UHGV virus genome: UHGV-0128973
DNA length: 64,000 bases
Reading direction: 5' to 3' (one strand)
From: a virus
In this document: in pieces, positions 1 through 64,000 of the stretch
How the letters are laid out: every line of letters starts with the position of its first letter
Numbering within the stretch: the stretch's first letter is position 1
Position numbers and translations under genes: made by a program
The notes under the pieces: model-generated
Databases searched by the model: none
The model's input: the letters and a program-made list of their open reading frames with translations, nothing else
What the model was told of the DNA's origin: nothing

Positions 1-355
1 TCTGATTACCTGCTTTATTCACGCCCGGCAGGTCGATATTGGCACTACCATCGAATGACACTCCGCCTATTGTGCGTGCTGTTTGCAGTTTTGTTGCAGT
101 TGCAGCATTGCCGGTAGTGCTCTGATTACCTGCTTTATTCACGCCCGGCAGGTCGATATTGGCACTACCATCGAACGACACTCCGCCGATTGTGCGGGCT
201 GTTTGCAGTTTTGTTGCAGTTGCAGCATTGCCAGTAGTGCTCTGATTACCTGCTTTATTCACACCTGGCAGGTCGATATTGGCACTACCATCGAATGACA
301 CTCCGCCTATTGTGCGTGCTGTTTGCAGTTTTGTTGCAGTTGCAGCATTACCGTT
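1..355. repeat. ~120-bp near-identical tandem repeats (about 3 copies) inside the tail-fibre gene
   Basis: Direct reading: unit tctgattacctgctttattcacgcccggcaggtcgatattggcactaccatcgaa... repeats at 1, 121 and 241. Confidence 0.9.
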
Positions 356-3300
356 CAAACTACCATTGATGCCGCCAGTAACAGTGAGTCCATTACCGAT
401 CGTAACAGCACCATTGGCATTGTTAATGATAAGCGGCCTTAAATTATTATAGGTTCCCAGGCTGTTACCCGAATTGGTCAACATGAAACATGTGTTTGAA
501 CCATCGTTTCGGATAAAGAATCCGTAGTTTCCGTAGGCAATGCGCAGACCATTCGCCGATTTTGAAATGATCTCACCAGTAGCCGTTAAACCGCCGTTGA
601 GATTTCCTCCGGTTATTGGTAATGCGCCGACATCCGTGGCGGTCGGTTTAATGTGCGAACTGTAAATTACATATACAGTTCCATCTGTCAGGCCTGTTGG
701 TTTATCCGCTGTATAAGATGGTGATGTATGAATCGTTACGCTGGCGTTACTGGTATAATCCCACTGAATATTAACACGTGTGGTGTAATTACCTATTTCA
801 ACATAAACATCATAGGTATCACCGGATGTATTCACCCATGCAAAATTAGTAAATCCAACCGATGTCCGTCGCCATAACGCACCAGTAAGACCTTTTGGAT
901 TCCCATTTCCCGCACGAAGAACAAGTTCAGATATACCAGCCTGCATAGGGGAGTTAACATTATATCCAGAACCACCAATCAGGCTTATGTAAACCACGGA
1001 ACTGGACTGTGGCATGGTTACAGTTGCCAGCTTGAACCATCCAGTACCACCACTAAAAGACATTGTTGTTGAGTTGATCGTGCCTATAGACCTTGGAGTT
1101 AGCTCAATGTTTTTAGAACCGTCAAACAACACCCCATTTATAGTTCTAGCGGTTTGTAACTTGGTCGCTGTCGCTGCATTACCGGTTGTGTTCTGATTAC
1201 CCGCAACGTTAACACCAGGTAAATTAATATTCGCAGTACCATCAAAGCTAACTCCGCCGATAGTTCTTGCCGTCTGTAGTTTTGTAGCGGTTGCTGCATT
1301 GCCAGTTGTATTCTGATTGCCAGTGGCATTCACACCAGGAATGGAGTCCCTTGATGTATATACCTGCGCCCACGCTGACCATGCCGCATCAGTGTTATCT
1401 CTTCGGGAGCGAATGAAAACCGGCGCATGTGCACCGCTCGTACCACTCCAGCCAATAAGCAACTCGCCTTCACCAGCAGCACTCGCACCTTTCATGTGCA
1501 ATACGTTGCCATACGTGGTCGGGTAGCTATTGTTGTACGCCTCATACATCTGCAATCCAGTAGAAGCACCTTGTGTTTTATCGGTGAGCGCAGTAACACG
1601 CCCTCTGGACGCAATTGTTGGTATCGAAATGTTCGCAGAACCATCAAACTTAACACCGTTGATTGTGCGTGCTGTTTGCAGTTTTGTTGCAGTTGCGGCA
1701 TTGCCGGTAGTGCTCTGATTACCTGCTGTATTCACGCCCGGCAGGTCGATATTGGCACTACCATCGAATGACACTCCGCCTATTGTGCGTGCTGTTTGCA
1801 GTTTTGTTGCAGTTGCAGCATTGCCGGTAGTGCTCTGATTACCTGCTTTATTCACGCCCGGCAGGTCGATATTGGCACTACCATCGAACGACACTCCGCC
1901 GATTGTGCGTGCTGTTTGCAGTTTTGTGGCGGTGGATGCATTACCTGTCAAAGATCCACTAAGAGCCACGGCACTAAGAGACTTAACACTTACATCCTGA
2001 CCCCATCCGGAAACAACAACCTGACTCCACGCTGCCCAGCTTCCATTAACAACAAAGCGAACGTATATACGTTTTGTGTCGCTGTTAATCAGCGTTTGCA
2101 TGTTCGCATAATCTGATCCCGTAGTCTTACGAATCGACTCTACACGAACCAAAAAGTTACCGCTTACGCCGTCAGGCTTATTGGTAATATTTGCACCACC
2201 TGCGACAGTTTTGCATTGATAGTATTTAACGGATCCAGCTTCTGTATTAGCAATAATCAAGTCGTTTAAATCAATAGTCCGGCCGTCAATGGCTTCCGGC
2301 TCGATGGCTCCTGCTATCCCGGCACTGAATGTGGCAGCGGCTGAAAACGCTGTCTTACCTTTGAAAGTCTGTTGAGAACTCCAGGTATTAGCTGTGCTCA
2401 ACAGGGGGATCTTTTCGCCGCTGGTTCCGATTTCTCTTAAACCAAGGTATTGGATAACAGCCAGTGTGCTTGTTTTAGCCAGGATATCGCGACCGACTGA
2501 CGTTAAATCAGTCTGGGAAACAGTGTCTGTACCGGTAAAGTACGGCAATTTATTTGCGCCTGTCGCAAGACCAGCAAGCGCGGTTAAAGTTGCATCCAGA
2601 GGCTGTTTGCCTGCCAGCGCATTTGTCATTGTTGTCGCAAAGTTCGGGTCATTGCCCAGTGCTGCTGCAAGCTCATTCAGGGTATCAAGAGCTTCAGGTG
2701 ATGAGCCGACCAATGCAGAGATAGCAGCTCTTACATAAGCGGTCGTAGCAATCTGCGTGTTATTCGTACCCTGTGCAGCGGTAGGCGCAGTAGGTATTCC
2801 CGTTAATGCAGGACTTGCTAAAGGAGCTTTAAGAGCCAGAGCATTGTTGATAGTTGTGCTGAAATTCGGGTCGTTATTGATCGCAGCAGCTATTTCTTTA
2901 AGCGTATCCAGAGTGCCAGGTGCACCGTTGATAAGTGCCGTTATAGCTGCCTTAACAAAGGCTGTATTTGCGATCTGCGTGCTGTTTGTACCTTGCGCTG
3001 CCGTCGGCGCGGTTGGCGTTCCTGTCAGACTCGGGCTTTCTATTGGCGCTTTGGTATCAGCCAGCTCTTTTACAGACTTAACGGCTTTAGGGGTAGCCGC
3101 CATTGTTTCGCTGTCGCTGTTAGTTGCGCTACTGAGCTGAACTAATCCCTTTTGTGTTGTGCTTGCATCCTGCGCCGTATACTTGCTTTTAGCCAGATCG
3201 TAGGCTTTTTTAACCGCCAGCGAACTTGCAGCGACATCACTTCTGGTACTGGTTACAGAGTCGGAAATTTCAATGCCTATCGCGAGATCGATGCGGTCGG

Positions 3301-3805
3301 ATACATCTATCATTTCCTTAGTAATAGCAGATACGCCAGCAGGGATATTCACCGTACAAACAAGCAGTTCTCCATCTCCTAACTGATATGAATCGGTATA
3401 GGTTCTGGCAACAAATTCAGCCGCATGAATATGTGACGCGGTATTAACCTGATAAGAATCTTCTCCAAGGAGGTATCTTCCCTTCAGCACAATTGCATAT
3501 TTCTTACCTGCGCTAAGTGCAAGAGAAATATCCTTACGCTGCTGAATAGTTACCTGGTAGAATTCACCAATATTCACTGACGCCGCGCCAGCGGTTTTAT
3601 CACCATCCACTGAGGTGATTAACAGGTTCATCCCACCGCCAGGCTTAGGAAAAAAACCGGCATAAAATCCAGGGTCAACAATTCCCCTGAATTTTCGGTT
3701 TAGCGCGGCTGACAGATATGGTTCGTGGTATTGCACATCAGCCACCAGAGCCAACGACTCGGGTGATGGGTAAGTAACCGATGTGACAACTGTAACGTCA
3801 TTCAT
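1..3805 (-). CDS. Tail fibre protein with tandem phage tail-fibre repeats; start at 3805, 3' end runs off the window
   Basis: Minus-strand ATG at 3803-3805 opens a frame that I read without stops to position 1 (absent from ORF track, presumably because no stop lies in the window). A ~40-aa unit ATATKLQTARTIGGVSFDGSANIDLPGVNxAGNQxTTGNA recurs more than 8 times. Confidence 0.75.
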   Translation of the reverse strand, partial: MNDVTVVTSVTYPSPESLALVADVQYHEPYLSAALNRKFRGIVDPGFYAGFFPKPGGGMNLLITSVDGDKTAGAASVNIGEFYQVTIQQRKDISLALSAGKKYAIVLKGRYLLGEDSYQVNTASHIHAAEFVARTYTDSYQLGDGELLVCTVNIPAGVSAITKEMIDVSDRIDLAIGIEISDSVTSTRSDVAASSLAVKKAYDLAKSKYTAQDASTTQKGLVQLSSATNSDSETMAATPKAVKSVKELADTKAPIESPSLTGTPTAPTAAQGTNSTQIANTAFVKAAITALINGAPGTLDTLKEIAAAINNDPNFSTTINNALALKAPLASPALTGIPTAPTAAQGTNNTQIATTAYVRAAISALVGSSPEALDTLNELAAALGNDPNFATTMTNALAGKQPLDATLTALAGLATGANKLPYFTGTDTVSQTDLTSVGRDILAKTSTLAVIQYLGLREIGTSGEKIPLLSTANTWSSQQTFKGKTAFSAAATFSAGIAGAIEPEAIDGRTIDLNDLIIANTEAGSVKYYQCKTVAGGANITNKPDGVSGNFLVRVESIRKTTGSDYANMQTLINSDTKRIYVRFVVNGSWAAWSQVVVSGWGQDVSVKSLSAVALSGSLTGNASTATKLQTARTIGGVSFDGSANIDLPGVNKAGNQSTTGNAATATKLQTARTIGGVSFDGSANIDLPGVNTAGNQSTTGNAATATKLQTARTINGVKFDGSANISIPTIASRGRVTALTDKTQGASTGLQMYEAYNNSYPTTYGNVLHMKGASAAGEGELLIGWSGTSGAHAPVFIRSRRDNTDAAWSAWAQVYTSRDSIPGVNATGNQNTTGNAATATKLQTARTIGGVSFDGTANINLPGVNVAGNQNTTGNAATATKLQTARTINGVLFDGSKNIELTPRSIGTINSTTMSFSGGTGWFKLATVTMPQSSSVVYISLIGGSGYNVNSPMQAGISELVLRAGNGNPKGLTGALWRRTSVGFTNFAWVNTSGDTYDVYVEIGNYTTRVNIQWDYTSNASVTIHTSPSYTADKPTGLTDGTVYVIYSSHIKPTATDVGALPITGGNLNGGLTATGEIISKSANGLRIAYGNYGFFIRNDGSNTCFMLTNSGNSLGTYNNLRPLIINNANGAVTIGNGLTVTGGINGSLNGNAATATKLQTARTIGGVSFDGSANIDLPGVNKAGNQSTTGNAATATKLQTARTIGGVSFDGSANIDLPGVNKAGNQSTTGNAATATKLQTARTIGGVSFDGSANIDLPGVNKAGNQ
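1640..1930. repeat. Second block of the same ~120-bp tail-fibre repeat (about 2.5 copies); diverged copies also near 1140-1340
   Basis: Same unit as 1-355 seen at 1660-1780 and 1780-1900. Confidence 0.85.
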
Positions 3806-3816
3806 CAAGCATATCC

Positions 3817-4251
3817 TTATGCTGTAGTCGTGTTTATGGCCATAACTGCGGTATATGTTTTGCCCACATACAGCGAGTCTTCCTGGACACAAATAATGGC
3901 GATTGGCTTGTTCTCGTTATCCAGAACAACCAGAGTGTTGAATGGGTAGTTTTTCCCTTTCTGCAACTGGCTTTGATCAAGGTCCATTCGGACAGTAATT
4001 ATCCCGCCTGAGTAGGTTGGGACGAGGTTGATGGTGCAAAATTTACTGGTCAGTTCTGCCAGCTCGAAAGCCTTTGGCAGTTCTCCAATCTCATAAGTGC
4101 CATCTCCTTTCTTAGTAACCAGTGAACTGGTACCGAAAACGGCCTTGCTGATTAAAAATCGAGAGCCTTTGTTAATGGACGATTCAGCGCGCCGCTGATA
4201 GTAATAGTCCAACAACTGACTCTTATAGAGGTTTGTTGAGACGTCAGACAT
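3817..4251 (-). CDS. Hypothetical tail/baseplate-associated protein (144 aa)
   Basis: ORF track; 12 nt upstream of the tail-fibre start on the same strand, inside the structural operon. Confidence 0.5.
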   Translation of the reverse strand: MSDVSTNLYKSQLLDYYYQRRAESSINKGSRFLISKAVFGTSSLVTKKGDGTYEIGELPKAFELAELTSKFCTINLVPTYSGGIITVRMDLDQSQLQKGKNYPFNTLVVLDNENKPIAIICVQEDSLYVGKTYTAVMAINTTTA

Positions 4252-4329
4252 GATTTTCCCTAATCAATGTTGTGAAGCCTCATTGTAAGAGAAGTAACTT
4301 GTCACCCCGCCCTGCGGACGGGGTGATTG

Positions 4330-5169
4330 TCAGGCGTCGCTATCCAGCAACAAATCATCTGCGCGTGTGCGATCAAACGTAGGTGTCGCTTTCACAATAG
4401 TGCCACCAGGCGTTGCGGTGATCGGGGCGCTAATCGACGTAACTCCAGTAAGCGAAGTTGTATCCGAAGTTTCAAACCAGCAGTACGCTTTTTCGGTATC
4501 AGAAATCTCGTTCAAAGTGATCATGTCGGCCTGTTCATTCACAACAACCGACAAATAGAGCGTAAGCCCATCAAACACTATATGCAGTGGCAGTAGAGGC
4601 TTTACGAACTGATTAAACTTTCTGAGAATTTCTTCTGTAATTGCGGACTGATCTATCGTGCCAGTAATACCCATTGTCCGGGCCAGGTCGTTTATGGGAA
4701 TACTGATCATCCCTCTGGAAGTCAGAAACATCTCACCGAATGTGCCGCCGGTAGTTTCCAGTGTGCTTTCTGGTATTAGAACTGTGCCATAGGGATGACG
4801 TTCAAGGTCCACCGGTGCATATATCGGATCCCATAAAACAGAAATACCATTAAATTCGCGGTAAATTGTCTGGTTTATAGGGCGTTCAGTCCCCTTAAAG
4901 TGAATCTCATCAAGCCGCTGTTGTAACAACATCGGAACGGAAGATGAGTTTGAGGTTCTGATAGTAAAGAACTGGCCAAGTTCATTTGTCCTGGTCTCCA
5001 GATCCTCCTTGCTCATGGAAAAAATAGACTTCCGGTTGGTAATTCGCTCCAACCATGGGTCAACAAAGGTGTCCATCATTGACTGAACCAAATCAGCCAA
5101 TGATTTATAGAGCAATGACTTTTGCTTAGCTGATGTAAGCCGATTATTAAACCAGGAACGTTGCATCAC
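4330..5169 (-). CDS. Hypothetical baseplate/tail protein (279 aa)
   Basis: ORF track; its start overlaps the stop of the 477-aa ORF (coupled). Confidence 0.5.
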   Translation of the reverse strand: MMQRSWFNNRLTSAKQKSLLYKSLADLVQSMMDTFVDPWLERITNRKSIFSMSKEDLETRTNELGQFFTIRTSNSSSVPMLLQQRLDEIHFKGTERPINQTIYREFNGISVLWDPIYAPVDLERHPYGTVLIPESTLETTGGTFGEMFLTSRGMISIPINDLARTMGITGTIDQSAITEEILRKFNQFVKPLLPLHIVFDGLTLYLSVVVNEQADMITLNEISDTEKAYCWFETSDTTSLTGVTSISAPITATPGGTIVKATPTFDRTRADDLLLDSDA

Positions 5170-6599
5170 TCCTCCTCATACGAAATATTAAAGGTGGAGT
5201 TTTCTGTATCCAGATAAACGAAATCGTAAAAGCCGTTGGACTCATTCCACTCGACAAATTCCAGATAAAAGTCGCGGAAATAACCCAGCGTTTCGATAAA
5301 TGCCCAAACGTCTTTTTTCTTGATCAGGATGTACTTGCCGACACCGTTCGGATCAAAGAAATTTGAGTCGCGCCCAAATTTTGTTTCCAGTGCCGACTTC
5401 AACTCATCAGTCACGTTCTCAATAGTCAGGCTTGCCGATATCCGCCCGGTGATGGTTATCTTAAATGGTAGTTTTCTGACCTCTTTATAAGAGAATTTCT
5501 TGTTCAGTTCATTCGGTACCTTCTTAAAGGCAGTCAGGATCATTTCTTCAAGCTCTGACTGGCTTTTATTTGGATGCCATCCTGAAATAAATATCTTATT
5601 GATATTCTGAACATTATAAGCACCATCTAATTTCTCTTGCTGGCCTTCGCCCCATGCCTTTACCCAGGACAGCCCAGGGATGTTACGAACCAGAAAATAC
5701 GTATAGTCCCCGCCCCATACGACCTGATCATCATAGGCAAGGTAATATTGTGCACGGTTACGTGTGATCTCCGTTGTTTCAGCATCGGTACCTGCGGTTA
5801 TAGGTGTCGTTGTCTTAACTGAAATCAAATTAGCTAAATTAGCCGCAGAATCGACAGGCGTCAGGTTTTGGCCAGCAACCAGGGTTATATCGCCGTTGGT
5901 GCACCATACCTTAAGCGTAATTGTCGAACCTTCTGGCGGTATTTGCCCAATTAGCCCATCGCCGAATCGAACCCCCAACTGCTCGGATGGTTTATAAAAC
6001 TCAACGTAGACCTGGCTTTTACTACCGGCTAACCGGAACATAGTGCTGGAAGACCACTGCGTGGTCTTACCATCGGTCGTCACGAATACTTCCAGCTTAT
6101 AGCAGACAGCAGTAAGAGCCTTTGATAACACGACTTCCAGAAATTCTTTGGCTGCCGTAACGGTATATGTCACCTCCTGGATTTCCAACTGTGCCACTTC
6201 TACCGTACCGGTGCCGTCAACCAACCTGCATACATCCATAGTCATGTAAGGGTACTGGTCGTCAGATATTAAAGGCATGTTTTTGGGGATTACCGCTGGA
6301 GCATCTTCACTTGTGGCGGTGATCTCAATCATCCCCGATGACGGTGTTGGCTTGGTACCAACGTAACTATTCGTTTCTGCCGCTGCCAGGATAGAGGAAC
6401 GCCGCGTCGCGGTCGATATAAAGCCTTCAGCCAGCGCCGCATCGGCATACTGAAAGCACCTGTAGACAATCTGGGTAATAAACAATGTCAGCATCGAGAC
6501 AAATTGAGAGCCGACAAACTTCGACCAGAATGAATCTTTCTCGACAAGCTCTTCAAACTCTGCACGAATACTGTCTTTAGTCGGTGTTGTTTTACTCAT
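5166..6599 (-). CDS. Putative baseplate component (477 aa)
   Basis: ORF track; start overlaps stop of upstream ORF; sits between tape-measure and fibre genes. Confidence 0.5.
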   Translation of the reverse strand: MSKTTPTKDSIRAEFEELVEKDSFWSKFVGSQFVSMLTLFITQIVYRCFQYADAALAEGFISTATRRSSILAAAETNSYVGTKPTPSSGMIEITATSEDAPAVIPKNMPLISDDQYPYMTMDVCRLVDGTGTVEVAQLEIQEVTYTVTAAKEFLEVVLSKALTAVCYKLEVFVTTDGKTTQWSSSTMFRLAGSKSQVYVEFYKPSEQLGVRFGDGLIGQIPPEGSTITLKVWCTNGDITLVAGQNLTPVDSAANLANLISVKTTTPITAGTDAETTEITRNRAQYYLAYDDQVVWGGDYTYFLVRNIPGLSWVKAWGEGQQEKLDGAYNVQNINKIFISGWHPNKSQSELEEMILTAFKKVPNELNKKFSYKEVRKLPFKITITGRISASLTIENVTDELKSALETKFGRDSNFFDPNGVGKYILIKKKDVWAFIETLGYFRDFYLEFVEWNESNGFYDFVYLDTENSTFNISYEEE

Positions 6600-6955
6600 A
6601 GCACCACGTCCTGTGTGATAGTTATATCCCTGATACGAATGGATATTTTCAACTTATCAAAAGCATCTCCCTCGGCTACTGACAAGCCAGAAATCGGTAT
6701 GTCAGGTAAATCTACCGTCAGTTTTTGCAACAGCATTGCCTCAACCGCAATTTGAACATGCGACAAGTTGGTCGGTTCGTGTTTAAACTGCGGTAAAACA
6801 TTGCCCCATGACGGATCTCCGTATACCTCACCCTGATAAGTGTTTAGCCACTCATATAAACGAGCGCCCCAGGCCTCCTCCTGGGACTCATACGTTTTTA
6901 CGCCGGATAACTCCAGCGTCAGCAAAGGATCAATTTCGTTATTGTTGGCCATCAA
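6596..6955 (-). CDS. Putative small baseplate wedge protein (119 aa)
   Basis: ORF track; overlaps Sit stop; size and position suggest a gp25-like wedge protein (inference only). Confidence 0.4.
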   Translation of the reverse strand: MMANNNEIDPLLTLELSGVKTYESQEEAWGARLYEWLNTYQGEVYGDPSWGNVLPQFKHEPTNLSHVQIAVEAMLLQKLTVDLPDIPISGLSVAEGDAFDKLKISIRIRDITITQDVVL

Positions 6956-9900
6956 TCAACTCTCGCGTAGTCATTCATCAACGGATCATCAATTGACAGT
7001 GGTACCGTGCGCATAACGCCCGGCTGAGGCGTGCTGACCTTTACGACAGTTCCCTGGCCTTTCGCCGAGTCTTTGGTGTGCTCTTCAATCCTGGCAAGCA
7101 ATGAGGTCATCTGCGCAAACAGCCGCTTCGTTTCACCATCAAGTGAAACGGTATTATCAGCCAACTGCATTGTCGGCTTGGCACCGGAACCGCCAAGGTC
7201 ACTAATAACCTGCCCGTCTATCTGCATACGACCGGTTGGTTGCTGCAAATCGTTGGCGGCAGTCGTCACCTTGGACGTGGAGGCTGGTTCAGTCGCATTA
7301 TTTTTCCGCATCCCCGGCGAGTTGCGGAGTTTATCGAATAGTCCATCAATCCCCATTTGTGCGCCGAGTTGGTCAAAGTAACTTGAGTTGCTGGCCACCG
7401 GACGCGCCTCTTCAACTGGCATCGGAGTATCAACATACACATTGCCAGCTGCTGTTGCGGTCCCCTTCCCTCGTGCACGTTCTTCGAGCGTTCCCTGAAC
7501 GACTTCCCGACGCATACCCCGGCCATTCATGAATTTGTTGACCAGATCGTTAACGCCAACAGCATTGCCGATTTTGTCTACCAGACCGCCTTTCTCAAAC
7601 GGGCTATCACCAGGGGTAAACGCCAGGCCAGTAGACTGATCGATAACAGCGTTATCAGGCAGTGGTCCCCTCACTCCATATTGCGCCCCACCCTGTGCTC
7701 CTGCTCCAGGTGTATAGATTTCACCACCTAAATAGCGAGCACGATGAGTATTGACCTTGATCGCGTACTCACGGTTTTCTTTCGATAAGTCACCTGTGCC
7801 TTTTTTCCACTTATTGATAGTGCCAAACCCAGCGTTATATGCAGTGATGGCCTCGTTTAAGTCTCCATTGGCTTGCTTCAGATACTTGCTCATGAGAAGA
7901 GCCGCAGCTTCTGCCGATTTCACAGGATCAAACGATTCACCTTCAGCTAAGCCAGTCTCTTCACGAGCAATCCCCGTGAACTGAAACATTCCCAGAGCAC
8001 CGGTTTGGGATTTTGCATACGGATTACCACCAGATTCAGTTGCAGCAATCGCGTAAAGAGTGCCTTCTGGAAGACCATATTTATTCTCTAGTTCAGCAAA
8101 ATACGGAGCCAACTTATCGAGATTTGCCTTACCTTCAGATCCAAGACTTCCGACTTTTACATCCAAGCGGCCATTGTTGTAGGTATCCGCAGCTTTCTGA
8201 ATGTCATTCCTGGTGCCAGTGGAATTAAGCGACGATGATGACGAGCTATTTTGACCAATAGCTTTATCAATTTTCTGCAACGCGCTATTGCCCGTTTCTA
8301 CGGCATTTGCATTGATAATCTGATTCGCAGTTTCTTTAACTGTTTTATTGCTATCTTTCGCCGTGTCCAGTGCCGCATTTATCACGCGGGTAACAATATT
8401 AGTCTGTTTGGCATCGGATTCAGTTTTAGAATCAGATGTCTCCTGGTGGCTATTAACCGGAGCTTTTAACTCTGGAGTGATTTCTTTCGCATTAGCCTCG
8501 CTCTTAACCGGAGCTTTTAACTCTGGAGCGATTTCTTTCGCATTAGCCTCGCTATTAACCGGAGCTTTTAACTCTGGAGTGATTTCTTTCGCATCAGCCT
8601 CGCTATTAACCGGAGCTTTTAACTCTGGAGTGATTTCTTTCGCATTAGCCTCGCCGATCGGATTGGGTATTTTTGATACAATCATTGCCGCAGGGGTATT
8701 TTTAACGGCATCAACCGCTGCATCTAATGCTTTACCAGGTAAATTTTTAACCCCATCCCAAATATTACCAGCCGCCTCTTTAATGTGTTTCCCTGGGTTC
8801 TTAATGAAATCAATTGCACTATCAATTGCATCACTGAAAACCTGTTTCAGGTTATCAACAGTAAAGAAGTCTTTGATGGCATCCAGCTTTTCAAGCAGCT
8901 TATTAGATGTATCGCTAAACCATGCTGAAACAGCATCACCAATCTTTGCTGTGTAATCTTCGAACTTGGTAGAAATGGTGTCGCCAAGGTTAGAAATATA
9001 TGTTTCTAAGTTGGTAATCCCACTATCAATGGCCTGGGCAATACTTTCCGTCGAAAATGATTGCAACATATTGCCGATATCCTCAAATCCAAGTGATTTG
9101 AGAACCTCACCAATGGCGCTGCTAATACCAGATACCAGTCCCCCCATATCAAGAACATTGGCTAACGTATAAGCGGCTTTTTGCTGGAATGATGGATCTT
9201 GTCCTGATTTAAGCCCAAACGCTCGACGTTGCGCTTCTGTATCATTCCAACCGGTTACCGCATCATAAATACCTCCAGCCACTGTGCCGACTAAGGGAAT
9301 TGCGCGTAACGCCCCTTTACCAACTGCCTTTAATCCAAGTTTACCTGCTGCCCGGGCAGCCAAATCTCCACCTTCATGGGCGATAGTCTTCTTGCCACCA
9401 CCGCGTAGCATTCCTACAAGTTTCTTTGCCCCCAGAGCGCCAAAAGCGAGTGCTCCAGCTTTTTTCAGCATGCCACGCCCCATTAACAACGACGCGACGC
9501 CACCGGCCCCCTTCCCTAACAGGCTAAATAGTTTGGACAGCAAGCCGCCCTTCTTTTTCCCGGTGTTTTTGGCTATCTGATCAAGGGCGCTGAGAATCTT
9601 GTCATTGCCCTCTTTAATTTCGCTGGTCTGCTCCTGAAGTTCCTGAACTGTCCGTTTTTGGGTGTTAACCTGAACGACATCGGCACTATTTTGCGATTTA
9701 CGCCTAAAAAAACCTTTTCTACGGCTGTTATCGTCATTGCCACGAATCACATCGGCAATAGACTTTCTGGCACCATTAAGCGATCCACCAACTTCTTTTG
9801 ATATCCCGCCAAGCTCCTTCCCTGCTGCCCACAATGGACCAGCAACGGCATAACCTAACGCATCAACGGCACGAGTCTCTGAAGGGTTACCTATGCCTTC

Positions 9901-10794
9901 AGCTACTTTTGACAGTTTTTTTAATAAACCTGATTCAGCATTTAGACGCTCATCATCCTCTTTGCGCCTGGCCTTTTCAGCACGTTCAGCACGGGCATCT
10001 TCCGCTGCGGCCTTACTCCCTGACTTTCCAATAAAACGACCACGCGCATCGCGTTGGTTTTGGCTTTTTTGCGCACCGCCTTTTTGATCGAACATTTCGC
10101 GAGCGTGTTCGGCTGCTTCGGTCCGTTGTGCCTTTATATCCTCTGGTATAGCCTTCCTGCGTCGTTTTTTACCCTTTGGTGTAGTTGATTTGGCCTGCTG
10201 TTCCTGTTGAGCAATGCCCTCCTGAACTACACGAGAAACGTCCCCTAAATTAAGCCGTTTCATTGCGTCAACAATAGGGTCTACTGATGGCGCATTGGCC
10301 ACAAAGTCTGGCCGGGAATTTTCGATTGTTCGATTTAATGCCGACACACTGCGAGATACTGGGTCAACCGTTGCAACGCGTTCCCCTTTCAAATCACGAG
10401 CGAGTTTGACCGTTTCTAACCGCTGTGCTTTAACATCCTCTGTTATTGCCTCTCTTCGTCTATTTGGGGGATTGTGCGCTGTTGGTGCAGCCTGCTGTTC
10501 ACGGTTAGTGACTTTGTCCTCCCGTATACGAGAAACGTCCCCTAAATTAAGCCGTTTTATTGCGTCAACAATAGGGTCCACTGATGGCGCATTGGTCACA
10601 AAGTCAGGACGTGAATTTTCGATTGTGCGATTTAATGCCGACACACTGCGAGATACTGGGTCAACAGTTGCAACTCGTTCCCCTTTCAAATCTTCAACAG
10701 CTTCCCGAATACCTGCAAGCTCTTCCAGCTCTTTCGCGCTGGCGGTTTCAACTGTCCTTATAACATCGTCAATATTGGCGTTTTTTCTTTCCAT
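6952..10794 (-). CDS. sit: Tape-measure-like injected structural protein with lytic transglycosylase domain (Sit-like, 1280 aa)
   Basis: ORF track; contains SLT-type motif AIAATESGGNPYAKSQTGALGMFQFT, Gly/Lys-rich segments and internal tandem repeats. Confidence 0.8.
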   Translation of the reverse strand: MERKNANIDDVIRTVETASAKELEELAGIREAVEDLKGERVATVDPVSRSVSALNRTIENSRPDFVTNAPSVDPIVDAIKRLNLGDVSRIREDKVTNREQQAAPTAHNPPNRRREAITEDVKAQRLETVKLARDLKGERVATVDPVSRSVSALNRTIENSRPDFVANAPSVDPIVDAMKRLNLGDVSRVVQEGIAQQEQQAKSTTPKGKKRRRKAIPEDIKAQRTEAAEHAREMFDQKGGAQKSQNQRDARGRFIGKSGSKAAAEDARAERAEKARRKEDDERLNAESGLLKKLSKVAEGIGNPSETRAVDALGYAVAGPLWAAGKELGGISKEVGGSLNGARKSIADVIRGNDDNSRRKGFFRRKSQNSADVVQVNTQKRTVQELQEQTSEIKEGNDKILSALDQIAKNTGKKKGGLLSKLFSLLGKGAGGVASLLMGRGMLKKAGALAFGALGAKKLVGMLRGGGKKTIAHEGGDLAARAAGKLGLKAVGKGALRAIPLVGTVAGGIYDAVTGWNDTEAQRRAFGLKSGQDPSFQQKAAYTLANVLDMGGLVSGISSAIGEVLKSLGFEDIGNMLQSFSTESIAQAIDSGITNLETYISNLGDTISTKFEDYTAKIGDAVSAWFSDTSNKLLEKLDAIKDFFTVDNLKQVFSDAIDSAIDFIKNPGKHIKEAAGNIWDGVKNLPGKALDAAVDAVKNTPAAMIVSKIPNPIGEANAKEITPELKAPVNSEADAKEITPELKAPVNSEANAKEIAPELKAPVKSEANAKEITPELKAPVNSHQETSDSKTESDAKQTNIVTRVINAALDTAKDSNKTVKETANQIINANAVETGNSALQKIDKAIGQNSSSSSSLNSTGTRNDIQKAADTYNNGRLDVKVGSLGSEGKANLDKLAPYFAELENKYGLPEGTLYAIAATESGGNPYAKSQTGALGMFQFTGIAREETGLAEGESFDPVKSAEAAALLMSKYLKQANGDLNEAITAYNAGFGTINKWKKGTGDLSKENREYAIKVNTHRARYLGGEIYTPGAGAQGGAQYGVRGPLPDNAVIDQSTGLAFTPGDSPFEKGGLVDKIGNAVGVNDLVNKFMNGRGMRREVVQGTLEERARGKGTATAAGNVYVDTPMPVEEARPVASNSSYFDQLGAQMGIDGLFDKLRNSPGMRKNNATEPASTSKVTTAANDLQQPTGRMQIDGQVISDLGGSGAKPTMQLADNTVSLDGETKRLFAQMTSLLARIEEHTKDSAKGQGTVVKVSTPQPGVMRTVPLSIDDPLMNDYARVD
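8452..8650. repeat. About four tandem 45-bp repeats inside sit (encoding AKEITPELKAPVNSE units)
   Basis: Direct reading of the repeated unit accggagcttttaactctggagtgatttctttcgcattagcctcgct. Confidence 0.85.
10231..10691. repeat. Tandem duplication inside sit: two ~164-bp copies, ~94% identical, 297 bp apart (in-frame, 99 aa)
   Basis: Copy 1 at 10231-10394 and copy 2 at 10528-10691, both beginning acgagaaacgtcccctaaattaagccgtt; the protein repeats ATVDPVSRSVSALNRTIENSRPDFV...KRLNLGDVSR twice. Confidence 0.85.
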
Positions 10795-10875
10795 GATCTT
10801 ATCGCCTACCGTTTCGGTTTAAGTTTTTCTTCCAGTTTCTCCAACAGGAAAAACGCATAGGATTCAGTAAGCCTT

Positions 10876-11757
10876 TCAGCGTCCTGAATCGGTATACCCC
10901 CATACAAAACCAGGTTGGACACTAAGGTCTGATAGCTTTTCAATCCCCACCTGTGGAATGAAGTCGGTAGCCCGAAAGGGCACCCACAGACGGGTATATG
11001 CACCCTCTGTGGACTCCTTTTTATCCTGATTTGGGCATTTATGCGGCGGGAGACGAAGACGCATTTCACCTTTATCGATGTAGCACGGTAAACCATGTTC
11101 GAGCTTTTCATGAGCCAGTCGGATGTGTGCCGCCAGCTTCATAAATTCAGTATCAATGGCCATCCGTTTAATCGTTTCATAACGACGCTCAGCCTGATCT
11201 TCACGAGTACCACTAACATCGTTATAAAGCTCACACTGATAAGCGAATTCCCAAAAACGCAAATCAACGATCGCTTCTTTGAATTCCGCGTCGTCTTCAG
11301 GTGGCAATGCTGCACGGCGCATCTCCAGCATTTCCATTGCCCAACCATCAAGCGGCACGATACGCCATTGATAAGGTACTCCCTCTACAGGCACCTCAAT
11401 ATCGTCAATGAACGGTTCCACTTCCAGGACCTGGATATCTTCAGCCAGAGCATTCATATCGCAATCGTAATAATGCTCTTTACCGCAATGTTTACAGGTG
11501 TAGGTGAATGTCTCGACCGGTGTTTCACGGGAGCCGGTAAATATCCACCATAACGCGGTAATCCGGTCCTGCGCCGTCCATGTCAGGGGATCATGTTTCG
11601 CGGGTTCAGCCAGCAAGGCTTTTAAATACGCCGTTGTCTGTTGTTCTTGTTCCTCCGGTGTTATCGAGTTGAAACGCATCGCATCAGCAATATTTGGCTG
11701 ACGGAACTGGATCAATTCAGTTGGCCGCGATGGTAGCGGGAAAAGGGGTAAAAGCAT
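10876..11757 (-). CDS. Hypothetical structural protein (293 aa)
   Basis: ORF track; in the minus-strand late operon upstream of sit. Confidence 0.5.
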   Translation of the reverse strand: MLLPLFPLPSRPTELIQFRQPNIADAMRFNSITPEEQEQQTTAYLKALLAEPAKHDPLTWTAQDRITALWWIFTGSRETPVETFTYTCKHCGKEHYYDCDMNALAEDIQVLEVEPFIDDIEVPVEGVPYQWRIVPLDGWAMEMLEMRRAALPPEDDAEFKEAIVDLRFWEFAYQCELYNDVSGTREDQAERRYETIKRMAIDTEFMKLAAHIRLAHEKLEHGLPCYIDKGEMRLRLPPHKCPNQDKKESTEGAYTRLWVPFRATDFIPQVGIEKLSDLSVQPGFVWGYTDSGR

Positions 11758-11771
11758 CCTTGCTCCTTAAT

Positions 11772-12383
11772 TCAAAGAGAAAAACTAAAGCCCAGAAGGG
11801 AAGCCAAAGAACTTGAGGATTGGTTAAACGTGCTGTGCAATGCGAAGGTCATTGGGAATGACTTAAATTCAGTAACCTGATCTCGCGCATAGGTGACATC
11901 GCCGGTAGTGACCGGGAATACCGTCATCTCATTTTCCAGTTTGGTTATGCCGGAAGACAGCAACCGATAAATACGCACATTGAGCAAATATTTAGACGGT
12001 ATATTCCCGGTACCGTCCGGATTGATCACCCGACTTTTTGCCGTCTTAAACCAGTCCAAAACGAGGCCATCAACGGTATCCCTGACCATCATTGTTATCT
12101 GCCCAGGCGAACGCTCCGTTGGCTGAAGGATATTCCCTCCGCCGATTTTAATCGTTTCATATTCGATGCTGTAATCGTGGTAGGTAATGTCTTTAGCAAA
12201 GAAGTCTGCCCCCTCCAGACCATCAACTTCGACAGAGAACTGCCATCCTTGCGCGAACAGCATTTTGTTCATGATGATTGACGTCAGCTTGCCAACTTCC
12301 CGCTCACCAACGCCGGAGCCAAATAATGTCGTCGTTAATGCCGAAGATACATAAGACTTTACTGAAGCAACATTAAGCCCCAT
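11772..12383 (-). CDS. Hypothetical tail protein (203 aa)
   Basis: ORF track; late-operon context. Confidence 0.45.
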   Translation of the reverse strand: MGLNVASVKSYVSSALTTTLFGSGVGEREVGKLTSIIMNKMLFAQGWQFSVEVDGLEGADFFAKDITYHDYSIEYETIKIGGGNILQPTERSPGQITMMVRDTVDGLVLDWFKTAKSRVINPDGTGNIPSKYLLNVRIYRLLSSGITKLENEMTVFPVTTGDVTYARDQVTEFKSFPMTFALHSTFNQSSSSLASLLGFSFSL

Positions 12384-12393
12384 ATCAGCCTCC

Positions 12394-12984
<591 letters not shown>

Positions 12985-13018
12985 TTACCCGATTCTACGA
13001 GTAGTCATTTGTGACAGG

Positions 13019-13495
13019 TCATTTTGCGCGCTTCAGACAGCCATCTTCAGGTGCCGCGTTGAAAAGCTCTGCGGCCTTACGTAGCGTAAATGTTGCTATT
13101 TTTTTTCCGTCTACGTATGCATCGAATGTTTTAACTTCCATATCAGGGGTATCTGACCAAAAACCATACCAGTAACTATCACCCACAGAGGAACCGATAG
13201 AACTGATAGGATATTCATCATCACCAACTTTCAGCGTTATTTGTTCTTTTTTAGCATCAAATGACTCACCGCCAGGTTCTGTTTTCATGAGAGTGAGTAG
13301 TCGTGTTCCTACTTGATTGGGATCCGTATTATTAAATCCAACATCGCACTCAAATGTAAGCGTATAATTATCTTTGCTGGAAACAGCATAAGAACGAACA
13401 CCATGAGTCTCGCCGGTTGACCATTTGCTTACATTTGCCATTGATGAAAATGGAGTAAGCAAAGCAAGAATTAGAAAAAATCGTTTGATGCGCAT
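13019..13495 (-). CDS. Secreted protein with N-terminal signal peptide (158 aa)
   Basis: ORF track; N-terminus MRIKRFFLILALLTPFSSMA is a typical Sec signal. Confidence 0.5.
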   Translation of the reverse strand: MRIKRFFLILALLTPFSSMANVSKWSTGETHGVRSYAVSSKDNYTLTFECDVGFNNTDPNQVGTRLLTLMKTEPGGESFDAKKEQITLKVGDDEYPISSIGSSVGDSYWYGFWSDTPDMEVKTFDAYVDGKKIATFTLRKAAELFNAAPEDGCLKRAK

Positions 13496-13556
13496 TAATT
13501 TATCTCCTTTGGATATTAACGATTATCAATATTTTAATTGGTTATCCATAATATAT

Positions 13557-14204
13557 TTACCATTCATAGGGTAAATTAAGCGCTTTTAAACCTTGCTGAA
13601 AGGTATTAAGTGAGCCGTTCTTTTGTTGTTCCATTTGCTCGCGTGCCGCTTTCTCATACTGCTCCATCCGTTGGTTATACTCTTGCAATTCCTCTGGTGA
13701 GAGGTTTCCCATTGGGGAGTTTGTACCCGGCCCCCTGGCCCGCTCTTCAAGCGTACCCTGCACGTTTTGATGGCGCATTCCTGGGGCATTTCTGATTGAG
13801 TCAATGCCATTTCTTCCAACGTCTTCTTTATTAACGGCATTGCTCGCCACCAGCACACCCCAGCTAGGAATAGCAAAATCAGGAGCGGTTTCGCATGCCT
13901 TTACCATATAATCGAAAGAGCTTCGATTGATCTCGTTTGCGTCGGGATTTAACAGGCGAGAATATTGATATTTAGCATTTTCGTTGGTTGCGACTTTATA
14001 CAGTTCTTGCTGCACCATCGCTTCAGAAAGTTTAAGGCGTTTCATATCTGACAGTAACTTCTTGCGCATGGATTCGTCTTGACTGACAGCAAAGCCGTAA
14101 ACGTGCCCAAGGTATTTCGTATAATCGGTACAAATCTCCTTTACGCTTGATGCTGCATTAACAGTCTCAGCCATAAATAATAACGGTAGTAATAGTTTTC
14201 TCAT
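13557..14204 (-). CDS. Secreted protein carrying a Sit-like motif; candidate superinfection-exclusion (Sim-like) protein
   Basis: Track ORF 13557..14231; likely start at 14204 (RBS AGGTGAGG, signal peptide MRKLLLPLLFMAETVNA). Motif PGMRHQNVQGTLEERARGPG matches Sit RGMRREVVQGTLEERARGKG. Confidence 0.5.
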   Translation of the reverse strand: MRKLLLPLLFMAETVNAASSVKEICTDYTKYLGHVYGFAVSQDESMRKKLLSDMKRLKLSEAMVQQELYKVATNENAKYQYSRLLNPDANEINRSSFDYMVKACETAPDFAIPSWGVLVASNAVNKEDVGRNGIDSIRNAPGMRHQNVQGTLEERARGPGTNSPMGNLSPEELQEYNQRMEQYEKAAREQMEQQKNGSLNTFQQGLKALNLPYEW

Positions 14205-14300
14205 TATAACCTCACCTGCCTTATAACTCATTTAGGGTACATATTTTCGCCTTTAAAAAAAAGAGGTTATTAGATCCAATTGTGTATTTATTAAGCATGT

Positions 14301-14317
14301 AATGCTCTAATAAATTT
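14301..14317 (+). promoter_or_regulatory. C1-operator-like 17-mer (AATGCTCTAATAAATTT) upstream of the c4-icd-ant module
   Basis: 16/17 match to the repeated motif ATTGCTCTAATAAATTT seen 8 times in this window; position matches the immunity-I promoter region of P1-like phages. Confidence 0.6.
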
Positions 14318-14474
14318 GTATTTTTAAGTCGCGAATGCTATCTTTTCGCATCATATTGACCTTTTAATCGTTCAGGCTTATAGTTCCGCCGTCGTAGCAA
14401 ATTCTGCGACCGGGTTTAGCAGCCTGAATGTTAGTGCGGACAACCGCAGATATCCGATATTGCGGTATTTTTGT

Positions 14475-14570
14475 GTCCGTAAAACCGCGTTACGCCCAAA
14501 TTATGGTGGGGCGTGATGGGGAGGCTTCGGCCTGCTGGTTTCACTAACGCCAGTCTGCTAACCCCGTCAC
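14475..14570 (+). ncRNA. c4: c4-like antisense regulatory RNA (approximate bounds)
   Basis: Segments cactaac (14541-14547) and ctgctaa (14556-14562) are complementary to duplicated target elements tttagcagc...gttagtg found upstream (14414-14436) and at the icd ribosome-binding site (14584-14621). Confidence 0.4.
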
Positions 14571-14631
14571 GTCCTGCCACCTGTTTAGCAGCGGGTAGCA
14601 GGTTGTTAAACCTGTTAGTGAGGCCGTAACT

Positions 14632-14853
14632 ATGGTTAATGCCAATCCTTGCGCACGCCAAGAATTCATCTGGCGTTTCTATTCCTGTAAAAAACACCAC
14701 TATCACTTCGTTATCGCAGCAACAGAAGACGAAGCACGCTCTCAATTGCCTGATGGCCCCTGCATTTTTACTGCCCGTTTTTCAACTAACTCGCGCAATT
14801 CACTTAGTTACTGGAGCCTCCCCTTCTCTGCCGACGTTCAGGGGGGTTTATGA
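14632..14853 (+). CDS. icd: Icd-like small protein (73 aa), translationally coupled to ant
   Basis: ORF track; stop overlaps ant start (ATGA at 14850-14853); preceded by the c4 target site. Confidence 0.5.
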   Translation: MVNANPCARQEFIWRFYSCKKHHYHFVIAATEDEARSQLPDGPCIFTARFSTNSRNSLSYWSLPFSADVQGGL

Positions 14854-15884
14854 AAACACCTCTCGTCACCCGTAATGAAATAGCCGAAGCGATCGCCTTG
14901 CATACAATCTGTATGCCGACACGGGAGATCCCCGGCGCAATTGCCAACTATTTCATGATAACCAGGCGTTTTTATACCCGAACAGATAAGGCTGTGATCA
15001 ACAGGCTACTGATAGCCGAGATCAGGGATTATTTGATTGAACAAGGACGTCTACGTTACGCAACAGTGGCAGCAGAAATGAGAAAGGAGGCACATAGAAT
15101 GACCGGTAATAATTTAAATGTTGAAAAACCAGCACCTGTTGCTTCAGCTACGCCAGCACCAGCCCTGAATGTCATCCCCAACACCGGAGACACAATCGAC
15201 AGCCAAACATTGTTGAAGATGGTCAATGAGGCACGGAAATTATGTAGCGAAAAACCAGTTCGCAACAATGATTTCATTGCCAGAGTTAAGGATGAGCTTG
15301 AAGGAGAAACCTACGAAATTTTCGTAGGTCAAAAAAACGGCGCAGAAATAGATATTATAACCATGACCTACAAACAAGCCCTGCGAGTTGCCGCGCGCGA
15401 GTCAAAAGCGGTCCGCCGTTCGCTGATCGACAAACTGGAAGAATTACAGCAGGCAAACTCCCCTACCCCATCGATCCCCCAAACATTACCAGAAGCCCTA
15501 CGCCTGGCTGCCGAGTTGGCAGAACAGAAAATGCATCTGGAACAACAGCTGGTGGCCGCAGCACCTAAAGTCGATTTTGCCGACCGGGTATCAGTGGCTA
15601 ATGGAATCCTGATCGGTAACTTTGCAAAGGTCGTTGGACTTAAGCAAAACGCCCTTTTCTCATGGTTGCGCCAGAACGGCATTCTCATGGCTTTTGGTGC
15701 GCGCAAAAACGTACCGCGCCAGCAGTACATTAACGCCGGGTATTTCACGGTGAAAGAAGTGGTGCTGGATGATGAAAATGGCTATCAGATACGGCTGACG
15801 CCACAATTAACGGGTAAAGGCCAGCAGTGGTTAACTCGCAAGCTACTTGATGCTGGTTTGTTAAAACCAGTAGCAATAGGTTAA
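14850..15884 (+). CDS. ant: Antirepressor (344 aa) with KilAC-type C-terminal domain
   Basis: ORF track; RBS AGGGGGG; the C-terminal ~130 aa are ~65% identical to the C-terminus of the KilA ORF at 16049. Confidence 0.65.
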   Translation: MKTPLVTRNEIAEAIALHTICMPTREIPGAIANYFMITRRFYTRTDKAVINRLLIAEIRDYLIEQGRLRYATVAAEMRKEAHRMTGNNLNVEKPAPVASATPAPALNVIPNTGDTIDSQTLLKMVNEARKLCSEKPVRNNDFIARVKDELEGETYEIFVGQKNGAEIDIITMTYKQALRVAARESKAVRRSLIDKLEELQQANSPTPSIPQTLPEALRLAAELAEQKMHLEQQLVAAAPKVDFADRVSVANGILIGNFAKVVGLKQNALFSWLRQNGILMAFGARKNVPRQQYINAGYFTVKEVVLDDENGYQIRLTPQLTGKGQQWLTRKLLDAGLLKPVAIG

Positions 15885-15962
15885 CAAAAGAAAAAAACCT
15901 GCCAGCAAACTGGCAGGTTTCTGAGCAGATCGTCCAACCCGATCTGGATCGAGTCAGAAAAA

Positions 15963-15979
15963 TTTGCTCTAATAAATTT
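15963..15979 (+). promoter_or_regulatory. C1-operator-like 17-mer (TTTGCTCTAATAAATTT) upstream of kilA-repL
   Basis: 16/17 motif match, 70 bp upstream of kilA. Confidence 0.6.
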
Positions 15980-16048
15980 CGTTTTCTAAGTGCAAAGAAT
16001 CACCATTTCGAGCTGGTGATTGAAGGTTGATGCAAATTTGGAGAAAAA

Positions 16049-16849
16049 ATGCAACAAACATTCAATGCGGATATGAATATATCAAACCTTCATCAAAATG
16101 TCGATCCTTCAACCACTCTGCCCGTTATTTGTGGTGTTGAAATTACGACCGACCGCGCTGGCCGTTACAACCTTAATGCTCTACACAGAGCGAGCGGACT
16201 CGGTGCCCATAAAGCGCCAGCTCAATGGCTAAGAACGCTGTCAGCCAAACAGCTCATCGAAGAGCTTGAAAAAGAAACTATGCAGAATTGCATAGTTTCG
16301 TTCGAAGGCCGTGGCGGCGGCACTTTTGCCCATGAATTGCTCGCAGTGGAGTACGCAGGCTGGATTTCTCCCGCGTTTCGGCTGAAGGTAAACCAGACAT
16401 TTATCGACTATCGAGCCGGAAGATTACAACCTGCTATTCCGAAGAGCCTCCCAGAAGCTCTCCGTTTGGCTGCTGACCTGGCAGAGCAAAAGCAACGGCT
16501 GGAGCAAAAAATGCTGATGGATGCACCTAAAGTCGAATTCGCCGAACGCGTTGCTACCGCCAGCGGGGTTCTAATCGGCAACTATGCCAAAGTGCTCGGC
16601 CTGGGCCAAAACTATCTCTTCACCTGGTTGCGTGATAACGGAATTCTGATCGCAACCGGTGAACGCAGGAACGTCCCCAAACAAGAATACATATCCCGTG
16701 GGTATTTCACCCTTAAAGAAACCGTGATCGATACAAGCAATGGAAGCAGGATTTCTTTCACGACTCGTATAACCGGCAAAGGTCAGCAGTGGCTGATGAA
16801 GCGATTGCTTGATGCTGGTGTGCTGGTACCTGTCGCGGCAACGCGCTAA
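16049..16849 (+). CDS. kilA: KilA (N-terminal KilA-N domain plus KilAC domain, 266 aa)
   Basis: ORF track; RBS GGAGAAA; domain architecture and position before repL. Confidence 0.7.
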   Translation: MQQTFNADMNISNLHQNVDPSTTLPVICGVEITTDRAGRYNLNALHRASGLGAHKAPAQWLRTLSAKQLIEELEKETMQNCIVSFEGRGGGTFAHELLAVEYAGWISPAFRLKVNQTFIDYRAGRLQPAIPKSLPEALRLAADLAEQKQRLEQKMLMDAPKVEFAERVATASGVLIGNYAKVLGLGQNYLFTWLRDNGILIATGERRNVPKQEYISRGYFTLKETVIDTSNGSRISFTTRITGKGQQWLMKRLLDAGVLVPVAATR

Positions 16850-16878
16850 CAGACGTAGTAAGAACCACCAGCATTGTA

Positions 16879-17724
16879 ATGCTGGCTAAAGTCACTTTCC
16901 TGAGCTGTATAACGATGAGCGATTTTACTTTTTCTGGCTATGAATTGGCCTTCTTTGTAACACACTCCGGTCTATCCCGTAGCGCCGGGCATATCCTGTC
17001 GCAATGTGCAAATCTCGCGGCAACAACCAGTGAATACTTCATTCACAAGCCCCACCGCCTGATCGCGGCAGAAACTGGTTATAGCCAATCAACCGTCGTT
17101 CGTGCATTCCGTGAAGCTGTAAACAAAGGAATTCTATCTGTAGAGATTGTTATCGGCGACCACCGTGAACGTCGCGCTAACCTGTACCGGTTTACACCAT
17201 CCTTTTTGGCCTTCGCACAACAAGCCAAAAATGCGCTGATTGAAAGCAAATTAAAAATCTCTTCAGCGGCAACCAAGGTTAAAGCTGTTCTCGCTAAGAC
17301 ATTGGCTTTATTTAATTTTTTATCCACACCCCCATGTCAAAATGATACCCCCTCCCCATGTCAGGATGACGTGGCAATAAAGAATAAGAAGTCACAAGTT
17401 AAAAAAACAAAAAGATCAGTTTCCGGCGGTGCCGGAACGATCAGACTCAAAAAATTGACTTCATGGATCGCTGAGACAAAAGCAAAGGCTGACAATCTGC
17501 GGTTATCCAAAAAACGCGCACAAAAACATGAGTTCAAGCAGAAAGTAGAGGCGGCAGCGCGGAAATATGCTTACCTGAAGAACAAGCGTTCTCCTGATAT
17601 TGGCGGGGTATCAAACTTCGATAATCTGCCGCATTGCATGACGGTAAACGAAGCTCTTAATGCGGTTTTAGCCAAAAATAAAGATAACGAACAATGGGGT
17701 ATACCGGCAGGATTCAGAGGGTGA
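16879..17724 (+). CDS. repL: Lytic replication initiator RepL-like protein (281 aa); alternative start at 16915
   Basis: ORF track; helix-turn-helix-like segment RLIAAETGYSQSTVVRAFREAVNKGIL; follows kilA as in P1-like phages. Confidence 0.6.
   Translation: MLAKVTFLSCITMSDFTFSGYELAFFVTHSGLSRSAGHILSQCANLAATTSEYFIHKPHRLIAAETGYSQSTVVRAFREAVNKGILSVEIVIGDHRERRANLYRFTPSFLAFAQQAKNALIESKLKISSAATKVKAVLAKTLALFNFLSTPPCQNDTPSPCQDDVAIKNKKSQVKKTKRSVSGGAGTIRLKKLTSWIAETKAKADNLRLSKKRAQKHEFKQKVEAAARKYAYLKNKRSPDIGGVSNFDNLPHCMTVNEALNAVLAKNKDNEQWGIPAGFRG
17311..17370 (+). promoter_or_regulatory. Candidate lytic origin (oriL) elements inside repL: DnaA box TTATCCACA plus repeated CCCCATGTCA
   Basis: TTATCCACA at 17318-17326 followed by cccccatgtcaaaatgataccccctccccatgtcagg. 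Confidence 0.35.
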
Positions 17725-17776
17725 TAGATTGCTCTAATCTGGAGTTACCTGGCGTTTTCAGTTTGAGGTCGGAGAT

Positions 17777-18020
17777 GCAATCTGATTTTTTACAGTTAGC
17801 GATCGCTTTTGCAGGATATGTTTGTATTGGCTTCTGTGTATACATGATCAGCCGAAAAATGCTTGTCGATATCGACCGCAAAGAACAAGCAGAGGAGATC
17901 TTAGTATGGATTTTCTTTGGCGCGGTCTGGCCATTAGGGATCATGTTTGCTGCAACATTTCTTCTGATGTGGATATTCACCCTTCCAGGTGATTTCTATA
18001 GAAAAAAAGCCAGACATTGA
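17777..18020 (+). CDS. Small integral membrane protein (about 81 aa from internal ATG; track ORF 17694..18020 overlaps repL)
   Basis: ORF track; two hydrophobic helices (LAIAFAGYVCIGFCVYMI; FFGAVWPLGIMFAATFLLMWIF). Confidence 0.4.
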
Positions 18021-18074
18021 TACAATCGTTGCGGGTGCTTGAGGCTATCTGCTTCAGGTATTACCCGAAAAGCA

Positions 18075-18152
18075 GATAGAAGAAAGCCCCAGATAACATT
18101 ACGCGTCCTGCAAGACGCTTAACATTAATCTGAGGCCATATCTATGCTTAGC
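18075..18152 (-). ncRNA. Sok-like antisense RNA (putative)
   Basis: Minus-strand promoter-like TTGACC-N18-TAATCT (plus coordinates 18159-18189) would drive a transcript antisense to the mok start at 18144. Confidence 0.3.
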
Positions 18153-18350
18153 ATACGTAGATTAGCCTCTTACCGACCAAAAGGTCAAGGAGAAGCAGGC
18201 TATGAAGCAGCAAAAAGCGATGTTAATCGCTCTGATCGTCATCTGTTTAACCGTCATTGTGACGGCACTGGTAACGAGGAAAGACCTCTGCGAGGTACGA
18301 ATCCGAACCAGCCAGACGGAGGTCACTGTCTTCACAGCCTACGAATCTGA
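18144..18350 (+). CDS. Mok-like overlapping reading frame (68 aa)
   Basis: ORF track; starts upstream of hok and overlaps it in another frame, as in hok/mok/sok loci. Confidence 0.4.
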   Translation: MLSIRRLASYRPKGQGEAGYEAAKSDVNRSDRHLFNRHCDGTGNEERPLRGTNPNQPDGGHCLHSLRI

Positions 18351-18357
18351 AAGGTAA
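18202..18357 (+). CDS. hok: Hok/Gef-family type I toxin (51 aa)
   Basis: My translation from ATG 18202 (RBS AGGAGA): MKQQKAMLIALIVICLTVIVTALVTRKDLCEVRIRTSQTEVTVFTAYESER, matching the Hok family pattern. Absent from the ORF track because it is under 60 aa. Confidence 0.8.
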   Translation: MKQQKAMLIALIVICLTVIVTALVTRKDLCEVRIRTSQTEVTVFTAYESER

Positions 18358-18430
18358 GAGACCTGGCGGGGAGAGATCCCCGTCACTCTTCGTGTGTCAG
18401 GTATCCTCAATGCACCCTTTCCTCTCCAAA

Positions 18431-18458
18431 TAAAAAAGCTCCCGAAGGAGCTTTAAAA
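18431..18458. terminator. Bidirectional hairpin terminator between hok and the convergent tail gene
   Basis: Stem aaagctcc / ggagcttt with loop cgaa, flanked by an A-run on one side and a T-run on the minus strand. Confidence 0.5.
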
Positions 18459-18473
18459 TACAAGGGATGACTC

Positions 18474-18983
18474 TTAATCCCACTCAATCCAGTTGTAGAC
18501 GATACGAAGTGACGGGCGCACAGCGGCAGTCACATCTTCGGTACTAAAGTCGATTGCATCACTGTAGATTTTGCAGTCCAACATTTCAATTGTTGTAGCA
18601 GCTTTTGTCACAGCGTTAACCCCGGAAGATTTGGATTCAGGGGTCGCAGCCATCGTGATATCAACATAGTCCTTCGCCGCAATGCGATCTTTAATGAACT
18701 GAAGAATATCGCCTTCGATAGTCTCCACGCACTGGACCTGGATTTCCCCAGAGTTTCGAATTGGACCGTGCTGGTTGAACTTCACACCATTCGGACCATA
18801 GTCCTCCACATCCTCGCGGGTCATTTCAGGAATTTGCGACGTGCGAACCAGTACGCTGATATCTTCATGGCCTGCAAAAGTGAGCTGGAATTCAGAAGAT
18901 ACCAGTCGTTCGCCTTTGGCCGCGTTGGCAGTATAGCGGCCCTTAATAAATTTACGGTTTCCCTTAGTGTTATTGTGCCCCAT
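18474..18983 (-). CDS. Putative tail/baseplate protein (169 aa)
   Basis: ORF track; structural-operon context downstream of sheath. Confidence 0.45.
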   Translation of the reverse strand: MGHNNTKGNRKFIKGRYTANAAKGERLVSSEFQLTFAGHEDISVLVRTSQIPEMTREDVEDYGPNGVKFNQHGPIRNSGEIQVQCVETIEGDILQFIKDRIAAKDYVDITMAATPESKSSGVNAVTKAATTIEMLDCKIYSDAIDFSTEDVTAAVRPSLRIVYNWIEWD

Positions 18984-18994
18984 ATAAAATCCTT

Positions 18995-19576
18995 TTACTG
19001 GAACGCCCGAACAATATCGGAGCTGTTATATATCGAAGAACCGGTCAACTGGAGGTTGACGGTGTTTTTCAGGAAATGCCCATTGCTGTCCCTGGGCGCA
19101 TCGAGATCGAAACTTATGTCCTGGATAGCGACATCAATGATGTTGATCCGGCGACCAATGTTTAGCGTCACACGCTCCGGGATTCGACCACCAATGCTGG
19201 CATCTTTAAGTTCCGGGCTAATCATCGCTGACAATGCGGCGATAGCTCCTGAAACCTCAGTGAATGGGTCAAACAAAGCGATGAAAGTTACTGGCAGCGT
19301 GAAAGTCGGCGGTGTTCCCCCCTCCCAAACCATTAAGCTGTTCCAACGGGCCACCGACGTTGTTTCAGTACCAACCTGCGCAAAACCACTGAAAGCACCA
19401 GCAACAGACCCCATGGACATACCGGTAAACGGCGCTTCCCAATTCTGGGCCATGTTCATTGCTGCCCCCTGGCTGATATATCCGGTAACCTGGTACTGAG
19501 AGTTCGTTAAAGTAACTTTCAGAAATGGCGATACACCGTCAGCCTGGCTGTAAACCCCATAAGGTATAGGTGCCAT
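18995..19576 (-). CDS. Hypothetical structural protein (193 aa)
   Basis: ORF track. Confidence 0.5.
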   Translation of the reverse strand: MAPIPYGVYSQADGVSPFLKVTLTNSQYQVTGYISQGAAMNMAQNWEAPFTGMSMGSVAGAFSGFAQVGTETTSVARWNSLMVWEGGTPPTFTLPVTFIALFDPFTEVSGAIAALSAMISPELKDASIGGRIPERVTLNIGRRINIIDVAIQDISFDLDAPRDSNGHFLKNTVNLQLTGSSIYNSSDIVRAFQ

Positions 19577-19611
19577 TCAAGTTAAAGGCCGGAGTTCTCC
19601 GGCCTCCTCCT

Positions 19612-20427
19612 TTAGCCAAGGCGCTTACGGCGCAGTTTCATTGACTTTTTGCGGGCAAGTTTTGCCGCGCCGGTCTGGGCTTTTCGACGTGCTTTTTTCA
19701 GCGCCGATTTTTGAGCCGCAGTCAGACGTTTTTTACGCAGGCGTTTACGGATGAGTTTGATCTCACCGTTACGAACAACCTTCTTAAATGCTTCAGTCAG
19801 CATTTCATCAGAAGTGCCAGCAACAACAAACGCCGCTTCCAGTTCGTCGCGGTCGTCGCTATCTAAACCAGCGATAGAGGCACCAACATCAGCAGCAGCG
19901 TCGTCGTCTTCATCGTCAGCCAGTGCTTCGATCAGGTCATCATCTACACCGCATGCTGCGAGGAAGTCAGCAACATTTGCCCATGCTTCGTTATAGGCAT
20001 CGTCCTGTTCTTCTGTAACTTCGGAGTCGTCGTCATCAGAGATACCAGCGATAGCCTGAACGAAACCATCAAGGGAGTCGAAAGTCAGATCACCGCTATC
20101 AGCCCAGGAGAAAACGGCGTCGGCCGCATCACTCAACGCATTCTGCATAGCACTTCGATTTGCAGCTTCCAGAATCATCTGGTGCGCCTGTTCGACGGTC
20201 CATTCTTTACCGTCTTTCCCTTCCAGGATTTGCTCTGGAGCCGGGGCAGATGGAACGTTATCGTTAGTCTGTGCCGCCGGTTCCGGATTATTATTAATAA
20301 CCGGATCTGTTGGCGGTTCGGCGCTTGCTCGGGCAGACTCCATCAGCTGCACAGGATCAGAGTTCAAAGCGAAACGGGACAGTCCATTCCCCAAAAATGC
20401 CCCGGATTGAAAAAAGTTTTTGCTCAT
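19612..20427 (-). CDS. Hypothetical protein with acidic core and basic C-terminal tail (271 aa)
   Basis: ORF track; Asp/Glu-rich middle, Lys/Arg-rich C-terminus. Confidence 0.5.
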   Translation of the reverse strand: MSKNFFQSGAFLGNGLSRFALNSDPVQLMESARASAEPPTDPVINNNPEPAAQTNDNVPSAPAPEQILEGKDGKEWTVEQAHQMILEAANRSAMQNALSDAADAVFSWADSGDLTFDSLDGFVQAIAGISDDDDSEVTEEQDDAYNEAWANVADFLAACGVDDDLIEALADDEDDDAAADVGASIAGLDSDDRDELEAAFVVAGTSDEMLTEAFKKVVRNGEIKLIRKRLRKKRLTAAQKSALKKARRKAQTGAAKLARKKSMKLRRKRLG

Positions 20428-20436
20428 TGTATTCCC

Positions 20437-22026
20437 TTACTTAATAAGCAGCGGTACGCCCTGGATACGACGGGCTACGCCAGTCGGGCAGCAGGCCCAG
20501 ACTACTTCCCATTTATCGAATTCCGCCTGCGTAACTTTCAGCACATACGGTTCTGTACCGTCAGCATCGGGATCACGAGGAGCCACCAGAGCGCCGGAGG
20601 CGACAAAGCGATCTAAAAGTTTGGTCATCCCTTTAGTCAGGCCAGCCGCAGTAATACCGTCCGGGCTATGCTTCATCTGTCGGGCTAACTGGACAAAGAA
20701 ACGGCTGATTGCATTCATCAGGGATGGGACGTGCTGGAAGTGCAGATAGTTATCCTGCGTGCAGCAAGTTAAAGCATCGTCGATGATCATCTGGCCAGAG
20801 GTGCCAACAGATACTTTATTGAGACGGCCCTTGACCATTGCTTCTTCGTCCGGGGTATCTTCCGGATACAGCGGTTGAATTGACGCACGAGCAATGACGG
20901 CACGTTCTTCACCAGCCGGTGAGTAATGCCAACCGCCGACATCAGAGTTTTTCTTGACGCCACGAGCTTTCGCCGCATACGCCGCGCCAGACAGACCGAA
21001 GACCACACGGGATTGGGTCCATTTGTCTTTGCAGGAGAACGGATAGTGATAGACAGAACAGCTTACATAATCGGTACCAAGTAAACCGGTACCCTCAACA
21101 GCTGTTAGTGCTTCTGCGTACCTTAATGTCGGTTTGACATCAAAGAAGCCATCAATCAGGCGATCTGCACAGATTTTACCTAATGCGGTGATAGCCGCAT
21201 TGTCATAGCAGCCCAGGCCAAGAACAGCGGTGTACATGTACGGCGCATTATTCAGCACTTTAACCGCACGCAGGTAAGCAGCGGTTGAGATTTTCGACTG
21301 ATCGCCATTGGTACCGCCAGTGAATGCCACCGATTTTTTGTTTGTTACTTTCGCTGTAGAAATCAGCTCTTCATTAACAACCGCACGCAGATATTTAGAA
21401 CGGGCTTCCAGAGCCGTAGGCAGATAACACAAGCGGCCCATGTCATCTTTCGCTTCTTCCGCCAAAGACACAGTGTGTGTCTCCAGGGTCGTTACCACAC
21501 CGAGCGAAGTCGTCTGGGTCAGTTTTAAGAGGAAGCGTTCATTACCCGCGCTGTCCGCTGTTGCCGTTTCGATGGTTAACTCACGGGTAGGTGAAATACA
21601 CGGATCACCATCATCAACGTAGATAGCAAAGGCTTCGCCGCTATCAAGTTCAATTTCAGAACCGTATGGCAACGCACTGTTAGCCGGTTCGCCTGATTCA
21701 TCGAACATAATAATCGGGAACTTCGCATCATCCGGAACAGCACGGACAACATAACCAGACGTTTGCTGAATAGCTTCGTACACATGGCGAATTGGTTCAA
21801 ACTGTGAGCCGGAAGACGGCTTCAGCGGTTCGCCGAGAACATCTTCGTAATTGGACTCAGTAACCGCAAGAACAGTAAACGGCTTGCCACGCGCAAATAC
21901 GCCAATACCAGCCCATAAGCTGCTATTTAATGCAACACCGGTAGATAACGTCGCATCGGCATTGATCGGGCTAACCGCGACGCTGGATGCATTACCTAAT
22001 GACTGTTGAATTGAATATTGAGACAT
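20437..22026 (-). CDS. Tail sheath protein (529 aa)
   Basis: ORF track; size and position immediately downstream of the major capsid gene, as for gene 22 of P1-like phages (synteny-based). Confidence 0.55.
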   Translation of the reverse strand: MSQYSIQQSLGNASSVAVSPINADATLSTGVALNSSLWAGIGVFARGKPFTVLAVTESNYEDVLGEPLKPSSGSQFEPIRHVYEAIQQTSGYVVRAVPDDAKFPIIMFDESGEPANSALPYGSEIELDSGEAFAIYVDDGDPCISPTRELTIETATADSAGNERFLLKLTQTTSLGVVTTLETHTVSLAEEAKDDMGRLCYLPTALEARSKYLRAVVNEELISTAKVTNKKSVAFTGGTNGDQSKISTAAYLRAVKVLNNAPYMYTAVLGLGCYDNAAITALGKICADRLIDGFFDVKPTLRYAEALTAVEGTGLLGTDYVSCSVYHYPFSCKDKWTQSRVVFGLSGAAYAAKARGVKKNSDVGGWHYSPAGEERAVIARASIQPLYPEDTPDEEAMVKGRLNKVSVGTSGQMIIDDALTCCTQDNYLHFQHVPSLMNAISRFFVQLARQMKHSPDGITAAGLTKGMTKLLDRFVASGALVAPRDPDADGTEPYVLKVTQAEFDKWEVVWACCPTGVARRIQGVPLLIK

Positions 22027-22086
22027 AACTTTCCCTGTTATGCGCCCCGCACGGGGGCGCTATGTTAAACGGAGAACTTCCCGTGA

Positions 22087-23793
22087 TTACTCAGAGTCAC
22101 CGGCATCAATCATGTTACCGGTCAGGAAGTTAATTCCGCCATTTTTGGCCATAGTCAGAGTTACACGCGTGAAGTAGTCAGCGCCGTTACGTGGGTGCAT
22201 ATCGTTGATAGCCGAACCCCACAGAGTGGTTCGGTTGACTAGTGCCGGGGTGGTCGGATGCTGGAATGGGACAGCCGGGACTGCATCACCAGTTACGAAG
22301 CCCGCTTTGCCCGGATTTTCATCACGGACGTAGCACAGCACATCCATTGGGCTGAACTGGATACCGTCGGCGGTCAGGTTCGTACAAATACCTTCTGGTA
22401 CTTCGAACACTTTGACGTTGCCGAACAGAGTGCCAATGTAGTGGACGTATGGGGTCTGGATGTAATCTTCTGCTGGCTGGAAGAAATCCTTCGGCAATTG
22501 TTTGAAGAAAGATGCCGCATCAGCACCGGCATACATCCCCATCGCACCAGAAGATTTAATACGCTCAATAATACCGCGATATACCGTCTGGAATTTGCCT
22601 CGAATGATGGTTGCCCACACATCAAAGGACTGGTTAGCTGGCAGTGCAATATCAAAGGAGTCGGTCGCAAGAGTTCGCCAAATCATGATACGAAGACGAA
22701 GCATATCTTGCTCATGGGACAGGTATTCCTTCAGGGTGCGGAACTGTAGGGAGCCAAGATCCAGACCAAATTCACGCTGTGCTTCATACGCCGCCTGTAC
22801 CGTATGCTCAGCCGCGATGACGAACTGGTTTGGGAACAGGGTGTAACTCTTCATTTCGTGGTTGATAAGTGGGATCAGCTCAGGAGCTGCTTCTATATTG
22901 ATCTCCACCTCAATGGCGATCTCAGTGCCTTTATCCGGCGCTTTGGAGAACGACAGGGCAATCTGACCAACGTTGTAATTCAAAGAGCAAGTAACAGTGA
23001 TTTGTTCGCCTGCTTTGTTATTGAATGTGTGAAGCAGAGTGCCGGAGCCGTTATCAACAACAGACTTAATACGGTTAACGTAGATGTTTGTGCGACCTTT
23101 GCGAATCGGGACATTCTGACCTTCGACATCTTCCATCTTGAAGGTTGCAGTTTTGCTGGTGCCGTCGGAGCTTGCAACCAGCACATAGCGGCGGCGCAAC
23201 TGGCTGTACACGCCAACGGATTGCATGTCCAGAACATCACCAATAGCATAAGAGCCAAAAGAAGAACCCGCTACGTTAAAGATTTCATAGATTTCGGACT
23301 TGTCACGCGTAACCGGAATGAATGTACACGCATCAGCGGTAGCTGCCCCCAACTGAACAGGCAGGATCATCGCCAGGAATAAAGGCAGACGCATAACCCC
23401 GTCAGAAACACTCATCATCTCTGCCGCGACTGATTCCAGCATCGCTTTATTGGTGGCGTCCATGCTATTGCGGGTGGACTCAATCAGGCAGTTTTCCAGC
23501 GTCTGGTGGCAGGAGGCCAGAATTTCCGGACGTGGCATAGATTTATGTGTTGCGGCGTAGTCAGCCAGTGCACTTGCCCACGCTGTAGCGATTTGAGCGG
23601 TGGCATTATCAGAGATACCCGCAAAAATTGGGTCTTTACGTGCAGCTTCAAGGATAGATGCGGCACGCGCGGCATCATCTTTAATGAATTGGTTATCAGT
23701 ACCGAACTGCGCAGTGCTTGCCCAGCCAAGCACAGCTTTAGAGCGTTTTGCGATATCTGCAATACGATTCTGGTATTCGCGTAAGTTACTCAA
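22087..23793 (-). CDS. Major capsid protein precursor (gene 23-like); TTG start at 23793 with RBS AAGGAAGAG (track start 23814 is also TTG)
   Basis: ORF track; strong RBS before the second TTG; a palindromic promoter-like element lies ~70 bp upstream. Confidence 0.55.
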   Translation of the reverse strand: MSNLREYQNRIADIAKRSKAVLGWASTAQFGTDNQFIKDDAARAASILEAARKDPIFAGISDNATAQIATAWASALADYAATHKSMPRPEILASCHQTLENCLIESTRNSMDATNKAMLESVAAEMMSVSDGVMRLPLFLAMILPVQLGAATADACTFIPVTRDKSEIYEIFNVAGSSFGSYAIGDVLDMQSVGVYSQLRRRYVLVASSDGTSKTATFKMEDVEGQNVPIRKGRTNIYVNRIKSVVDNGSGTLLHTFNNKAGEQITVTCSLNYNVGQIALSFSKAPDKGTEIAIEVEINIEAAPELIPLINHEMKSYTLFPNQFVIAAEHTVQAAYEAQREFGLDLGSLQFRTLKEYLSHEQDMLRLRIMIWRTLATDSFDIALPANQSFDVWATIIRGKFQTVYRGIIERIKSSGAMGMYAGADAASFFKQLPKDFFQPAEDYIQTPYVHYIGTLFGNVKVFEVPEGICTNLTADGIQFSPMDVLCYVRDENPGKAGFVTGDAVPAVPFQHPTTPALVNRTTLWGSAINDMHPRNGADYFTRVTLTMAKNGGINFLTGNMIDAGDSE

Positions 23794-23862
23794 TTTACTC
23801 TTCCTTAAACACAAGGCACTTGTGTGAATCCCTTTTCGGAAGAGATTTTATTGAAAGTCACT

Positions 23863-23883
23863 TGTTGACTTTCTCGTGACAAG
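23863..23883 (-). promoter_or_regulatory. Palindrome GAAAGTCA-N5-TGACTTTC followed by an AT-rich -10-like hexamer; candidate late promoter for the capsid operon
   Basis: Direct reading; the 9-mer GTGACTTTC recurs upstream of pacA (61113-61121). Confidence 0.35.
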
Positions 23884-23929
23884 CAATTTTTTTATTTTTT
23901 TCGGGAGTAGGGGAGGAAGGTAAAATCCA

Positions 23930-24016
23930 AGGTGAAATCGTGGCGATTTCACCTTGAAATTTTAGATAGATTTACTTTAAAAACAGTAGGTTAATAGTGA
24001 AATTTGAATGGCGAAA
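23930..24016. other. parS: parS partition site (centromere)
   Basis: Heptamer ATTTCAC and hexamer TCGCCA boxes (gtgaaatcgtggcgatttcac at 23932-23952; gtgaaat...tggcga at 23997-24014) flank an AT-rich, IHF-site-like centre, directly downstream of parB. Confidence 0.65.
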
Positions 24017-24018
24017 GT

Positions 24019-25020
24019 TTAAGGCTTCGGCTTTTTATCGAGGCTCTTTCTAAGGATATGCCCAATCATCCTGTCGAGTTCTTCCTGTAGCTCTTTTGAA
24101 AGTCGATTAAACTCATAAGAAAATGCACGGCCTTTCACGCGCTTCCTTGCAAAGCGATCCTTGTCCTCAAATTTCCATAATTCAGTAACTACGGACTTAT
24201 CTTTAGAACCTTTATCCGTGAGTAGTGAGGCTTCCTTTGTTATCAAGCGCAGGATTTTATTTTTAACTTCATCTTCGGCCATTTCTTCAATGGATAAGAT
24301 GTCGTTTATTTCCGGGGATATGTTTTGAATAAGCTGATCAAACTCTAAATTCTTGTTCCCCATTTCGTCGCCAACAGCACAAAGCGTTTTGTAGTCCGAA
24401 AAGGTTAATTCCGACTGCACAGGGAAAAGGGCGACTAATTCTTCCGGAGCACTCGCTGCCTGGAGAGCACGCGTGACTTTCGCCTGAGACAGCCCTTCCT
24501 TGGCTGCAATATCCTTCTGACTCATCCCATCATTTTTCATTCGCATTAAACGCAGACCTATTTCTCGAATGCTGTGCTGCAATGCTGTCTGAACGTCTTT
24601 CGCTAAATTTTGCGCTTCCTGAACGCTGATCTCCTGGTCCGTGACTAAAACCCGCAACCCTACGTTCTCTAAGATGGCAGAAGCTCGACGCCGGGAACCA
24701 TCCAAAATTTCAATTTTCCCTGTAGCCCGTCTAACACCTATTGCAGGGTAAAATTGCTGATGCTTAATAGTGCTTCGGATACTTTTTAATGATTTTGGCG
24801 TAAGAGATGCCTGGTCACGCCCGTTGTTATGCTGATCAACAAAGGTATCGCTTTCTACCTGGTTCGGAGGTATTACCTCTTCAATAAATGTGGCCTGGCG
24901 ACCAGTTGATAACTTGAATACCTGCTCGACTCGATCGCCAGAGGATGAAGAACTATCAAATCCGCTTAATATTGAAGGATTAAGGGTTCGCCCAATTGTT
25001 GGTCTGTTTTTCTTTGACAT
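24019..25020 (-). CDS. parB: Partition protein ParB (333 aa)
   Basis: ORF track; recognised as the ParB centromere-binding partition protein from its sequence, its position after the parA ATPase and the parS boxes downstream. Confidence 0.85.
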   Translation of the reverse strand: MSKKNRPTIGRTLNPSILSGFDSSSSSGDRVEQVFKLSTGRQATFIEEVIPPNQVESDTFVDQHNNGRDQASLTPKSLKSIRSTIKHQQFYPAIGVRRATGKIEILDGSRRRASAILENVGLRVLVTDQEISVQEAQNLAKDVQTALQHSIREIGLRLMRMKNDGMSQKDIAAKEGLSQAKVTRALQAASAPEELVALFPVQSELTFSDYKTLCAVGDEMGNKNLEFDQLIQNISPEINDILSIEEMAEDEVKNKILRLITKEASLLTDKGSKDKSVVTELWKFEDKDRFARKRVKGRAFSYEFNRLSKELQEELDRMIGHILRKSLDKKPKP

Positions 25021-25036
25021 GGGGGTTTCTTACTCC

Positions 25037-26233
25037 TCAGTTAGATCTGATAAATTCAATACGGTCAAAAACTGCTTTAGCAAAATCTTCCGCAGCAATT
25101 CGCGCGTTCTTCAATGCATCAGCACTACCAACATACGTTGCCGGGTTAGCTGAAATAACAGTGTCAAAAGACTCGCCGCAGCGTTCAAAACCGTCAAGGC
25201 GAGGGAGGACAACATCAAGCATATCCCCACCGAACACTTCTTTAGCCAAGCTATGGCAATACTTATGGTCTGCCTTGTTACTCAACTTGGACATAAAACC
25301 AATGTTAGTTGCAAGCTGACACTCGCAGCCTTCATCCGAAATGAGTTTCACCAACTCAGGAAGACGGGCAACGTATTTAAGCGATGAGTGGAAATCAACC
25401 GTTGCAGGCGGCAGAGGTGTAAACAATATATTGGCCGAGGCCAAAGCATTTTTCAGGAAGGCGTCAAGGTGAGGACCACTATCAACGAGGATAAAGTCAT
25501 AATCGCTCTTCAGCTTATCAATCACATTTTCTTTCAGTACTGCATGGATGTTCTGACCCGGTAGATGCTCATTGCACAGCTCTCTCCAATCGGATGCAAT
25601 AAAGGCATCGTCAATCGACGCAGGCATAACGTCAACCCCAGGTACAACAGAAGGAACAATAAACTCCTCTAACAGCTCTTCACGGCTTACATTCTGCAAC
25701 ATAGCCTGTGCAGATGTTGCGTTTACGATACCAATAGAGTGTTTATGGCTTAAAAACATCGTTGCTGAAGATTGCGGATCAAGGTCAATAACCAGAATCC
25801 TTAAATCTTCCATCAGAAGATGAGGGTGAGCACGCATTGCATGCGCCAGAGAAACCGTCGATACAGTTTTTGACACACCGCCTTTAAGATTGGAGATGAA
25901 AATCACATACGCTTCGCTGTAGCGATCCCGGTATTTTGGCACTCCGCGATGTTCATATATGTCGATGATGTTCTGAATTGACATCGCATATTTCATTGAA
26001 GAGCCAGCAGGGCGTTTATCGAAAACATAACCCTTTTCTTCCATTTCACTTACGGCATAGTCAACGTTCGCACGAGTCAGTAGAGGCAATTTTGCCAGTG
26101 CCGCTTTCGCATAGACCTGGTAAAACTCGTTCGCGTGTAGCTCATCCTTTTGCAACTGTACTTGTTCAGTCAGAACATTGAGCATTCTATTTGCTCTTTG
26201 AGCAACCTTGTGAAGCTGGCTGGAATCACTCAT
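25037..26233 (-). CDS. parA: Partition ATPase ParA (398 aa)
   Basis: ORF track; deviant Walker A KGGVSKT; N-terminal DNA-binding extension typical of type Ia ParA. Confidence 0.9.
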   Translation of the reverse strand: MSDSSQLHKVAQRANRMLNVLTEQVQLQKDELHANEFYQVYAKAALAKLPLLTRANVDYAVSEMEEKGYVFDKRPAGSSMKYAMSIQNIIDIYEHRGVPKYRDRYSEAYVIFISNLKGGVSKTVSTVSLAHAMRAHPHLLMEDLRILVIDLDPQSSATMFLSHKHSIGIVNATSAQAMLQNVSREELLEEFIVPSVVPGVDVMPASIDDAFIASDWRELCNEHLPGQNIHAVLKENVIDKLKSDYDFILVDSGPHLDAFLKNALASANILFTPLPPATVDFHSSLKYVARLPELVKLISDEGCECQLATNIGFMSKLSNKADHKYCHSLAKEVFGGDMLDVVLPRLDGFERCGESFDTVISANPATYVGSADALKNARIAAEDFAKAVFDRIEFIRSN

Positions 26234-26401
26234 CGAAAGTCATCCTTTATGCTGTATTTTTGAATTTAATTAAAAATGCTGCATAAAATAATAATGTATG
26301 CGTAGATGCTTGTACATAGCATTCTCTGCATGTTTGGTTCATTTTGCACGATTGAGAGTTACAAGGAGGGCACAAAAAAGCCCCGTTCAGGGGCATCAGT
26401 G

Positions 26402-26662
26402 TTATTTGCTAAGAGCAGCGAATAATCGTTCGAAATCGATAGTATCTATAGCACGCGTAAGCGCCGGAAGTTCAGCCTCAAAGTACCCATGTCGATCGTA
26501 AAAGAAGGGACCGAAGAGCGAGGCATGTTGGATTCTACTTCGCCCCAGCCCGGACACACAGTTAAGCCCATTACCGGCTAAAAGGCTAAAAAACTTCTCT
26601 GGATTATCGTGGTAAAGCTGGGAATCAATGGTGGCGGTTAACTCTTCCATAGGGAAGCACAC
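26402..26662 (-). CDS. Hypothetical protein (86 aa), partner of the GIY-YIG-like ORF
   Basis: ORF track; same strand, 22 bp downstream of the 175-aa ORF. Confidence 0.4.
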   Translation of the reverse strand: MCFPMEELTATIDSQLYHDNPEKFFSLLAGNGLNCVSGLGRSRIQHASLFGPFFYDRHGYFEAELPALTRAIDTIDFERLFAALSK

Positions 26663-26683
26663 CCGCCCTGTATCCCAGGGATA

Positions 26684-27211
26684 TTAAGTCCGAAGCATAA
26701 ACATTGCTTTCAGCAATTCACATTGAGCGCGGATCGCGTCCGGTTCATAGCCAGATATGGAGACATAAGCCACGTCCCTCATTCCTGCGTCATCTTTGAA
26801 AGTCACGATAGAAGTAACATCCAGCTCTTTTTCGAAAGAGCAAGCAGCATCTACTGGACGCTGAAGTAAATCATTCGACTTAATGCGCTCGAGAATCCCT
26901 CCCCACATATCATTTAGATATTCGATATGAGCCAAAACCTTATCAAGACACTCTCGTGTAAACCATTCAGTATGCCCGCCACCGGCGCTTTTCTCCCACG
27001 GCGCATTCCAGGGGAAAAAGGTTGCGTGTAAAGCCCGCTCAAGATTAACCATTGCCAAACGCGTACCACGATAGACCCGTGAAAGCGCAAAATCGGGACT
27101 CACTTGTAGCCCTTTAAACCGTGCCAATGGACCACATGAAATGCCGATTTTAAAAGTATCTCCATTCTCCGGCACCAGAACGTAGAGGTAGTGTTGTTTC
27201 TCTTCTTGCAT
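26684..27211 (-). CDS. GIY-YIG / T5orf172-like small nuclease-domain protein (175 aa)
   Basis: ORF track; N-terminal motif HYLYVLVPENGDTFKIGIS...R...E resembles the GIY-YIG core. Confidence 0.45.
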   Translation of the reverse strand: MQEEKQHYLYVLVPENGDTFKIGISCGPLARFKGLQVSPDFALSRVYRGTRLAMVNLERALHATFFPWNAPWEKSAGGGHTEWFTRECLDKVLAHIEYLNDMWGGILERIKSNDLLQRPVDAACSFEKELDVTSIVTFKDDAGMRDVAYVSISGYEPDAIRAQCELLKAMFMLRT

Positions 27212-27243
27212 ATCAATACCACTGCTTGATGAGAACCGCGCAA

Positions 27244-27472
27244 ATGTTGACTATGCGCGATGTGACTACAGTCAAAAGTTGACTGTAGTCGATTTAACTC
27301 CACCAAAGATCGACTATGTAAGATATTGTCGGGAGAAACGTTGACTATACGCGATGAAATGACCCTAAAATCCATCTCAATAGCGACTTGCAGAATATTG
27401 ACGCCAGCAAAAATCCACCAGCGTCAACGAATGTCGCCTATAGTCAACTTCTCGCTATCGCATATAGTCAAT
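27244..27472. repeat. incA-like control locus: about 7-9 iterons (core CGCGTATAGTCAAC) in both orientations
   Basis: Direct reading, e.g. gttgactatgcgcgatg, gttgactgtagtcgattt, cgttgactatacgcgatg, tgtcgcctatagtcaac, tcgcatatagtcaat. Confidence 0.65.
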
Positions 27473-27473
27473 A

Positions 27474-28358
27474 TTATGGATTGCGCTTATGGATCTGGAA
27501 GCCGATTTTTCTGCCGTTTTTTATCTCTGAAAATTTAAGATATTCAATAGCTTCCAAATCTTTCATGGCTTTTCTGATAACGCTATTTTGCACGCTAACG
27601 GATGATTTGAGATTAAGCCTTGCTCTAAGGCGCTCAATGCTGACAGGTGCCGGGTTGGCGGGTAGAGCCTCAAAGAATGTATACAGCACCTTGGCCGTCT
27701 CTTTGCGCCCGAGCTTATCCAGCATCTTCAGCTTCAGGATTCGCTTATAGTCAACATAGTAAAGTTCAGATAGCTGTTTTTGCGGCTGGATCTCGATAAC
27801 ATCAAGCTCGGTATTCAGGCTGCTATATGCCAACAAGTTGACGTTAATGTTATTGAGATGACCTTTTGCCGCCGGGAAGCGGAATTTGACAACTGTCTGC
27901 TGAATGCGTGTCAGAGAGTCATCAATACTTTTACGGAACGCCTTTGAAAGGCGCTTACGTGGATAGCCGCATCGATCGGCAAACTCGGAGAATGGCAGGG
28001 TGATTATGCCGTCATCATCAGGAGCATAGTCAAACAACGCGGAGGTTATGCCCACCCACACCTTAAAATCAGTATCCATATCCAGGCGTGGACCATGAAT
28101 TTCAATTCCCTCATAGCCTTCCTGCTCAACAATTTTGAGGCTTGATAGTTCTTCGGTTGCGTTCGTTGTGTTTGTTGTAACTGACGATCCGCGACGTAGC
28201 GCCACATTGGTAGATTTTAAGGTTGGCACAAACACACCTAAGCGCAACAAAGCTATGGGTTGTATAGTGCTGTTGTTATTGGGCTTCAGGCTGTGGATTT
28301 CTCCTGTATTTCCTGCAACTTCTTCAACGCTAAGGAAGCCTTTACTTTCTTCCGGCAT
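27474..28358 (-). CDS. repA: Plasmid replication initiator RepA (294 aa)
   Basis: ORF track; flanked by iteron arrays on both sides; motifs IQPIALLRLGVFVP and GPRLDMDTDF typical of P1-family RepA. Confidence 0.8.
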   Translation of the reverse strand: MPEESKGFLSVEEVAGNTGEIHSLKPNNNSTIQPIALLRLGVFVPTLKSTNVALRRGSSVTTNTTNATEELSSLKIVEQEGYEGIEIHGPRLDMDTDFKVWVGITSALFDYAPDDDGIITLPFSEFADRCGYPRKRLSKAFRKSIDDSLTRIQQTVVKFRFPAAKGHLNNINVNLLAYSSLNTELDVIEIQPQKQLSELYYVDYKRILKLKMLDKLGRKETAKVLYTFFEALPANPAPVSIERLRARLNLKSSVSVQNSVIRKAMKDLEAIEYLKFSEIKNGRKIGFQIHKRNP

Positions 28359-28437
28359 CGTGGTTTCTCCATGTGTGGCGCGGCCTGGCGTTAATTTAGA
28401 TGACTGTTATCAACAGCTGTGAATATTCAGGCTCTAA

Positions 28438-28650
28438 AATCGCGTACAGTCAACGTTTCTGTCGCGTATAGTCAACAATAAATCGCGTGCAGTCAACATA
28501 AAATCGCACACAGTCAACATAAAATCGCGTATAGTCAATGTTGATCCCGTTTCAGGCCATGAACGGCGCGGCTTACAGCGATCCGGGATCTTCTTTGGAT
28601 CTTCCTAGGTTCTCTTTGGGATCTGTTTATTGGATCTATGCTGTGGATAA
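28438..28650. other. Plasmid origin oriR: five ~19-bp iterons at 21-bp spacing, a cluster of 6-7 GATC sites, and a DnaA box
   Basis: Iterons AAATCGCGTACAGTCAAC-like at 28438, 28460, 28480, 28501, 28522; GATC sites between 28543 and 28636; TGTGGATAA at 28642-28650. Confidence 0.7.
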
Positions 28651-28692
28651 GTTGAATAAACCGGCCAACATAGCCGGTTGGAAGGAAGGGTA

Positions 28693-29085
28693 TTATTCTA
28701 CGCTTTCGATAAGAAGACCATGTTCATAACATTTAAGCTCATCGCCTTCGTACAGGAATTGGTATCCAATACCACCATATTCAGGCACATTAGGGAATAA
28801 CTCATCACTTACCGAAGAACAAATCACACCAATGCAGCGATCAACGCCTTCTCGTTCTTCAGTGCTGAAAAAATCCTCTTCGGTAAGAACATGAGTACAT
28901 TGCTCATCAGCATAGGTCGGAAATACATGCTCGATGCAATCCGGGTGTTTTAAACCAAGCTGATCGGCAAGCTCGAAAGCATGACGGTATTGTTCAGATC
29001 CTGGCTTGCCAACAGTGATGTGCTCAATTTTGTAGATTGAAGTCGCTTTGTTGATAGTTTGCTTTACTGTTACTTTATCAGACAT
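28693..29085 (-). CDS. Hypothetical protein (130 aa)
   Basis: ORF track. Confidence 0.45.
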   Translation of the reverse strand: MSDKVTVKQTINKATSIYKIEHITVGKPGSEQYRHAFELADQLGLKHPDCIEHVFPTYADEQCTHVLTEEDFFSTEEREGVDRCIGVICSSVSDELFPNVPEYGGIGYQFLYEGDELKCYEHGLLIESVE

Positions 29086-29096
29086 AAAAATCCCTT

Positions 29097-29348
29097 TTAG
29101 TTACCGCTGATAGCGCGGTTGTAATCATTAACGTTGCGATTCTTCCTGTTAATCCCCTTCAGCATCGTTTCTGTATCGAGGATATACGCTGGCAGATCAT
29201 CAAAATATTCACTGCTAAACTCTGGCATCCTGCACATAAATGCACTTTTGGGGGCAGGGTGGTTAACCTTTGTCGGCGTCGGCGTTAAATTCGCTGATCG
29301 ACTCCCGGAGCAACCGCTGAGTGTCAGCAGGAATGCGCTGGCGAACAT
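29097..29348 (-). CDS. Outer-membrane lipoprotein, candidate o-spanin (83 aa from the start at 29348)
   Basis: Track ORF 29097..29429; internal start gives MFASAFLLTLSGCSGS (lipobox LSGC) and a Pro-rich mature part; overlaps the 3' end of the upstream membrane coiled-coil ORF. Confidence 0.5.
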   Translation of the reverse strand: MFASAFLLTLSGCSGSRSANLTPTPTKVNHPAPKSAFMCRMPEFSSEYFDDLPAYILDTETMLKGINRKNRNVNDYNRAISGN

Positions 29349-29685
29349 TACCCGCCGCAACCAGTTGTTTCTGAACTTCAGCTTTTCGTTCCATTTGCCT
29401 GTCAGCATATTTGGCTTGTTCTGATTCATTTTTCACTTCCTGGCTGTGAAAATGTTGCTCTGCTTTGTTCATCGTCTCAATGGTCTGGTTAAGATCCATT
29501 ATTGACTTATCACGTTCCTTAATAGCCTGATCAAGACTGCCAATTTTCTCCATGGCTTGCTTTAGCTGATGACGTTCCCATGCAAACCCAGCACCAACAA
29601 GTGCGCAAATCAGAACAAGAACACCAGTAGCAGCAAGTTTCTCCTTCAAAGACAAAGCTGTTTTTAACGTAGAAAAGAATGACAT
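29263..29685 (-). CDS. Membrane-anchored coiled-coil protein, candidate i-spanin
   Basis: Track ORF 29263..29712; second ATG at 29685 has RBS AGGAGG; N-terminal transmembrane segment GVLVLICALVGAGFAW, then coiled-coil-like sequence. Confidence 0.5.
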   Translation of the reverse strand: MSFFSTLKTALSLKEKLAATGVLVLICALVGAGFAWERHQLKQAMEKIGSLDQAIKERDKSIMDLNQTIETMNKAEQHFHSQEVKNESEQAKYADRQMERKAEVQKQLVAAGNVRQRIPADTQRLLRESISEFNADADKG

Positions 29686-29724
29686 GTCTTCCTCCTGAAG
29701 AAAAATTATCAATGAAGTCCTTTG

Positions 29725-30570
29725 TTACTGTGCCGCTTTGTTTAATTCATCAAGAACAGAATCAGGAACCAAAGCGGCAACTGCGCTGGCTGTGCTGACC
29801 TTATTTGCTGATGCTTCCGCAAGCGCGGTACCGATAGCATGGTTATAAGCAGTTATGGCTACGTTGGCGCTTTCATACGCTCGTTCATACTGCTGTTGTA
29901 ACGCAGTTGTGGGCGCTGTTGTCTGGTTGAAAACAACCCTAAACTGTTCCGTTGCTACTTTCAGAGATTCAATTTGCTCTTCTGTTAGTGCTGGTGGGGG
30001 AGTGGCAGTGCCGCCGCCTGAACCAGAGCCTGACGAGCTTCCTGAGCCAGTGTTAAGGGTCTGGTTAATCTCCCCCATAGCAGCGACTAAACTTGATGTA
30101 TTAAGCGCGTTAACAGCGTCCTCAAGCGATTTAGTAATATTCACATCACCAATGGCAATAGAGATCGGCAGTTCTGAAACTTCTCGCTCATTAGCACGGC
30201 AGTAAACATCCCAACCAATATCGAGTTGAAGCAGCATTGACAGATCTGCATAACCAGCCAACAGGTCCGCGTGCTTAGTTGCCAGTTCTCCAATGTTCGT
30301 TAAGCCGGTTGTGGTTGTTCTGATCGTTGAAACATAGCTGGTAATAGTGTCGGGATAGACAATTGTATCCAGAATTAATCCGGTCAATTCTTCTGCAAGC
30401 AGTTTTGCTGTGTTAGCACTGTTTCGTGCCGATGTTATGGCACCAGGTGTTTTCATCCCACCGGCGGCGGCCAATTTTTTATATGCGGATAACTGGTAGT
30501 CTTTTTCCAGCATGATATCTCCTAACTTACCTGAACCAGGCCGTCTCCGGACGCTACGGTAGATCCGCAT
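29725..30570 (-). CDS. Hypothetical protein with Gly/Ser-rich linker (281 aa)
   Basis: ORF track. Confidence 0.5.
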   Translation of the reverse strand: MRIYRSVRRRPGSGKLGDIMLEKDYQLSAYKKLAAAGGMKTPGAITSARNSANTAKLLAEELTGLILDTIVYPDTITSYVSTIRTTTTGLTNIGELATKHADLLAGYADLSMLLQLDIGWDVYCRANEREVSELPISIAIGDVNITKSLEDAVNALNTSSLVAAMGEINQTLNTGSGSSSGSGSGGGTATPPPALTEEQIESLKVATEQFRVVFNQTTAPTTALQQQYERAYESANVAITAYNHAIGTALAEASANKVSTASAVAALVPDSVLDELNKAAQ

Positions 30571-30806
30571 GAAACAGGGTCACCAACGCATACGATCCCT
30601 TTACCATTGACGGTAAACCATGCCCTGGTTGATATAGCTTGCCCACCGTGCGTACTGTTTCCATCGGTATGCTGTGCATATTGCTTACCATCAACTAACA
30701 CTTCGACTCCGTTGACTTTAAGTAGTGGTTCACTCTCTACAGGAGGCCTGGATGGGAATCCTCCGTGCCCCGAACAAATGCTGTCTTTTGTTGCAATACT
30801 TGCCAC
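30522..30806 (-). CDS. PAAR-like small protein (94 aa)
   Basis: ORF track; Gly/His/Cys-rich composition with GHGG and GDPVSCGS motifs reminiscent of PAAR spike-tip proteins (inference). Confidence 0.4.
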   Translation of the reverse strand: MASIATKDSICSGHGGFPSRPPVESEPLLKVNGVEVLVDGKQYAQHTDGNSTHGGQAISTRAWFTVNGKGIVCVGDPVSCGSTVASGDGLVQVS

Positions 30807-30886
30807 GTCATCACCAATTATTTGCTCTGGTTTTCGTTATTTTAACTTAGGTTACTTGTGGTCTACATGGTGTTAACTATTGTATG

Positions 30887-30903
30887 ATTGCTCTAATAAA
30901 TAT
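30887..30903 (+). promoter_or_regulatory. C1-operator-like 17-mer (ATTGCTCTAATAAATAT) upstream of the hrdC-dmt operon
   Basis: 16/17 motif match in the divergent intergenic region. Confidence 0.55.
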
Positions 30904-31251
30904 TGTTTTTTATGTCGTGTTTTCGGTACCATTCAGCCATCGCCCTTCAATGGGTATTTGTTTGGAGTCGTCAGATGCAGATGGAGCTAATAAGCCGCAA
31001 AGAGTTCGATAGCCGTGTAACCAGCGGTGAACTCGACAACTTGCAGGCTATCAAGGTGAAAGAAGGCTTTTGCCTCATTGGGAATCAGAGCGGAACAAAT
31101 CGCGTTTTTATGCTTCGCCGTACGGATTTGAAGCCATTTGTCTGGAAGAACGAAATTGGTCCCAGCTCATACGCTCAAACTAGGGGGTGCCTCAACCTGG
31201 CCTTTTTCTACAAAAACGAGCTTTCTGTGGTTGATATTCAAGGGTTACAAC

Positions 31252-32157
31252 ATGTTTAAGCACTGGAAAAACATTACTATTTATAAACTTTCTCGTGAAG
31301 CGGATCTGACCGACTTAGAAGATAAAAAGAAAATGATCCTTTTCACGCCATGCGGTAGTCAGGATATGGCCAAGTTCGGTTTTGTATCTCCATTTGGTGA
31401 TAATTCCGAAGTTATCGCTATGCATGGAAATGGTTTTATCCTTGTTGAAGCAAAGCGCGAAACAAAAATCCTTCCCCCGCCGGTTATCCAGCGAGCTATT
31501 CAAGAAAAAATTGAAAAACTCGAGCAAGAACAAGCGCGTAAACTGAAGAAAACAGAGAAGGACTCCCTGAAAGACGAAGTTCTGCATTCTCTTCTGCCAC
31601 GGGCGTTTTCAAAGTTTTCTGTTATCCAGGCGATCTACGACGGTTCAACTAAACGTATCTATATCAATGCCAGCGCGCGGCAGGCAGAGGATATGCTCGC
31701 GCTTATGCGTAAATCTCTGGGTTCTCTTCCTGTTGTTCCCCTAAGTGTTGAAAATCCCATTGAATTAACGCTGACCGACTGGGTACGTGATGGTAGTGCT
31801 CCACAGGGATTTCAAATGGGGGATGCGGCAGAACTTAAGGCAGTGCTTGAGGATGGCGGTATTGCCCGAGTGAAAAAGCAGGATTTGGGAAGCGATGAAA
31901 TTTCCACACACCTGGAAGCTGGCAAGCTCGTTACTAAGTTGGCACTCGACTGGCAGAACCGCATTAAATTTACACTGGACCATAACTTCAGCCTTACCAG
32001 CGTCAAATTTGCGGATGAATTGCTTGAGCAGAACTCTGATATTGATAGTGAAGATGTTGCGCAGCGACTGGACGCAGATTTCTTCCTGTTGACCAGTGAA
32101 ATTTCGTGCCTGGTTGATGCTCTGGTAAATGCCCTTGGTGGAGAGGCTAAGCAGTGA
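31252..32157 (+). CDS. hrdC: RdgC-like recombination-associated protein
   Basis: Track ORF 31138..32157; strong resemblance to RdgC begins at the internal ATG 31252 ([16 protein letters not shown]...[14 protein letters not shown]). Confidence 0.8.
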
Positions 32158-34418
32158 AAGAGCTGTGCTATGGATCTGTTTGCAGTGGAATTGAAGCCGC
32201 GAGTATTGCCTGGGAACCGTTGGGTATGCGTCCGGCGTGGTTTGCTGAAATCGAGCCTTTTCCATCTGCCGTTCTTGCGCACCGCTGGCCCCATGTCGCC
32301 AACCTTGGCGACATGACAAAACTTGCCAAAAAAGTCCTGGCTGGGGAAATCGAATCCCCTGATGTGCTCGTCGGGGGTACGCCTTGTCAGGCATTCAGTA
32401 TCGCGGGCTTACGTGGTGGGCTTGATGATGAACGCGGCGCGCTAACTTTGAAGTATGTGGAGCTTGCAAATGCAATTGACGACAAACGGTCTGAGTCCTT
32501 CCTCAAACCGACAGTTATCGTCTGGGAAAATGTCCCAGGAGTCCTGTCATCGGCAGATAACGCCTTCGGATGTTTCCTTGCCGGATTGGCTGGAGAAGAT
32601 GCGCCATTTGAACCAGGTGATCGACCTGAATCAGGAAAAAGTAACGCGTTCTGGCGGTGGGATGGCAAAACCGGTTGCCATGCTCCAAAGTGGCCGCAGT
32701 GTGGTTGTATTTATGGACCGCAGCGAAAGGTGGCCTGGAGAATCCTTGATGCCCAATACTTCGGAGTGGCACAACGACGCCGACGCGTGTTTGTTGTCGC
32801 AAGTGCTCGAACAGACCTCGATCCCGCAACGGTACTTTTTGAGTTCGAAGGCGTGCGCCGGAATATTGCGCCGAGCCGAAAAAAGAAGGAAATCGCTTCC
32901 GCCATTATTGCAAATGGCGCTGCAATCAGTGGCGAAAGCCTAAATCCATGCCTACACGCTGACATGCCACCCGGTATGAAATCGACGAAAGCCGTAAACG
33001 CTTTCAGGATGGCGGCATTTGGGGAATATATTGACGATGAAACCGCATCGACAGTAAAGGCAAGAGATTTTAAAGATGCCACTGACCTTGCCGTTTTTAG
33101 CAGCACAGGAGCAGGTTTTTGGTCAGAAGGGCATGGTACATTGCGGGCACGTGAGCAAGAAAGCCATGAGCATCTTGTTACATTGGCTTTTCCTGAGCGT
33201 ATGAGCGGTACACAACATGCTGCAACTAAGAATACTTCACCATCTCTAATGGCTAAAAATCCAACAGCTGTATGCTATGAAGTAAGAAACGCAGAAGTAG
33301 CTGTCCGCCGTCTTACCCCTGTCGAATGTGAAAGGCTGCAAGGTTTTCCTGATGGGCATACGTTGATCCCGACGGAAAAGCGTAAAAAAGTTAATTCAGA
33401 TGAACTGGCATATCTTCGCAATCACTATCCAGATTTAAGCGAAGAAGAGGCCGCGATGCTTGCAGCTGACGGACCGCGTTACAAAGCGATCGGCAATAGT
33501 ATGGCAATACCAGTAATGTGCTGGATTGGCGATCGGATTACTAAGGCCGTATGTCGGCAGAAAGAAGGAAGTGAAACAAAAGAGCGAAAAGTTAAACCAG
33601 CGGCAGAATTCGAACGGTCCATATTCAAATGGGCTGGTGGAAAATTTGGTGTTCTGGAACAAATCTTTCGCTATTTGCCAGAAGGGAAGCGCCTGATTGA
33701 ACCTTTCGTTGGTGGCGGAGCTGTCTTCATGAATGCCGGATACCAGGAAAATCTGCTAAATGATGTGAATGCTGACCTGATTAACTTTTACAAGACTCTG
33801 CAACGCGAGGCGCATTCACTTATCACTCTGGCACATCGTTTCTTCCAGGACTACAACACGCAGGAAGGATACCTGGCAGTACGGAATGCGTTTAACAAAC
33901 AAGTCTATGATGATTTACATCGCGCAGCGGCGTTTTTGTTCCTGAACCGACATTGTTTTAACGGATTGACGCGTTACAACCAAGCCGGTGAGTTCAATGT
34001 CGGTTATGGGAAGTATAAAACTCCGTATTTCCCATTGCAGGAGATGGAAGCCTTCCTTGGTGCGGAAGGGCGTTCTGAGTTTGTATGTGGTGATTTTGCT
34101 GCGGTGATTGAAGCTGCCGGAGAAGGAGATGTCATCTTTTGCGATCCGCCGTATGAACCGCTCCCAAATACAGAGGGATTCACGAACTATTCCGGTCATG
34201 ACTTTAAGTTTGAAGAGCAAAAACGCCTGGTGTCTCTGTTGACGGATGCTCATCGCCGAGGTGCAAAGGTTCTCATTACTAACAGTGGCGCGCCAAACAT
34301 CAGAGAACTTTATCAGGACAGTGGCTTCAGAGTGGAACCTCTTTTTGCCAGACGTTCTGTGTCTTGTAAGGGGGACACTCGAGGTGTTGCTCATGACGTT
34401 ATAGCAATATTGCTCTAA
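32154..34418 (+). CDS. dmt: Bifunctional DNA methyltransferase: N-terminal C5-cytosine MTase-like, C-terminal N6-adenine MTase-like (754 aa)
   Basis: ORF track; GTG start overlapping the hrdC stop; motifs [11 protein letters not shown] and ENVPG (C5-MTase), and DPPY (N6-MTase). Confidence 0.85.
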
Positions 34419-34425
34419 TAAATTT
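34409..34425 (+). promoter_or_regulatory. C1-operator-like 17-mer (ATTGCTCTAATAAATTT) overlapping the dmt stop codon
   Basis: Perfect motif copy; the dmt TAA (34416-34418) lies inside it. Confidence 0.55.
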
Positions 34426-34602
34426 ATTAGTGTAATATCGCCTCAATGAATCGTGATTTATAGAGCGATTTAGCTGTTAGCCGCGACAGGCGCGGCGGCA
34501 AGTATGGCGGGGTAGTGACTCCTTCCCCCTCATGACGCCGAGTTGCCAGGTTGACCATACGCCTAAGTGGCAACACCGAAGTGCGTTACGAGCTTCCAGT
34601 TT

Positions 34603-34628
34603 GCCCATCTTCGGGTGGGCGTTTTTTT
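34603..34628 (+). terminator. Rho-independent terminator after dmt
   Basis: Stem gcccatc / ggtgggc with loop ttcg, followed by a run of seven T. Confidence 0.55.
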
Positions 34629-35093
34629 CAGGGTTTTCGTCATGGTTAGCGACTTTGCGGCGGTTTAGAAACTGACCATTAAAGTAAATGCAAACGATGA
34701 TCTGATGATGGTAGCGGCCTAAGAAGCCAGACGCCACGGGGTATGAGTCGTCCCCCGTCAAAAAATCGACCGCAGAGTGTCCCCGTCTGTGTATTAGGGA
34801 ACGGGGAGGCACAACAGGTAAGGGCGCTGGTGTGATTAACCAGATGAACGAGAAGGGGCCATCTGTTGGTCAGCGTCCTTTCCTGTTGCGTCTTCTTTTC
34901 AGCGTAACAGCGGTGCTTAACAGCACTTTGGGTACAGTTCCACGAATTTACGGGTATATCCCGTCATGCTGAAAGCGCTAATCACGCTGGAAGCCAGGGT
35001 TATGCATCCCCTGTTACCGAATTGCAGCCAGGGCGCGGTGCGCCGAAAAGCATACGGAGGTGGAAGCCCTCGCCGGAGACGTACCCGGCAAGT

Positions 35094-35168
35094 GATGGTG
35101 TAGCTCAGCGGTAGAGCAGTTGGCTGTTAACCAACTGGTCGGTGGTTCGAATCCACCCACCATCGCCA
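35094..35168 (+). tRNA. tRNA-Asn (anticodon GUU)
   Basis: Hand-folded cloverleaf: acceptor GATGGTG/CACCATC, anticodon loop CTGTTAA, T-loop TTCGAAT, encoded CCA. Confidence 0.85.
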
Positions 35169-35173
35169 ATTTA

Positions 35174-35260
35174 GGGGAGTTAGTCCGTAGGGGTAGCGGG
35201 GTAGACTGTAAATCTACTGTCATTGCGACTCGGGTGGTTCGACTCCATCACTCCCCACCA
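35174..35260 (+). tRNA. Type II tRNA with anticodon GUA (tRNA-Tyr-like, 87 nt)
   Basis: Acceptor GGGGAGT/ACTCCCC, anticodon arm GTAGA-CTGTAAA-TCTAC, long variable arm, T-loop TTCGACT, encoded CCA; the D-arm is imperfect. Confidence 0.6.
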
Positions 35261-35264
35261 AATT

Positions 35265-35340
35265 GCCGGTTTAGCTCAGTTGGTAGAGCAGTCGCTTTGT
35301 AAGCGAATGGTCAGCGGTTCGATCCCGTTAACCGGCACCA
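35265..35340 (+). tRNA. tRNA-Thr (anticodon UGU)
   Basis: Acceptor GCCGGTT/AACCGGC, anticodon loop TTTGTAA, T-loop TTCGATC, encoded CCA. Confidence 0.8.
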
Positions 35341-36072
35341 ACACAACAGGTAAGAGCATTTGTAGAGTTCGACTCTCTACCGTGGGCTTTTTCCCGCGAT
35401 GCGAGCCATAAATGCTCTTACCGTTGTGATGAAGTGCAGCTCTTAGAAGCAACCAGAAGATAAGCATCTGGCTTCACAACATAAACCGCAGGAACGACCA
35501 ATAAACGGTAGTCCGTATGGAGAACACCCCGTTGAGGAAGAGGCCTGGCCGGAACCGTAACCGGCACTACAACGTTGAGAACACTGGCGTAACGGGGTCA
35601 TATCCCAATCTACGAATAAATGTTGCGTTGCAGCGTGACAACCAGTGTTCTCAACATTGTGGTGAATGCACAGGCTGATGTGCCGCAACTACAGTAGTGC
35701 GCGCTTTGCGGGGCTTGCTACAACCCTGTGTCGGAGTTCAGCACCGACCATCACAGTTTGATTCTCTGGCATGAGCATAACGCTGAAATAAGTCCAGCCT
35801 GGTGCGGCCCGATCACCCGCCGTTAGCTCCACGAAACGGAGCACGTAACAGGTAAGAGCATTCTCCTGTAACGGGTTCATATCCCAATCTACAGGTCCAC
35901 CAGGAATGCTCTTTCCGTTGCGGTGAATGCGGCTAAGCGCACGCGGGGAAATGGTTATATCAGTCCATTCATTTCTCCTTGTTTCCCCGTCCACGGTGGA
36001 TAACCAGCCAAAGGACACCGGGAGGCACCCGGCACCGCAACCTTATTTCCCAACCAGTAATGAGGTTAATAA

Positions 36073-36498
36073 ATGCTCGGCATTCTCAAAAAGAAATTCC
36101 GCAAAGCGGCTGGCGGAGTCAAGAAGATGGAAAACCGTGATGCGGTGGAAGCGACTGTCTGGGGCGCATATTCCATTGCATACTCTGACGGCACCTGCGA
36201 TGCGAAAGAAATTGCAGTATTGGAAAAAACCATTGCAGCACTTCCTGCCTTTGCGCCGTTCTCCGGTGAAATTGCCCAGATGAGCGCCAATATTCGCGCT
36301 CAATATGAAGCCTCGCCGCGCCGAGCGAATGCCCAGGCTTTACGTGAACTGGCTGACGTGTCTGGAACTAATGATGCGGTAGATGTTCTGTGCCTATGCA
36401 TTGATATTGCTGACCAGGATGGCATTGGGGCAGAAGAGCAGGAGCAATTGAAGAAAATTGCCCAGGCTCTTCAATTGCCACTGGAACAGTATATCTGA
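36073..36498 (+). CDS. tciA: TerB-like protein (tellurite-resistance TerB family, 141 aa)
   Basis: ORF track; acidic TerB-like sequence with DG/EE-rich helices; followed by two tiny membrane ORFs. Confidence 0.55.
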   Translation: MLGILKKKFRKAAGGVKKMENRDAVEATVWGAYSIAYSDGTCDAKEIAVLEKTIAALPAFAPFSGEIAQMSANIRAQYEASPRRANAQALRELADVSGTNDAVDVLCLCIDIADQDGIGAEEQEQLKKIAQALQLPLEQYI

Positions 36499-36662
36499 TG
36501 GTTATAAAAGCACGTCTAATTCTGGCTTTGGTTTTTCTCGTGCTATCTGTGCTGGTGGATTTCACCAGCACAATCCTGTCGGTTTTATCCGACGGGGCGT
36601 TGGTAGCAGTAGCTGTAACATTGGTATGGCCGATATTAAAAACAGCTTCTAAGGAACAGTGA
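36498..36662 (+). CDS. tciB: Small hydrophobic protein (54 aa)
   Basis: My translation (ATG overlapping the tciA stop): MVIKARLILALVFLVLSVLVDFTSTILSVLSDGALVAVAVTLVWPILKTASKEQ; below the ORF-track size cut-off. Confidence 0.4.
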   Translation: MVIKARLILALVFLVLSVLVDFTSTILSVLSDGALVAVAVTLVWPILKTASKEQ

Positions 36663-36769
36663 TGGGCTTCTGGGATTTTGCTGACAAGCATCCAATTGTT
36701 CTCGTTGTCATTGCTGGCATAGTTGTAGGCGGTATTGCTGGCGTCATAGAAGCACTCAGGAAACAGTAA
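36662..36769 (+). CDS. tciC: Small hydrophobic protein (35 aa)
   Basis: My translation (ATGA overlap with tciB stop): MGFWDFADKHPIVLVVIAGIVVGGIAGVIEALRKQ. Confidence 0.35.
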   Translation: MGFWDFADKHPIVLVVIAGIVVGGIAGVIEALRKQ

Positions 36770-36772
36770 TCC

Positions 36773-36848
36773 GGCCCTTTAGCTCAGTGGTTAGAGCTGG
36801 CGACTCATAATCGCACGGTCACCAGTTCAAGTCCGGTAGGGGCCACCA
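36773..36848 (+). tRNA. tRNA with CAU anticodon, Ile2 (lysidine-type) or Met
   Basis: Cloverleaf closely resembles enterobacterial tRNA-Ile2 (GGCCCTTTAGCTCAGTGGTTAGAGC...CTCATAA...TTCAAGT...AGGGGCCACCA). Confidence 0.8.
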
Positions 36849-37134
36849 TATTTGGTTGTAACACGGCGTCTGGCACATGCGTCGTTAGCGGTCTGGTGAC
36901 GTTAAAAGGGGGGAACCTTGCCCCTAGCTCAGGCAACGAACCAGGTAGCCGGAATGTGCAAGCCACCGTTTGTTGTTTCTCGGGTAAAGGGATTCACCAT
37001 CCTGGCGATTCGGTGTGACAGCCGGGAAGAGTCCGGCGCATTAATCCTGATTTTCTGGTGATGACTCATATCGTTAGGAGTGATTTGAGTATGCCGATTA
37101 TATCTGACATTCAGCACGCCTGGGTGGAGTGCTA

Positions 37135-38499
37135 ATGTCTGCATCCCCTCTTGAATCCATGCCAAATTCCCTTAGTGCAGAACAAGCTGTACTTGGTGGC
37201 TTAATGCTTGATAACTGCCGCTGGGATGAAGTTGCAGATCGTATAGTTGCTGATGATTTTTATACCAGTGCTCATCGTGAAATTTTCAGTGAGATGGAGA
37301 GGTTATTAAGTCATGGCAAACCGATTGATTTGATAACACTTGCTGAAGCACTTGAACAGAACGGTAAATTAGAGCGCGCCGGTGGTTTTGCGTACCTTGC
37401 GGAGATGTCAAAGAACACGCCCAGCGCGGCAAATATTTGTGCTTATGCGGATATCGTTCGTGAACGCGCGGTTGTTCGTGAAATGATTTCCGTCGCAAAT
37501 GAAATAGCCGAAGCTGGATATGCGCAGGATGGCAGGGGCAGCAATGAATTGCTGGATATGGCCGAGCGCCGCGTTTTTGAAATAGCTGAAAAACGACAAA
37601 AGAGCGGTAGTGGTCCAAAAGATATCGCCAGCATTCTCGATGCAACGGTATCTCGCATAGAAGAGTTGTTTCAGCGACCACATGATGGTGTAACGGGGCT
37701 TGATACGGGATTTACCGATCTCAATAAGAAGACGGCAGGGCTTCAGCCGTCCGATCTCATCATTGTCGCCGCCCGCCCATCTATGGGGAAGACCACGTTT
37801 GCGATGAATCTCGTCGAAAATGCCGCAGTTCGTAACGATAAGCCCGTATTGGTTTTTAGCCTTGAGATGCCGAGCCACCAGCTGATGATGCGCTCACTGG
37901 CTTCTCTTGCACGCGTTGATCAGACTCGTATTCGGACAGGGCAACTTAACGACGAGGATTGGGCGCGGGTTTCTGGCGCAATGGGTATTCTGTTGGACAA
38001 GCAGAATATTTTTATTGATGACTCAAGCGCCCTGACGCCGACAGAGCTACGTTCCCGCGCTCGTCGTGTTTATAAAGAAAATGGTGGTTTGAGCATGATT
38101 ATGATCGACTACCTGCAACTTATGCGCGTCCCCGAGCTGCAAGATAACCGAACGCTGGAAATTGCCGAGATTTCTCGCTCACTGAAGGCGTTGGCGAAGG
38201 AATTACAAGTACCGGTGGTGGCATTGTCACAACTTAATCGATCGCTTGAACAGCGTGCGGACAAACGACCGGTAAATTCAGATTTACGTGAATCAGGAGC
38301 AATTGAGCAGGACGCAGACCTGATCATGTTTCTGTATCGCGACGAAGTTTATCACCCGGATAGCGAAATGAAGGGCATTGCCGAGGTAATTATCGGAAAG
38401 CAACGAAATGGCCCAATTGGCACGGTGAGATTGGCTTTTAACGGCCAATACTCACGGTTTGATAACTATGCTGGTGCTGACTGGCAAGAGGATTATTAA
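37135..38499 (+). CDS. ban: DnaB-like replicative helicase
   Basis: Track ORF 37129..38499 (GTG); ATG at 37135 with RBS GGGTGGAG; N-terminus AEQAVLGGLMLDN and Walker A ARPSMGKT are DnaB hallmarks. Confidence 0.9.
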   Translation: MSASPLESMPNSLSAEQAVLGGLMLDNCRWDEVADRIVADDFYTSAHREIFSEMERLLSHGKPIDLITLAEALEQNGKLERAGGFAYLAEMSKNTPSAANICAYADIVRERAVVREMISVANEIAEAGYAQDGRGSNELLDMAERRVFEIAEKRQKSGSGPKDIASILDATVSRIEELFQRPHDGVTGLDTGFTDLNKKTAGLQPSDLIIVAARPSMGKTTFAMNLVENAAVRNDKPVLVFSLEMPSHQLMMRSLASLARVDQTRIRTGQLNDEDWARVSGAMGILLDKQNIFIDDSSALTPTELRSRARRVYKENGGLSMIMIDYLQLMRVPELQDNRTLEIAEISRSLKALAKELQVPVVALSQLNRSLEQRADKRPVNSDLRESGAIEQDADLIMFLYRDEVYHPDSEMKGIAEVIIGKQRNGPIGTVRLAFNGQYSRFDNYAGADWQEDY

Positions 38500-52138: not shown

Positions 52139-52370
52139 ACAGAACGAAAAAGCTATCGCTCAAATTGCTGATTATATCCCGCGTGCGTGCCGGGGTATGC
52201 AGTTGCAGGAAGCCAAAGCGCGCCTGGAGAAAAAAATTGCGCTCTATATTGATGACGGCTGTGATTCCGCCGTTCTTAACGCGGCGTTCGCACCAGCTCT
52301 TAACTGTCACACTCGGGAGTCTTTTTTTTCGTGCATCGCAGCGCAACTCCGCCAAGGAGGCAACCAGTGA
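52131..52370 (+). CDS. Small hypothetical protein (79 aa)
   Basis: ORF track; overlapping coupled arrangement. Confidence 0.45.
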   Translation: MFKQNEKAIAQIADYIPRACRGMQLQEAKARLEKKIALYIDDGCDSAVLNAAFAPALNCHTRESFFSCIAAQLRQGGNQ

Positions 52371-53053
52371 GCGAAATTAATTACCAGGCACTGCGTGAGG
52401 CGGCACAGAACGCGAAAAATTTAGGTGGGATTAAGAATTACAAGCGAGGCGAGCAAGCTGTTGCCGAATTTAAGTCCTTGATAACGCCACATATTGTGCT
52501 GGCGCTTCTGGAAGAACGGGAAAGAAACCAGCAATACATCAAACGCCGCGACCAGGAGAACGAGGATATTGCGCTTACGGTAGGGAAGCCGCTAATCGAA
52601 AACGGCCGGCTTGTTGCCGATACGCTACGCCACTTAGCTGATAACGAAATCGACTCTGATTATTTTGCTATCACCTCAACGAATGAGAACGGTACTGAAA
52701 TTGATCATGAGATGGCTATTACCGATTACGCACTGCAAGCTGCCGGAACTGTAGACGAATTGGTTGCGGCGTTGGAATCCGCAGAGAAGCGCATTGCAGA
52801 ACTGGAAAGCAACGAAGTCCGTGAAGTCGGAAATCAGTTTCTTGTTGTTCGCCATCCTGGGAAAACTCCTGTCATCAAGCACTGCACTGGTGACCTGGAA
52901 GAGTTTCTGCGGAAGTTAATCGAACAAGACCCGTTAGTAACTATCGACATCATTACGCATCGCTATTACGGGATTGGCGGTCAATGGGTTCAGGATGCAG
53001 TTGAGTATCTGCATATGATGTCTGACGCTGGCATTCGCATCAAAGGAGAGTGA
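52367..53053 (+). CDS. Hypothetical early protein (about 228 aa from GTG 52367)
   Basis: Track ORF 52331..53053; RBS AAGGAGG precedes the GTG at 52367. Confidence 0.45.
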   Translation: MSEINYQALREAAQNAKNLGGIKNYKRGEQAVAEFKSLITPHIVLALLEERERNQQYIKRRDQENEDIALTVGKPLIENGRLVADTLRHLADNEIDSDYFAITSTNENGTEIDHEMAITDYALQAAGTVDELVAALESAEKRIAELESNEVREVGNQFLVVRHPGKTPVIKHCTGDLEEFLRKLIEQDPLVTIDIITHRYYGIGGQWVQDAVEYLHMMSDAGIRIKGE

Positions 53054-53054
53054 T

Positions 53055-53204
53055 ATGGCTAAGTACATCGTGACTATCGAAGGATTTAATGATTGCAAGG
53101 TTGTTGAGTTTGAAGCAGACACGCCAGAGGATGCCGAAGAAATAGGCAGAGACATATTCTATGAAGAATGCAACTACGGCGTATCACCTGCTACAGAGGA
53201 CTAA
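53055..53204 (+). CDS. Small acidic protein (49 aa)
   Basis: My translation with RBS AAGGAGAG: MAKYIVTIEGFNDCKVVEFEADTPEDAEEIGRDIFYEECNYGVSPATED; fills the gap between flanking genes. Confidence 0.35.
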   Translation: MAKYIVTIEGFNDCKVVEFEADTPEDAEEIGRDIFYEECNYGVSPATED

Positions 53205-53207
53205 CAC

Positions 53208-54482
53208 ATGACCACTATTACCAAAGAGCGACTGCTGACAATCAAACAGTGGCGCGAAACATACGGACCTGGTAGCAACGTTGTACTGCCAGCAGAAGAA
53301 GCGGAAGAACTGGCACGAATTGCTCTGGCATCGCTGGAAGCAAAACCAATAGGTGCATTCCACATTGCAGAACAGCAAGTTGACGGCACAAGTGACTACC
53401 TCAAGGATGGAGAATGGCCTATTGATAATGGAATTATTGAGGTCTACGCCGCTCCACCCGTTCCAGTAGTACCGGAAGAAAAACCAATGCCTAACGCTCT
53501 AAGCATGCTTGAAAGAGAGATCACACAACTGATTGGTGATGCGCAGGAAGCCACTGTTACTGGCTATGAGTTAATCGCTGAAGCTTGGCGTTTGATGGAT
53601 GGACAAGACCCTAAAACCAGCGATTGGCATAGCAAGGCTTCGAAGTATTTAAATTCCAATATTGTAGAAAAAGTTGATGATGACCGTATTGAGGCTGTTA
53701 AGGCTGTTTTGCGTAGACTGGCTGGCAACTCTCCGGTAATTCCAGGTGAGGTGCTGTCAGCAATTATGAAGGTTGCCAGGGTTCGTGCCGATTTCGATGA
53801 TTTTGACGGTGACAGGCGAGGTATCGGTGATTGTCTGGATGAGGCTGAGCAAGAGCTTATCGTTACCATTAACAAATATGCCAGTCAGTTGGCAGCAGAA
53901 CCGATAGCGACTAATAACGTTCGAGAGCAGCAGACAGCCGTTCCGCCAGTTCCGGAAATACAGGATGATGTCGCGCAAGCAATTGAAAATCTCAAGCAGA
54001 AGTTAGTGGAATGCAATCGCTATAACTACTGCGCAGATGCAGTTAAAGGCGTAGAGGATGCCTGCCACGCTGCCATGCTTCAGGGTAGCCAACCTGTAAG
54101 CCAAACTTACAAGTTGCCAGTTAATACACCTTGCCAAGATGCGCCAGCCCATATCTGGCTGCAAACGGCTGGAGTATGGCCAGAAGATGGCGAGTTAAGC
54201 GAATTAACGTGGTGCAGCCACAATCAGCACCATGATGACACGCTATATGTTCGAGCTGACCTTGTGAATGGCAACTCTCCGGTAACTCCGGATGGTTGGA
54301 TAAGCTGTAGTGAGCGAATGCCCGCTCAAGATGATTGGATTTTAATTTATTCAAAGCACGGCGAGTATATGGCAGGACAGGTACAAGAGGAATACGTGGA
54401 GTTGAGCGACGGCACTTTATCGTGGTTAGGGAACGCCTTGTTCTGGATGCCTCTACCAGAACCGCCTCAGGAGGCAAAATGA
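53208..54482 (+). CDS. Hypothetical protein with DUF551-like C-terminus (424 aa)
   Basis: ORF track; C-terminal WMPLPEPP signature. Confidence 0.5.
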   Translation: MTTITKERLLTIKQWRETYGPGSNVVLPAEEAEELARIALASLEAKPIGAFHIAEQQVDGTSDYLKDGEWPIDNGIIEVYAAPPVPVVPEEKPMPNALSMLEREITQLIGDAQEATVTGYELIAEAWRLMDGQDPKTSDWHSKASKYLNSNIVEKVDDDRIEAVKAVLRRLAGNSPVIPGEVLSAIMKVARVRADFDDFDGDRRGIGDCLDEAEQELIVTINKYASQLAAEPIATNNVREQQTAVPPVPEIQDDVAQAIENLKQKLVECNRYNYCADAVKGVEDACHAAMLQGSQPVSQTYKLPVNTPCQDAPAHIWLQTAGVWPEDGELSELTWCSHNQHHDDTLYVRADLVNGNSPVTPDGWISCSERMPAQDDWILIYSKHGEYMAGQVQEEYVELSDGTLSWLGNALFWMPLPEPPQEAK

Positions 54483-54739
54483 TGGATGTCAAAGAGAAGA
54501 TTTTGCAGGTGATGCGTTCCCGGGCTGCCCTGCAAGATAAAGCTCTCGGCGGGGAATATCCATTCAGGATGGCAACCTGGAATCTGCGGTTGGCAATGGA
54601 GAAGGAATTTCCTGATGAAGAATGGCGTTCGGCAGATTTGCGCAAAATTCTTATGGAGATGGCTAAAGACGGAACAGTATCCAAAGATACCCATGCCAGC
54701 CGGATTGGTCAGGCGGTATGGAGACTGGAGGTGAGATAA
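54479..54739 (+). CDS. Small hypothetical protein (86 aa)
   Basis: Track ORF 54335..54739 trimmed to the ATG at 54479, which has RBS AGGAGG and overlaps the upstream stop. Confidence 0.45.
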   Translation: MMDVKEKILQVMRSRAALQDKALGGEYPFRMATWNLRLAMEKEFPDEEWRSADLRKILMEMAKDGTVSKDTHASRIGQAVWRLEVR

Positions 54740-54824
54740 GGAGCTGGCCTGAAGCATTCGCAACGGTAGGAATTGTGATGGCGGCAGCACTGGGTTTGTA
54801 TTCAATTTGTCGCTGGTGGTAACG

Positions 54825-55058
54825 ATGGGAAAAATAACTTTTGTAGTCGAATTTGAGGATGGCAAAGAGCCACCTGTTAGCGCCAATCTTGATGTTGCTG
54901 GTGGCAGGCTTGTTTCGGTTCTATTTGGTGACTACCGAGATGACTTCTTCCAACCAGAAGAAGTTGATGTAGTGCGAGAGGCATTAAACGAGTTAAGTGT
55001 TGATAACGATGATGCTCATGCGGAAATCATCCAAAAAATGGAACTGCTAACTCACTAA
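54825..55058 (+). CDS. Small acidic protein (77 aa)
   Basis: Track ORF 54807..55058; ATG at 54825. Confidence 0.4.
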   Translation: MGKITFVVEFEDGKEPPVSANLDVAGGRLVSVLFGDYRDDFFQPEEVDVVREALNELSVDNDDAHAEIIQKMELLTH

Positions 55059-55236
55059 ATTATCAATTATGGTGCTATCACCTACGACACCGAGAGAAAA
55101 TTTATAATGTCAAAAGTAAATGTTTTGATTTTTTCAGCAATTGTTGGCTTTGGTTTTACTGCCGGAGTGCAGATTTATATTACGTGGGAAAAAATCATCA
55201 ACTACGCATGGAGTTGTTTTATTAAGTGAGGTAAGT

Positions 55237-55530
55237 ATGTGGAGAGGTAATAGTCATGGCAAAAGCCAGATGATACTTACCGAATATCAGTTTGACCATA
55301 AAACCAATAAATCACGTTCAGTATATTTGCTTCGGCACAATAGCCGCGTAAGGAATACCGTGCTGGAGCAAAATCTGACTGTTGAAATGGATAATTACGG
55401 GGGCTTCAAGCCAACAATTTCGCTTGATGATTTTCCTCGTGGTTTAAGCGAAAGAGAAGCAATGCTGAAATTAGCAGAATGGCTACAAAGATTAAGCATT
55501 GCTATTGAAGATAACTGGTCTGAACCTTAA
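55237..55530 (+). CDS. Hypothetical protein (97 aa)
   Basis: Track ORF 55141..55530 trimmed to ATG 55237; a possible 40-aa membrane ORF precedes it at 55107-55229. Confidence 0.4.
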   Translation: MWRGNSHGKSQMILTEYQFDHKTNKSRSVYLLRHNSRVRNTVLEQNLTVEMDNYGGFKPTISLDDFPRGLSEREAMLKLAEWLQRLSIAIEDNWSEP

Positions 55531-55536
55531 ATTTAT

Positions 55537-55911
55537 ATGATGACACTAAAACATTTTCTTGACCGCCCATTATGGGCGGCAGCCGCAGGCTATGACTTTA
55601 ATTATATGGATTGCATGTCTTATACCGCCAATGCATACGACCATTCCTTCAGTCTGCTGTTTAATTCTTTAAGAATATTGCCGCAAACAGAAGTTGGAGA
55701 GCTTCATTTATGGCTATTGGGCTTTATCGCGGCTGTCGTTGGTATTGCTATATGGCCTTTTATTTTCTGGCTGGTGGCTGTTGTAGTGTGGTTTAAGTGC
55801 AAGACATACCGGAAAAAGTATTTCTTAGGTGATGGAATGACTGATATTGCCAAAATGAACATTGAAAAATGGACTAAGGAATGTGAAAAGAAATGGCGCA
55901 AAAAGAAATGA
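55537..55911 (+). CDS. Membrane protein (124 aa)
   Basis: ORF track; two hydrophobic helices LWLLGFIAAVVGIAIWPFIFWLVAVVVWF. Confidence 0.45.
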   Translation: MMTLKHFLDRPLWAAAAGYDFNYMDCMSYTANAYDHSFSLLFNSLRILPQTEVGELHLWLLGFIAAVVGIAIWPFIFWLVAVVVWFKCKTYRKKYFLGDGMTDIAKMNIEKWTKECEKKWRKKK

Positions 55912-56825
55912 CCCGAATCACTGAAGAGCGTATATCAGAGATTATTTCCCGTATCGAAATGTATGGTCACGGTGCTGGATATACGGCAGATGAAGTATTG
56001 GCACTTGCCCAAATGGCTTTGGCGGCTTGCAAAGATGATAAAAAAATGAAGTTTATCGACTTGTTAGTGGAGGAACTGCCTAAGTGCGGCGGGTGGCCTG
56101 ATGGAATGAGTTATTGTTACCTACCCAGTGTCAATTTAATGGCACCATGCGCGACTTTTGCTTTTGGCTCAGACCACAAAAAAGACACTTTCTTTGGGCG
56201 CAATTTTTGTTGTGAGATTGAGCTTCCAATTGGTGACCTTGATAGCGATGAATACCAGTCAGTTGTCACTCGCGAACAATACGAATCAGCTCTCATAGCG
56301 TCGCAGAAAGTCGAGTTCAATGGTGATGAACTTGAAAGTAAGACTTACAGGTTGGATTTTGGGCAATGGCTGGAACAGCAACGCGGGAAAATCGATGTGG
56401 ACTGTGGTTGTGTGTCCACTGAAACATTCATGCACTGGCTGCGGGTAGCTTACGAGGCTGGCAACTATCCGGATATTCCGGATAGTTCGGTGCCAGCACC
56501 AGGAAAGGGCGTCACCGGTGAACGTATCCGAATTAAGCCGCATGTTTATCGCGAACTGGTTAACCGTCTCCACGATACAGCGATCAAGTGTGCTGGCACC
56601 CAGCAATTACGAGAAAGAATTAGCCGTGTTTTGGGCGACGTTATTACACCAGATCATCATAAACAAGCCGAGAAAAGTGGCCTGGAAAGGTGTCACCTTG
56701 AGGCGGCATTAAACATTAAGCCGGGGCATACGCTTGGCATTATTGATGCACTATTGGTTCATAAGATGGCCAGGGCTTTATTGCCGCTGGTGGATGCTGG
56801 CGATACAAGCGAGGGTGAAGTATGA
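55893..56825 (+). CDS. Hypothetical protein (310 aa)
   Basis: ORF track. Confidence 0.5.
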   Translation: MAQKEMTRITEERISEIISRIEMYGHGAGYTADEVLALAQMALAACKDDKKMKFIDLLVEELPKCGGWPDGMSYCYLPSVNLMAPCATFAFGSDHKKDTFFGRNFCCEIELPIGDLDSDEYQSVVTREQYESALIASQKVEFNGDELESKTYRLDFGQWLEQQRGKIDVDCGCVSTETFMHWLRVAYEAGNYPDIPDSSVPAPGKGVTGERIRIKPHVYRELVNRLHDTAIKCAGTQQLRERISRVLGDVITPDHHKQAEKSGLERCHLEAALNIKPGHTLGIIDALLVHKMARALLPLVDAGDTSEGEV

Positions 56826-57184
56826 GAGTTGCAGATCACATCAAACACCTTGAAAGAATTATCGAAAACGGTGAACTCTTAAGAGATCAGATGAGACGCA
56901 CGGCAGAAGTCAGAGAGGCGATAATCCGCAGTCAGGCTGGTAAATTAAAGCAATTATCAGAGATTAACGCGCTATACAAGAACAGACGTAACCGGGCGGC
57001 GCTGCGGCTTCAGAAAGCACGTAATGAAATTAAATTGGTGGAGGCAAAACTGAAAAAACAGATTCAGCGTTACGATCAGCAAGATGCTTTTTATGCCGCC
57101 ATCAAGGCGGCTGCTAATGAAATAGGCATCTGGAAGTTGCTGGTGGAGAAAGCAAAGACGAAGTTAAATGCCAACGAAAGCTGA
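56822..57184 (+). CDS. Coiled-coil protein (120 aa)
   Basis: ORF track; start overlaps upstream stop. Confidence 0.5.
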   Translation: MRVADHIKHLERIIENGELLRDQMRRTAEVREAIIRSQAGKLKQLSEINALYKNRRNRAALRLQKARNEIKLVEAKLKKQIQRYDQQDAFYAAIKAAANEIGIWKLLVEKAKTKLNANES

Positions 57185-57258
57185 ACTACAGATACCCACC
57201 AGCACATACAGAAAATGATTGTTTCCACATCAAGGAGGTTTTAATGTTTCACTGAACA

Positions 57259-57396
57259 TTAAGTAAGCCAGTGCATAATTCCATTTTTTACTGACCTTAA
57301 AAGCAAAATCAAAACGATGATGAGGATGATCGCCAGAATCTGGCTAATAACAGGCGCATCTAAAAATGCACTCAGGAACTGAAAAAAAGCAGTCAT
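57259..57396 (-). CDS. Small hydrophobic peptide (45 aa), possible membrane peptide or type I toxin
   Basis: My translation: MTAFFQFLSAFLDAPVISQILAIILIIVLILLLRSVKNGIMHWLT; opposite strand to its neighbours in an otherwise ORF-poor ~650-bp gap. Confidence 0.3.
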   Translation of the reverse strand: MTAFFQFLSAFLDAPVISQILAIILIIVLILLLRSVKNGIMHWLT

Positions 57397-57844
57397 TAAG
57401 GTGGTTCCTTGTCAAATGTAAAGGAGCACTTGCTCACGTTGACGTAGAAACCCAACCCCTATATAGTTGGATTCGGTGAAAGAAAGTCGTTAACGTGAGC
57501 TTACGGCACATGTTTTCGGAACAACATCAGGGAACGGCTAATTCCTTGATGCGGATGGGGTCTGTAATGCAGACCCTATCTATTAACGTCATGATTGCAT
57601 CTCAAATTTTCTCCTTATCTTCATTAATCAAAATTCATTTCATTTGTGAAACATCACAATATTTAGAAAATGGCCCTCTTGCAAGTGCATAACTTTGTGG
57701 ATAAATCAGGAAGAAAAAAGTTGATTCTGCGCACGGCAAGGCAGATAAGCTGTGCACAAAAATCAATGGGAAAAGAAAAAAATTAAAAGTTACTTTGCTG
57801 GTTAAATAATAGTCGTTACGCAATTGTTCTGGATGGGATTTGAT

Positions 57845-58096
57845 ATGCACGATTGGAATATTGCAGCTAAAAGTCAGGAAGAACGGGATAAGGTTAACGT
57901 TGATCTGGCTGCCAGCGGTGTGGCGTACAAAGAGCGATTGAACATACCTGTCATAGCTGAACAGGTAGCCCGCGAGCAACCAGAGAATCTGCGCACCTAT
58001 TTCATGGAACGGTTACGGCACTATCGGCAGTTAAGCCTCCAGTTGCCAAAAGGGAGCGATCCGGTGTATCAGAACGAGGATGCACCAAAAAAATAA
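57845..58096 (+). CDS. hot: Homologue of DNA polymerase III theta subunit (HolE-like)
   Basis: Track ORF 57824..58096 (TTG); segment [43 protein letters not shown] resembles theta. Confidence 0.7.
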
Positions 58097-58183
58097 CGGC
58101 AAGATGGGGGAGAAATGTGATTAGCCCCCAGCGTGGCGCGCCTACAAACCCCGCTTTCACAAACTATGCCTTTTCAATGTATA

Positions 58184-58199
58184 CTGTATGAATAAACAG
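58184..58199 (+). promoter_or_regulatory. LexA (SOS) box CTGTATGAATAAACAG upstream of humD
   Basis: CTGT-N8-ACAG with AT-rich centre, 21 bp before the humD ATG. Confidence 0.65.
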
Positions 58200-58219
58200 T
58201 ATCATTGAGGTAAAACGCT

Positions 58220-58609
58220 ATGGGCTTCCCTTCTCCTGCGGCAGATTATGTTGAAAGCCGAATTTCTCTTGATCAGCAGATAATTAGACATCCTTCAGCG
58301 ACCTACTTCATGCGGGCAGCTGATAGCCATCACCGTGAGGGAATATTGCAGGGTGCTTTGCTGGTGGTTGATTCCTCGCTTACTCCGGTTGATGGTTCTC
58401 TGCTTGTGTGCGCTATGGAGGGTGAATATCGCATAAAGAGATACAGGAAGTATCCGCGCCAGCACCTGGAGGACTTAAGCACCGGGAAGAAAGAGGCGTT
58501 ACCAGTAGACGACGATGGATACACGGGCAGTAATGCTGTTTTTGGTGTGATCACTCATGTCATCAATGATGCCCGAAGTGGGGAATTTGATGATTGTCCG
58601 GTTATTTAA
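58220..58609 (+). CDS. humD: UmuD'-like translesion-synthesis accessory protein (S24 peptidase family)
   Basis: ORF track; motif FPSPAADYVE and overall similarity to UmuD. Confidence 0.85.
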   Translation: MGFPSPAADYVESRISLDQQIIRHPSATYFMRAADSHHREGILQGALLVVDSSLTPVDGSLLVCAMEGEYRIKRYRKYPRQHLEDLSTGKKEALPVDDDGYTGSNAVFGVITHVINDARSGEFDDCPVI

Positions 58610-58681
58610 GCTGCAAAGTGCTGGTGCTTTATGCCTGTGAAGTTTATAATTGTGTACACATAACGAGTACACGAGGTGTTT

Positions 58682-58903
58682 ATGCAATCCATTAACTTCC
58701 GTACCGCGCGTGGCAACCTTTCTGAAGTGCTCAACAATGTTGAAGCCGGGGAAGAGGTTGAAATCACCCGCAGAGGCCGTGAGCCAGCAGTAATTGTCAG
58801 CAAGGCTACTTTCGAAGCCTACAAAAAAGCGGCGCTGGATGCTGAATTTGCATCCCTGTTTGACACCCTGGACTCCACCAACAAGGAACTGGTTAACCGA
58901 TAA
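58682..58903 (+). CDS. phd: Phd antitoxin (73 aa)
   Basis: Track ORF 58676..58903; ATG at 58682 with RBS GAGGTG; sequence [39 protein letters not shown] recognised as the Phd antitoxin. Confidence 0.9.
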
Positions 58904-59283
58904 TGAGGCATATATCACCGGAAGAACTTATTGCGCTTCATGATGCGAATATAAGCCGCTACGGCGGCCTGCCGGGAATGTCAGATCCGGGTAGGGCAGA
59001 GGCCATTATCGGGAGAGTTCAGGCCAGAGTTGCCTACGAAGAGATCACCGACCTTTTCGAAGTCTCCGCCACCTACCTGGTGGCTACGGCGAGAGGGCAT
59101 ATATTCAATGATGCCAATAAGCGTACCGCGCTAAACAGTGCGCTGCTATTTCTACGCCGTAACGGGGTGCAGGTATTTGATTCACCTGAACTGGCAGACC
59201 TTACCGTAGGCGCTGCGACTGGCGAGATATCTGTATCTTCTGTCGCCGACACGTTACGTAGATTGTATGGTTCTGCGGAGTAG
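58903..59283 (+). CDS. doc: Doc toxin (Fic-fold kinase, 126 aa)
   Basis: ORF track; TAATG overlap with phd; Fic-like motif [11 protein letters not shown]. Confidence 0.9.
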
Positions 59284-59287
59284 ATTA

Positions 59288-59467
59288 ATGGCACGCAAAT
59301 ACAACAAATTGTCCCGTGAAGCGTTAAAGATGCTTCTTGATGGCGTGAGTCGCCGCAAGGTAAAGCAATACCTGGTTGGTAAGCAAATTGGAGTCAGGAC
59401 CGCTATTGCTGTGTTATGCCGTCAGGAAATGGTTGTGCTTAAACAGAGAATGCCGGGCAGCAGATAA
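59288..59467 (+). CDS. Small basic protein downstream of doc (59 aa)
   Basis: Track ORF 59267..59467 trimmed to the ATG at 59288 (RBS GGAG). Confidence 0.4.
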   Translation: MARKYNKLSREALKMLLDGVSRRKVKQYLVGKQIGVRTAIAVLCRQEMVVLKQRMPGSR

Positions 59468-59494
59468 AGCCCAATCAGTGATTAAAGGTGTGAT

Positions 59495-60538
59495 GTGAAA
59501 GCCATAATTACTCCCTTTGTACAGAAAGAGCTTGGCCTCGCCACGTTCAAAGTGGATCAGGAGGTCAGAAAGCTGGTGGAGGCTGGCCGTAAATTTATTA
59601 TGGAGCCGGTGCCGCGTGAGTTAATCGAGCACATGGAAGACGGCCTCGTTGTTACCGAGCAAACCATGGCAACAAATGAGGCGTTGCAGCCGTTTTTTAA
59701 CAGCGATGAACTGTTTCGCCGTATTGGTGGAATTGACGCGCTGGTGGCGTGGTTGCGTAGGAAAGAGGGTCAATGCCAGGCCGCAGATCGTAGTTGGTGT
59801 GACAACCATATTGTCCACGCTGAACGAGACAATAGCGCTGTGTTGTTGTGCTGGCATCACGATAACCATTACCGGATGCGTGGTTTTAATGAGCTGAAAG
59901 AAACGCTGCACAATAATCGCGTTAACTGGATACTGGATGTCGCCCGTCAGGAAATGGGCCTTTCAAATAGCCATGATTTAAGTATTCAGGAGCTGTGCTG
60001 GTGGGCTTTCATGCGCAACATGATGCACCTGATGCCGGAAGAAGTCTGCCGCATATCAATAAATAAGATGAAGGCTACTCCGCAGGATAGCGGACCTCTG
60101 AAAGAGGCGGATATTCGCCCGTATGACGATCGCGCTACAGCATATGTTCAGATGATGGAAGAACGCGCCGCGCCGATGCGTGCAAAAGTATGCCCTGTGG
60201 ATGTTGACTCCGACCCAGGTATGGCGCATTTCAAAATACCAAAACTTCAATCGCTAAAATTGCCCGAGTACATGGATTTTGTGGCTTCCCGTCCATGCTG
60301 TGGCTGTGGAGCTGCGGGAGCTGGCGCTCACATTACGCCTTATATCGTTCGTCATAGTCGATTATGCGCGCATGACATTTATGCTATTCCTCTGTGCCAG
60401 TCATGCCAGCGTGATATTGAGCGTGACCGCGATAATTGGGAGAAGACGCACGGTAGGTTGGCGATGCATCAACGATTGTTCTTTGATTACGCGCTTGGAG
60501 TGGGCGTTATCACAAGTCATTCGTCGAGTGTTAGATAA
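59495..60538 (+). CDS. Cys-rich hypothetical protein (347 aa)
   Basis: ORF track; GTG start with RBS AAAGGTG. Confidence 0.5.
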
Positions 60539-60539
60539 A

Positions 60540-60556
60540 ATTGCTCTAATGTATTG
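60540..60556 (+). promoter_or_regulatory. C1-operator-like 17-mer (ATTGCTCTAATGTATTG) upstream of lpa
   Basis: 14/17 motif match, 70 bp before the lpa start. Confidence 0.55.
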
Positions 60557-60626
60557 CTATTTCTTTAATCGAGGGTATTATATTCCACGTTGATTAGTTG
60601 ACATGGGCTAATCAGTAGGTGACAGG

Positions 60627-61079
60627 ATGTTACTTAACTGGCAGGGACGCCACTTCATGGAAATAAATCACTCACGAATAACATCGTACGAGATTGCGGA
60701 TTACATGATCCGCACTAAATCTCTTCTATCAGCGAAAGAACTCGCAGCAATTCTTGAAAAGGAATACCCGCATCTGGATGTCGATAAGCGCGATGTTTAT
60801 CTGCGCTTAAAGGCTATCGCTGTGTCTAAGTATTCGTCTGTTTTGATTGATGACAGTACACGCCCACGTAGATTTCAGATCCACTCTCTGAATCCTGAAT
60901 TCTTTCGCCGCAGCCGCGCGCCGCGCCGGTTTGATGAAAAACTCCAGAACGAACTCTATATGACGCAGGACGAAAAGGAACGCCGGGAACACCAGCCTTG
61001 GGTAATGGCGCGTCAACTTTTCAATAAGGTAGCCCGTCAGCACCGTCATTACGGTAATGCCACATCCGCACGTATCTGA
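60627..61079 (+). CDS. lpa: Late promoter activator-like protein (150 aa)
   Basis: ORF track; RBS AGGTGA; assignment by position between doc and pacA and the operator upstream (synteny-based). Confidence 0.55.
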   Translation: MLLNWQGRHFMEINHSRITSYEIADYMIRTKSLLSAKELAAILEKEYPHLDVDKRDVYLRLKAIAVSKYSSVLIDDSTRPRRFQIHSLNPEFFRRSRAPRRFDEKLQNELYMTQDEKERREHQPWVMARQLFNKVARQHRHYGNATSARI

Positions 61080-61164
61080 TTGATTGCTTGCCCGTTCCGG
61101 GCCTTTTGACATGTGACTTTCGTTACCCTCGCGTCAAAAAGAGTTTTTACGAAAGGAAGCATAA

Positions 61165-62358
61165 GTGACCTGGGACGATCACAAGAAGAATTTTGCTCGC
61201 CTGGCGCGAGATGGTGGTTACACCATCGCACAGTATGCCGCCGAGTTTAATCTTAACCCTAATACCGCACGTCGTTATCTCCGTGCCTTCAAAGAAGACA
61301 CCAGGACAGCGGACAGCCGCAAGCCAAATAAGCCAGTCAGGAAGCCTCTAAAAAGCATGATCATTGATCACTCTAATGATCAACATGCAGGTGATCATAT
61401 TGCGGCTGAAACAGCGGAAAAACAAAGAGTTAATGCCGTTGTCAGTGCCGCAGTCGAGAATGCGAAGCGCCAAAATAAGCGCATAAATGATCGTTCAGAT
61501 GATCATGACGTGATCACCCGCGCCCACCGGACCTTACGTGATCGCCTGGAACGCGACACCCTGGATGATGATGGTGAACGCTTTGAATTCGAAGCTGGCG
61601 ATTACCTGATAGATAACGTTGAAGCGCGGAAGGCCGCGCGCGCTATGTTGCGTCGGTCCGGGGCCGATGTTCTGGAAACCACTCTTCTGGAAAAGTCTCT
61701 TTCTCATCTCCTTATGCTGGAGAACGCCAGGGATACGTGTATTCGCCTGGTGCAGGAAATGCGCGATCAGCAAAAAGACGATGATGAAGGTACTCCGCCT
61801 GAATACCGTATCGCGAGCATGCTAAACAGCTGTTCCGCGCAGATAAGCAGCCTGATCAACACCATTTACAGCATCCGGAATAACTATCGAAAAGAAAGCC
61901 GGGAGGCGGAAAAGCACGCTTTATCTATGGGGCAAGCTGGCATTGTTAAGCTGGCATACGAACGAAAGCGTGAAAATAACTGGTCAGTGCTGGAAGCGGC
62001 TGAATTCATCGAGGCGCATGGAGGAAAAGTGCCGCCCCTGATGCTGGAGCAAATCAAAGCCGATCTGCGTGCTCCTAAGACCAATACCGATGATGAGGAA
62101 AACCAAACAGCATCTGGCGCTCCATCACTTGAAGATCTGGATAAAATCGCGCGAGAACGGGCCGCCAGCCGCCGCGCTGATGCCGCATTGTGGATTGAGC
62201 ATCGTAGAGAAGAAATTGCCGATATCGTCGATACGGGTGGTTATGGTGATGTCGATGCGGAAGGCATATCAAACGAAGCATGGCTTGAACAGGATCTGGA
62301 CGAAGACGAGGAGGAAGACGAAGAAGTTACCCGCAAACTGTACGGGGATGATGATTAA
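61165..62358 (+). CDS. pacA: Terminase small (pac-recognition) subunit
   Basis: ORF track; GTG start with RBS AAAGGAAG; N-terminal HTH-like segment; contains the GATC-rich pac site. Confidence 0.8.
61358..61516 (+). other. pac packaging site: two clusters of TGATCA/G hexamers (4 + 3) about 100 bp apart
   Basis: TGATCA at 61358, 61365, 61378, 61392; TGATCG/TGATCA at 61488, 61500, 61511. Confidence 0.7.
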
Positions 62359-63842
62359 TGGCCAGAAGTTGCGTAACGGACCCACGTTGGCGCGAGCTGG
62401 TGGCGCTATATCGTTATGACTGGATTGCGGCCGCTGATGTGTTGTTTGGGAAGACACCAACCTGGCAGCAGGATGAGATCATTGAGTCCACGCAGCAGGA
62501 CGGCAGTTGGACAAGTGTGACCTCCGGCCATGGTACTGGTAAATCGGATATGACGAGTATCATTGCAATACTCTTCATCATGTTTTTCCCCGGCGCTCGC
62601 GTCATTCTGGTCGCTAACAAAAGACAGCAAGTCCTTGATGGTATTTTCAAATACATAAAGAGCAATTGGGCTACTGCTGTTAGCAGATTCCCGTGGTTGT
62701 CGAAGTATTTCATTCTTACAGAAACGTCTTTTTTTGAGGTGACTGGCAAGGGTGTTTGGACAATATTGATAAAGTCCTGTCGCCCCGGGAATGAGGAGGC
62801 GTTGGCTGGTGAACACGCCGATCATCTCTTGTATATCATCGACGAAGCGTCGGGTGTGAGTGATAAAGCATTCAGTGTGATAACAGGTGCGCTGACCGGT
62901 AAGGATAACCGTATTCTGCTTCTTTCCCAGCCTACGCGACCTTCAGGCTATTTCTACGATTCACACCACAGACTAGCTATTCGCCCGGGAAATCCTGATG
63001 GATTGTTTACTGCGATAATACTGAATAGTGAAGAATCTCCGCTTGTAGATGCAAAATTTATACGAGCAAAACTTGCGGAGTATGGCGGTCGTGATAACCC
63101 CATGTACATGATCAAAGTACGTGGTGAATTTCCCAAATCTCAAGATGGCTTTCTTCTTGGTCGTGATGAGGTTGAGCGGGCGACGCGGCGAAAGGTCAAG
63201 ATTGCCAAAGGATGGGGCTGGGTTGCATGTGTTGACGTTGCTGGTGGCACAGGACGAGATAAATCCGTTATTAATATCATGATGGTGTCCGGCCAGCGAA
63301 ATAAACGCCGTGTAATCAACTATCGTATGCTGGAATACACAGACGTTACAGAAACGCAGTTAGCCGCCAAGATTTTCGCAGAATGTAACCCAGAACGGTT
63401 CCCGAACATAACCATAGCTATTGATGGCGATGGCTTGGGGAAATCGACGGCTGATCTAATGTACGAACGCTATGGCATTACCGTCCAGCGTATCCGCTGG
63501 GGTAAAAAGATGCACAGCCGTGAAGATAAAAGCCTTTATTTCGATATGCGCGCTTTCGCGAATATTCAGGCGGCAGAAGCTGTAAAATCAGGGCGTATGA
63601 GGCTTGATAAGGGGGCTGCGACTATAGAGGAAGCATCAAAGATACCGGTAGGGATAAATTCCGCAGGTCAATGGAAGGTGATGTCAAAGGAAGATATGAA
63701 GAAAAAACTCAACCTGCACTCACCGGACCATTGGGATACATATTGTTTCGCTATGTTGGCGAACTATGTTCCCCAGGATGAAGTGCTTAGCGTCGAAGAC
63801 GAAGCGCAGGTTGATGAAGCTCTGGCATGGCTTAATGAATAA
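62358..63842 (+). CDS. pacB: Terminase large subunit
   Basis: ORF track; Walker [13 protein letters not shown] Walker B-like motif, C-terminal nuclease-like domain. Confidence 0.85.
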
Positions 63843-63866
63843 CTCATTAACCATGCCGGATAGAAA

Positions 63867-64000
63867 CTATTGCGCGCTTTCGGGGTTGTCGTTTACTGGC
63901 TGCCCCTTCTTAGTTTTACGGCTGCGCGTAACTGATGCGGCTGATTTGACCTTTTTCTCTTCGCGAGTGATGGCAATTTGTTTTTTTACATTTTCAATAT
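63867..64000 (-). CDS. C-terminal fragment of a minus-strand gene whose start lies beyond the window; possibly the C1 repressor by position
   Basis: Minus-strand open frame ending ...KKQIAITREEKKVKSAASVTRSRKTKKGQPVNDNPESAQ with stop at 63867-63869. Confidence 0.3.
   Translation of the reverse strand, partial: IENVKKQIAITREEKKVKSAASVTRSRKTKKGQPVNDNPESAQ

Follow-up and report, generated by a model that had tools for sequence, protein, structure and literature searches.

The sit gene of the window, by which we mean the whole stretch of 64,000 nucleotides that was analysed (virus genome UHGV-0128973), carries two in-frame repeat systems, and these lie together with its domain and its neighbours as follows.

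5166-6599, minus strand: bplA, an open reading frame downstream of pmgA
6596-6955, minus strand: pmgA, from the open reading frame and the P1 annotation, the downstream neighbour of sit
6952-10794, minus strand: sit, an open reading frame of 1280 aa for the putative tape measure of the tail, within which lies a lytic transglycosylase domain
7774-8103, minus strand: SLT lytic transglycosylase domain (Pfam PF01464), Sit aa 898-1007
8449-8652, minus strand: in-frame array of four 51-bp units, 17 aa per unit, Sit aa 715-782
8602-8652, minus strand: array unit 1 in reading order, EANAKEITPELKAPVNS
8551-8601, minus strand: array unit 2, EADAKEITPELKAPVNS
8500-8550, minus strand: array unit 3, EANAKEIAPELKAPVKS
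8449-8499, minus strand: array unit 4, EANAKEITPELKAPVNS
10528-10692, minus strand: core of module 1, Sit aa 35-89
10654-10660, minus strand: gene-conversion patch in core 1, where core sites 33, 36 and 39 read C, A and A as in core 2
10396-10527, minus strand: linker A of module 1, Sit aa 90-133
10231-10395, minus strand: core of module 2, Sit aa 134-188
10099-10230, minus strand: linker of module 2 (linker B), Sit aa 189-232, containing a basic KGKKRRRK patch
10876-11757, minus strand: pmgB, from the open reading frame and the P1 annotation, the upstream neighbour of sit
11772-12383, minus strand: tub, an open reading frame upstream of pmgB

The gene order tub-pmgB-sit-pmgA-bplA, with all genes on the minus strand, is that of P1, as is the annotation, and it places sit between the tail tube and chaperone genes on one side and the baseplate genes on the other, a position expected of tape measure genes. 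The product of pmgB is a proposed tape-measure chaperone (PMC9024508), and that of pmgA a baseplate wedge protein (PMC9024508, PMC12810830). At the nucleotide level the gene shares 96-98% identity with sit of P1, P7, JL22 and RCS47, and its 1280-aa product has an exact match in public data (P0002, 20 contigs). A profile search placed PF01464 on aa 898-1007 (E=1e-26; 93.2 bits against a cut-off of 21.3), and the weak PDB matches to this region were lytic transglycosylases. The preliminary description had called this a tape-measure/transglycosylase gene, and the P1-type gene order, the SLT domain and the nucleotide identity bear out that call and identify the gene as sit. From these sequence comparisons we take it to be the tape measure gene of a P1-like myovirus phage-plasmid, with a putative role as ruler.

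In P1 itself, the RefSeq annotation of sit reads 'putative structural injection transglycosylase; putative tail ruler', and recent papers treat Sit as the tape measure protein (PMC9024508, PMC12810830). It is present in P1 virions, from which 23 of its peptides were detected by LC-MS/MS (PMC9024508). Cryo-EM of P1 found 52 tube rings and low-resolution, unresolved density at the baseplate centre, and listed Sit as an unresolved tape measure protein of the tail lumen/baseplate (PMC12810830).

The shorter repeat was detected by Tandem Repeats Finder with a period of 51, 4.0 copies, 96% matches and a score of 391 (8449-8654). A pattern search recovered the four units, in reading order, with 0, 1, 2 and 0 mismatches, and none of 100 shuffled sequences contained any match to the unit pattern. 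Each 51-bp unit spans 17 codons and so keeps the reading frame, which stays open through the head-to-tail array; the array therefore fits the definition of an in-frame minisatellite. The units vary at three nucleotide sites only (unit positions 7, 22 and 48), all of the changes being nonsynonymous, and the 17-aa unit contains two prolines and no W, F or Y. Four 45-bp repeats had been described here at 8452-8650; the number of units was right and the span was right to within 3 nt, but the period is 51 bp, and since 199 nt divided by four is about 50, the value of 45 was an error. A weak similarity of 22 nt at a spacing of 45 nt lies beside the array (8691-8712 and 8736-8757, 77%) and may have been its source. 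A plus-strand open reading frame that overlaps the array (8348-8956) was treated as a mechanical by-product of the repeat.

The longer repeat appeared in a repeat search as two segments, 10184-10395 and 10481-10692, lying 297 bp apart and matching at 86% over 212 nt. Since 297 bp is 99 codons, it too is in frame. The earlier report of a 297-bp-period duplication with copies at 10231-10394 and 10528-10691 was correct, the two cores matching these coordinates within 1 nt. Core 1 and core 2 differ at 9 of 165 nt (94.5% identity), with seven synonymous and two nonsynonymous differences, a dS of 0.18 and a dN/dS of about 0.09, whereas the 132-bp linkers A and B share 61% nucleotide identity, with a dS of about 0.96, a dN of 0.45 and a dN/dS of about 0.47. 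The repeats had also been called near-identical, which holds for the 51-bp units with their three single-nucleotide differences and is too generous for the 297-bp unit as a whole, given the divergence of its linkers. The 55-aa core contains five prolines, and protein alignment showed that linker A is missing from the one-module alleles of P1, P7 and SJ46. The dN/dS of the core indicates stronger purifying selection than a pure spacer would need, a point against the ruler reading given below.

Profile searches found no homology of the 99-aa module to a known domain, and the N-terminal 270 aa of Sit, compared with PDB sequences, gave nothing meaningful. Among 1.84 billion proteins the module was restricted to the P1-type Sit family, with three representatives.

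The preliminary description had set its reading against a copy number fixed in all relatives. Copy number is clearly not fixed: relatives carry one to five 17-aa units and one to three 99-aa modules, and intact Sit proteins range from 1130 aa in P7 to 1338 aa. One module and one unit each are found in P1 (1140 aa), P7 and SJ46 (1137 aa), two modules and one unit in phi456 (1231 aa), and two modules and four units in the window. The best 120 database proteins are all two-module forms, with one, two, three, four and five units in 59, 10, 21, 28 and 2 cluster representatives, respectively, and two, three, four and five units were each confirmed at the DNA level in complete plasmids. A three-module allele of 1338 aa, with one unit, is present in NZ_CP068934.1, and another, with three units, carries a frameshift; two-module alleles with one and with five units encode 1229 and 1297 aa, respectively. 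Copy number differs even on identical backbones of 1212 or 1222 aa, with five versus four units, and three versus two versus one, and the window, with four units, has 4 differences in 3639 nt outside the array from pWCHEC115106-2, with two. Our literature search found no prior description of this polymorphism in Sit.

To count alleles more widely we used linker A as a marker for two or more modules in both PLSDB and E. coli, and counted multi-unit arrays from record spans together with a rotated 51-nt query that matches unit-to-unit junctions only. Two or more modules were present in 137 of the 493 sit-bearing PLSDB records (28%) and two or more units in at least 37; among complete E. coli genomes, 482 carry sit (about 9%), 198 of these (41%) with two or more modules and at least 68 with two or more units. 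The multi-unit counts are lower bounds because junctions beside the K variant lack a 28-nt seed. The commonest form has one unit and one module, and in an evenly spaced sample of 60 PLSDB records all arrays classifiable as multi-unit lay on alleles with two or more modules. Copy number derived from BLAST coverage thresholds was rejected as unreliable, one-unit records having given 80-100% coverage because pieces of their one unit were joined onto different units of the query.

Arrays of 102-255 bp composed of near-identical 51-bp units can be mis-assembled, and for some one-unit alleles, whose backbones are identical to those of multi-unit alleles, collapse of the array in short-read assembly may be part of the explanation. 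That the copy-number differences are themselves artefacts of tandem repeat collapse or expansion in short-read assembly is nevertheless extremely improbable, given that complete circular plasmids deposited by independent laboratories show two to five units and one to three modules, that identical alleles turn up again and again among contigs (at least 20 with the 1280-aa form, 47 with the 1273-aa form and 198 with the 1239-aa form), and that hybrid units and a hybrid core are present, as ordered products of recombination.

These hybrids are found in both repeat systems. The middle unit of P0031, EADAKEIAPELKAPVKS, is a hybrid of units 2 and 3 of the window, and pMB15031_2 contains the array of the window plus one extra unit. 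In the three-module allele the middle core is core-2-like to site 111 and core-1-like beyond it, and is followed by linker A, while in one-module alleles the 5' half of the core is like core 1 and the 3' half like core 2. At core-1 sites 33, 36 and 39 the close relatives L009, L010, L006 and phi456 and the one-module P1, P7 and SJ46 have T, T and C; the core-2 state is found in the window and L008. Slippage or unequal crossing-over has left its direct traces in the hybrid units, the hybrid core and this conversion patch. The expectation that recombination between the repeats could change the length of the protein is borne out, with its hybrid products visible. The suggestion that the repeats might be recent fared differently for the two systems: the 51-bp array is young, and the 297-bp duplication is old, its cores (dS 0.18) having been kept alike by purifying selection and gene conversion. 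A recent origin of the duplication is ruled out by the linker dS of about 0.96 together with the seven synonymous differences between the cores. The locus is a small and clear case of concerted evolution, in which conversion keeps the cores similar and their similarity sustains unequal crossing-over.

The reading we favour, at a probability of roughly 0.6, is that the two in-frame repeat systems serve as recombination substrates that make Sit length variable, and that the added segments should lengthen the tail. The 51-bp minisatellite, which encodes a proline-containing unit between a predicted helical rod and the SLT domain, would gain and lose units through replication slippage or unequal exchange between units. 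The 99-aa module near the N-terminus, with its strongly conserved 55-aa core and fast-evolving 44-aa linker, would move between one, two and three copies, the roughly 165-bp cores being held about 95% identical, on this model, by purifying selection and gene conversion, and that identity would supply the homology for unequal crossing-over. Since the tape measure guides the polymerisation of tube and sheath up to its head-proximal end, a longer tail is expected for each added segment of Sit.

The ruler principle has been demonstrated experimentally in other phages (PMC5099701, PMC3271669, PMC13585406), and we infer that tail length probably varies with Sit length. Assuming either a rise of 1.5 A for each residue with rings of about 4 nm, or the P1 ratio of about 22 aa per ring, we estimate that one 17-aa unit corresponds to approximately 0.6-0.8 ring and one 99-aa module to approximately 3.7-4.5 rings. 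The Sit of the window is 140 aa longer than that of P1 and 150 aa longer than that of P7, and by the same estimate its tail would be about 5-7 rings above the 52 of P1, or roughly 10-13% longer. The arithmetic is loose, as 1140 aa at 1.5 A give 171 nm against approximately 210 nm for 52 rings at approximately 4 nm, and the P1 tail has been quoted as 120 nm (PMC9024508). The literature that we searched contained no experiment changing Sit length to alter tail length in P1 or its relatives, and no tail lengths for P1-like phages with a long Sit. That a long allele is functional is shown by the two-module phage phi456, which makes plaques and has myovirus particles; the paper describing it gives no tail length (PMC10967188).

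It is possible, if rather unlikely, that the polymorphism is neutral and leaves tail length unaffected, with the repeats falling in two flexible segments that do not act as ruler, the head-proximal N-terminal region and a proline-containing hinge before the SLT domain, where slack or compaction would absorb the extra residues and the mutable repeats would drift. A single-sequence AlphaFold model of aa 1-900, run without an alignment (the Sit family is too narrow for a deep one), is consistent with this, in that it has helices at aa 266-706 and 792-873 and predicts both repeat regions (aa 35-265 and 707-791) to be non-helical and outside the rod at aa 266-706; with a mean pLDDT of 42.8 the model is unreliable and gives a weak hint of secondary structure. 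Prolines make up 2 of 17 aa in the unit and 5 of 55 aa in the core, and the occurrence of all copy numbers from one to five, with the one-unit, one-module form the commonest, suggests that there is no strong optimum. Moreover, the TP901-1 tape measure protein has parts that contribute nothing to length, one of which interacts with the connector or initiator, and its N-terminal 154 residues are needed for infectivity (PMC5099701); by analogy the N-terminal Sit modules may not count toward length. However, in all tape measures that have been tested, in-frame insertions and deletions between the anchored ends changed the tail roughly in proportion (PMC13585406, PMC5099701, PMC3271669). Extended non-helical segments would, in addition, give more length per residue and not less, and since a purely helical Sit would be too short for 52 rings, the non-helical parts probably span distance.

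We regard as improbable, although compatible with a ruler effect, the proposal that the 99-aa module is a functional docking domain and not a spacer, such that its dosage of one to three copies matters. Its possible partners would be the chaperone PmgB, a terminator or stopper of the tail or, by way of the RRR/KKRRRK patch, the end of the DNA. The lower dN/dS of the core relative to the linker, the gene conversion that keeps the cores alike, the confinement of the module to the P1-type Sit family and its location at the N-terminus, the end nearer the head in other tape measure proteins, all argue for such a role. On the other hand, the module is without homology to any known domain and the partners are candidates only, the conservation of the core could be mere recent homogenisation, and a single copy suffices in P1 and P7.

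A variable Sit ruler, as we favour, has its closest precedents in lambda gpH, the TP901-1 TMP and T4 gp29, which like Sit are long proteins encoded between tube/chaperone and baseplate genes, and in which the tail lengthens or shortens linearly when segments are duplicated or deleted in frame (PMC5099701, PMC13585406). Sit shares their genomic position, is of comparable size and is found in the virion; its function, unlike theirs, has been assigned by bioinformatics and proteomics only, and its length changes are natural alleles in predicted non-helical regions, whereas those in the three precedents were engineered. The variable 11-aa repeats of siphoviruses described by Belcaid et al. in 2011 resemble those of Sit in being in frame and in having a history of duplication and loss (PMC3271669). 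Those units, however, have regularly spaced aromatic residues (PMC3271669, PMC8616913), and the Sit units, at 17 and 99 aa and with a 17-aa unit that lacks aromatic residues and contains prolines, are not of that type; the Sit phage is also contractile-tailed and P1-like, and its variation lies within one near-clonal population and not between species. T5 pb2 and mycobacteriophage TM4 Tmp, like Sit, carry a muralytic domain within their C-terminal part or close to it, a comparison drawn for Sit by Gonzales et al. (PMC9024508), the domain of Sit being of the SLT family (PF01464). Given that the 17-aa array is just upstream of this domain, its copy number also alters the tether between rod and enzyme. 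Finally, VNTRs in bacterial surface proteins likewise have units that are multiples of 3, copy changes on identical backgrounds and hybrid units at exchange points; Sit differs from them as a phage structural protein in which only length changes, with nothing to suggest on/off switching or a role as antigen. Tape measure proteins were already known to contain in-frame repeats, and the P1-family case is new and well documented.

P1 has long served as a model phage, and many E. coli carry P1-like phage-plasmids, yet the identity and working of the P1 tail ruler rest on inference, and the status of Sit as that ruler is debated, with a length arithmetic that does not close. The natural sit alleles, which encode proteins of 1130-1338 aa and many of which differ solely in repeat number, form a ready-made length series with which the ruler model could be tested in a contractile-tailed phage, as could the question of whether non-helical segments count toward length. 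We consider it doubtful, though worth stating, that the two nested systems allow tail length in P1-like phage-plasmids to evolve rapidly and in discrete steps. Fine steps, each below one ring, would come from slippage in the 51-bp array, and coarse ones of about four rings from unequal crossing-over between cores that conversion keeps alike. If that were so, natural populations would hold a standing series of tail lengths, perhaps fitted to the thickness of the host envelope or capsule. The 51-bp array is in any case a convenient typing marker for P1-like plasmids, and a site at which short-read assembly and automated annotation can err.

Both repeat systems lie within sit, which the preliminary description called a tape-measure/transglycosylase gene, a reasonable label given the P1 annotation, the published P1 work (PMC9024508; PMC12810830) and the SLT domain, the single Pfam domain in the protein (PF01464, E=1e-26, aa 898-1007). 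The window's sit shares 96-98% DNA identity with sit of P1, P7, JL22, RCS47 and others, and the gene order tub, pmgB, sit, pmgA, bplA is common to the window and P1; the window's first 25 kb are collinear with P1-like phages, indicating that it comes from a P1-like phage-plasmid. The P1 RefSeq record labels Sit 'putative structural injection transglycosylase; putative tail ruler'. Gonzales et al. (2022) reported Sit in virions, assigned it as tape measure by size, helical content and gene position, and pointed out past disagreement about which P1 protein acts as ruler (PMC9024508). Cryo-EM of P1 in 2026 counted 52 tube and 53 sheath rings in the tail and listed Sit as tape measure, its structure within tail and baseplate being unresolved (PMC12810830). 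Sit is a putative ruler of the P1 tail. The features are as follows.

6952-10794, minus strand: sit open reading frame, 1280 aa, holding both repeat systems
10528-10692, minus strand: core 1, module 1
10396-10527, minus strand: linker A, module 1
10231-10395, minus strand: core 2, module 2
10099-10230, minus strand: linker B, module 2
8602-8652, minus strand: 51-bp unit 1 (units 1 to 4 by pattern search)
8551-8601, minus strand: 51-bp unit 2
8500-8550, minus strand: 51-bp unit 3
8449-8499, minus strand: 51-bp unit 4

The one strong array in the region was found by Tandem Repeats Finder at 8449-8654 (period 51, 4.0 copies, 96% matches, score 391). Its four units match the search pattern with 0-2 mismatches, while 0 of 100 shuffles gave any match. 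Each unit encodes 17 aa, EANAKEITPELKAPVNS, and the units vary at three single nucleotides (N/D, T/A and N/K), all nonsynonymous. The span of 8452-8650 proposed for the short repeats therefore held up, and the proposed period of 45 bp gave way to 51 bp. Directly upstream of the array in the coding sense is a weak 22-nt direct repeat (8691-8712 and 8736-8757, 77% identity, 45-nt spacing) encoding GVKNLPG and AVKNTPA, which may be what remains of an earlier, now degenerate repeat and may have given rise to the 45-bp figure. An opposite-strand ORF spanning the array (8348-8956, plus strand, 202 codons, TTG start) is most likely a by-product of repeat composition.

The 297-bp-period duplication was present as first described, with two copies 297 bp (99 codons) apart, each comprising a 165-bp core and a 132-bp linker. 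Identity is 94.5% between the cores, which differ at 7 synonymous and 2 nonsynonymous sites, and just 61% between the linkers. A full HMMER search for the module across 1.84 billion representative proteins returned three matches in all, and by this measure the 99-aa module is confined to the Sit family.

Copy number in relatives, whose fixity would have spoken against the earlier proposal, ranged from 1 to 5 units and from 1 to 3 modules.

Sit alleles from a protein alignment of the window with five phages
P7: 1130 aa, 1 module, 1 unit
SJ46: 1137 aa, 1 module, 1 unit
P1: 1140 aa, 1 module, 1 unit
phi456: 1231 aa, 2 modules, 1 unit
Window: 1280 aa, 2 modules, 4 units

All of the best 120 matches (120/120) in a 5.8-billion-protein database carry a two-module Sit, with 1, 2, 3, 4 or 5 units in 59, 10, 21, 28 and 2 representatives, respectively. 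Two 17-aa length ladders run among these 120, one of 1229, 1246, 1280 and 1297 aa, and one of 1239, 1256, 1273 and 1307 aa whose SLT region holds a P1-type insertion of 10 aa. In DNA sequence, arrays of 2 units (NZ_CP043337.1, NZ_CP031654.1), 3 (NZ_CP010173.1), 4 (CP063718.1) and 5 (pMB15031_2) occur in complete circular plasmids. Among PLSDB plasmid records sit occurs in 493, with >=2 modules in 137 and >=2 units in at least 37; among 5426 complete E. coli genomes it occurs in 482, with >=2 modules in 198 and >=2 units in at least 68, both unit counts being lower bounds. Linker A is doubled in eight PLSDB and nine E. coli records, which suggests three modules, and three were confirmed directly in two records. 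Sit of NZ_CP068934.1 has three modules in 1338 aa; the longest sit seen, that of NZ_CP102677.1, combines three modules with three units (~1361 aa if intact), but a frameshift splits it into two open frames, one of 513 and one of 904 codons. Either a pseudogene or an error in sequencing may lie behind this. In NZ_CP031654.1 (pCARB35_01), RefSeq calls sit from an internal start (2775-5816, 1013 aa) despite a 1254-codon frame for the full two-module gene, and in several related 89.6-kb plasmids the 5' part of sit is without any annotated feature; the repeats may confuse automated start-site choice.

The preliminary description held that both repeats may be recent and that recombination between them could change the protein. 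For the 51-bp array recency is borne out: among cluster representatives, identical 1212-aa or 1222-aa Sit backbones differ in unit number alone (5 versus 4; 3 versus 2 versus 1), and sit of the window (4 units) and of plasmid p2_115106 (2 units) differs at 4 of 3639 nt outside the array, with flanks 99.2-99.8% identical. From these comparisons the array changes are recent. The unit order is T, D, AK, T in the window and T, D, A, AK, T in pMB15031_2, that is, the window's array plus one unit; in the database representative P0031 it is T, D+A+K, T, the middle unit being a hybrid, part window unit 2 and part window unit 3, joined somewhere from unit nucleotide 7 to 22. Such hybrid and extra-unit arrays are the mark that slipped-strand or unequal exchange leaves, by which units would be gained and lost.

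Recency fails for the 297-bp duplication. By the Nei-Gojobori method dS and dN were 0.18 and 0.017 between the cores versus 0.96 and 0.45 between the linkers, and since a five-fold dS gap between adjacent core and linker is impossible from one duplication event, the duplication must be old and its cores homogenised later. Core 1 of the window has the core-2 state at sites 33, 36 and 39, where T, T and C are found in the closest relatives and in every one-module allele; this patch (10654-10660) is a short gene conversion. In phage 673R5 the 3' half of core 1 is core-2-like. The middle core of the three-module allele is core-2-like to site 111, then core-1-like and followed by linker A, which is exactly the product expected of unequal crossing-over within cores. 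The one-module alleles of P1, P7 and SJ46 are core-1-like through site 66 and core-2-like from site 81, which fits the reciprocal deletion product of unequal exchange; given how far they have diverged, the one-module state might instead be ancestral. We put the probability that repeat-number polymorphism in Sit arises by recombination at about 95%.

The SLT domain (7774-8103) varies too: P1-type alleles have a 10-aa insertion, TLTRSPNGKL, and a substitution patch, both absent from P7-type alleles and the window. Each state is combined with different repeat numbers, which makes sit a recombination mosaic. The SLT segment of the database representative P0122 is quite different. Another, P0121 (1009 aa), joins ~220 N-terminal Sit residues, which begin at the end of linker A and continue past module 2, to ~790 non-Sit residues, and may reflect either gene recombination or a chimeric assembly.

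Two-module phi456 forms plaques and myovirus particles (PMC10967188), so a two-module allele is viable. In other phages, deleting or duplicating tape measure segments shifts tail length accordingly (PMC5099701; PMC3271669; PMC13585406), and by analogy the extra Sit residues would lengthen the tail. We consider the chances about even that repeat number affects tail length. Taking 1.5 A per residue and an assumed contractile-tail ring rise of ~4 nm, or the 52 rings that P1 builds with 1140 aa (~22 aa per ring), a 17-aa unit corresponds to ~0.6-0.8 ring, three extra units to ~2 rings and a 99-aa module to ~3.7-4.5 rings; the window's Sit should then specify ~5-7 rings beyond P1 or P7. The arithmetic does not close for P1 itself, as 1140 aa of pure helix would span 171 nm versus ~210 nm for 52 rings, and the tail is quoted as 120 nm (PMC9024508). 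In an unreliable single-sequence AlphaFold model (mean pLDDT 42.8) the repeat regions, aa 35-265 and aa 707-791, are non-helical and flank a helical rod (aa 266-706). The N-terminal part of the TP901-1 tape measure has assembly roles and is more than a plain gauge of length (PMC5099701). Strong purifying selection on the module core (dN/dS ~0.09) suggests a specific interaction.

In-frame repeats and duplications that alter tape measure length are well known (PMC13585406; PMC5099701; PMC3271669), including engineered lambda gpH and TP901-1 variants, the 11-aa units of Belcaid et al. (PMC3271669) and a 2026 repeat survey. The Sit repeats fall outside the 11-aa aromatic type, belong to a contractile-tailed phage and vary inside a near-clonal population. 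Full-text literature searches, of incomplete coverage, found no earlier account of P1-like sit repeat polymorphism. The alleles form a natural series for testing the proposed ruler role of Sit.

On the minus strand at 10806-11111, two alternative frames (+1, 110 codons; -1, 40 codons) overlap the 3' end of pmgB (10876-11757) and reach just short of the sit start codon, each open also in P1, P7, SJ46 and phi456. PmgB is a proposed tape-measure chaperone (PMC9024508), and the frames resemble the G/GT chaperone pair, extended by frameshifting, that precedes many tape measure genes. A cluster of four tRNAs lies at 35094-36848 (plus strand): Asn(GTT), Tyr(GTA) of 87 nt, Thr(TGT) and Met/Ile(CAT). 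Descriptions of P1 usually give three tRNAs, and the Tyr gene may therefore have been gained in the window's lineage.

What the first reader, a model, noticed from the sequence alone, without database searches (positions are those of the whole stretch)
13557..14204. Secreted protein copies a short motif of the injected Sit protein
The signal-peptide protein at 13557-14204 contains GMRHQNVQGTLEERARGPG, matching Sit (6952-10794) GMRREVVQGTLEERARGKG. The DNA is diverged, so the match is at protein level. It sits beside the immunity-I module together with a second secreted ORF (13019-13495), where P1-like phages carry superinfection-exclusion genes. A periplasmic decoy of a Sit segment is one possible exclusion mechanism.
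Basis: partly seen in the sequence, partly recalled or inferred. Interest (0 to 1): 0.6.

Follow-up and report, generated by a model that had tools for sequence, protein, structure and literature searches.

The report
Secreted prophage protein copies tape-measure motif
A P1-like prophage encodes, at the position where phage P1 keeps its superinfection-exclusion genes, a secreted protein whose flexible linker carries a conserved copy of a short motif from the phage's own injected tape-measure protein Sit. That makes it a plausible but untested blocker of incoming related phages.

Summary
The ORF at 13557-14204 (minus strand, 215 aa) shares a 32-47 residue block with Sit (6952-10794, minus strand). 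The match holds in pairwise BLASTP, in reciprocal PHROG profile hits, in profile-profile comparison and in a search of 50,697 phage genomes. Most identical residues use different codons, so the similarity is old and kept at protein level.

The gene is not SimC. It is the full-length form of P1 simA: P1 keeps only the first ~46 codons, and simB/simC replace the rest. With a YfjT-like secreted partner (13019-13495) it forms a low-GC cassette between the late promoter LPsit and the C1 operator of the immunity-I region. This cassette occurs in P1-like phages of Escherichia, Salmonella, Klebsiella and Cronobacter.

AlphaFold gives a confident helical N-terminal domain with no fold match. The motif lies in a low-confidence linker, and it is also low-confidence in Sit. 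The core N-x-x-G-M-R-H-Q is nearly invariant in the family. It recurs once or twice per protein in distant Sit-like tape-measure proteins.

An exclusion function and a decoy mechanism are inferred from position, secretion and mimicry only. I found no significant co-variation between cognate pairs, and no partner of the motif is known. This is a candidate new variant of tape-measure-directed exclusion.

The parts
13557..14204 (-). ORF of 215 aa: the full-length homologue of P1 simA, called 'SimA-L' here (phrog_3933). It is a secreted protein.
   Evidence: ORF list. phrog_3933 at E 8.5e-136. The first 48 residues are 83% identical to the P1 simA region. P1 DNA homology resumes at 14065.
14154..14204 (-). 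Predicted Sec signal peptide, aa 1-17: MRKLLLPLLFMAETVNA | ASS.
   Evidence: Read directly from the sequence: positive n-region, hydrophobic core, V-N-A at positions -3 to -1. N16 and A17 are invariant in the family. No signal-peptide predictor was available.
13830..14147 (-). N-terminal all-helical domain, aa 20-125, with invariant C25 and C104.
13701..13841 (-). Block shared with Sit, aa 122-168. The core GMRHQNVQGTLEERARGPGT is at 13722-13781. It lies in a low-confidence linker.
   Evidence: BLASTP E 7e-9. hhalign E 5.5e-8. Block-averaged pLDDT 47-64 over aa 131-170. K126 E127 D128 G130 I137 N139 G142 R144 are at least 90% conserved.
13581..13697 (-). C-terminal charged helix, aa 170-208. 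This module is variable: absent in the 163-aa variant and replaced by Cys-containing modules in other lineages.
   Evidence: AlphaFold2 helix 170-208. Alignment A1. Variant list. Breakpoint at 13725.
6952..10794 (-). Sit, the tape-measure protein and structural injection transglycosylase, 1280 aa.
   Evidence: ORF list. phrog_2533 and Pfam SLT at aa 898-1007, E 1e-26. Annotated as sit in P1 and P7.
7438..7566 (-). Sit motif copy 1, aa 1077-1119. The core GMRREVVQGTLEERARGKGT is at 7459-7518. It lies 70 residues after the SLT domain.
   Evidence: The motif is conserved in Sit proteins whose last 280 residues are only 43-55% identical, and in a 38%-identical representative. Block-averaged pLDDT 26-54 over segment residues 191-250, which contain the motif.
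7297..7356 (-). Sit motif copy 2, aa 1147-1166: MGIDGLFDKLRNSPGMRKNN.
   Evidence: BLASTP E 0.01 against ORF aa 129-147. Two alleles occur among P1-like phages.
13019..13495 (-). Second secreted ORF of the cassette, 158 aa, phrog_3429. Its homologues carry Pfam PF27224 (YfjT).
   Evidence: It is 64% identical to the YfjT-family gene of L080. It co-occurs with SimA-L in Salmonella, Klebsiella and Cronobacter P1-like phages.
13013..14300 (.). Variable 'sim' cassette slot, bounded by the late promoter LPsit and pmgC on one side and the C1 operator Oc4 on the other.
   Evidence: DNA homology to P1 stops at 13012 and to P7 at 13017, and homology to P7 resumes at 14303. P1 and P7 annotation. GC is 41% against 47.6% for the window.
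14301..14317 (+). C1 repressor operator (Oc4/Op51 equivalent), immediately upstream of the cassette's promoter region.
   Evidence: One mismatch to the consensus ATTGCTCTAATAAATTT. The position corresponds to Oc4 in the P1 record.
14378..14584 (+). Immunity-I RNA elements: c4 a1b1 targets (14378-14430) and C4 antisense RNA (14499-14584).
   Evidence: Rfam RF03163 at 55.5 bits and RF01695 at 70 bits, both above their gathering scores.

Best explanation
The ORF is the intact form of the gene that survives in phage P1 only as the 52-codon stub simA.

What is shown:
- It encodes a Sec-exported protein with three parts: a compact helical N-terminal domain, a flexible linker, and a variable C-terminal module.
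- The linker carries a conserved copy of a linear motif, (K/D)..G...(I/L)..N..GMRHQ.VQGTLEERARG. The same motif occurs once or twice in the flexible region just after the transglycosylase domain of the tape-measure protein Sit.
- The gene lies in a moron-like cassette between the late tail operon and the C1-controlled immunity-I region. This is the slot of P1's exclusion genes.

What is inferred (most likely function): prophage-expressed superinfection exclusion of P1-like phages, acting after adsorption. When a superinfecting phage contracts, Sit is expelled into the periplasm. The resident protein then presents the same peptide and occupies the motif's still unidentified partner. That partner could be a host envelope component or a part of the incoming tail tip or Sit itself. 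The Sit-dependent step that opens the way for DNA would then stall.

Exclusion, the periplasmic site of action and competition for a partner are all inferences.
For: Identity and locus:
- The N-terminal 46-48 residues match P1 SimA, and P1 DNA homology resumes at codon ~47.
- The P1 record annotates simC at this slot as superimmunity.
- The slot holds three unrelated cassettes: P1 simABC, P7 upf50.0/50.5 and this one. The P7 proteins are annotated with signal peptides, and the two ORFs here and P1 SimB and SimC have signal-peptide-like N-termini by eye. P1 SimA keeps this ORF's signal peptide.
- The sim region is a known variable region of P1-like phage-plasmids (PMC9603915).

Motif:
- Pairwise, profile-level and database-level significance.
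- 13 of 19 identical residues use different codons, so this is not recent gene conversion.
- The 11-mer VQGTLEERARG is identical in both proteins of this phage, with 8 of 11 codons different (read from the sequences printed).
- Strongly conserved residues sit inside an otherwise low-pLDDT linker.
- The motif is also in a low-confidence region of Sit.
- The 163-aa variant ends two residues after the shared block.
- Distant Sit-like tape-measure proteins keep LG..K(L/I/V)..A.G(M/L)RHQ once or twice, which marks it as a functional element of the tape-measure protein.
- No other sim-slot protein shares anything with Sit.

Precedent: exclusion proteins that act on the tape-measure step are known, namely TP-J34 Ltp and HK97 gp15 (as cited in PMC10883804).
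Against: - No phenotype is available.
- From memory, simC alone gives the Sim phenotype in P1. The P1 record calls simA and simB only 'putative accessory'.
- Cognate pairs show no significant co-variation (8 of 120 permutations).
- The two alleles of Sit motif copy 2 do not track cassette type.
- About half of the family lineages retain only N..GMRHQ and replace the second half by Cys-containing modules. If mimicry matters, only the first half is universal.
- The motif's partner is unknown. Sit is unresolved in the P1 virion structure.
- Distant phages whose tape-measure protein has the motif show no small motif-bearing ORF within about 6-10 kb upstream of the motif.
- Expression in the lysogen is assumed from position only. 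The promoter scan was no better than shuffles.
Confidence: 0.4

Rival explanations
1. The protein is an exclusion or envelope factor whose helical N-terminal domain does the work. For example, it could bind and inhibit the Sit transglycosylase or another ejected protein, as T4 Spackle inhibits the gp5 lysozyme. The Sit-like peptide would then be only a tether or localisation element, for instance binding the same envelope structure as Sit, and not a competitive decoy.
For: The N-terminal domain is the best conserved and most confidently folded part, with 35 invariant columns including two Cys. The second half of the motif and the C-terminal module are exchangeable. Periplasmic inhibitors of tail muralytic enzymes are a known kind of exclusion; T4 Spackle is cited from my own knowledge.
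Confidence: 0.2
2. The protein is not an exclusion factor. The cassette would be a lysogenic-conversion moron encoding two periplasmic proteins that alter host envelope physiology. The Sit-like block would be a piece captured from a sit gene by illegitimate recombination and retained as a linker.
For: The cassette has low GC (41%), while the motif plus C-terminal part has backbone-like GC (48%), which suggests a mosaic origin. Breakpoints cluster at the motif edge. The partner ORF belongs to the YfjT family. No defence-system model matches either ORF.
Against: The block is old and kept at protein level across lineages with 44-100% identity. The slot is the exclusion locus of P1. The family was found only on P1-like elements that also encode a Sit with the motif.
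Confidence: 0.2
3. The similarity is a chance or compositional match of no significance.
For: The shared block is short (32-47 residues) and lies in regions predicted to be disordered.
Against: E 7e-9 pairwise, reciprocal profile hits, hhalign E 5.5e-8, shuffles reach at most 9 of 19 identities against 15 observed, and database-corrected tblastn hits fall only on Sit of P1-like phages.
Confidence: 0.02

Closest known systems
Phage P1 sim (superimmunity) locus: simA, simB, simC
   Same: Same genomic slot between LPsit/pmgC and the C1 operator of c4-icd-ant. The proteins are signal-peptide bearing. The first ~46 residues are the same gene as P1 simA.
   Different: P1 SimC, which the P1 record annotates as superimmunity, has no sequence similarity to this protein or to Sit. 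In P1 the motif-bearing part of simA has been replaced by simB/simC.
Exclusion proteins directed at the tape-measure protein: TP-J34 Ltp and HK97 gp15
   Same: They are prophage-encoded envelope proteins that block DNA entry after adsorption, with the tape-measure protein as the genetic determinant of sensitivity (as cited in PMC10883804). The proposed point of action is the same.
   Different: Ltp is a lipoprotein and gp15 an inner-membrane protein of siphophages, and neither is reported to copy a tape-measure sequence. No sequence or fold relation was detected. The link to the tape-measure protein here is sequence mimicry, not genetics.
T4 Spackle (Sp), periplasmic inhibitor of the gp5 tail lysozyme
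   Same: A small secreted helical protein of a myophage that acts on the cell-wall-digesting component of an incoming tail (own knowledge).
Sit-type tape-measure proteins of P1-like myophages (phrog_2533)
   Same: They share the linear motif N..GMR(H/R)(Q/E).VQGTL.ERA.G.GT. The core G(M/L)RHQ is repeated in distant members.
   Different: Only 32-47 residues are shared. The ORF has no SLT domain, no tape-measure architecture and a signal peptide.

Membership tests
P1 SimA / phrog_3933 ('SimA domain protein') | Sequence homology to P1 SimA and to phrog_3933 | tested here: met
   phrog_3933 at E 8.5e-136 over the full length. 83% identity to the P1 simA region over aa 1-48, and 96% DNA identity from 14065 upward.
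P1 SimA / phrog_3933 ('SimA domain protein') | Location at the sim slot next to Oc4/c4-icd-ant | tested here: met
P1 SimC superinfection-exclusion protein | Sequence homology to SimC | tested here: not met
   By eye, the SimC sequence shows no resemblance to the ORF; no direct alignment was run. The homologue search found no SimC-like protein. DNA homology to P1 is absent across 13013-14064.
P1 SimC superinfection-exclusion protein | Exclusion of P1 after adsorption when expressed | not testable with these tools
   Needs plating and DNA-entry assays.
Exclusion proteins directed at the tape-measure protein (Ltp, HK97 gp15) | Homology or fold similarity to Ltp or gp15 | tested here: not met
Exclusion proteins directed at the tape-measure protein (Ltp, HK97 gp15) | Sensitivity determined by the tape-measure protein of the incoming phage | not testable with these tools
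   Only indirect evidence: the shared motif with Sit.
T4 Spackle-type inhibitors of tail muralytic enzymes | Fold similarity to Spackle, or predicted binding to the muralytic domain | tested here: not met
PTP-like phytase (Pfam PF14566) | Score above the gathering threshold, a PTP fold and a CX5R catalytic loop | tested here: not met
Sit-type tape-measure protein | Tape-measure architecture: long helical protein, SLT domain, conserved C-terminus | tested here: not met
   Only a 32-47 residue block is shared. No SLT hit.

The most novel reading that the evidence does not exclude
A prophage excludes its relatives by molecular mimicry of the injection machinery. A periplasmic protein would display a conserved linear motif (N..GMRHQ...) of the tape-measure protein and thereby titrate the factor that the ejected tape-measure protein must engage to open the envelope for DNA. 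If so, the motif and its unknown partner define an essential, so far unrecognised step of genome entry in P1-like myophages. P1 simA would be the relic of the ancestral exclusion gene of the group.
Probability: 0.3. Interest if true: 0.75.

Novelty: new variant of a known kind. Interest (0 to 1): 0.55.

Why it matters
How myophage DNA crosses the periplasm and inner membrane after tail contraction is poorly understood, and so is the role of the tape-measure protein's C-terminal part. In P1, Sit is not even resolved in the 2026 virion structure.

A conserved, repeated linear motif in Sit that is copied by a secreted prophage protein at the exclusion locus gives a concrete handle on this step. 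It names a peptide to mutate, a bait for finding the partner, and a simple plating assay.

It also reinterprets P1 simA, long annotated as a tiny 'accessory' ORF, as the stub of a larger gene. A match to the gene is found in 251 of 5426 complete E. coli genomes. In 81 of them the match covers at least 80% of the gene, and nearly all matches are on P1-like plasmids.

If the protein does exclude by mimicry, it would add a new mechanism to the short list of tape-measure-directed exclusion systems.

Tried and rejected
- Is the ORF SimC? No. By eye the SimC sequence shows no resemblance to the ORF; no direct alignment was run.
- Co-variation between the secreted protein's motif and the cognate Sit motif in five lineages: 8 of 120 permutations reach the observed sum, not significant.
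- The alleles of Sit motif copy 2 do not track cassette type.
- Does the motif dock on the Sit SLT domain as an autoinhibitory peptide? The AlphaFold2 model of Sit aa 880-1200 leaves the motif region at pLDDT 26-54, so there is no support.
- The near-threshold Pfam PTP-like phytase hit is rejected: below cut-off, no CX5R loop, all-helical model.
- PADLOC and NCBIfam gave nothing.
- A homologue search with a 76-residue Sit fragment returned only 5 fragments, because of the word-index limitation.
- Motif-bearing small proteins in distant phages: the degenerate DNA pattern had too few specified bases, and the first motif alignment was too diverse for the locus finder. The narrower alignment found four distant P1-like contigs whose tape-measure protein has the motif. 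None has a small motif-bearing ORF within about 6-10 kb upstream of the motif.
- The P1 genome paper (PMC523184) is not held. Literature searches found the sim region listed only as a variable region.

Full report
**What is there.** The window is a P1-like phage (Punavirus). At this locus its closest deposited relative is vB_EcoM-Ro157c2YLVW, 97% identical over 2 kb, while P1 aligns over only 47% of the stretch. All genes discussed are on the minus strand.
- The flagged ORF runs 14204 to 13557 and encodes 215 aa. GGTGAGG lies 7 nt upstream of the ATG, and an in-frame alternative start lies at 14231.
- Sit runs 10794 to 6952 and encodes 1280 aa, with a Pfam SLT domain at aa 898-1007 (E 1e-26).
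- A second ORF with a signal-peptide-like N-terminus runs 13495 to 13019 and encodes 158 aa.
- The immunity-I module lies directly upstream on the other strand: a C1 operator at 14301-14317, the c4 a1b1 targets at 14378-14430 and C4 RNA at 14499-14584, then icd and ant.

- BLASTP aligns ORF aa 122-168 with Sit aa 1077-1119: 23/47 identical, E 7e-9. A weaker second match links ORF aa 129-147 to Sit aa 1147-1166 (E 0.01), so Sit carries two copies of the first half of the motif.
- The best ungapped 19-residue window has 15 identities, against at most 9 in 30 shuffles.
- The 34-codon block is only 60% identical in DNA. Of 19 identical residues, 13 use different codons. The 11-mer VQGTLEERARG is identical in both proteins although 8 of its 11 codons differ (sequences). 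This is old, protein-level conservation and not recent gene conversion.
- At family level the ORF hits the Sit profile phrog_2533 (E 7.7e-8), and Sit hits the ORF's profile phrog_3933 (E 6.5e-4).
- hhalign of the two family alignments gives 94.8% probability, E 5.5e-8, 32 columns and 56% identity.
- tblastn of the 47-residue block against 50,697 phage genomes hits only P1-like phages, either this ORF or Sit, at database-corrected E of 3e-4 to 8e-6.
- An exhaustive phmmer search with the last 261 residues of Sit against 1.84 billion representatives found only 16 proteins. By length and matched region they look like Sit-like tape-measure proteins or fragments of them; I read seven of them.

**What the gene is.** It is not SimC.
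- By eye, P1 SimC (264 aa) shows no resemblance to the ORF; no direct alignment was run. It shares nothing with Sit.
- P1 SimA (52 aa) is the first ~46 residues of this protein: MSYKAGEVIMRKLLLPLLFMAGTVNAASSVKEICTDYTKYLGHVY, then a divergent tail and a stop.
- DNA homology between the window and P1 stops at 13012, just past the late promoter LPsit. It resumes at 14065, which is codon ~47 of the ORF.
- So in P1 the simB-simC segment has replaced most of an ancestral gene, and the window carries the intact form. I call it SimA-L.
- P7 has a third, unrelated cassette, upf50.0/upf50.5, whose products are both annotated with signal peptides. Its breakpoints are at 13017 and 14303.
- The slot 13013-14300 has 41% GC against 47.6% for the window. 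The literature lists it as one of eight variable regions of P1-like phage-plasmids (PMC9603915).

**Distribution.**
- The homologue search found 28 clusters. The named ones come from Escherichia, Salmonella and Klebsiella, and many lie on contigs of about 90 kb.
- Of 69 viral contigs, 24 carry the 215-aa form and 14 the 163-aa form. Seven carry divergent forms and 24 carry the P1-type stub followed by simB.
- Cronobacter phage JK004 also has the gene.
- 251 of 5426 complete E. coli genomes have a match, 81 of them near full length, and 248 of 252 places are on plasmids.
- Outside the P1-type and 163-aa forms, the gene is almost always followed by a homologue of the second ORF, which belongs to the Pfam YfjT family. 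The 163-aa form is followed by a 28%-identical relative.
- The two-gene cassette is thus the widespread occupant of the slot, and probably the older one.

**Anatomy of the protein.**
- The N-terminus (MRK, then LLLPLLFMAETV, then VNA|ASS) has the form of a Sec signal peptide without a lipobox. This is read from the sequence, since no predictor was available.
- AlphaFold2 on the 20-sequence alignment gives a confident helical domain for aa 20-125: pLDDT 92-97 over aa 21-120 and 85 for aa 121-130.
- The family alignment has 35 invariant columns, including C25 and C104, which is consistent with a periplasmic disulfide (inference).
- The shared block lies in a linker with block-averaged pLDDT of 47-64 over aa 131-170. 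Yet K126, E127, D128, G130, I137, N139, G142 and R144 are at least 90% conserved. That is the signature of a short linear motif.
- A C-terminal helix (aa 170-208) follows and is exchangeable. The 163-aa variant diverges below 13725 and stops two residues after the shared block (…RGPGVAP*). Other lineages carry Cys-containing modules instead.
- About half of the lineages keep only the first half of the motif (N..GMRHQ) and replace VQGTLEERARG.

**The motif in Sit.**
- In an AlphaFold2 model of Sit aa 880-1200 the SLT domain is confident. Everything after it, including both motif copies, has pLDDT of 26-54 and does not dock on the enzyme.
- The motif is nevertheless strongly conserved. Sit proteins whose last 280 residues are only 43-55% identical, and a representative at 38% identity, keep GMR(H/R)(E/Q).V.QGTL.(E/D)RA(R/Y)G.GT or a close variant.
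- More distant tape-measure proteins of the same superfamily have one or two repeats, about 50 residues long in three of them, ending in LG..K(L/I/V)..A.G(M/L)RHQ.
- It is therefore a functional element of this family of tape-measure proteins, and its partner is unknown. The 2026 P1 cryo-EM study could not resolve Sit (PMC12810830).

**How it most likely works.**
Shown: a secreted protein, encoded in the exclusion slot, displays a conserved copy of a tape-measure linear motif on a flexible linker.

Inferred: it is made by the prophage, resides in the periplasm, and interferes with the Sit-dependent step of a superinfecting P1-like phage by competing for the motif's partner. That partner could be a host factor or a part of the incoming tail tip or Sit. 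This would be a tape-measure-directed exclusion like TP-J34 Ltp or HK97 gp15 (cited in PMC10883804), but achieved by mimicry. I give this 0.4.

Evidence against:
- No phenotype is available.
- No significant co-variation of cognate pairs (8 of 120 permutations).
- No link between Sit motif alleles and cassette type.
- Only the first half of the motif is universal.
- Distant phages with the motif in their tape-measure protein show no such small ORF nearby.
- The promoter scan is uninformative.

Rivals:
- The N-terminal domain is the effector and the motif only a tether (0.2).
- The cassette is a conversion moron unrelated to entry, with the block a captured piece of sit. The backbone-like GC of the motif and C-terminal part, 48% against 42% for the N-terminal domain, fits a mosaic origin (0.2).
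- Chance similarity (0.02).

**Comparison with what is known, and novelty.** The locus and the concept of periplasmic exclusion in P1 are known. I found no description of the full-length SimA family or of its shared motif with Sit in the searchable literature. Databases call the protein 'hypothetical' or 'simA domain protein'. I rate it a new variant of a known kind: a candidate tape-measure-directed exclusion protein with a mimicry element. Interest is moderate (0.55), because the sequence facts are solid and make a poorly understood entry step testable, while the mechanism is unproven.

Noticed in passing
window 14065-14231 compared with P1 record L001:2897-3055: P1 simA (52 aa, annotated as a 'putative superimmunity accessory function') is a truncated stub of the 215-aa gene in this window. 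The P1 simB-simC segment replaced the rest, with the breakpoint at codon ~47.
   Followed up: yes
window 13019-13495 (-): The second ORF of the cassette (158 aa, signal-peptide-like N-terminus, phrog_3429) is 64% identical to genes whose products carry Pfam PF27224 (YfjT). It travels with SimA-L in Escherichia, Salmonella, Klebsiella and Cronobacter P1-like phages. Its function is unknown.
   Followed up: partly
window 8449-8654 and 10184-10395 / 10481-10692 (inside sit): Sit here is 1280 aa, while the aligned sit stretch spans about 3393-3423 nt in P7, JL22, RCS47 and other relatives. It contains a 51-nt tandem array of 4 copies (the 17-aa unit EANAKEITPELKAPVNS) and a duplication with 297-nt spacing near the N-terminus (86% identity over 212 nt). 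If tape-measure length sets tail length, this phage would have a longer tail.
   Followed up: partly
L030-L042 (e.g. L030:10001-10483) compared with window 13725: A common 163-aa allele of the gene ends two residues after the shared block (…EERARGPGVAP*). It is followed by a different second gene, only 28% identical to orf2. The recombination breakpoint falls inside the motif-coding DNA.
   Followed up: partly
P0041, P0043-P0046; loci L084-L087: Distant Sit-like tape-measure proteins carry one or two repeats ending in LG..K(L/I/V)..A.G(M/L)RHQ. In P0044-P0046 the repeats are about 50 residues long and begin with NG.(T/I/R)YR(K/R)A.(L/M)P.D. This is an undescribed conserved repeat between the muralytic domain and the conserved C-terminus.
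   Followed up: partly
window 13557-14204, Pfam scan: Many family members carry a precomputed Pfam PF14566 (PTP-like phytase) label, and the window protein scores 26.8 bits against a cut-off of 27. The all-helical model and the lack of a CX5R loop indicate a spurious label that could mislead automated annotation.
   Followed up: yes
window 14166 (codon 13 of the ORF): The window's allele has E13 in the signal-peptide region (FMAETVNA). All other full-length (215-aa) alleles from the viral contigs have G at this position (FMAGTVNA, or FMPGTVNA in L028). The effect on export is unknown.
   Followed up: no

What the first reader, a model, noticed from the sequence alone, without database searches (positions are those of the whole stretch)
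18075..18460. Hok/Mok/Sok-like type I toxin-antitoxin locus between repL and the tail genes
A 51-aa ORF (18202-18357) below the ORF-track cut-off translates to a textbook Hok-family toxin. An overlapping upstream frame plays the Mok role. A convergent promoter-like TTGACC-N18-TAATCT on the other strand could drive a Sok-like antisense RNA across the mok start. Together with phd-doc (58682-59283) this gives the element two independent addiction modules.
Basis: partly seen in the sequence, partly recalled or inferred. Interest (0 to 1): 0.55.

Follow-up and report, generated by a model that had tools for sequence, protein, structure and literature searches.

The report
Complete hok/mok/sok toxin-antitoxin locus
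This is an ordinary, already annotated hok/mok/sok killer-gene cassette (small membrane toxin held in check by an antisense RNA) sitting in a swappable cargo slot of a P1-like phage-plasmid, where it most likely helps the element to be kept by its host.

Summary
ORF 18202-18357 is a Hok/Gef toxin (Pfam E=1.3e-20). The leader 18033-18207 matches Rfam RF01794 at 114 bits against a cut-off of 59.

All the regulatory parts of the R1 hok/sok paradigm are present and intact:
- an extended -10 hok promoter;
- a 5' tac element that pairs with a 3' fbi element, with compensatory changes across homologues;
- a mok start and GAGG Shine-Dalgarno (SD, ribosome-binding) sequence;
- an antisense promoter positionally homologous to the R1 and 933W sok promoters;
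- a Sok-like hairpin RNA;
- a 3' protective stem-loop.

By homology the true limits are 18033-18417, with the promoter starting at 17999. They are not 18075-18460: the hairpin at 18435-18454 belongs to the P1 backbone.

One difference from R1, hokC, hokD and hokW is that mok here is out of frame with hok.

The locus and an 81-aa ORF form a ~690-bp cassette. It replaces rlfA-rlfB-pmgF of canonical P1 and is present in about 409 of about 673 P1-like plasmids in PLSDB. The exact toxin is named HokD on at least 1000 public contigs. phd-doc is confirmed.

Membership is secure. Addiction function is inferred, because the nearest tested relatives (chromosomal hok loci) did not give post-segregational killing. 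The locus is already known and of low interest.

The parts
17739..18431 (.). Cargo cassette (ORF81 + hok/mok/sok) that replaces rlfA-rlfB-pmgF of canonical P1
   Evidence: blastn against P1 NC_005856: homology stops at 17738 and resumes at 18432. Against RCS47 it stops at 17761. P1 annotation.
17775..18020 (+). 81-aa hypothetical ORF that travels with hok in the cassette (a longer 108-aa reading from 17694 is possible)
   Evidence: ORF list. RefSeq CDS in pET6.1-IncY. phrog_3772, unknown function, E=3e-54. Exact protein on >=1000 contigs. No Pfam, NCBIfam or PADLOC hit.
17999..18026 (+). hok/mok mRNA promoter: TAGAAA-16 nt-TACAAT with an upstream TG (extended -10)
   Evidence: Promoter scan, 9/12 plus TG. 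The -10 ends 7 nt before position 1 of the Rfam model at 18033.
18033..18420 (+). Full-length hok mRNA (5' end inferred from Rfam model position 1 and family alignment; 3' end inferred a few nt after fbi, as in R1)
   Evidence: Homology to other hok loci spans exactly 18033-18417. Rfam RF01794 covers 18033-18207 at 114 bits. The fold of 18033-18460 has z=-8.5. R1-type tac-to-fbi length is 391 nt against 385 here.
18033..18044 (+). tac (translational activator) element GGGUGCUUGAGG at the mRNA 5' end
   Evidence: Pairs with 18405-18417 in the MFE fold. Duplex of 12 bp, -21.0 kcal/mol. Nearly invariant in 22 loci.
18082..18152 (-). Sok-like antisense RNA (about 71 nt): 5' single-stranded tail, long hairpin, U-rich 3' end. 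Complementary to the mok SD and start codon.
   Evidence: Ends mapped from the sokW annotation of 933W through the alignment. The fold of 18152->18080 gives dG -29.9, z=-5.4. Aligned with the R1-type minus strand.
18159..18188 (-). Sok promoter TTGACC-N18-TAATCT
   Evidence: Sequence. Positionally homologous to R1-type TTGCGC-N17-TATCCT. The TTG of the -35 is invariant and -10 positions 2, 5 and 6 are >=90% conserved in 22 loci. Not reported by the generic scan.
18132..18135 (+). mok Shine-Dalgarno GAGG, 8 nt before the mok ATG. Sequestered in the hairpin 18086-18137 in predicted folds.
   Evidence: Sequence. Folds. The same GAGG motif is described for R1 in PMC9841398.
18144..18350 (+). mok reading frame, 68 codons, +1 frame relative to hok, stop 7 nt before the end of the hok stop
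   Evidence: ORF list. ATG aligned with mok ATG in 22/27 homologues, and frame comparison. phrog_37205, E=5e-21.
18187..18192 (+). hok Shine-Dalgarno AAGGAG (overlaps the Sok -35 on the other strand)
   Evidence: Sequence. The region around the hok start (alignment columns 192-203) pairs with a downstream coding segment, with compensatory changes, in the consensus fold.
18202..18357 (+). hok toxin gene, 51 aa
   Evidence: Pfam HOK_GEF E=1.3e-20. PHROG 251 E=4e-31. 94% identical to chromosomal HokD-type proteins. Exact sequence named HokD on >=1000 contigs.
18364..18385 (+). GC-rich 3' stem-loop just after the hok stop; inferred barrier for 3' exonucleolytic trimming that yields the active truncated mRNA
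   Evidence: Fold dG -16.6, z=-3.3. Conserved helix in the consensus fold, columns 364-388. The role of the equivalent R1 stem-loop is described in PMC9841398.
18405..18417 (+). fbi (fold-back inhibitory) element CCUCAAUGCACCC
   Evidence: Pairs with tac. Compensatory U-A <-> C-G at alignment columns 5/432 (13 vs 9 sequences).
18435..18454 (-). P1-backbone hairpin terminator of the bplB operon. Not part of the hok cassette, although it may also stop hok transcripts.
   Evidence: Terminator scan, minus strand. 18432-18460 is 100% identical to P1 and RCS47 backbone.

Best explanation
Window 17999-18420 is a complete and apparently intact hok/mok/sok type I toxin-antitoxin locus of the hokD/hokW lineage. 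It is carried as cargo in the repL-bplB gap of a P1-like phage-plasmid.

Inferred mechanism, by homology to R1 hok/sok:
1. A weak extended -10 promoter makes a roughly 388-nt mRNA. Its 5' tac element pairs with the 3' fbi element, which keeps the mRNA closed, untranslatable and stable.
2. Slow 3' trimming back to the GC-rich stem-loop (18364-18385) removes fbi. The 5' end then refolds, and the mok ribosome-binding site and the Sok target become accessible.
3. While the element is present, an unstable antisense Sok RNA of about 71 nt (18152->18082) pairs across the mok SD and start codon. This blocks mok translation, and therefore the coupled hok translation, and triggers duplex cleavage.
4. 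If the element is lost or transcription stops, Sok decays first. mok and hok are then translated, and the 51-aa Hok peptide permeabilises the inner membrane and kills the cell.

The most likely benefit to the element is stabilisation of the low-copy plasmid prophage, alongside phd-doc.

Shown here: family membership of the peptide and the leader, conservation of every regulatory element, and covariation in the tac/fbi pairing and the hok-start pairing.

Inferred only: transcript ends, Sok expression, toxicity and post-segregational killing.

I put about 0.97 on 'it is a complete hok/mok/sok locus' and about 0.55 on 'it functions as an addiction module'.
For: - Toxin: Pfam HOK_GEF E=1.3e-20.
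- Leader: Rfam RF01794 at 114 bits against a cut-off of 59, full model length.
- Limits: homology to 40+ hok loci runs exactly from tac to fbi.
- Long-range pairing: the full-length fold closes 5' to 3' with z=-8.5. The tac/fbi duplex is kept at -18 to -27 kcal/mol in 23 of 27 loci with compensatory changes.
- hok start: the hok SD/AUG region pairs with downstream coding sequence, with covariation.
- mok: its ATG and GAGG SD are conserved.
- Sok: the promoter and RNA are colinear with the R1-type locus and with annotated sokW. The Sok hairpin has z=-5.4.
- 3' stem-loop: z=-3.3.
- Integrity: no IS element, frameshift or stop in hok. The cassette is >=95% identical in about 409 plasmids, and the exact toxin is on >=1000 contigs.
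- Mechanism and the dispensability of the Mok product: PMC9841398.
- phd-doc is present in the same element.
Against: - There is no expression or toxicity data.
- The Sok promoter is only 8/12 to consensus and was not called by the scan.
- The NCBIfam Hok models score below their cut-offs (46.5 against 73).
- The MFE fold of the truncated mRNA shows tac refolding locally but does not by itself open the mok SD.
- By sequence the locus belongs with chromosomal and prophage hok loci (87% to hokD/hokW, about 73% to hokC, only patchy identity to R1). Intact chromosomal hokA, hokB and hokC were reported not to give PSK or rifampicin-induced killing.
- Hok here has Ser at position 37, where the other 36 homologues translated have Gly in 33, Asp in 2 and Ala in 1. 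The effect is unknown, although the variant is very widespread.
Confidence: 0.75

Rival explanations
1. The cassette is kept mainly as an anti-phage or anti-competitor (abortive-infection or exclusion) module rather than for plasmid stabilisation. Transcription shut-off by an incoming lytic phage, or displacement by an incompatible element, lets Sok decay, and Hok then kills the cell.
For: - The allele at the same site in canonical P1, RlfA/RlfB, matches the PADLOC candidate defence system PDC-M04A/B (E=1e-95 and 1e-51). The slot therefore exchanges defence-type cargo.
- R1 hok/sok on a high-copy plasmid protected against T4 (Pecota & Wood 1996, cited in bioRxiv 10.1101/2025.08.07.668861).
- P1 already has partition, phd-doc and (in P1 itself) res-mod for maintenance.
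Against: - Neither Hok nor ORF81 hits PADLOC.
- The preprint found no enrichment of hok next to defence systems.
- T4 exclusion needed high copy number, whereas P1 plasmids are about one copy.
- PDC-M04 is only a candidate system.
Confidence: 0.2
2. The locus is a structurally intact but functionally silent passenger, like the chromosomal hok loci. It is transcribed and regulated but unable to kill at single copy, and it persists by hitch-hiking in a recombination hot spot.
For: - It belongs to the hokC/hokD/hokW clade.
- Intact chromosomal hokA, hokB and hokC did not mediate PSK.
- The site is clearly recombinogenic, with several alleles and remnants: P1, RCS47, and IS186B in pSvP1.
- Hok carries G37S.
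Against: - Every regulatory element, including paired positions, is conserved, and the cassette is the majority allele (about 409 of 673 P1-like plasmids). This is unexpected for a neutral 385-bp sequence encoding a potential poison.
- Decay does occur where selection is relaxed, for example the RCS47 remnant and IS186-disrupted copies.
Confidence: 0.2
3. Chance ORF with no real toxin-antitoxin system.
For: None beyond the small size of the ORF and the weak -10 hexamer.
Against: Pfam E=1.3e-20, Rfam E=7e-27, and 87-99.8% nucleotide identity to annotated hok loci.
Confidence: 0.01

Closest known systems
hokW/mokW/sokW of Stx2 phage 933W (AF125520), and near-identical loci in lambdoid, Rac-type and Stx prophages
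   Same: 86-87% nucleotide identity over the whole tac-to-fbi span. Same order and spacing of tac, Sok hairpin (including the 18-nt extension of the hairpin tip), mok ATG, Sok promoter, hok, 3' stem-loop and fbi. Carried by a temperate phage.
   Different: In hokW, mok is 57 nt upstream and in frame with hok (70 aa, shared stop). Here one extra T (GGTCAAGG against GG-CAAGG) puts mok out of frame (68 aa), changes the Sok -35 from TTGCCT to TTGACC, and lengthens the spacer from 17 to 18 nt. The Hok C-terminus also differs. hokW sits in an integrated prophage, this locus on a plasmid prophage.
hokD (relF) and other chromosomal hok loci of E. coli (hokC/gef, hokA, hokB, hokE)
   Same: Hok is 94% identical to the HokD-type protein, and NCBI names the exact protein HokD. 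About 87% nucleotide identity to chromosomal copies that retain the full leader and about 73% to hokC. Same IS186 target in the 3' hairpin.
   Different: Plasmid-phage location. G37S, A42T and the last three residues differ. mok is out of frame. From my own knowledge, the K-12 hokD copy lacks the mok/sok leader and several K-12 loci are IS-disrupted, whereas this one is complete. Chromosomal loci were reported inactive in PSK.
hok/sok (parB) of plasmid R1, the mechanistic archetype
   Same: Same architecture element by element: tac GGCGCUUGAGG against GGGUGCUUGAGG; fbi; anti-SD CCCC paired with mok SD GAGG; mok ATG 57-58 nt before hok; Sok promoter at the same place; 3' stem-loop; tac-to-fbi length of 391 against 385 nt (mechanism from PMC9841398).
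   Different: Only patchy nucleotide identity. The Hok proteins have diverged (shared motifs TRK..LCE.R.R...EV..F.AYES). R1 mok is in frame. The Sok hairpin here is about 18 nt longer. R1 function (PSK) is experimentally shown, whereas function here is not tested.
phd-doc of P1 (type II addiction module in the same element)
   Same: Both are toxin-antitoxin modules on the same plasmid prophage, and both would act on loss of the element.
   Different: phd-doc uses a protein antitoxin and a Fic-family kinase toxin acting on translation. hok/sok uses an RNA antitoxin and a membrane toxin. They are unrelated in sequence and mechanism.

Membership tests
[quoted passage not shown] | Toxin of about 50 aa with an N-terminal hydrophobic helix and the conserved Hok/Gef C-terminal motif | tested here: met
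   Pfam HOK_GEF covers 42/42 model positions, E=1.3e-20, 73 bits against cut-off 22. PHROG 251 E=4e-31. NCBIfam Hok models hit but below their cut-offs.
[quoted passage not shown] | Structured hok mRNA leader recognised by the curated covariance model | tested here: met
   RF01794 at 18033-18207, + strand, 114.3 bits against gathering score 59, model positions 1-157/157. The model matches the hok-mRNA strand, not the strand that would encode Sok.
[quoted passage not shown] | Long-range 5' tac / 3' fbi pairing that closes the full-length mRNA | tested here: met
   MFE fold pairs 18033-18044 with 18405-18417. Duplex of -21 kcal/mol, retained in 23/27 loci. Compensatory U-A/C-G split of 13 to 9.
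[quoted passage not shown] | mok leader ORF with its own SD, starting about 57 nt upstream and reading across the hok translation-initiation region | tested here: met
   ATG at 18144 with GAGG 8 nt upstream. The ATG aligns in 22/27 loci. The ORF is 68 codons reading through the hok start. It is out of frame with hok, unlike R1, hokC, hokD and hokW, but only translation up to the hok start is required (PMC9841398).
[quoted passage not shown] | Antisense Sok gene: a promoter inside the mok-hok junction and a short hairpin RNA complementary to the mok SD and start | tested here: met
   TTGACC-N18-TAATCT is colinear with R1-type TTGCGC-N17-TATCCT. The ends map onto annotated sokW. Hairpin dG -29.9, z=-5.4. 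This is sequence evidence only, and the promoter is 8/12.
[quoted passage not shown] | Sok RNA is actually transcribed and is less stable than hok mRNA | not testable with these tools
   Needs Northern blot or RACE and rifampicin chase.
[quoted passage not shown] | 3' stem-loop that halts exonucleolytic trimming and defines the active truncated mRNA, followed by refolding that opens the mok SD | tested here: inconclusive
   The stem-loop is present and conserved. After removal of fbi the 5' end refolds locally, but the MFE fold does not show the mok SD opening.
[quoted passage not shown] | Hok expression kills the cell | not testable with these tools
   Not tested. The G37S substitution is of unknown effect, although the exact protein is widespread.
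Plasmid addiction (post-segregational killing) modules | Loss of the replicon leads to death of the segregant and measurable stabilisation | not testable with these tools
   Inferred from R1. The closest tested relatives (chromosomal hokA, hokB, hokC) were negative.
hokD (relF) orthologue, as RefSeq names the protein | Same protein and same chromosomal locus (downstream of relBE in E. coli) | tested here: not met
   94% identity, not identity, to chromosomal HokD-type proteins. The locus is on a P1-like plasmid between repL and bplB. The name reflects best protein similarity only.

The most novel reading that the evidence does not exclude
The repL-bplB gap of P1-like phage-plasmids may be a dedicated exchange slot for conflict cargo. 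The ORF81 + hok/mok/sok cassette is its majority allele (about 60% of sequenced P1-like plasmids). It alternates with the candidate defence pair RlfA/RlfB (PDC-M04) of laboratory P1. In this reading, hok/sok, with a lineage-specific out-of-frame mok and a re-tuned Sok promoter, acts chiefly in phage or plasmid competition (abortive infection or exclusion), possibly together with the co-travelling 81-aa membrane ORF, rather than as a plain stabiliser.
Probability: 0.2. Interest if true: 0.4.

Novelty: already known. Interest (0 to 1): 0.15.

Why it matters
For annotation, this window should carry hok, mok and sok features, and most public P1-like records annotate only the toxin CDS. It also shows that laboratory P1 is atypical at this site: most natural P1-like plasmids carry hok/sok where P1 has rlfA-rlfB-pmgF. 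Natural P1-like elements, which are frequent carriers of resistance genes, therefore have at least two toxin-antitoxin modules of different types. That could contribute to their persistence. None of this changes what is understood about hok/sok itself.

Tried and rejected
I relied on positional homology instead.
- Column-wise pair counting of tac/fbi on the first alignment was abandoned, because a bulged base in the Escherichia-type fbi shifts the register relative to Photorhabdus. Per-sequence duplex folding and RNAalifold on a cleaner alignment were used instead.
- MFE folding of a 3'-truncated mRNA did not reproduce the published opening of the mok SD. I treat this as inconclusive.
- I first recalled R1 mok as out of frame with hok. 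The R1-type sequence shows it is in frame, so the recollection was wrong.
- Literature searches for hok in P1-like elements found no dedicated analysis. Venturini et al. 2019 only mention '2 orfs including antibacterial toxin' replacing rlfA-rlfB-pmgF.
- PADLOC, Pfam and NCBIfam gave nothing for ORF81.
- A TadA-type editing hairpin around Tyr47 (CUACGAA) was looked for, but no significant local hairpin is predicted.
- The C1 operator after repL is no longer within 3 mismatches of consensus.
- The large protein-database searches and the structure-prediction tools were not used, because the answer did not depend on them.

Full report
**What is in the sequence.** The window is a P1-like phage-plasmid.
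- repL is at 16879-17724 (+). bplB (18474-18983), pmgG (18995-19576) and the tail genes lie on the minus strand.
- Between them sits the 51-aa ORF at 18202-18357. It matches Pfam HOK_GEF over the whole model (E=1.3e-20, 73 bits, cut-off 22) and PHROG 251 'MokW-like host killing' (E=4e-31).
- Rfam RF01794 ('sok') matches 18033-18207 on the + strand at 114 bits (gathering score 59; E=7e-27 in the 1.5-kb scan, 3e-25 in the whole window).
- That model covers the hok mRNA leader from its first base to the hok AUG. It therefore lies on the mRNA strand and contains the Sok-complementary segment, not Sok itself.

**Limits of the locus.**
- blastn of 18033-18460 against 52 fetched loci shows that other hok loci (E. 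coli, Shigella, E. albertii, Kluyvera, Citrobacter, Photorhabdus, Pantoea, phage 933W) are homologous from query position 1 to 385, that is window 18033-18417.
- Bases 18432-18460 are instead identical to P1 and RCS47 backbone. They contain the hairpin at 18435-18454, which the scan calls a terminator on the minus strand, that is for the bplB operon.
- Upstream, TAGAAA-16 nt-TACAAT with a TG extension (17999-18026) ends 7 nt before 18033 and is the likely hok promoter.

**Regulatory anatomy.**
- The full-length RNA folds with its 5' GGGUGCUUGAGG (18033-18044) paired to CCUCAAUGCACCC (18405-18417). Overall z is -8.5.
- This tac/fbi duplex (-21 kcal/mol) is retained in 23 of 27 aligned loci. The four exceptions have diverged or IS-disrupted ends.
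- It shows compensatory change: GGGU...ACCC in Escherichia-type loci against GGGC...GCCC in Photorhabdus, Pantoea and R1 (U-A in 13 sequences, C-G in 9).
- The consensus fold also pairs the hok start region with a segment near the 3' end of the hok coding sequence, with double changes (C-G 8 / U-A 6; A-U 9 / G-C 7). It keeps a GC-rich stem-loop just after the stop codon. Here that stem-loop is 18364-18385, dG -16.6, z=-3.3.
- The mok ATG at 18144 is preceded by GAGG (18132-18135) and aligns with the mok ATG of 22 of 27 loci.
- On the minus strand, TTGACC-N18-TAATCT (18188->18159) is colinear with TTGCGC-N17-TATCCT of an R1-type locus.
- The RNA starting about 7 nt downstream (18152) and running to about 18082 corresponds, base for base, to the sokW feature annotated in phage 933W. 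It folds into a 5' tail, a long hairpin and a U-rich end (dG -29.9, z=-5.4). It is complementary to the mok SD and start codon.
- The promoter hexamers alone are 8/12 and were not called by the scan. The support for the promoter is homology, not the consensus match.

**A difference from the archetype.**
- In the R1-type locus, hokC, hokD, hokW, the Citrobacter locus and most Photorhabdus loci (17 of the 27 aligned), mok starts 57 nt before hok and is in the same frame. Mok is then an N-extended Hok with the same stop.
- In the window, the other three P1-type cassette copies in the alignment, one E. coli chromosomal copy and two other enterobacterial loci, the distance is 58 nt. Here mok reads 68 codons in another frame and stops 7 nt before the end of the hok stop codon.
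- The extra base is the T of GGTCAAGG. That T also makes the Sok -35 TTGACC instead of TTGCCT and lengthens the spacer to 18 nt.
[quoted passage not shown] This variant is therefore compatible with normal regulation.

**Context.**
- Compared with P1 (NC_005856), homology stops at 17738 and resumes at 18432. P1 has rlfA, rlfB and pmgF in this gap. RCS47 has ISEc46, an unknown gene and a 260-bp remnant of this cassette (window 17905-18164, 92%).
- The cassette is thus about 690 bp: an 81-aa hypothetical ORF (17775-18020; phrog_3772) plus hok/mok/sok.
- In PLSDB, 673 plasmids carry bplB-pmgG, 409 carry this cassette junction, and 99 carry the P1-type rlfA-rlfB-pmgF. The hok allele is therefore the common one and laboratory P1 is the minority.
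- RefSeq annotates the toxin as 'type I toxin-antitoxin system toxin HokD' in these plasmids. One phage record calls it MokW. The exact 51-aa sequence occurs on at least 1000 contigs under that name.
- Venturini et al. [quoted passage not shown]
- phd (58682-58903) and doc (58903-59283) are confirmed.

**How it most likely works.**
- By homology to R1 (mechanism summarised in PMC9841398), the closed full-length mRNA is inert. 3' trimming to the stem-loop removes fbi, and the 5' end refolds (local refolding is seen). The mok SD and the Sok target then become available.
- Sok blocks mok, and hence hok, translation and causes duplex cleavage. When the element is lost or transcription stops, Sok decays first and Hok kills the cell.
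- Shown here are membership, integrity and structural conservation. Transcripts, toxicity and killing are inferred.

**Rival explanations and caveats.**
- By sequence the locus belongs to the chromosomal/prophage clade (94% protein identity to HokD-type proteins; 87% nucleotide identity to hokD/hokW).
- Intact chromosomal hokA, hokB and hokC were reported not to mediate post-segregational killing or rifampicin-induced killing (Pedersen & Gerdes 1999, as cited in bioRxiv 10.1101/2025.08.07.668861). The 'second addiction module' claim is therefore plausible but unproven.
- A defence or exclusion role is a real alternative. R1 hok/sok excluded T4 at high copy number, and hok is enriched in prophages. 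The alternative allele at this very site in P1, RlfA/RlfB, matches the PADLOC candidate defence system PDC-M04.
- A silent-passenger reading is weakened by the conservation of paired positions and by the allele's predominance.

**Verdict.** The locus is a known kind of system, already annotated in public records. Interest is low.

Noticed in passing
window 17739-18431; L004 (P1) 2240-4065; L005 (RCS47) 2262-4615: The repL-bplB gap is an allele-swap site. P1 has rlfA-rlfB-pmgF, RCS47 has ISEc46 plus an unknown 198-aa gene, and this window has ORF81 + hok/sok. P1 RlfA and RlfB match the PADLOC candidate defence system PDC-M04A/B (E=1e-95 and 1e-51), although they are annotated in P1 as 'possibly associated with lytic replication'.
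   Followed up: partly
window 17775-18020 (+), or 17694-18020: An 81-aa hydrophobic hypothetical ORF (phrog_3772, unknown function) always travels with hok in the P1-type cassette and occurs on >=1000 contigs. It has no Pfam, NCBIfam or PADLOC hit. The hok promoter overlaps its 3' end, and a terminator-like hairpin (17977-17992) lies inside it.
   Followed up: partly
window 17728-17744: Homology to P1 ends at 17738, inside the C1 operator that follows repL in P1 (Op55/Orlf). The window reads ATTGCTCTAAT|CTGGAG, so only the first 11 of 17 operator bases remain, and the site is no longer within 3 mismatches of the consensus. Eleven other operator-like sites are found in the window, against 0.3 expected.
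   Followed up: partly
L005 (RCS47) 3592-3851, corresponding to window 17905-18164: Phage RCS47 keeps a 260-bp remnant of this cassette at 92% identity: the end of ORF81, the hok promoter, tac, the Sok-coding segment, the mok ATG and the Sok -10. It lacks the Sok -35 and all of hok, so it is a decayed copy.
   Followed up: partly
window 18370-18379: [quoted passage not shown] An E. coli hokC copy in the alignment likewise diverges right after this hairpin. IS186 appears to hit this hairpin repeatedly, cutting fbi away from hok.
   Followed up: partly
window 18339-18345 (hok codon 47, TAC at 18340-18342): The Tyr47 codon lies in CUACGAA, and TACGAA is invariant in all 22 aligned loci. A preprint states that hokC, hokD and hokE mRNAs are A-to-I edited at the equivalent Tyr to give Cys, which forms a disulfide important for toxicity in HokB. 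No significant local hairpin is predicted here.
   Followed up: partly
window 18310-18312 (hok codon 37): Hok here has Ser37 (AGC). Of the other 36 homologues translated, 33 have Gly, 2 Asp and 1 Ala, including two other P1-type copies. The Ser variant is nevertheless on >=1000 contigs.
   Followed up: partly
window 35094-35340 and 36773-36848: Four tRNA genes are present: Asn(GTT), Tyr(GTA), Thr(TGT) and a CAT-anticodon tRNA. From memory, canonical P1 is described with three (Asn, Thr, Ile), so the tRNA-Tyr at 35174-35260 may be an extra. This was not checked against P1.
   Followed up: no
window 14378-14430 and 14499-14584: The P1 immunity C4 antisense RNA and its a1/b1 target sites are detected by Rfam (RF01695 at 70 bits, RF03163 at 55.5 bits).
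   Followed up: no
window 18033-18207: The Rfam family called 'sok antitoxin' (RF01794) matches the hok-mRNA strand over 175 nt, from the mRNA 5' end to the hok AUG. The antisense strand scores only 21.7 bits elsewhere. Annotating the Rfam hit as the Sok gene would therefore give the wrong strand and length.
   Followed up: yes

Follow-up and report, generated by a model that had tools for sequence, protein, structure and literature searches.

A modular island of structured RNAs in the ban operon leader of a P1-like phage-plasmid

What is encoded between dmt and tciA in P1-like phage-plasmids? P1 is a textbook phage, yet about 1.4 kb of its untranslated ban operon leader has been described only as two hypothetical minus-strand ORFs and a 'dicF-like region'. 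We addressed this question in the viral genome UHGV-0128973, using the whole 64,000-nucleotide stretch of a P1-like phage-plasmid (hereafter, the window). An earlier note, based on the sequence alone, described in this interval an array of at least four related inverted-repeat elements (E0–E3), interleaved with the tRNA cluster and not covered by a credible ORF, and read them as candidate stable structured RNAs or pseudo-tRNAs co-transcribed with the tRNAs.

A family of hairpins shared by unrelated phages

The array is real: all four elements are present at about the positions given in the note, although the spans noted for E0 (to 35000) and E2 (to 35690) run past the hairpins. The elements share the direct-repeat blocks AACAGGTAAGAGCATT, CCATAAATGCTCTTACCGTTGTGATGAA and GTAACGGGGTCATATCCCAATCTAC, and the fold of each is more stable than those of 200 dinucleotide shuffles (Table 1). 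The description nevertheless required several corrections. The stems are longer than noted, about 20–23 bp, because they are extended by a conserved CACAAC/GTTGTG box. The tail GTTGyGGTGAATGC, attributed to every element, holds for E2 and E3, is approximate for E1 (GTTGTGATGAAGTGC) and is absent in E0. In the window, the hairpins flank the tRNA trio rather than interleave with it, whereas in P7, D6 and SSU5-like relatives a tRNA-Ser does sit between hairpins. Finally, the P1 record annotates the minus-strand ORFs plp and upl over E1–E3, such that the absence of an ORF had to be tested (see below).

The four elements are copies of one RNA hairpin family, which we call X hairpins and which, as the note did not remark, is widespread outside P1. 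It is defined by a CACAAC box, an optional bulged A, a stem of at least 13 bp, a variable loop and a GTTGTG box. The lower stem is constant, with CACAAC, a bulged A and GGUAAG pairing with CUU(U/A)CC and GUUGUG, and carries a recurrent U.U mismatch, whereas the upper stem covaries freely but keeps a recurrent U.G wobble. Across 51 distinct copies from unrelated enterobacterial phages, 94.9% of 969 cells pair, against a shuffle mean of 83.2% and maximum of 85.0% (0 of 500 shuffles as high), and 12 of 19 pairs show compensated double changes. G.U pairs outnumber A.C 81 to 18, pointing to a plus-strand RNA. Compensatory changes occur both among the paralogs and among the copies in unrelated phages; moreover, P1 and the window differ at E1 by two compensated pairs while their flanks are about 95% identical. 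A covariance model built only from 27 hairpins of non-P1 phages, run over both strands of the window, ranks E3, E0 and E1 as the three best hits, each scoring higher on the plus strand than on the mirror strand, and nothing outside this interval scores below E = 1. E2 fits the pattern by inspection and is counted in the pair table, but belongs to a divergent class that this GGTAAG-class model captures only partially.

The loops, 29–93 nt in length, fall into discrete types shared between unrelated phages. The type-b loop occurs in P7, JL22, Ro157c2 and, on a different stem, in Felix O1; the type-c loop occurs in the window, CobraSix and lambdoid contigs. Loops are swapped between otherwise near-identical P1-likes, and JL22 has an extra hairpin module. 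The hairpins lie at the borders of other RNA modules: after tRNA-Thr in the window, P1, P7, D6 and SSU5-like plasmids, directly after tRNA-Ser in SSU5-like plasmids, and immediately before and after the M module (see below) in lambdoid contigs. N4 has a different long hairpin right after its tRNA-Thr. The contexts are always long untranslated or intergenic transcript regions, namely, the ban leader, pR'-tQ in HK620, Q-tRNA-holin in CobraSix, the Felix O1 tRNA cluster and intergenic regions in ZX4 and Sasha.

Table 1. Features of the island and its surroundings, in window coordinates.
Position	Strand	Feature	Sequence and structure	Folding (kcal/mol; z)	Support
34404..34441	+	C1 operator Op72/Pban promoter palindrome	End of dmt; start of the ban operon		Position matches the P1 annotation; inverted repeat
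34599..34628	+	Strong intrinsic terminator	Ends the region called 'dicF-like' in P1		Terminator scan; P1 misc_feature; no Rfam DicF match at E up to 10
34633..34807	+	M module, resembling the message domain of tmRNA	Invariant GUUUUCG; tag frame; hairpin H1 (34737-34741/34753-34757); pseudoknot (GUCG 34747-34750 with CGAC 34767-34770); hairpin H2 (34781-34786/34801-34806)		Weak Rfam tmRNA_permuted and beta_tmRNA hits over the resume and tag region; ARAGORN at a lowered threshold; covariation
34690..34722	+	Ten-codon tag-like frame	GCA AAC GAT GAT CTG ATG ATG GTA GCG GCC TAA, ANDDLMMVAA*		Recurrence and substitution pattern
34803..34897	+	E0, X hairpin	Boxes CACAAC 34810-34815 and GTTGCG 34885-34890; arms 34807-34829/34871-34893, 23 nt, 83% complementary; the otherwise bulged A is paired with a U	-50.2; -4.8	Model hit 22.1 bits, E 6.5e-4
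34898..35093	+	Spacer module	Hairpin CGGGUAUAUCCCG (34951-34963); ends in CCGG-loop-CCGG-CA just 5' of tRNA-Asn	z -1.35 for 34905-35020 (not significant on its own)	Sequence; direct repeat
35094..35340	+	tRNA-Asn(GTT) 35094-35168, tRNA-Tyr(GTA) 35174-35260, tRNA-Thr(TGT) 35265-35340			ARAGORN and Rfam
roughly 35306..35875	-	plp and upl of P1 (GenBank AF234172)			P1 annotation only
35342..35428	+	E1, X hairpin	Starts 2 nt after the CCA of tRNA-Thr; arms 35349-35361/35410-35422, 13 nt, 100%; loop is a T-loop hairpin (GUAGAG UUCGACU CUCUAC) plus a second hairpin	-44.4; -6.0	Model hit 20.2 bits, E 2.3e-3; consensus fold with compensated pairs
35429..35564	+	Spacer module	Conserved hairpin CCAGAAGAUAAGCAUCUGG; ends in CCGG-AACCGUAA-CCGG-CAC		Nearly identical in all P1-likes; first 57 nt (35425-35481) match Sasha-like and P22-like phages
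35565..35664	+	E2, X hairpin of the GTTGAG class	No bulge; arms 35565-35587/35642-35664, 23 nt, 91%	-49.6; -4.9	Partial model hit
35665..35843	+	Spacer module	Opens with GUGAAU plus hairpin GCACAGGCUGAUGUGC; ends with hairpin GCUCCACGAAACGGAGC		The same two hairpins flank X hairpins in lambdoid viral contigs
35844..35922	+	E3, X hairpin	Boxes CGTAAC and GTTGCG; arms 35851-35863/35904-35916, 13 nt, 92%	-35.4; -4.5	Model hit 29.6 bits, E 5e-6
35916..36043	+	tRNA-shaped module resembling STnc100	Closing stem GUUGCGGUG/CACCGCAAC overlaps the 3' box of E3; hairpin CCGGG-AGGCA-CCCGG abuts the 3' strand	z -3.8	Rfam RF02076, 37.8 bits, E 5e-6

tRNA-shaped modules, a tmRNA-message-like module and two unsupported ORFs

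The interpretation offered in the note is partly supported. The elements are conserved structured RNAs of the plus strand and lie, according to the annotations, in the C1-controlled ban operon together with the tRNAs, but the pseudo-tRNA reading holds only in part, and their accumulation as stable RNAs remains an inference. Measured against a T-arm, with a 5-bp stem and a 7-nt loop UUCRANY, E1 holds a true T-loop hairpin (6 bp), which keeps pairing through two compensated changes in CobraSix and in lambdoid contigs. The E1 loop of P1 has a D-arm-like hairpin and the T-arm AGGGUUCGAAUCCCU (AGGG-UUCGAAU-CCCU). By contrast, the loops of E2 (GUCAUAU) and E3 (UUCAUAU) lack A58 and are T-loop-like only. 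The modules between the hairpins have acceptor-like closing stems. However, none of the elements or modules is recognized as a tRNA: ARAGORN at default settings and Rfam RF00005 find only Asn, Tyr, Thr and Met(CAT), and ARAGORN calls at 70–80% thresholds are mutually overlapping noise, the one useful product of which was the tag frame. The modules are conserved in their own right and are not decaying gene copies.

Rfam searches at the gathering threshold over the window, and at an E-value threshold over 34350-37100 and 34440-35095, gave only tRNAs, a sub-threshold STnc100 hit, weak tmRNA hits and meaningless microRNA-precursor hits that merely reflect the hairpin shape; a gathering-threshold scan of 16 related loci gave only tRNAs. 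The last module, not remarked upon in the note, is related to STnc100 (RF02076)/PasD prophage sRNAs. Positions 35919-36039 align to the core of the model, with the closing stem GGUGAAU...CACC and the hairpin CCGGGAGGCACCCGG, and both are phage or prophage noncoding elements found in leader regions near lysis genes or tRNAs. However, the score, obtained in a 2.75-kb search, is below the gathering score of 47 and only model positions 31–147 of 206 match, so that this is a relative and not a member by the Rfam rule. In addition, the window copy has no terminator and runs straight into tciA, and the X hairpins themselves are not part of the STnc100 model.

Also missed was the M module, upstream of E0. 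Its ten-codon frame resembles the ssrA tag, and the module recurs in Felix O1, HK620 and SSU5-like plasmids; the same 10-codon AN[DE].. frame occurs in 116 of 120 viral contigs, with substitutions biased to synonymous and third-position changes. At least 350 of 5,426 complete E. coli genomes carry the M module. A genome-wide species scan for M was dominated by chance matches and served only as a control, showing that chance matches to the same search pattern almost never give such a frame. In 28 sequences, 88.8% of the M module positions pair, against 72.2% in shuffles, and all 4 pairs of the pseudoknot downstream of the frame show compensated changes. RNAalifold found no structure upstream of the frame, and the long-range helix of P1 (34652-34666/34763-34778) is not conserved in HK620-type copies beyond a GCG/CGC core. 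A conventional small ORF was rejected, since the GCA frame has no in-frame ATG, GTG or TTG and no Shine-Dalgarno sequence, and the overlapping ATG frame varies from 5 to 9 codons.

The P1 genes plp and upl, by contrast, have no support as protein-coding genes. Neither has a Pfam or NCBIfam hit below E 0.05. The 125-codon plp frame of P1 is split into 63- and 81-codon ORFs in the window, and whole hairpin modules are inserted or replaced inside it in JL22, P7 and the window. P7 annotators did not call these genes, and the PLSDB gene table, although incomplete, rarely lists a gene there. The DNA is explained by plus-strand RNA structure, and plp and upl are probably spurious in P1-type annotations.

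Thus, this DNA is a mosaic of conserved RNA modules shared with Felix O1, HK620, SSU5-like plasmids, Sasha-like and Klebsiella phages, and prophages. None of these modules is annotated or in Rfam apart from a relative of STnc100, and literature searches on the P1 ban operon tRNAs, tmRNA-like phage elements and phage tmRNA, which did not extend to the P1 genome paper (PMC523184), found nothing describing them.

Possible functions of the island

The interval is best explained as a polycistronic noncoding RNA island, in which M, the hairpins, spacer modules, tRNAs and the STnc100-like module follow each other up to tciA. Our analysis establishes the conserved plus-strand structure of the X hairpins, with their constant lower stem, covarying upper stem and discrete loop types, as well as their position at module borders. 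Their function, including any cleavage, is inferred, and the following model is tentative. The hairpins would act in cis as processing or insulator punctuation, with a host double-strand-specific nuclease most likely cutting the constant lower stem; RNase III is the obvious candidate for stems of about 20 bp with internal irregularities, albeit inferred from shape only. The cut would separate tRNAs, M and the tRNA-shaped modules from the long leader and leave each with a protected helical end. In this view, the last four bases of the 3' box (UGUG) are also the start of the acceptor-like stem of the next module, so that cleavage or opening of the hairpin would free that module to fold, and the upper stem and loop may be released as a small RNA. 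If so, the hairpins define how phage tRNAs and sRNAs are cut out of long leaders. Several observations fit this model poorly. A sequence-constant lower stem is more than RNase III is known to need and suggests a specific binding partner, whereas simple punctuation does not explain why loops come in conserved types, some with genuine T-loops. A strong intrinsic terminator lies between Pban and the island and no sigma-70 consensus promoter was found downstream, such that the level of transcription is uncertain. Furthermore, the tRNA-Tyr insertion in the window has no hairpin of its own. The closest systems are the RNase III processing hairpins of phage polycistronic transcripts (T7 early and late sites, the lambda N leader) and the RNase III-sensitive species 1 RNA of the T4 tRNA cluster. 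These too have stems of about 20 bp with internal irregularities, repeated between functional units of one long phage transcript, with paralogous sites resembling each other and, in T4, located next to phage tRNAs. The X hairpins differ in the constant sequence of the lower stem, in large loops of conserved types, some of them tRNA-like, and in being shared by many unrelated phages.

A less likely possibility is that the X hairpins are themselves the functional products, i.e., small stable RNAs in which a constant stem presents a variable functional loop. Some loops mimic the tRNA elbow (T-loop and D-loop), and such RNAs could act in trans as decoys or ligands for host or phage factors recognizing tRNA or tmRNA, such as RNase P, modification enzymes, SmpB or tRNA-targeting defence nucleases. 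Consistent with this, loop types are conserved across unrelated phages while the stems differ, and the T-loop hairpin of E1 covaries. The T-loop motif GTTCRANYC occurs in 5 of 26 unique loops, against 0.04 expected in shuffles, and in 4 of the 5 it lies 4 nt from the 3' arm. The related modules STnc100 and PasD accumulate as abundant Hfq-associated sRNAs in Salmonella and EPEC (bioRxiv 10.64898/2026.05.13.724894). However, the hairpins have no promoters or terminators of their own, many loops lack any recognizable motif, and the most conserved part is the base of the stem, not the loop.

It is unlikely, although not excluded, that many enterobacterial phages, including P1-like and SSU5-like phage-plasmids, Felix O1-like, P22-like and lambdoid phages and Klebsiella siphoviruses, carry an unrecognized, highly diverged relative of tmRNA, in which M templates a phage-specific degradation tag, AN(D/E)(D/E)xx(L/M)x(A/V)A. 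The X hairpins and tRNA-shaped modules would be the remaining parts of a segmented trans-translation RNA; alternatively, the RNA could hijack or jam the host SmpB-tmRNA system. If the module is used in translation, phages would be manipulating ribosome rescue and protein tagging. The specific version, in which an adjacent X hairpin with a T-arm and D-arm loop, or the following acceptor-stem module, supplies the tRNA-like domain and the X stem plays the part of tmRNA helix 2, is more doubtful still. In favour of a tmRNA link, the GCA-AAC-GA. frame encodes AN(D/E)(D/E)....A(A/V)A*, lacks an in-frame canonical start codon, shows peptide-level selection and keeps U/C then A at positions -5 and -4 before the GCA codon, as in E. 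coli ssrA (U then A). It is directly followed by the covarying pseudoknot, and M is nearly always flanked by X hairpins and tRNA-shaped modules. In some lambdoid contigs, a type-c hairpin directly precedes M, and the order of stem strand, T-loop hairpin, second hairpin, stem strand and message echoes permuted two-piece tmRNA genes. The permuted-tmRNA model of Rfam gives the best, though weak, hit, and the TLD-only gene of mycobacteriophage DS6A is a precedent for a partial tmRNA in a phage (PMC4131195). By contrast, no tRNA-like domain was found. We looked for an acceptor partner of the M 5' end, for G3.U70 and for encoded CCA after the acceptor-like stems, and none was consistent: the stems inspected have U3:A70 or C3:G70 and no conserved CCA. 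ARAGORN at default settings finds no tmRNA in the window or in any of the 120 loci, the domains that it assigns at a lowered threshold are not credible, and Rfam tmRNA scores are 11–25 bits against a gathering score of 47. The sequence before the frame (29–46 nt) is too short for a tmRNA-sized PK1, the hairpin preceding M has varied loops, often without a T-loop, and in P1 the element preceding M is a terminator, not a hairpin. An exhaustive ssrA survey of 2014 did not report any enterobacterial phage.

Even less probable is a role mainly at the DNA level, with the conserved arms serving as homology patches where phages exchange cassettes (tRNAs, ORFs, loops), or with the hairpins being folded single-strand recombination sites like integron attC, or miniature transposable elements. 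Module presence and absence and loop replacement do have breakpoints inside the arms, the same modules occur in very different phages, and one plasmid (H63) carries a TnpB element inserted in this region. Integron attC sites and enterobacterial MITEs such as ERIC are likewise imperfect inverted repeats of 70–120 nt with conserved ends, a bulged base and cassette-like gain and loss, and the boxes loosely recall the attC R'' and R' boxes. However, (A)CACAAC/GTTGTG(R) mismatches the RYYYAAC/GTTRRRY consensus at two positions, no integron integrase is annotated nearby in P1-likes, no target-site duplications were noticed, and the interiors are not copies of one master element, as would be expected for MITEs. 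The excess of G.U over A.C and the conserved U.G wobble indicate selection on one transcribed strand, and recombination at repeats could simply be a by-product of an RNA function.

There is little to suggest that the hairpins shield a long untranslated transcript from Rho or form part of an antitermination signal. Many 3' arms carry UGCUCUUU, the core of rrn boxA (consensus 3' arm, CAGUGCUCUUUCC), the spacer after E1 has AGCUCUUA followed by a hairpin, resembling a nut site, and the contexts include N, Q and ban leaders; the spacer hairpin CCAGAAGAUAAGCAUCUGG also lies just upstream of the N-like gene of the P22-like phage SPN9CC. Yet, a boxA site would require a single-stranded, sequence-constant GCUCUUU(A) core, whereas here the core is in the paired 3' arm and its GCUC positions covary freely with the 5' arm, so that selection is for pairing and not for the boxA sequence. 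A paired boxA should not bind NusB/NusE, and the family also occurs in virulent phages and in structural-gene intergenic regions.

The least likely reading, decayed and functionless duplicates of tRNA genes or of plp and upl, draws on tRNA-3'-end-like strings (CCGGCAC...) preceding E1, E2 and the tciA leader and on the P1 annotation, but is already largely refuted by the compensatory maintenance of the hairpins across distant phages, by the lack of homologous families for plp and upl, and by their frames, which break between close relatives, with plp overlapping tRNA-Thr.

Setting of the RNA island in the ban operon leader

The window is a P1-like phage-plasmid. The stretch between 34400 and 36100 matches P1, P7, JL22, RCS47 and hundreds of P1-type plasmids at 91-99% identity. 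Comparison with the P1 record shows that the hairpins lie in the long untranslated leader of the ban operon, where tciA is followed by tciB, tciC, tRNA-Met(CAT) and ban. The region that P1 annotators called dicF-like ends in a strong intrinsic terminator and has no Rfam DicF match even at E-values up to 10; it may be a separate short RNA made from Pban. This terminator lies between Pban and the island, and a simple scan found no promoter downstream of it.

The 87-nt tRNA-Tyr(GTA) located between tRNA-Asn and tRNA-Thr is absent from P1, P7 and D6, but is present in Ro157c2 and some SSU5-like plasmids. The homologous cluster of N4 carries a long-arm tRNA at the same position, labelled tRNA-Ser by other annotators. 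Some P1-like contigs (loci L018, L019, L037 and L052) carry a tRNA-Arg(TCT) at the position of tRNA-Asn(GTT). In L018, the one sequence that was read, the acceptor stem and T-arm are identical to those of tRNA-Asn and only the D-loop and anticodon arm differ, which looks like an anticodon-arm swap. tRNA-Thr also exists in two alleles with compensated anticodon-stem differences.

Coordinates, folding and covariance-model scores of the features discussed (model scores as plus-strand bits and E-value; mirror, bits of the mirror hit on the minus strand)
Feature	Coordinates	Energy (kcal/mol)	z-score	Model score	Mirror
C4 antisense RNA, its a1/b1 target, and sok antitoxin RNA	14378-14584 and 18033-18207				
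C1 operator Op72 and Pban promoter palindrome	about 34404-34441				
End of dmt	34418				
P1 'dicF-like region'	34533-34634				
Intrinsic terminator	34599-34628				
M module	34633-34807				
Ten-codon tag-like frame in M	34690-34722				
E0 hairpin	34803-34897	-50.2	-4.8	22.1, E 6.5e-4	14.7
tRNA-Asn, tRNA-Tyr and tRNA-Thr together	35094-35340				
tRNA-Asn(GTT)	35094-35168				
tRNA-Tyr(GTA)	35174-35260				
E1 hairpin	35342-35428	-44.4	-6.0	20.2, E 2.3e-3	15.9
boxA/boxB-like part of the spacer after E1	35438-35475 (and 2001-2057 of comparison locus L010)				
E2 hairpin	35565-35664	-49.6	-4.9		
E3 hairpin	35844-35922	-35.4	-4.5	29.6, E 5e-6	11.6
STnc100-like spacer	35916-36043				
Start of tciA	36073				

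The X hairpins are a family, not a P1 peculiarity

The four inverted-repeat elements described in the earlier note, E0 to E3, all exist. Their arms were recovered by an inverted-repeat search, and none of 200 shuffles folded as well as any of the four native sequences. However, the stems are longer than the note stated, because they are extended by a conserved box, CACAAC at the 5' side and GTTGTG at the 3' side. Using a purpose-written hairpin finder, we found the same design, hereafter X hairpins, in P1, P7, D6, JL22, SJ46 and Ro157c2, in Salmonella phages Sasha and 118970_sal3, in Enterobacter phage CobraSix (between Q/tRNA-Arg and the holin gene), in Klebsiella phage ZX4, in the pR'-tQ late leader of HK620 and in many IMG/VR contigs. 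SSU5-like phage-plasmids have five copies, one directly after tRNA-Thr and one directly after tRNA-Ser. In P7 and D6, a hairpin with degenerate boxes (CGCAAC / ATTGCG) starts about 10 nt after tRNA-Ser. Felix O1 has a hairpin with different boxes but the same loop as P7, whereas N4 has other long hairpins next to its homologous tRNA cluster, including one directly after tRNA-Thr.

The consensus of the family is CACAAC, a bulged A, GGUAAG followed by a variable part, a loop of 29-93 nt, a variable part followed by CUU(U/A)CC, and GUUGUG, often followed by GUGAAUGC. In 51 distinct copies, 94.9% of 969 cells form standard pairs, whereas shuffles of the 3' partners average 83.2% with a maximum of 85.0%, and 0 of 500 reach the observed value. 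Since the pair counts include paralogs and related sequences, the shuffle controls overstate significance somewhat. Compensated double changes are found in 12 of 19 pairs, and G.U cells outnumber A.C cells 81 to 18, placing the selected structure on the plus strand, which is the transcribed one. Recurrent irregularities are the bulged A, a U.U or U:A pair at the third stem position and a U.G wobble at the eleventh. A covariance model built from 27 copies, none of them from a P1-like element, was run without filters over all 64 kb on both strands. E3, E0 and E1 are the three best hits, and nothing else scores below E = 1. E2 belongs to a GTTGAG class that this model does not capture.

Close relatives with about 95% identical flanks carry unrelated loops at the same position. 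P1 and D6 have a loop with a D-arm-like hairpin and a T-arm (AGGGUUCGAAUCCCU) abutting the 3' strand, P7 and Ro157c2 have a 29-nt loop, JL22 has both modules in tandem, and the sequence studied here has a loop with a T-loop hairpin next to the 5' strand. These loops are not random. Besides the P7-type loop shared with Felix O1, the E1 loop of the sequence studied here recurs in CobraSix and lambdoid contigs with two compensated pairs in its T-loop hairpin. The T-loop motif occurs in 5 of 26 unique loops, against 0.04 expected by shuffling.

The spacers between the hairpins are also shared modules. Parts of 35341-36072 match Sasha-like, P22-like, Klebsiella and Cronobacter phages in unannotated DNA. 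Several spacers are closed by GUUGYGRUG...CACYRCAAC, and a hairpin of the form CCGG-loop-CCGG sits directly 5' of the closing 3' strand, where a T-arm would sit next to an acceptor strand. The last four bases of each hairpin's 3' box are also the first bases of the next module's closing stem; therefore, the two structures compete. The last spacer matches the core of Rfam STnc100 below threshold (37.8 bits against 47, E 5e-6). STnc100 and its relative PasD are prophage sRNAs that accumulate and bind Hfq (bioRxiv 10.64898/2026.05.13.724894; PMC12370729). The spacer after E1 reads AGCUCUUAGAAGCAA followed by the hairpin CCAGAAGAUAAGCAUCUGG, which resembles boxA plus boxB. This hairpin is conserved in Sasha and also lies just upstream of the N-like antiterminator gene of the P22-like phage SPN9CC. 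P1 is not known to have an N protein.

The P1 record annotates two minus-strand genes, plp and upl, over E1-E3, but a protein-coding role is not supported. Neither has Pfam or NCBIfam relatives. The plp frame overlaps tRNA-Thr, is split in the present sequence, and has whole modules inserted or replaced inside it in relatives. P7 annotators did not call these genes, and the PLSDB gene table, which is incomplete, rarely lists a gene there.

A frame resembling the ssrA tag in the M module

Weak Rfam hits to tmRNA models and an ARAGORN run at a lowered threshold pointed to an unexpected element inside the interval, in the module that we call M. The frame reads GCA AAC GAT GAT CTG ATG ATG GTA GCG GCC TAA, encoding ANDDLMMVAA followed by a stop codon. 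The E. coli ssrA tag, ANDENYALAA, also has ten codons starting with GCA AAC GA. Homologous positions encode ANEEVYLAVA in SSU5-like plasmids (followed by two stop codons), ANDNVFLAVA in Felix O1, and ANEEMYLAVA in both HK620 and Klebsiella phage ZX4 (each followed by one stop codon). A pattern fixing only GTTTTCGT, a gap and AATGCAAACGA retrieved at least 120 viral contigs; of the 120 analyzed, 116 have exactly ten codons of the form AN[DE][DEN]xxxxxA and a stop. By contrast, the same pattern in 596 Gb of genomes gives mostly chance matches. Only 11 of the 120 such matches analyzed have ten codons. Eight of these are tag-like, at least five of them from Enterobacterales, and the other three are clearly unrelated.

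Substitutions suggest selection on the peptide. Among ORF pairs that differ by one base, 10 changes are synonymous and 9 are not, whereas the expected synonymous fraction is 22.7%; 12 of the 19 changes are at codon position 3 and 1 is at position 2. There is no in-frame ATG, GTG or TTG, and positions -5 and -4 are U/C then A, as in E. coli. The frame is followed by a hairpin, a 4-bp pseudoknot whose two strands covary through five variants (CCGA/UCGG, CCAG/CUGG, CCAA/UUGG, CUAG/CUAG and GUCG/CGAC) and a second hairpin with the conserved loop GUGUGAUUAAUAA. On 28 sequences, 88.8% of cells pair against 72.2% in shuffles, with 65 double-change cells against 20.5 expected, and slid controls reach at most 59%.

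No tRNA-like domain was found for M, either at this locus or in the viral contigs inspected. The element is unannotated everywhere, including in at least 350 of 5,426 complete E. coli genomes, and absent from Rfam. An exhaustive ssrA survey reported phage ssrA only in mycobacteriophages and Bacillus phage G, as well as a TLD-only gene in DS6A (PMC4131195). In lambdoid contigs the usual order is X hairpin, M, X hairpin and tRNA-shaped module, whereas here it is terminator, M and E0. In Felix O1 (locus L014, 1727-1805), a tRNA-model hit of 31.7 bits, which is not annotated in the record, lies directly after the M module and hairpin.

Interpretation and neighbouring elements

We consider it established by the analysis that the region is a plus-strand RNA island of conserved modules and that the elements of the earlier note are the X hairpins bordering them. 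The note's reading of these elements as candidate stable structured RNAs or pseudo-tRNAs co-transcribed with the tRNAs is only partly supported. What the hairpins do, including any cleavage, is inferred. Our tentative preference, resting on shape, border position and the overlap between each 3' box and the stem of the next module, is that they are cis-acting processing or insulating punctuation, with RNase III as the most plausible enzyme. The main alternative, which remains possible although unlikely, is that the hairpins are themselves trans-acting scaffolded RNAs; it is favoured by the conserved loop types and true T-loops. Less likely still, but not excluded, M, the hairpins and the tRNA-shaped modules might together form a phage trans-translation or anti-trans-translation device, a possibility that lacks a demonstrable tRNA-like domain with alanine identity. 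DNA-level cassette exchange, antitermination or anti-Rho roles, and decay of duplicated genes are less likely.

In the P1-like phage Ro157c2YLVW (locus L002, 3292-4336), a hypothetical gene and a putative serine protease replace tciA-tciC downstream of the hairpin array, showing cassette exchange at the end of the island. One P1-like plasmid (NZ_CP020936) has an RNA-guided endonuclease TnpB-family gene inserted in the dmt-tRNA leader region. Elsewhere in the 64 kb, Rfam matches above the gathering score correspond to the C4 antisense RNA, its a1/b1 target and a sok antitoxin RNA, which are expected P1 immunity and addiction elements.

Follow-up and report, generated by a model that had tools for sequence, protein, structure and literature searches.

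Our analysis identified the cluster of tRNA genes in the stretch of DNA studied here (64,000 nucleotides, hereafter the window), all four of them intact, as the tRNA module that a P1-family (Punavirus-like) phage-plasmid carries in its C1-repressed ban operon, and we lean, by a small measure, towards the view that this module serves both codon supply and defence back-up. When C1 repression is lifted, upon infection or induction, the tRNAs would be transcribed as part of the operon and, after processing, join the host pool, where two overlapping benefits can be envisaged. The first would be the decoding of codons favoured by the phage, AUA by tRNA-Ile2 and ACA by tRNA-Thr (UGU). The second would be the provision of spare or cleavage-resistant copies of tRNAs depleted by E. 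coli defences, namely Thr-UGU and Asn-GUU (AriB of the PARIS system), Thr-UGU (Old of phage P2) and Tyr-GUA (PtuAB of retron-Eco7). The locus is made up of known objects and the functional hypothesis is incremental. Gene identity and genomic context, like the allele differences and codon statistics given below, were established directly.

Table 1. Features of the tRNA module and its surroundings (coordinates are those of the window; MFE, minimum free energy).
Feature	Coordinates	Strand	Evidence
Bivalent C1 repressor operator (Oban/Op72), ban-operon promoters	34409..34436	.	17-mer and inverted copy
Intrinsic-terminator-like hairpin, end of 'dicF-like' leader segment	34599..34630	+	8-bp G+C-rich stem, then T7 run
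Hairpin module M0	34808..34892	+	MFE -42.4 kcal/mol, z -4.3; base-stem motif CAACAGGTAAGRGC
tRNA-Asn (GUU), allele with C39	35094..35168	+	ARAGORN; Rfam 75.5 bits
Type II tRNA-Tyr (GUA)	35174..35260	+	ARAGORN; Rfam 41.9 bits
tRNA-Thr (UGU), altered and shortened anticodon stem	35265..35340	+	ARAGORN; Rfam 67.2 bits
Hairpin module M1, directly 3' of tRNA-Thr	35342..35428	+	MFE -43.1 kcal/mol, z -7.0
Hairpin module M2, 23-bp outer stem	35565..35664	+	MFE -49.2 kcal/mol, z -6.6; inverted repeat I1
Hairpin module M3	35844..35922	+	MFE -35.0 kcal/mol, z -4.7; repeats D2-D4, I5
tciA, TerB-domain protein, 141 aa	36073..36498	+	Pfam TerB; PHROG 632; annotated tciA in P1
tciB, DUF3927 small membrane protein, 54 aa	36498..36662	+	Pfam DUF3927 104 bits; PHROG 1470
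tciC, 35-aa ORF	36662..36769	+	only PHROG 23152 (no known function); annotated tciC in P1
Putative tRNA-Ile2 (CAU; ileX-like)	36773..36848	+	ileX similarity; ARAGORN default call Met; Rfam 59.1 bits
ban, DnaB-like replicative helicase, downstream operon gene	37135..38499	+	ORF; position homologous to annotated ban

The trnA-ban region of P1 is 96.5% identical to the window with its gene order unchanged, and ban is annotated at the homologous position in P1, P7 and phage vB_EcoM-Ro157c2YLVW (hereafter Ro157c2YLVW). An exact copy of the C1 operator 17-mer, ATTGCTCTAATAAATTT, lies upstream of the tRNA genes at 34409-34425 with an inverted copy at 34420-34436, and the window holds 11 operator-like sites in all against 0.32 expected. 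The equivalent position is annotated as Obanab/P1ban/P2ban in P1 (NC_005856), and the P7 annotation has an operator at this position controlling tRNA genes; the timing of operon expression we infer from these two annotations. A promoter scan of 34300-37200 returned nothing, even at the position homologous to the annotated Pban promoters of P1, and it is therefore uninformative on internal promoters. Since no internal promoter was found and a terminator-like hairpin, corresponding to the 'dicF-like region' of the P1 annotation, stands between Pban and the tRNAs, their expression is an expectation only. Despite that label the leader was rejected as a DicF RNA, as Rfam gave no DicF match at E<=1; the hits to tmRNA and miRNA that it gave there were weak, far under threshold, and were taken as chance. 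The minus-strand ORFs plp and upl of P1 were likewise set aside as non-genes here: neither has a Pfam match, the upl-side ORF matches only PHROGs 7444 and 14500, of unknown function, and the plp-side ORF matches no PHROG, PGAP calls neither in a close relative, and both overlap strong hairpins.

In the 64 kb of the window ARAGORN called four tRNA genes and no more, all on the plus strand, and all four exceed the 29-bit gathering score of Rfam RF00005 (Table 1). The two programs agree on Asn-GUU, a type II Tyr-GUA, Thr-UGU and a CAU tRNA, which is how an earlier note on this DNA had read them. That note left the CAU gene as either Ile2 or Met; the first identity held and the second did not. The gene resembles ileX (88% identity) more than metT (70%) or metV (61%), it differs by one base from P1 trnI, annotated as tRNA-Ile2, and PGAP, which is based on tRNAscan, labels near-identical copies tRNA-Ile. 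Its acceptor stem, GGCCCUU/AGGGGCC, contains C4:G69 and C5:G68, the pairs that TilS is said to use. Judged by its sequence, the CAU tRNA is thus best assigned to Ile2, the type in which the CAU anticodon is modified with lysidine, and not to Met.

The tRNA-Tyr gene occupies a place where P1 and P7 have a 2-nt spacer. Tyrosyl-tRNA synthetase recognizes a GUA anticodon, a long variable arm, A73 and G1:C72, and the window gene has all of these, its long variable arm resembling that of tyrU, together with an encoded CCA, U33, A37 and perfect acceptor, anticodon and T stems. Aminoacylation of the window tRNAs, like the nuclease resistance discussed below, we infer. The D arm is atypical: in the Rfam alignment two additional bases separate the acceptor stem from the D stem, and the ARAGORN fold has two D-stem pairs only. 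This irregularity, a Rfam score that is the lowest of the four, an MFE fold no better than that of shuffled sequence (z -0.67), the labels 'Pseudo' or 'OTHER' given by some annotators to distant relatives and the known variable, mosaic character of the tRNA region in the P1 family (PMC9603915) would all fit a hitch-hiking or defective tRNA without function, acquired by recombination at a tRNA-exchange hot spot. We regard this as improbable: the stems and identity features listed above are intact, and the D-arm sequence pattern is conserved in related tRNA-Tyr genes of virulent coliphages and, by group, in those of T4-like, rV5-like, Felix O1-like and T5-like phages. The gene is also 100% conserved in the window, in Ro157c2YLVW, where it is annotated as tRNA-Tyr, and in pO111_2 while adjacent bases vary; the tRNA-Tyr genes of T4-like and rV5-like phages are 90-93% identical to it, and those of T5-like phages about 80%. 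Finally, the tRNA-Tyr of T5, of the T5-like phage SP15 and of Klebsiella phage KpP_HS106 are active in rescue assays (PMC11555353).

The Asn-Tyr-Thr cassette is an alternative allele of the Asn-Thr pair of P1. It was found on plasmids in 262 of 5,426 complete E. coli genomes, GenBank and RefSeq records already carry annotations of its three tRNAs, and the Tyr variant is a common, known object. Among the IMG/VR loci sampled, the altered Thr allele described below was never seen without Tyr. One plasmid with a 100% identical cassette carries a Tad2 anti-Thoeris gene just downstream. The window's combination of the Tyr cassette with tciABC was not matched in one contiguous piece by any complete E. 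coli genome.

Codon usage accounts well for Ile2 and Thr, moderately for Asn and poorly for Tyr. Compared with one 50-kb sample of MG1655, the window ORFs are enriched 4.7-fold in AUA, 2.6-fold in ACA and 1.7-fold in AAU, whereas the Tyr codons are hardly raised (UAU 1.28-fold, UAC 1.02-fold) and Tyr residues are up only 1.16-fold, so that codon demand fails to explain the added Tyr gene. The earlier note had suggested that the set may do more than supply codons, and codon usage indeed leaves part of the set unexplained. It could still be argued that the tRNAs do nothing but serve codon and amino-acid supply, compensating for a phage genome that is lower in G+C and differs in codon usage, and that the allele differences are neutral mosaicism. 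UCA (2.5-fold) and AGA/AGG (3.9- to 6.5-fold) rank with AUA and ACA among the most enriched codons, and the family repertoire of Ile2, Thr-UGU, Ser-UGA and Arg-UCU matches them, Ser-UGA and Arg-UCU being carried by other family members; AAU is enriched too, and the P1 reference alleles lack a nuclease-escape signature. We nevertheless consider this account rather unlikely: the Tyr gene was added despite its barely enriched codons, in a cassette found in all those E. coli genomes, no tRNA in the window matches AGG, AGA or CGA although these codons rank with the most enriched, and the Thr differences cluster in the anticodon stem at positions relevant to Old and AriB (PMC12445682; PMC12409363).

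The anticodon stem of the window tRNA-Thr, GUCGC/GCGAA, has a G27.A43 mismatch, U28:A42, G39 and G41, where P1 trnT has CCUGC/GCAGG. Relative to E. coli thrU, differences fall on 8 of 10 stem bases and on 11 of the 63 other positions (Fisher P 1.8e-4), and relative to the P1 allele 6 of 10 differ against 7 of 63 (P 0.0014), although these tests overcount independent events because stem positions change in pairs. tRNA-Ile2, for which the cited literature contains no target report, has no such concentration (1/10 versus 8/63). The window tRNA-Asn is 96% identical to the tRNA-Asn of N4, 89.5% to P1 trnA and 65% to E. coli asnT; its anticodon loop equals that of asnT, and in its stem (GUUGG/CCAAC) U39 is replaced by C. 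The difference between alleles in the anticodon arm could reflect recombination with another phage lineage and not selection by a nuclease.

The altered positions coincide with published cleavage determinants. P2 Old cuts tRNA-Thr (UGU) at paired CNG motifs (C28-N-G30 and C40-N-G42), phage tRNA-Thr (UGU) rescues from Old, and in Old-resistant phage tRNAs loss of CNG (e.g. C28U/G42A) and a shortened stem are jointly needed (PMC12445682). Both CNG motifs are lost in the window tRNA-Thr (U28-C-G30 and C40-G-A42), and so is the 27:43 pair, which shortens the anticodon stem; thrU and P1 trnT keep CUG/CAG. AriB of PARIS cuts Lys-UUU, Thr-UGU and Asn-GUU at U36AAUC/A41 (the slash marks the cut), and U39 to A in tRNA-Lys abolishes cleavage (PMC12409363). 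The corresponding window sequences are UAAGCG in Thr and UAACCA in Asn; U39 is substituted in both and Thr has also lost A41. From these changes, the window Thr is predicted to resist Old and AriB, and the window Asn to resist AriB. The P1 alleles keep their sites, Thr the CNG motifs of Old and Asn the full AriB site UAAUCA, so that escape from nucleases cannot be ascribed to the module in general. ARAGORN found no tRNA-Lys (UUU), the prime AriB target, in the 64-kb window, and the cluster alone therefore cannot neutralise PARIS as the T5 set does (PMC12409363). As for tRNA-Tyr, it is depleted by retron-Eco7 and rescue is obtained with T5-family tRNA-Tyr (PMC11555353), and only tRNA-Tyr (GUA) was enriched when a coliphage tRNA library was challenged with PtuAB (PMC12445682); direct cleavage of tRNA-Tyr by retron-Eco7 is disputed (PMC12819146). 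Our literature search found no test of P1-family tRNAs against defence systems or nucleases.

By analogy with these systems, bypass of tRNA-targeting defences by the set, as the earlier note had suggested, is plausible: the same tRNA species rescue other phages, and the Thr and Asn stems carry the changes just described. What found no support is the part of the suggestion that invoked colicin E5 and tciABC. A stronger version would see in the tRNA module of the early operon of P1-family phage-plasmids a counter-defence cassette, modular and recombining, that has been moulded by conflict with other E. coli temperate elements; the Thr and Asn alleles would differ mainly in the anticodon stem through selection for evasion of the Toprim tRNases that P2 (Old) and P4-type satellites (PARIS) encode, and the Tyr gene would have been added against retron-Eco7-type depletion, making the window allele set Old-resistant and the laboratory P1 set sensitive. 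We hold this version to be possible, while placing it short of an even chance.

The earlier note had described the set as biased towards QUN anticodons and as adjacent to tciABC-like genes linked to colicin or tellurite resistance. Colicin E5 reportedly targets tRNAs with QUN anticodons, and the Asn and Tyr tRNAs would on this reading counter E5-type anticodon nucleases jointly with tciABC as colicin/tellurite-resistance genes. By anticodon class, two of the four window tRNAs are indeed E5 substrates, a post-hoc hypergeometric test for two or more out of four giving a nominal P of about 0.04, and tciA does contain a TerB domain. The bias is weak, however, since only two of the six species in the P1-family repertoire (Asn, Tyr, Thr, Ser-UGA, Ile2 and Arg-UCU) are of QUN type (P about 0.10), and of the QUN set only Asn and Tyr are present, tRNA-His and tRNA-Asp being absent from the window. 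The 7-nt anticodon loops of Asn and Tyr are equal to those of asnT and tyrU; they therefore bear no escape signature against a loop-cutting nuclease, and these tRNAs should be cut like those of the host. The operon lies behind a C1 operator pair and should thus be switched off in lysogens, yet it is lysogens that a colicin would encounter.

The presence of a TerB-like gene beside the tRNAs was confirmed, with a partial Pfam TerB (PF05099) match to residues 11-57 of TciA (28.4 bits against a cut-off of 24.4). The multigene operon terZABCDE, which confers resistance to tellurite, colicins or phages, is not present, only tciA, tciB and tciC lying here between tRNA genes, and the colicin resistance associated with ter operons concerns pore-forming colicins and is not known to extend to tRNase colicins. 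PADLOC gave no match for tciA, tciB or tciC, and their function labels in the P1 annotation rest on homology alone. Many relatives have kept the same tRNAs but lost the three genes or carry an SPFH gene in their stead, and the three are missing from about half of one P1 subgroup (PMC9603915). tciABC is thus an independently replaceable accessory slot between tRNA genes, the TerB-like genes being cargo of a shared operon and not functional partners of the tRNAs, and an alliance of the QUN tRNAs with tciABC against E5-type nucleases appears to us very improbable.

Long hairpins flank the tRNA genes (Table 1). The base-stem motif CAACAGGTAAGRGC is shared among the hairpin modules, including M0. 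M1 consists of a conserved base stem, with G:C to A:U and C:G to U:A exchanges in both directions across relatives, and a variable apical 'cargo' with at least four different sequences. The hairpins flanking the tRNA slots may be RNase III-type processing sites, or recombination sites allowing tRNA cargo to pass between P1-like and lambdoid leaders, a suggestion that we make more tentatively. Two other ideas were rejected. The tRNA-Ser genes of P7, D6 and pB2C_96 are not enclosed by a long hairpin, the alignment placing the Ser segment as a separate insert without a flanking M2 stem, and the hairpin cargoes could not be classed as decayed tRNAs, since T-arm-length similarity in two cargoes only is insufficient for pseudogenes.

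In E. coli of clinical and animal origin, P1-like phage-plasmids are common, and they disseminate resistance genes. If the defence back-up role is correct and the module decides on growth in hosts with P2, P4/PARIS or retron defences, host range and transduction would become more predictable from the alleles of three short genes, and 'tRNA back-up' as a counter-defence would apply to temperate plasmid-prophages as well as to large virulent phages (T5, T4); laboratory P1 and the natural Asn-Tyr-Thr variant provide a simple contrast. Should it prove false, what remains is an ordinary codon-supply module that has already been annotated.

The closest known system is P1 itself, whose trnA (Asn), trnT (Thr), trnI (Ile2) and tciABC (NC_005856) share with the window their locus, order, flanks, C1 operator pair and ban. 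The P1 reference genome as a whole has three tRNA genes and no tRNA-Lys (table in PMC13015707); it lacks the 87-nt tRNA-Tyr that the window has between Asn and Thr, and its Thr allele is 87% identical to that of the window, the differences being mostly in the anticodon arm. Ro157c2YLVW and the P1-like plasmids pO111_2 and pB2C_96 have a Tyr gene and a Thr anticodon arm identical to those of the window, but these elements carry an SPFH gene, or a Ser-tRNA with Tad2, in place of tciABC. The N4-like cluster Asn-Ser(UGA)-Thr-Pro matches the window in layout and in the lengths of its spacers, and Asn and Thr again enclose a type II tRNA; besides its closely similar Asn, its Thr is 83% identical to that of the window, whereas its middle gene is Ser-UGA and not Tyr (58% identical to the window Tyr). 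Among tRNAs with a reported role against defences, the tRNA-Tyr of T5 that acts against retron-Eco7 (PMC11555353) is a type II tRNA-Tyr (GUA) of the same sequence family, but the T5 rescue relies on a very strong dedicated promoter while the window Tyr lies in the repressor-controlled operon of a temperate element. The Old-resistant tRNA-Thr6 and tRNA-Thr21 (PMC12445682), compared here by their description, share with the window Thr its anticodon; the C28U/G42A and unpaired positions 27/43 of the window Thr are the two features reported as needed together for resistance. The AriB-resistant Thr and Asn tRNAs of T5 (PMC12409363) share their anticodons with those of the window; the T5 set includes tRNA-Lys (UUU) and that of the window does not.

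Our analysis showed that the cluster is real and is the known, annotated tRNA module of the P1-family ban operon, in its common Asn-Tyr-Thr variant. ARAGORN found four tRNA genes in the whole 64-kb window, all on the plus strand, and all four exceed the gathering score of the Rfam tRNA model; with Pfam, these searches agree with the earlier note's description of the tRNAs, their coordinates and a TerB-like gene. Between the Thr and CAT tRNAs lie three ORFs: the TerB ORF, a DUF3927 ORF and a 35-aa ORF. The stretch 34400-37200 is 96.5% identical to trnA-trnT-plp-upl-tciA-tciB-tciC-trnI-ban of phage P1, and hallmarks of P1-type immunity occur in the window: C4 antisense RNA together with its a1b1 targets, and numerous C1-operator-like sites. 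Given the C1 operator pair and the P1 and P7 annotation (the P7 record states that the operator at the Obanab position controls tRNA genes), the window tRNAs belong to the repressor-controlled ban operon. According to that annotation, they would be made after infection or induction and be silent in the lysogen; a terminator-like hairpin between promoter and tRNAs and an uninformative promoter scan of the ban region make this timing tentative. Elsewhere, a strong Rfam match to the sok antitoxin RNA (18033-18207, 114 bits) implies a putative hok/sok-type addiction module on this P1-like element; hok/sok is not known from the P1 reference, which uses phd/doc.

Features of the ban-operon region (window coordinates)
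Feature	Position	Strand	Remark
C1 operator, perfect, with inverted partner	34409-34436		P1 equivalent: bivalent Obanab over P1ban and P2ban
Terminator-like hairpin	34599-34630		between ban promoter and tRNAs
Hairpin M0	34808-34892
tRNA-Asn(gtt)	35094-35168	+	ARAGORN; Rfam tRNA model 75.5 bits
tRNA-Tyr(gta)	35174-35260	+	ARAGORN; Rfam tRNA model 41.9 bits
tRNA-Thr(tgt)	35265-35340	+	ARAGORN; Rfam tRNA model 67.2 bits
Hairpin M1	35342-35428
Hairpin M2	35565-35664
Hairpin M3	35844-35922
tciA-position ORF	36073-36498		Pfam TerB 28.4 bits, cut-off 24.4
CAT tRNA	36773-36848	+	ARAGORN; Rfam tRNA model 59.1 bits

The CAT tRNA, previously left as Ile2 or Met, is by its sequence a tRNA-Ile2 and not a tRNA-Met: its identity is 88% to E. 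coli ileX but 70% to metT and 61% to metV, a single base separates it from P1 trnI (annotated tRNA-Ile2), and near-identical copies carry the RefSeq label tRNA-Ile. The pairs used by TilS, C4:G69 and C5:G68, are present. One T-stem G->A change relative to P1 and pO111_2 creates an A.C mismatch. In the tRNA-Tyr gene the acceptor, anticodon and T stems are perfect; U33, A37, A73, G1:C72 and an encoded CCA are present, and the variable arm is long and resembles that of tyrU. The gene belongs to a tRNA-Tyr family widespread among phages, with 93% identity to rV5-like, 92% to T4-like, 78% to Felix O1-like and 80% to T5-like genes, and is unlikely to be decayed. Its D arm is irregular in the Rfam and ARAGORN folds; this D-arm sequence is common to the tRNA-Tyr genes of all four phage groups.

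In P1 and P7, Asn and Thr are 2 nt apart without Tyr, whereas the window has Tyr between them; its Asn and Thr are 89.5% and 87% identical to the P1 alleles, against ~97% for the flanks. N4-like phages have an Asn 96% identical to the window's and the same layout, with Ser-UGA as the middle gene. Existing annotation already covers the Asn-Tyr-Thr cassette, both in phage Ro157c2YLVW and on plasmids: 262 of 5,426 complete E. coli genomes have it on a plasmid, among them O104:H4, O26 and O157 plasmids and pO111_2, whose Tyr gene and Thr anticodon arm are the same as the window's. Across a sample of IMG/VR loci the family's module varies combinatorially: Asn or Arg-UCU comes first, followed by Tyr (optional), Thr, Ser-UGA (optional) and Ile2 (optional). 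P7 (NC_050152) contains a type II tRNA-Ser(UGA) found by ARAGORN and missing from its annotation (2795-2881 of the P7 locus, L003), which shares 99% identity with the annotated tRNA-Ser of phage D6.

The tciABC slot varies independently of the tRNA genes. Ro157c2YLVW and pO111_2 have an SPFH gene in its place, no complete E. coli genome had the Tyr cassette and tciABC as a single contiguous match, and tciABC is among the eight hypervariable regions named in a published survey of P1-like plasmids, according to which nearly half of one subgroup has lost it (PMC9603915). In pB2C_96 (2501-4821 of locus L136) the window's cassette recurs with 100% identity, followed by tRNA-Ser, tRNA-Ile and a Thoeris anti-defence Tad2 gene, which suggests that in some relatives the neighbourhood gathers counter-defence functions.

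The non-coding parts of the operon, namely the leader 5' of tRNA-Asn and ~730 nt from Thr to tciA, hold one family of four long hairpins, M0-M3, with folding energies of -35 to -49 kcal/mol (z-scores -4.3 to -7.0), no Rfam family match and a common base stem, CAACAGGTAAGRGC...GCYCTTWCCGTTG, found nowhere else in the window. The M1 base stem is kept across relatives with compensatory exchanges (G:C<->A:U and C:G<->U:A) beneath at least four unrelated apical sequences. P7-type and window-type M1 both occur, along with further segments of the P1 ban leader, in the non-coding leader between the Q antiterminator and holin genes of a lambdoid prophage in the E. coli CREC7837 chromosome (L138, 2612-2680 and 3028-3112); the Q-to-holin region is a tRNA gene site in Stx phages. 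The minus-strand ORFs plp and upl annotated in P1 (window 35443-36018; P1 locus L001 3808-4377) overlap the hairpins, and plp also the 3' end of trnT; they are not of the same length in the window as in P1, the window versions lack a Pfam match, and in a close relative PGAP leaves both uncalled. They are unlikely to be genes, and the stretch is probably structured RNA. As to function, our best guess, at low confidence, is that the hairpins are processing sites of RNase III type; they may also be points at which tRNA slots are exchanged. Directly 3' of M3, 35919-36039 gives a sub-threshold Rfam match to the STnc100 sRNA (37.8 bits, gathering score 47), in exact agreement with the consensus at its 3' end, CACCGGGAGGCACCCGGCACC; the similar sequence GGGGAGGCAC lies 5' of M0 at 34803-34812.

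Codon supply accounts for part of the set. Between long ORFs of the window and those of a 50-kb MG1655 sample, the strongest enrichments are AGG (6.5x), AUA (4.7x), AGA (3.9x), CGA (2.9x), ACA (2.6x) and UCA (2.5x), against 1.7x for AAU, 1.28x for UAU and ~1x or lower for UAC and AAC, with Tyr and Asn residues each used ~1.15x as often. Demand thus accounts well for Ile2 and Thr-UGU, moderately for Asn and poorly for Tyr; it also explains the Ser-UGA and Arg-UCU genes of relatives.

The earlier note had pointed to a bias to QUN (queuosine-family) anticodons, which colicin E5-type nucleases cleave, next to a TerB-like gene. This specific colicin E5/TerB reading is unlikely. The bias is weak, with a nominal P of ~0.04 for at least two QUN species among four tRNAs, a class picked post hoc, and P ~0.10 for two of six across the P1 family; two of the four QUN species are present in the window. 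Since the 7-nt anticodon loops of its Asn and Tyr are those of asnT and tyrU, a loop-reading nuclease should cut window and host tRNAs alike. Moreover, the ban operon is expected to be repressed in lysogens, relatives with the same tRNAs dispense with tciABC, and the tciABC labels come from homology only, with no PADLOC match. Resistance to colicins through ter operons concerns the pore-forming ones.

The broader proposal, a bypass of tRNA-targeting defences rather than codon supply only, is a reasonable hypothesis. Retron-Eco7 depletes tRNA-Tyr, and T5-family tRNA-Tyr rescues infection (PMC11555353); among 245 coliphage tRNAs screened against PtuAB, tRNA-Tyr(GUA) alone was enriched (PMC12445682), although direct PtuAB cleavage of tRNA-Tyr is disputed (PMC12819146). 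The cut made by PARIS AriB falls between positions 40 and 41 (context U36AAUC/A41) in Lys-UUU and Thr-UGU and, less strongly, in Asn-GUU; U39->A abolishes it, and full T5 rescue needs the T5 Lys, Thr and Asn variants (PMC12409363). P2 Old cleaves Thr-UGU after the C of paired anticodon-stem CNG motifs, and resistant phage tRNAs need both a CNG alteration (G30C/C40G or C28U/G42A) and the loss of a stem pair (PMC12445682).

Anticodon stems of host and phage tRNAs
tRNA	Stem	36-41	Remark
E. coli thrU	ACUGA/UCAGU	UAAUCA	both CNG present, 5 pairs
P1 trnT	CCUGC/GCAGG	UAAGCA	both CNG present, 5 pairs
Window Thr	GUCGC/GCGAA	UAAGCG	both CNG lost (U28:A42), 27/43 unpaired (G.A)
E. coli asnT	GCGGA/UCCGU	UAAUCC
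P1 Asn	GUUGA/UCAAC	UAAUCA	full AriB site
Window Asn	GUUGG/CCAAC	UAACCA	C39

The window Thr differs from thrU at 8 of 10 bases in the anticodon stem and at 11 of the 63 others (P 1.8e-4), and from the P1 allele at 6 of 10 against 7 of 63 (P 0.0014), paired positions not being independent in these tests; Ile2, not a reported target in the cited papers, shows no such concentration (1 of 10 against 8 of 63). Within the IMG/VR sample, the altered Thr arm is confined to cassettes with a Tyr gene. The same stem pattern could arise by recombination, and the lack of a tRNA-Lys in the window cluster is a caveat to defence back-up. Many phage tRNA-Thr(UGU) genes (IMG/VR loci L012-L131) are identical over a 25-nt 5' part, yet their anticodon stems vary widely, frequently with a 27/43 or 31/39 mismatch, and the arm of T4-like phage Sf22, ACUCA/UGAGA, fits the description of the Old-resistant tRNA-Thr6. 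What defence back-up adds here is a testable prediction, drawn from sequence, on Old, AriB and retron-Eco7 for the Asn-Tyr-Thr variant: in contrast to laboratory P1, it has a tRNA-Thr bearing the signature published for P2 Old resistance, Thr and Asn genes without the AriB U39, and a tRNA-Tyr from the retron-Eco7-rescuing family.
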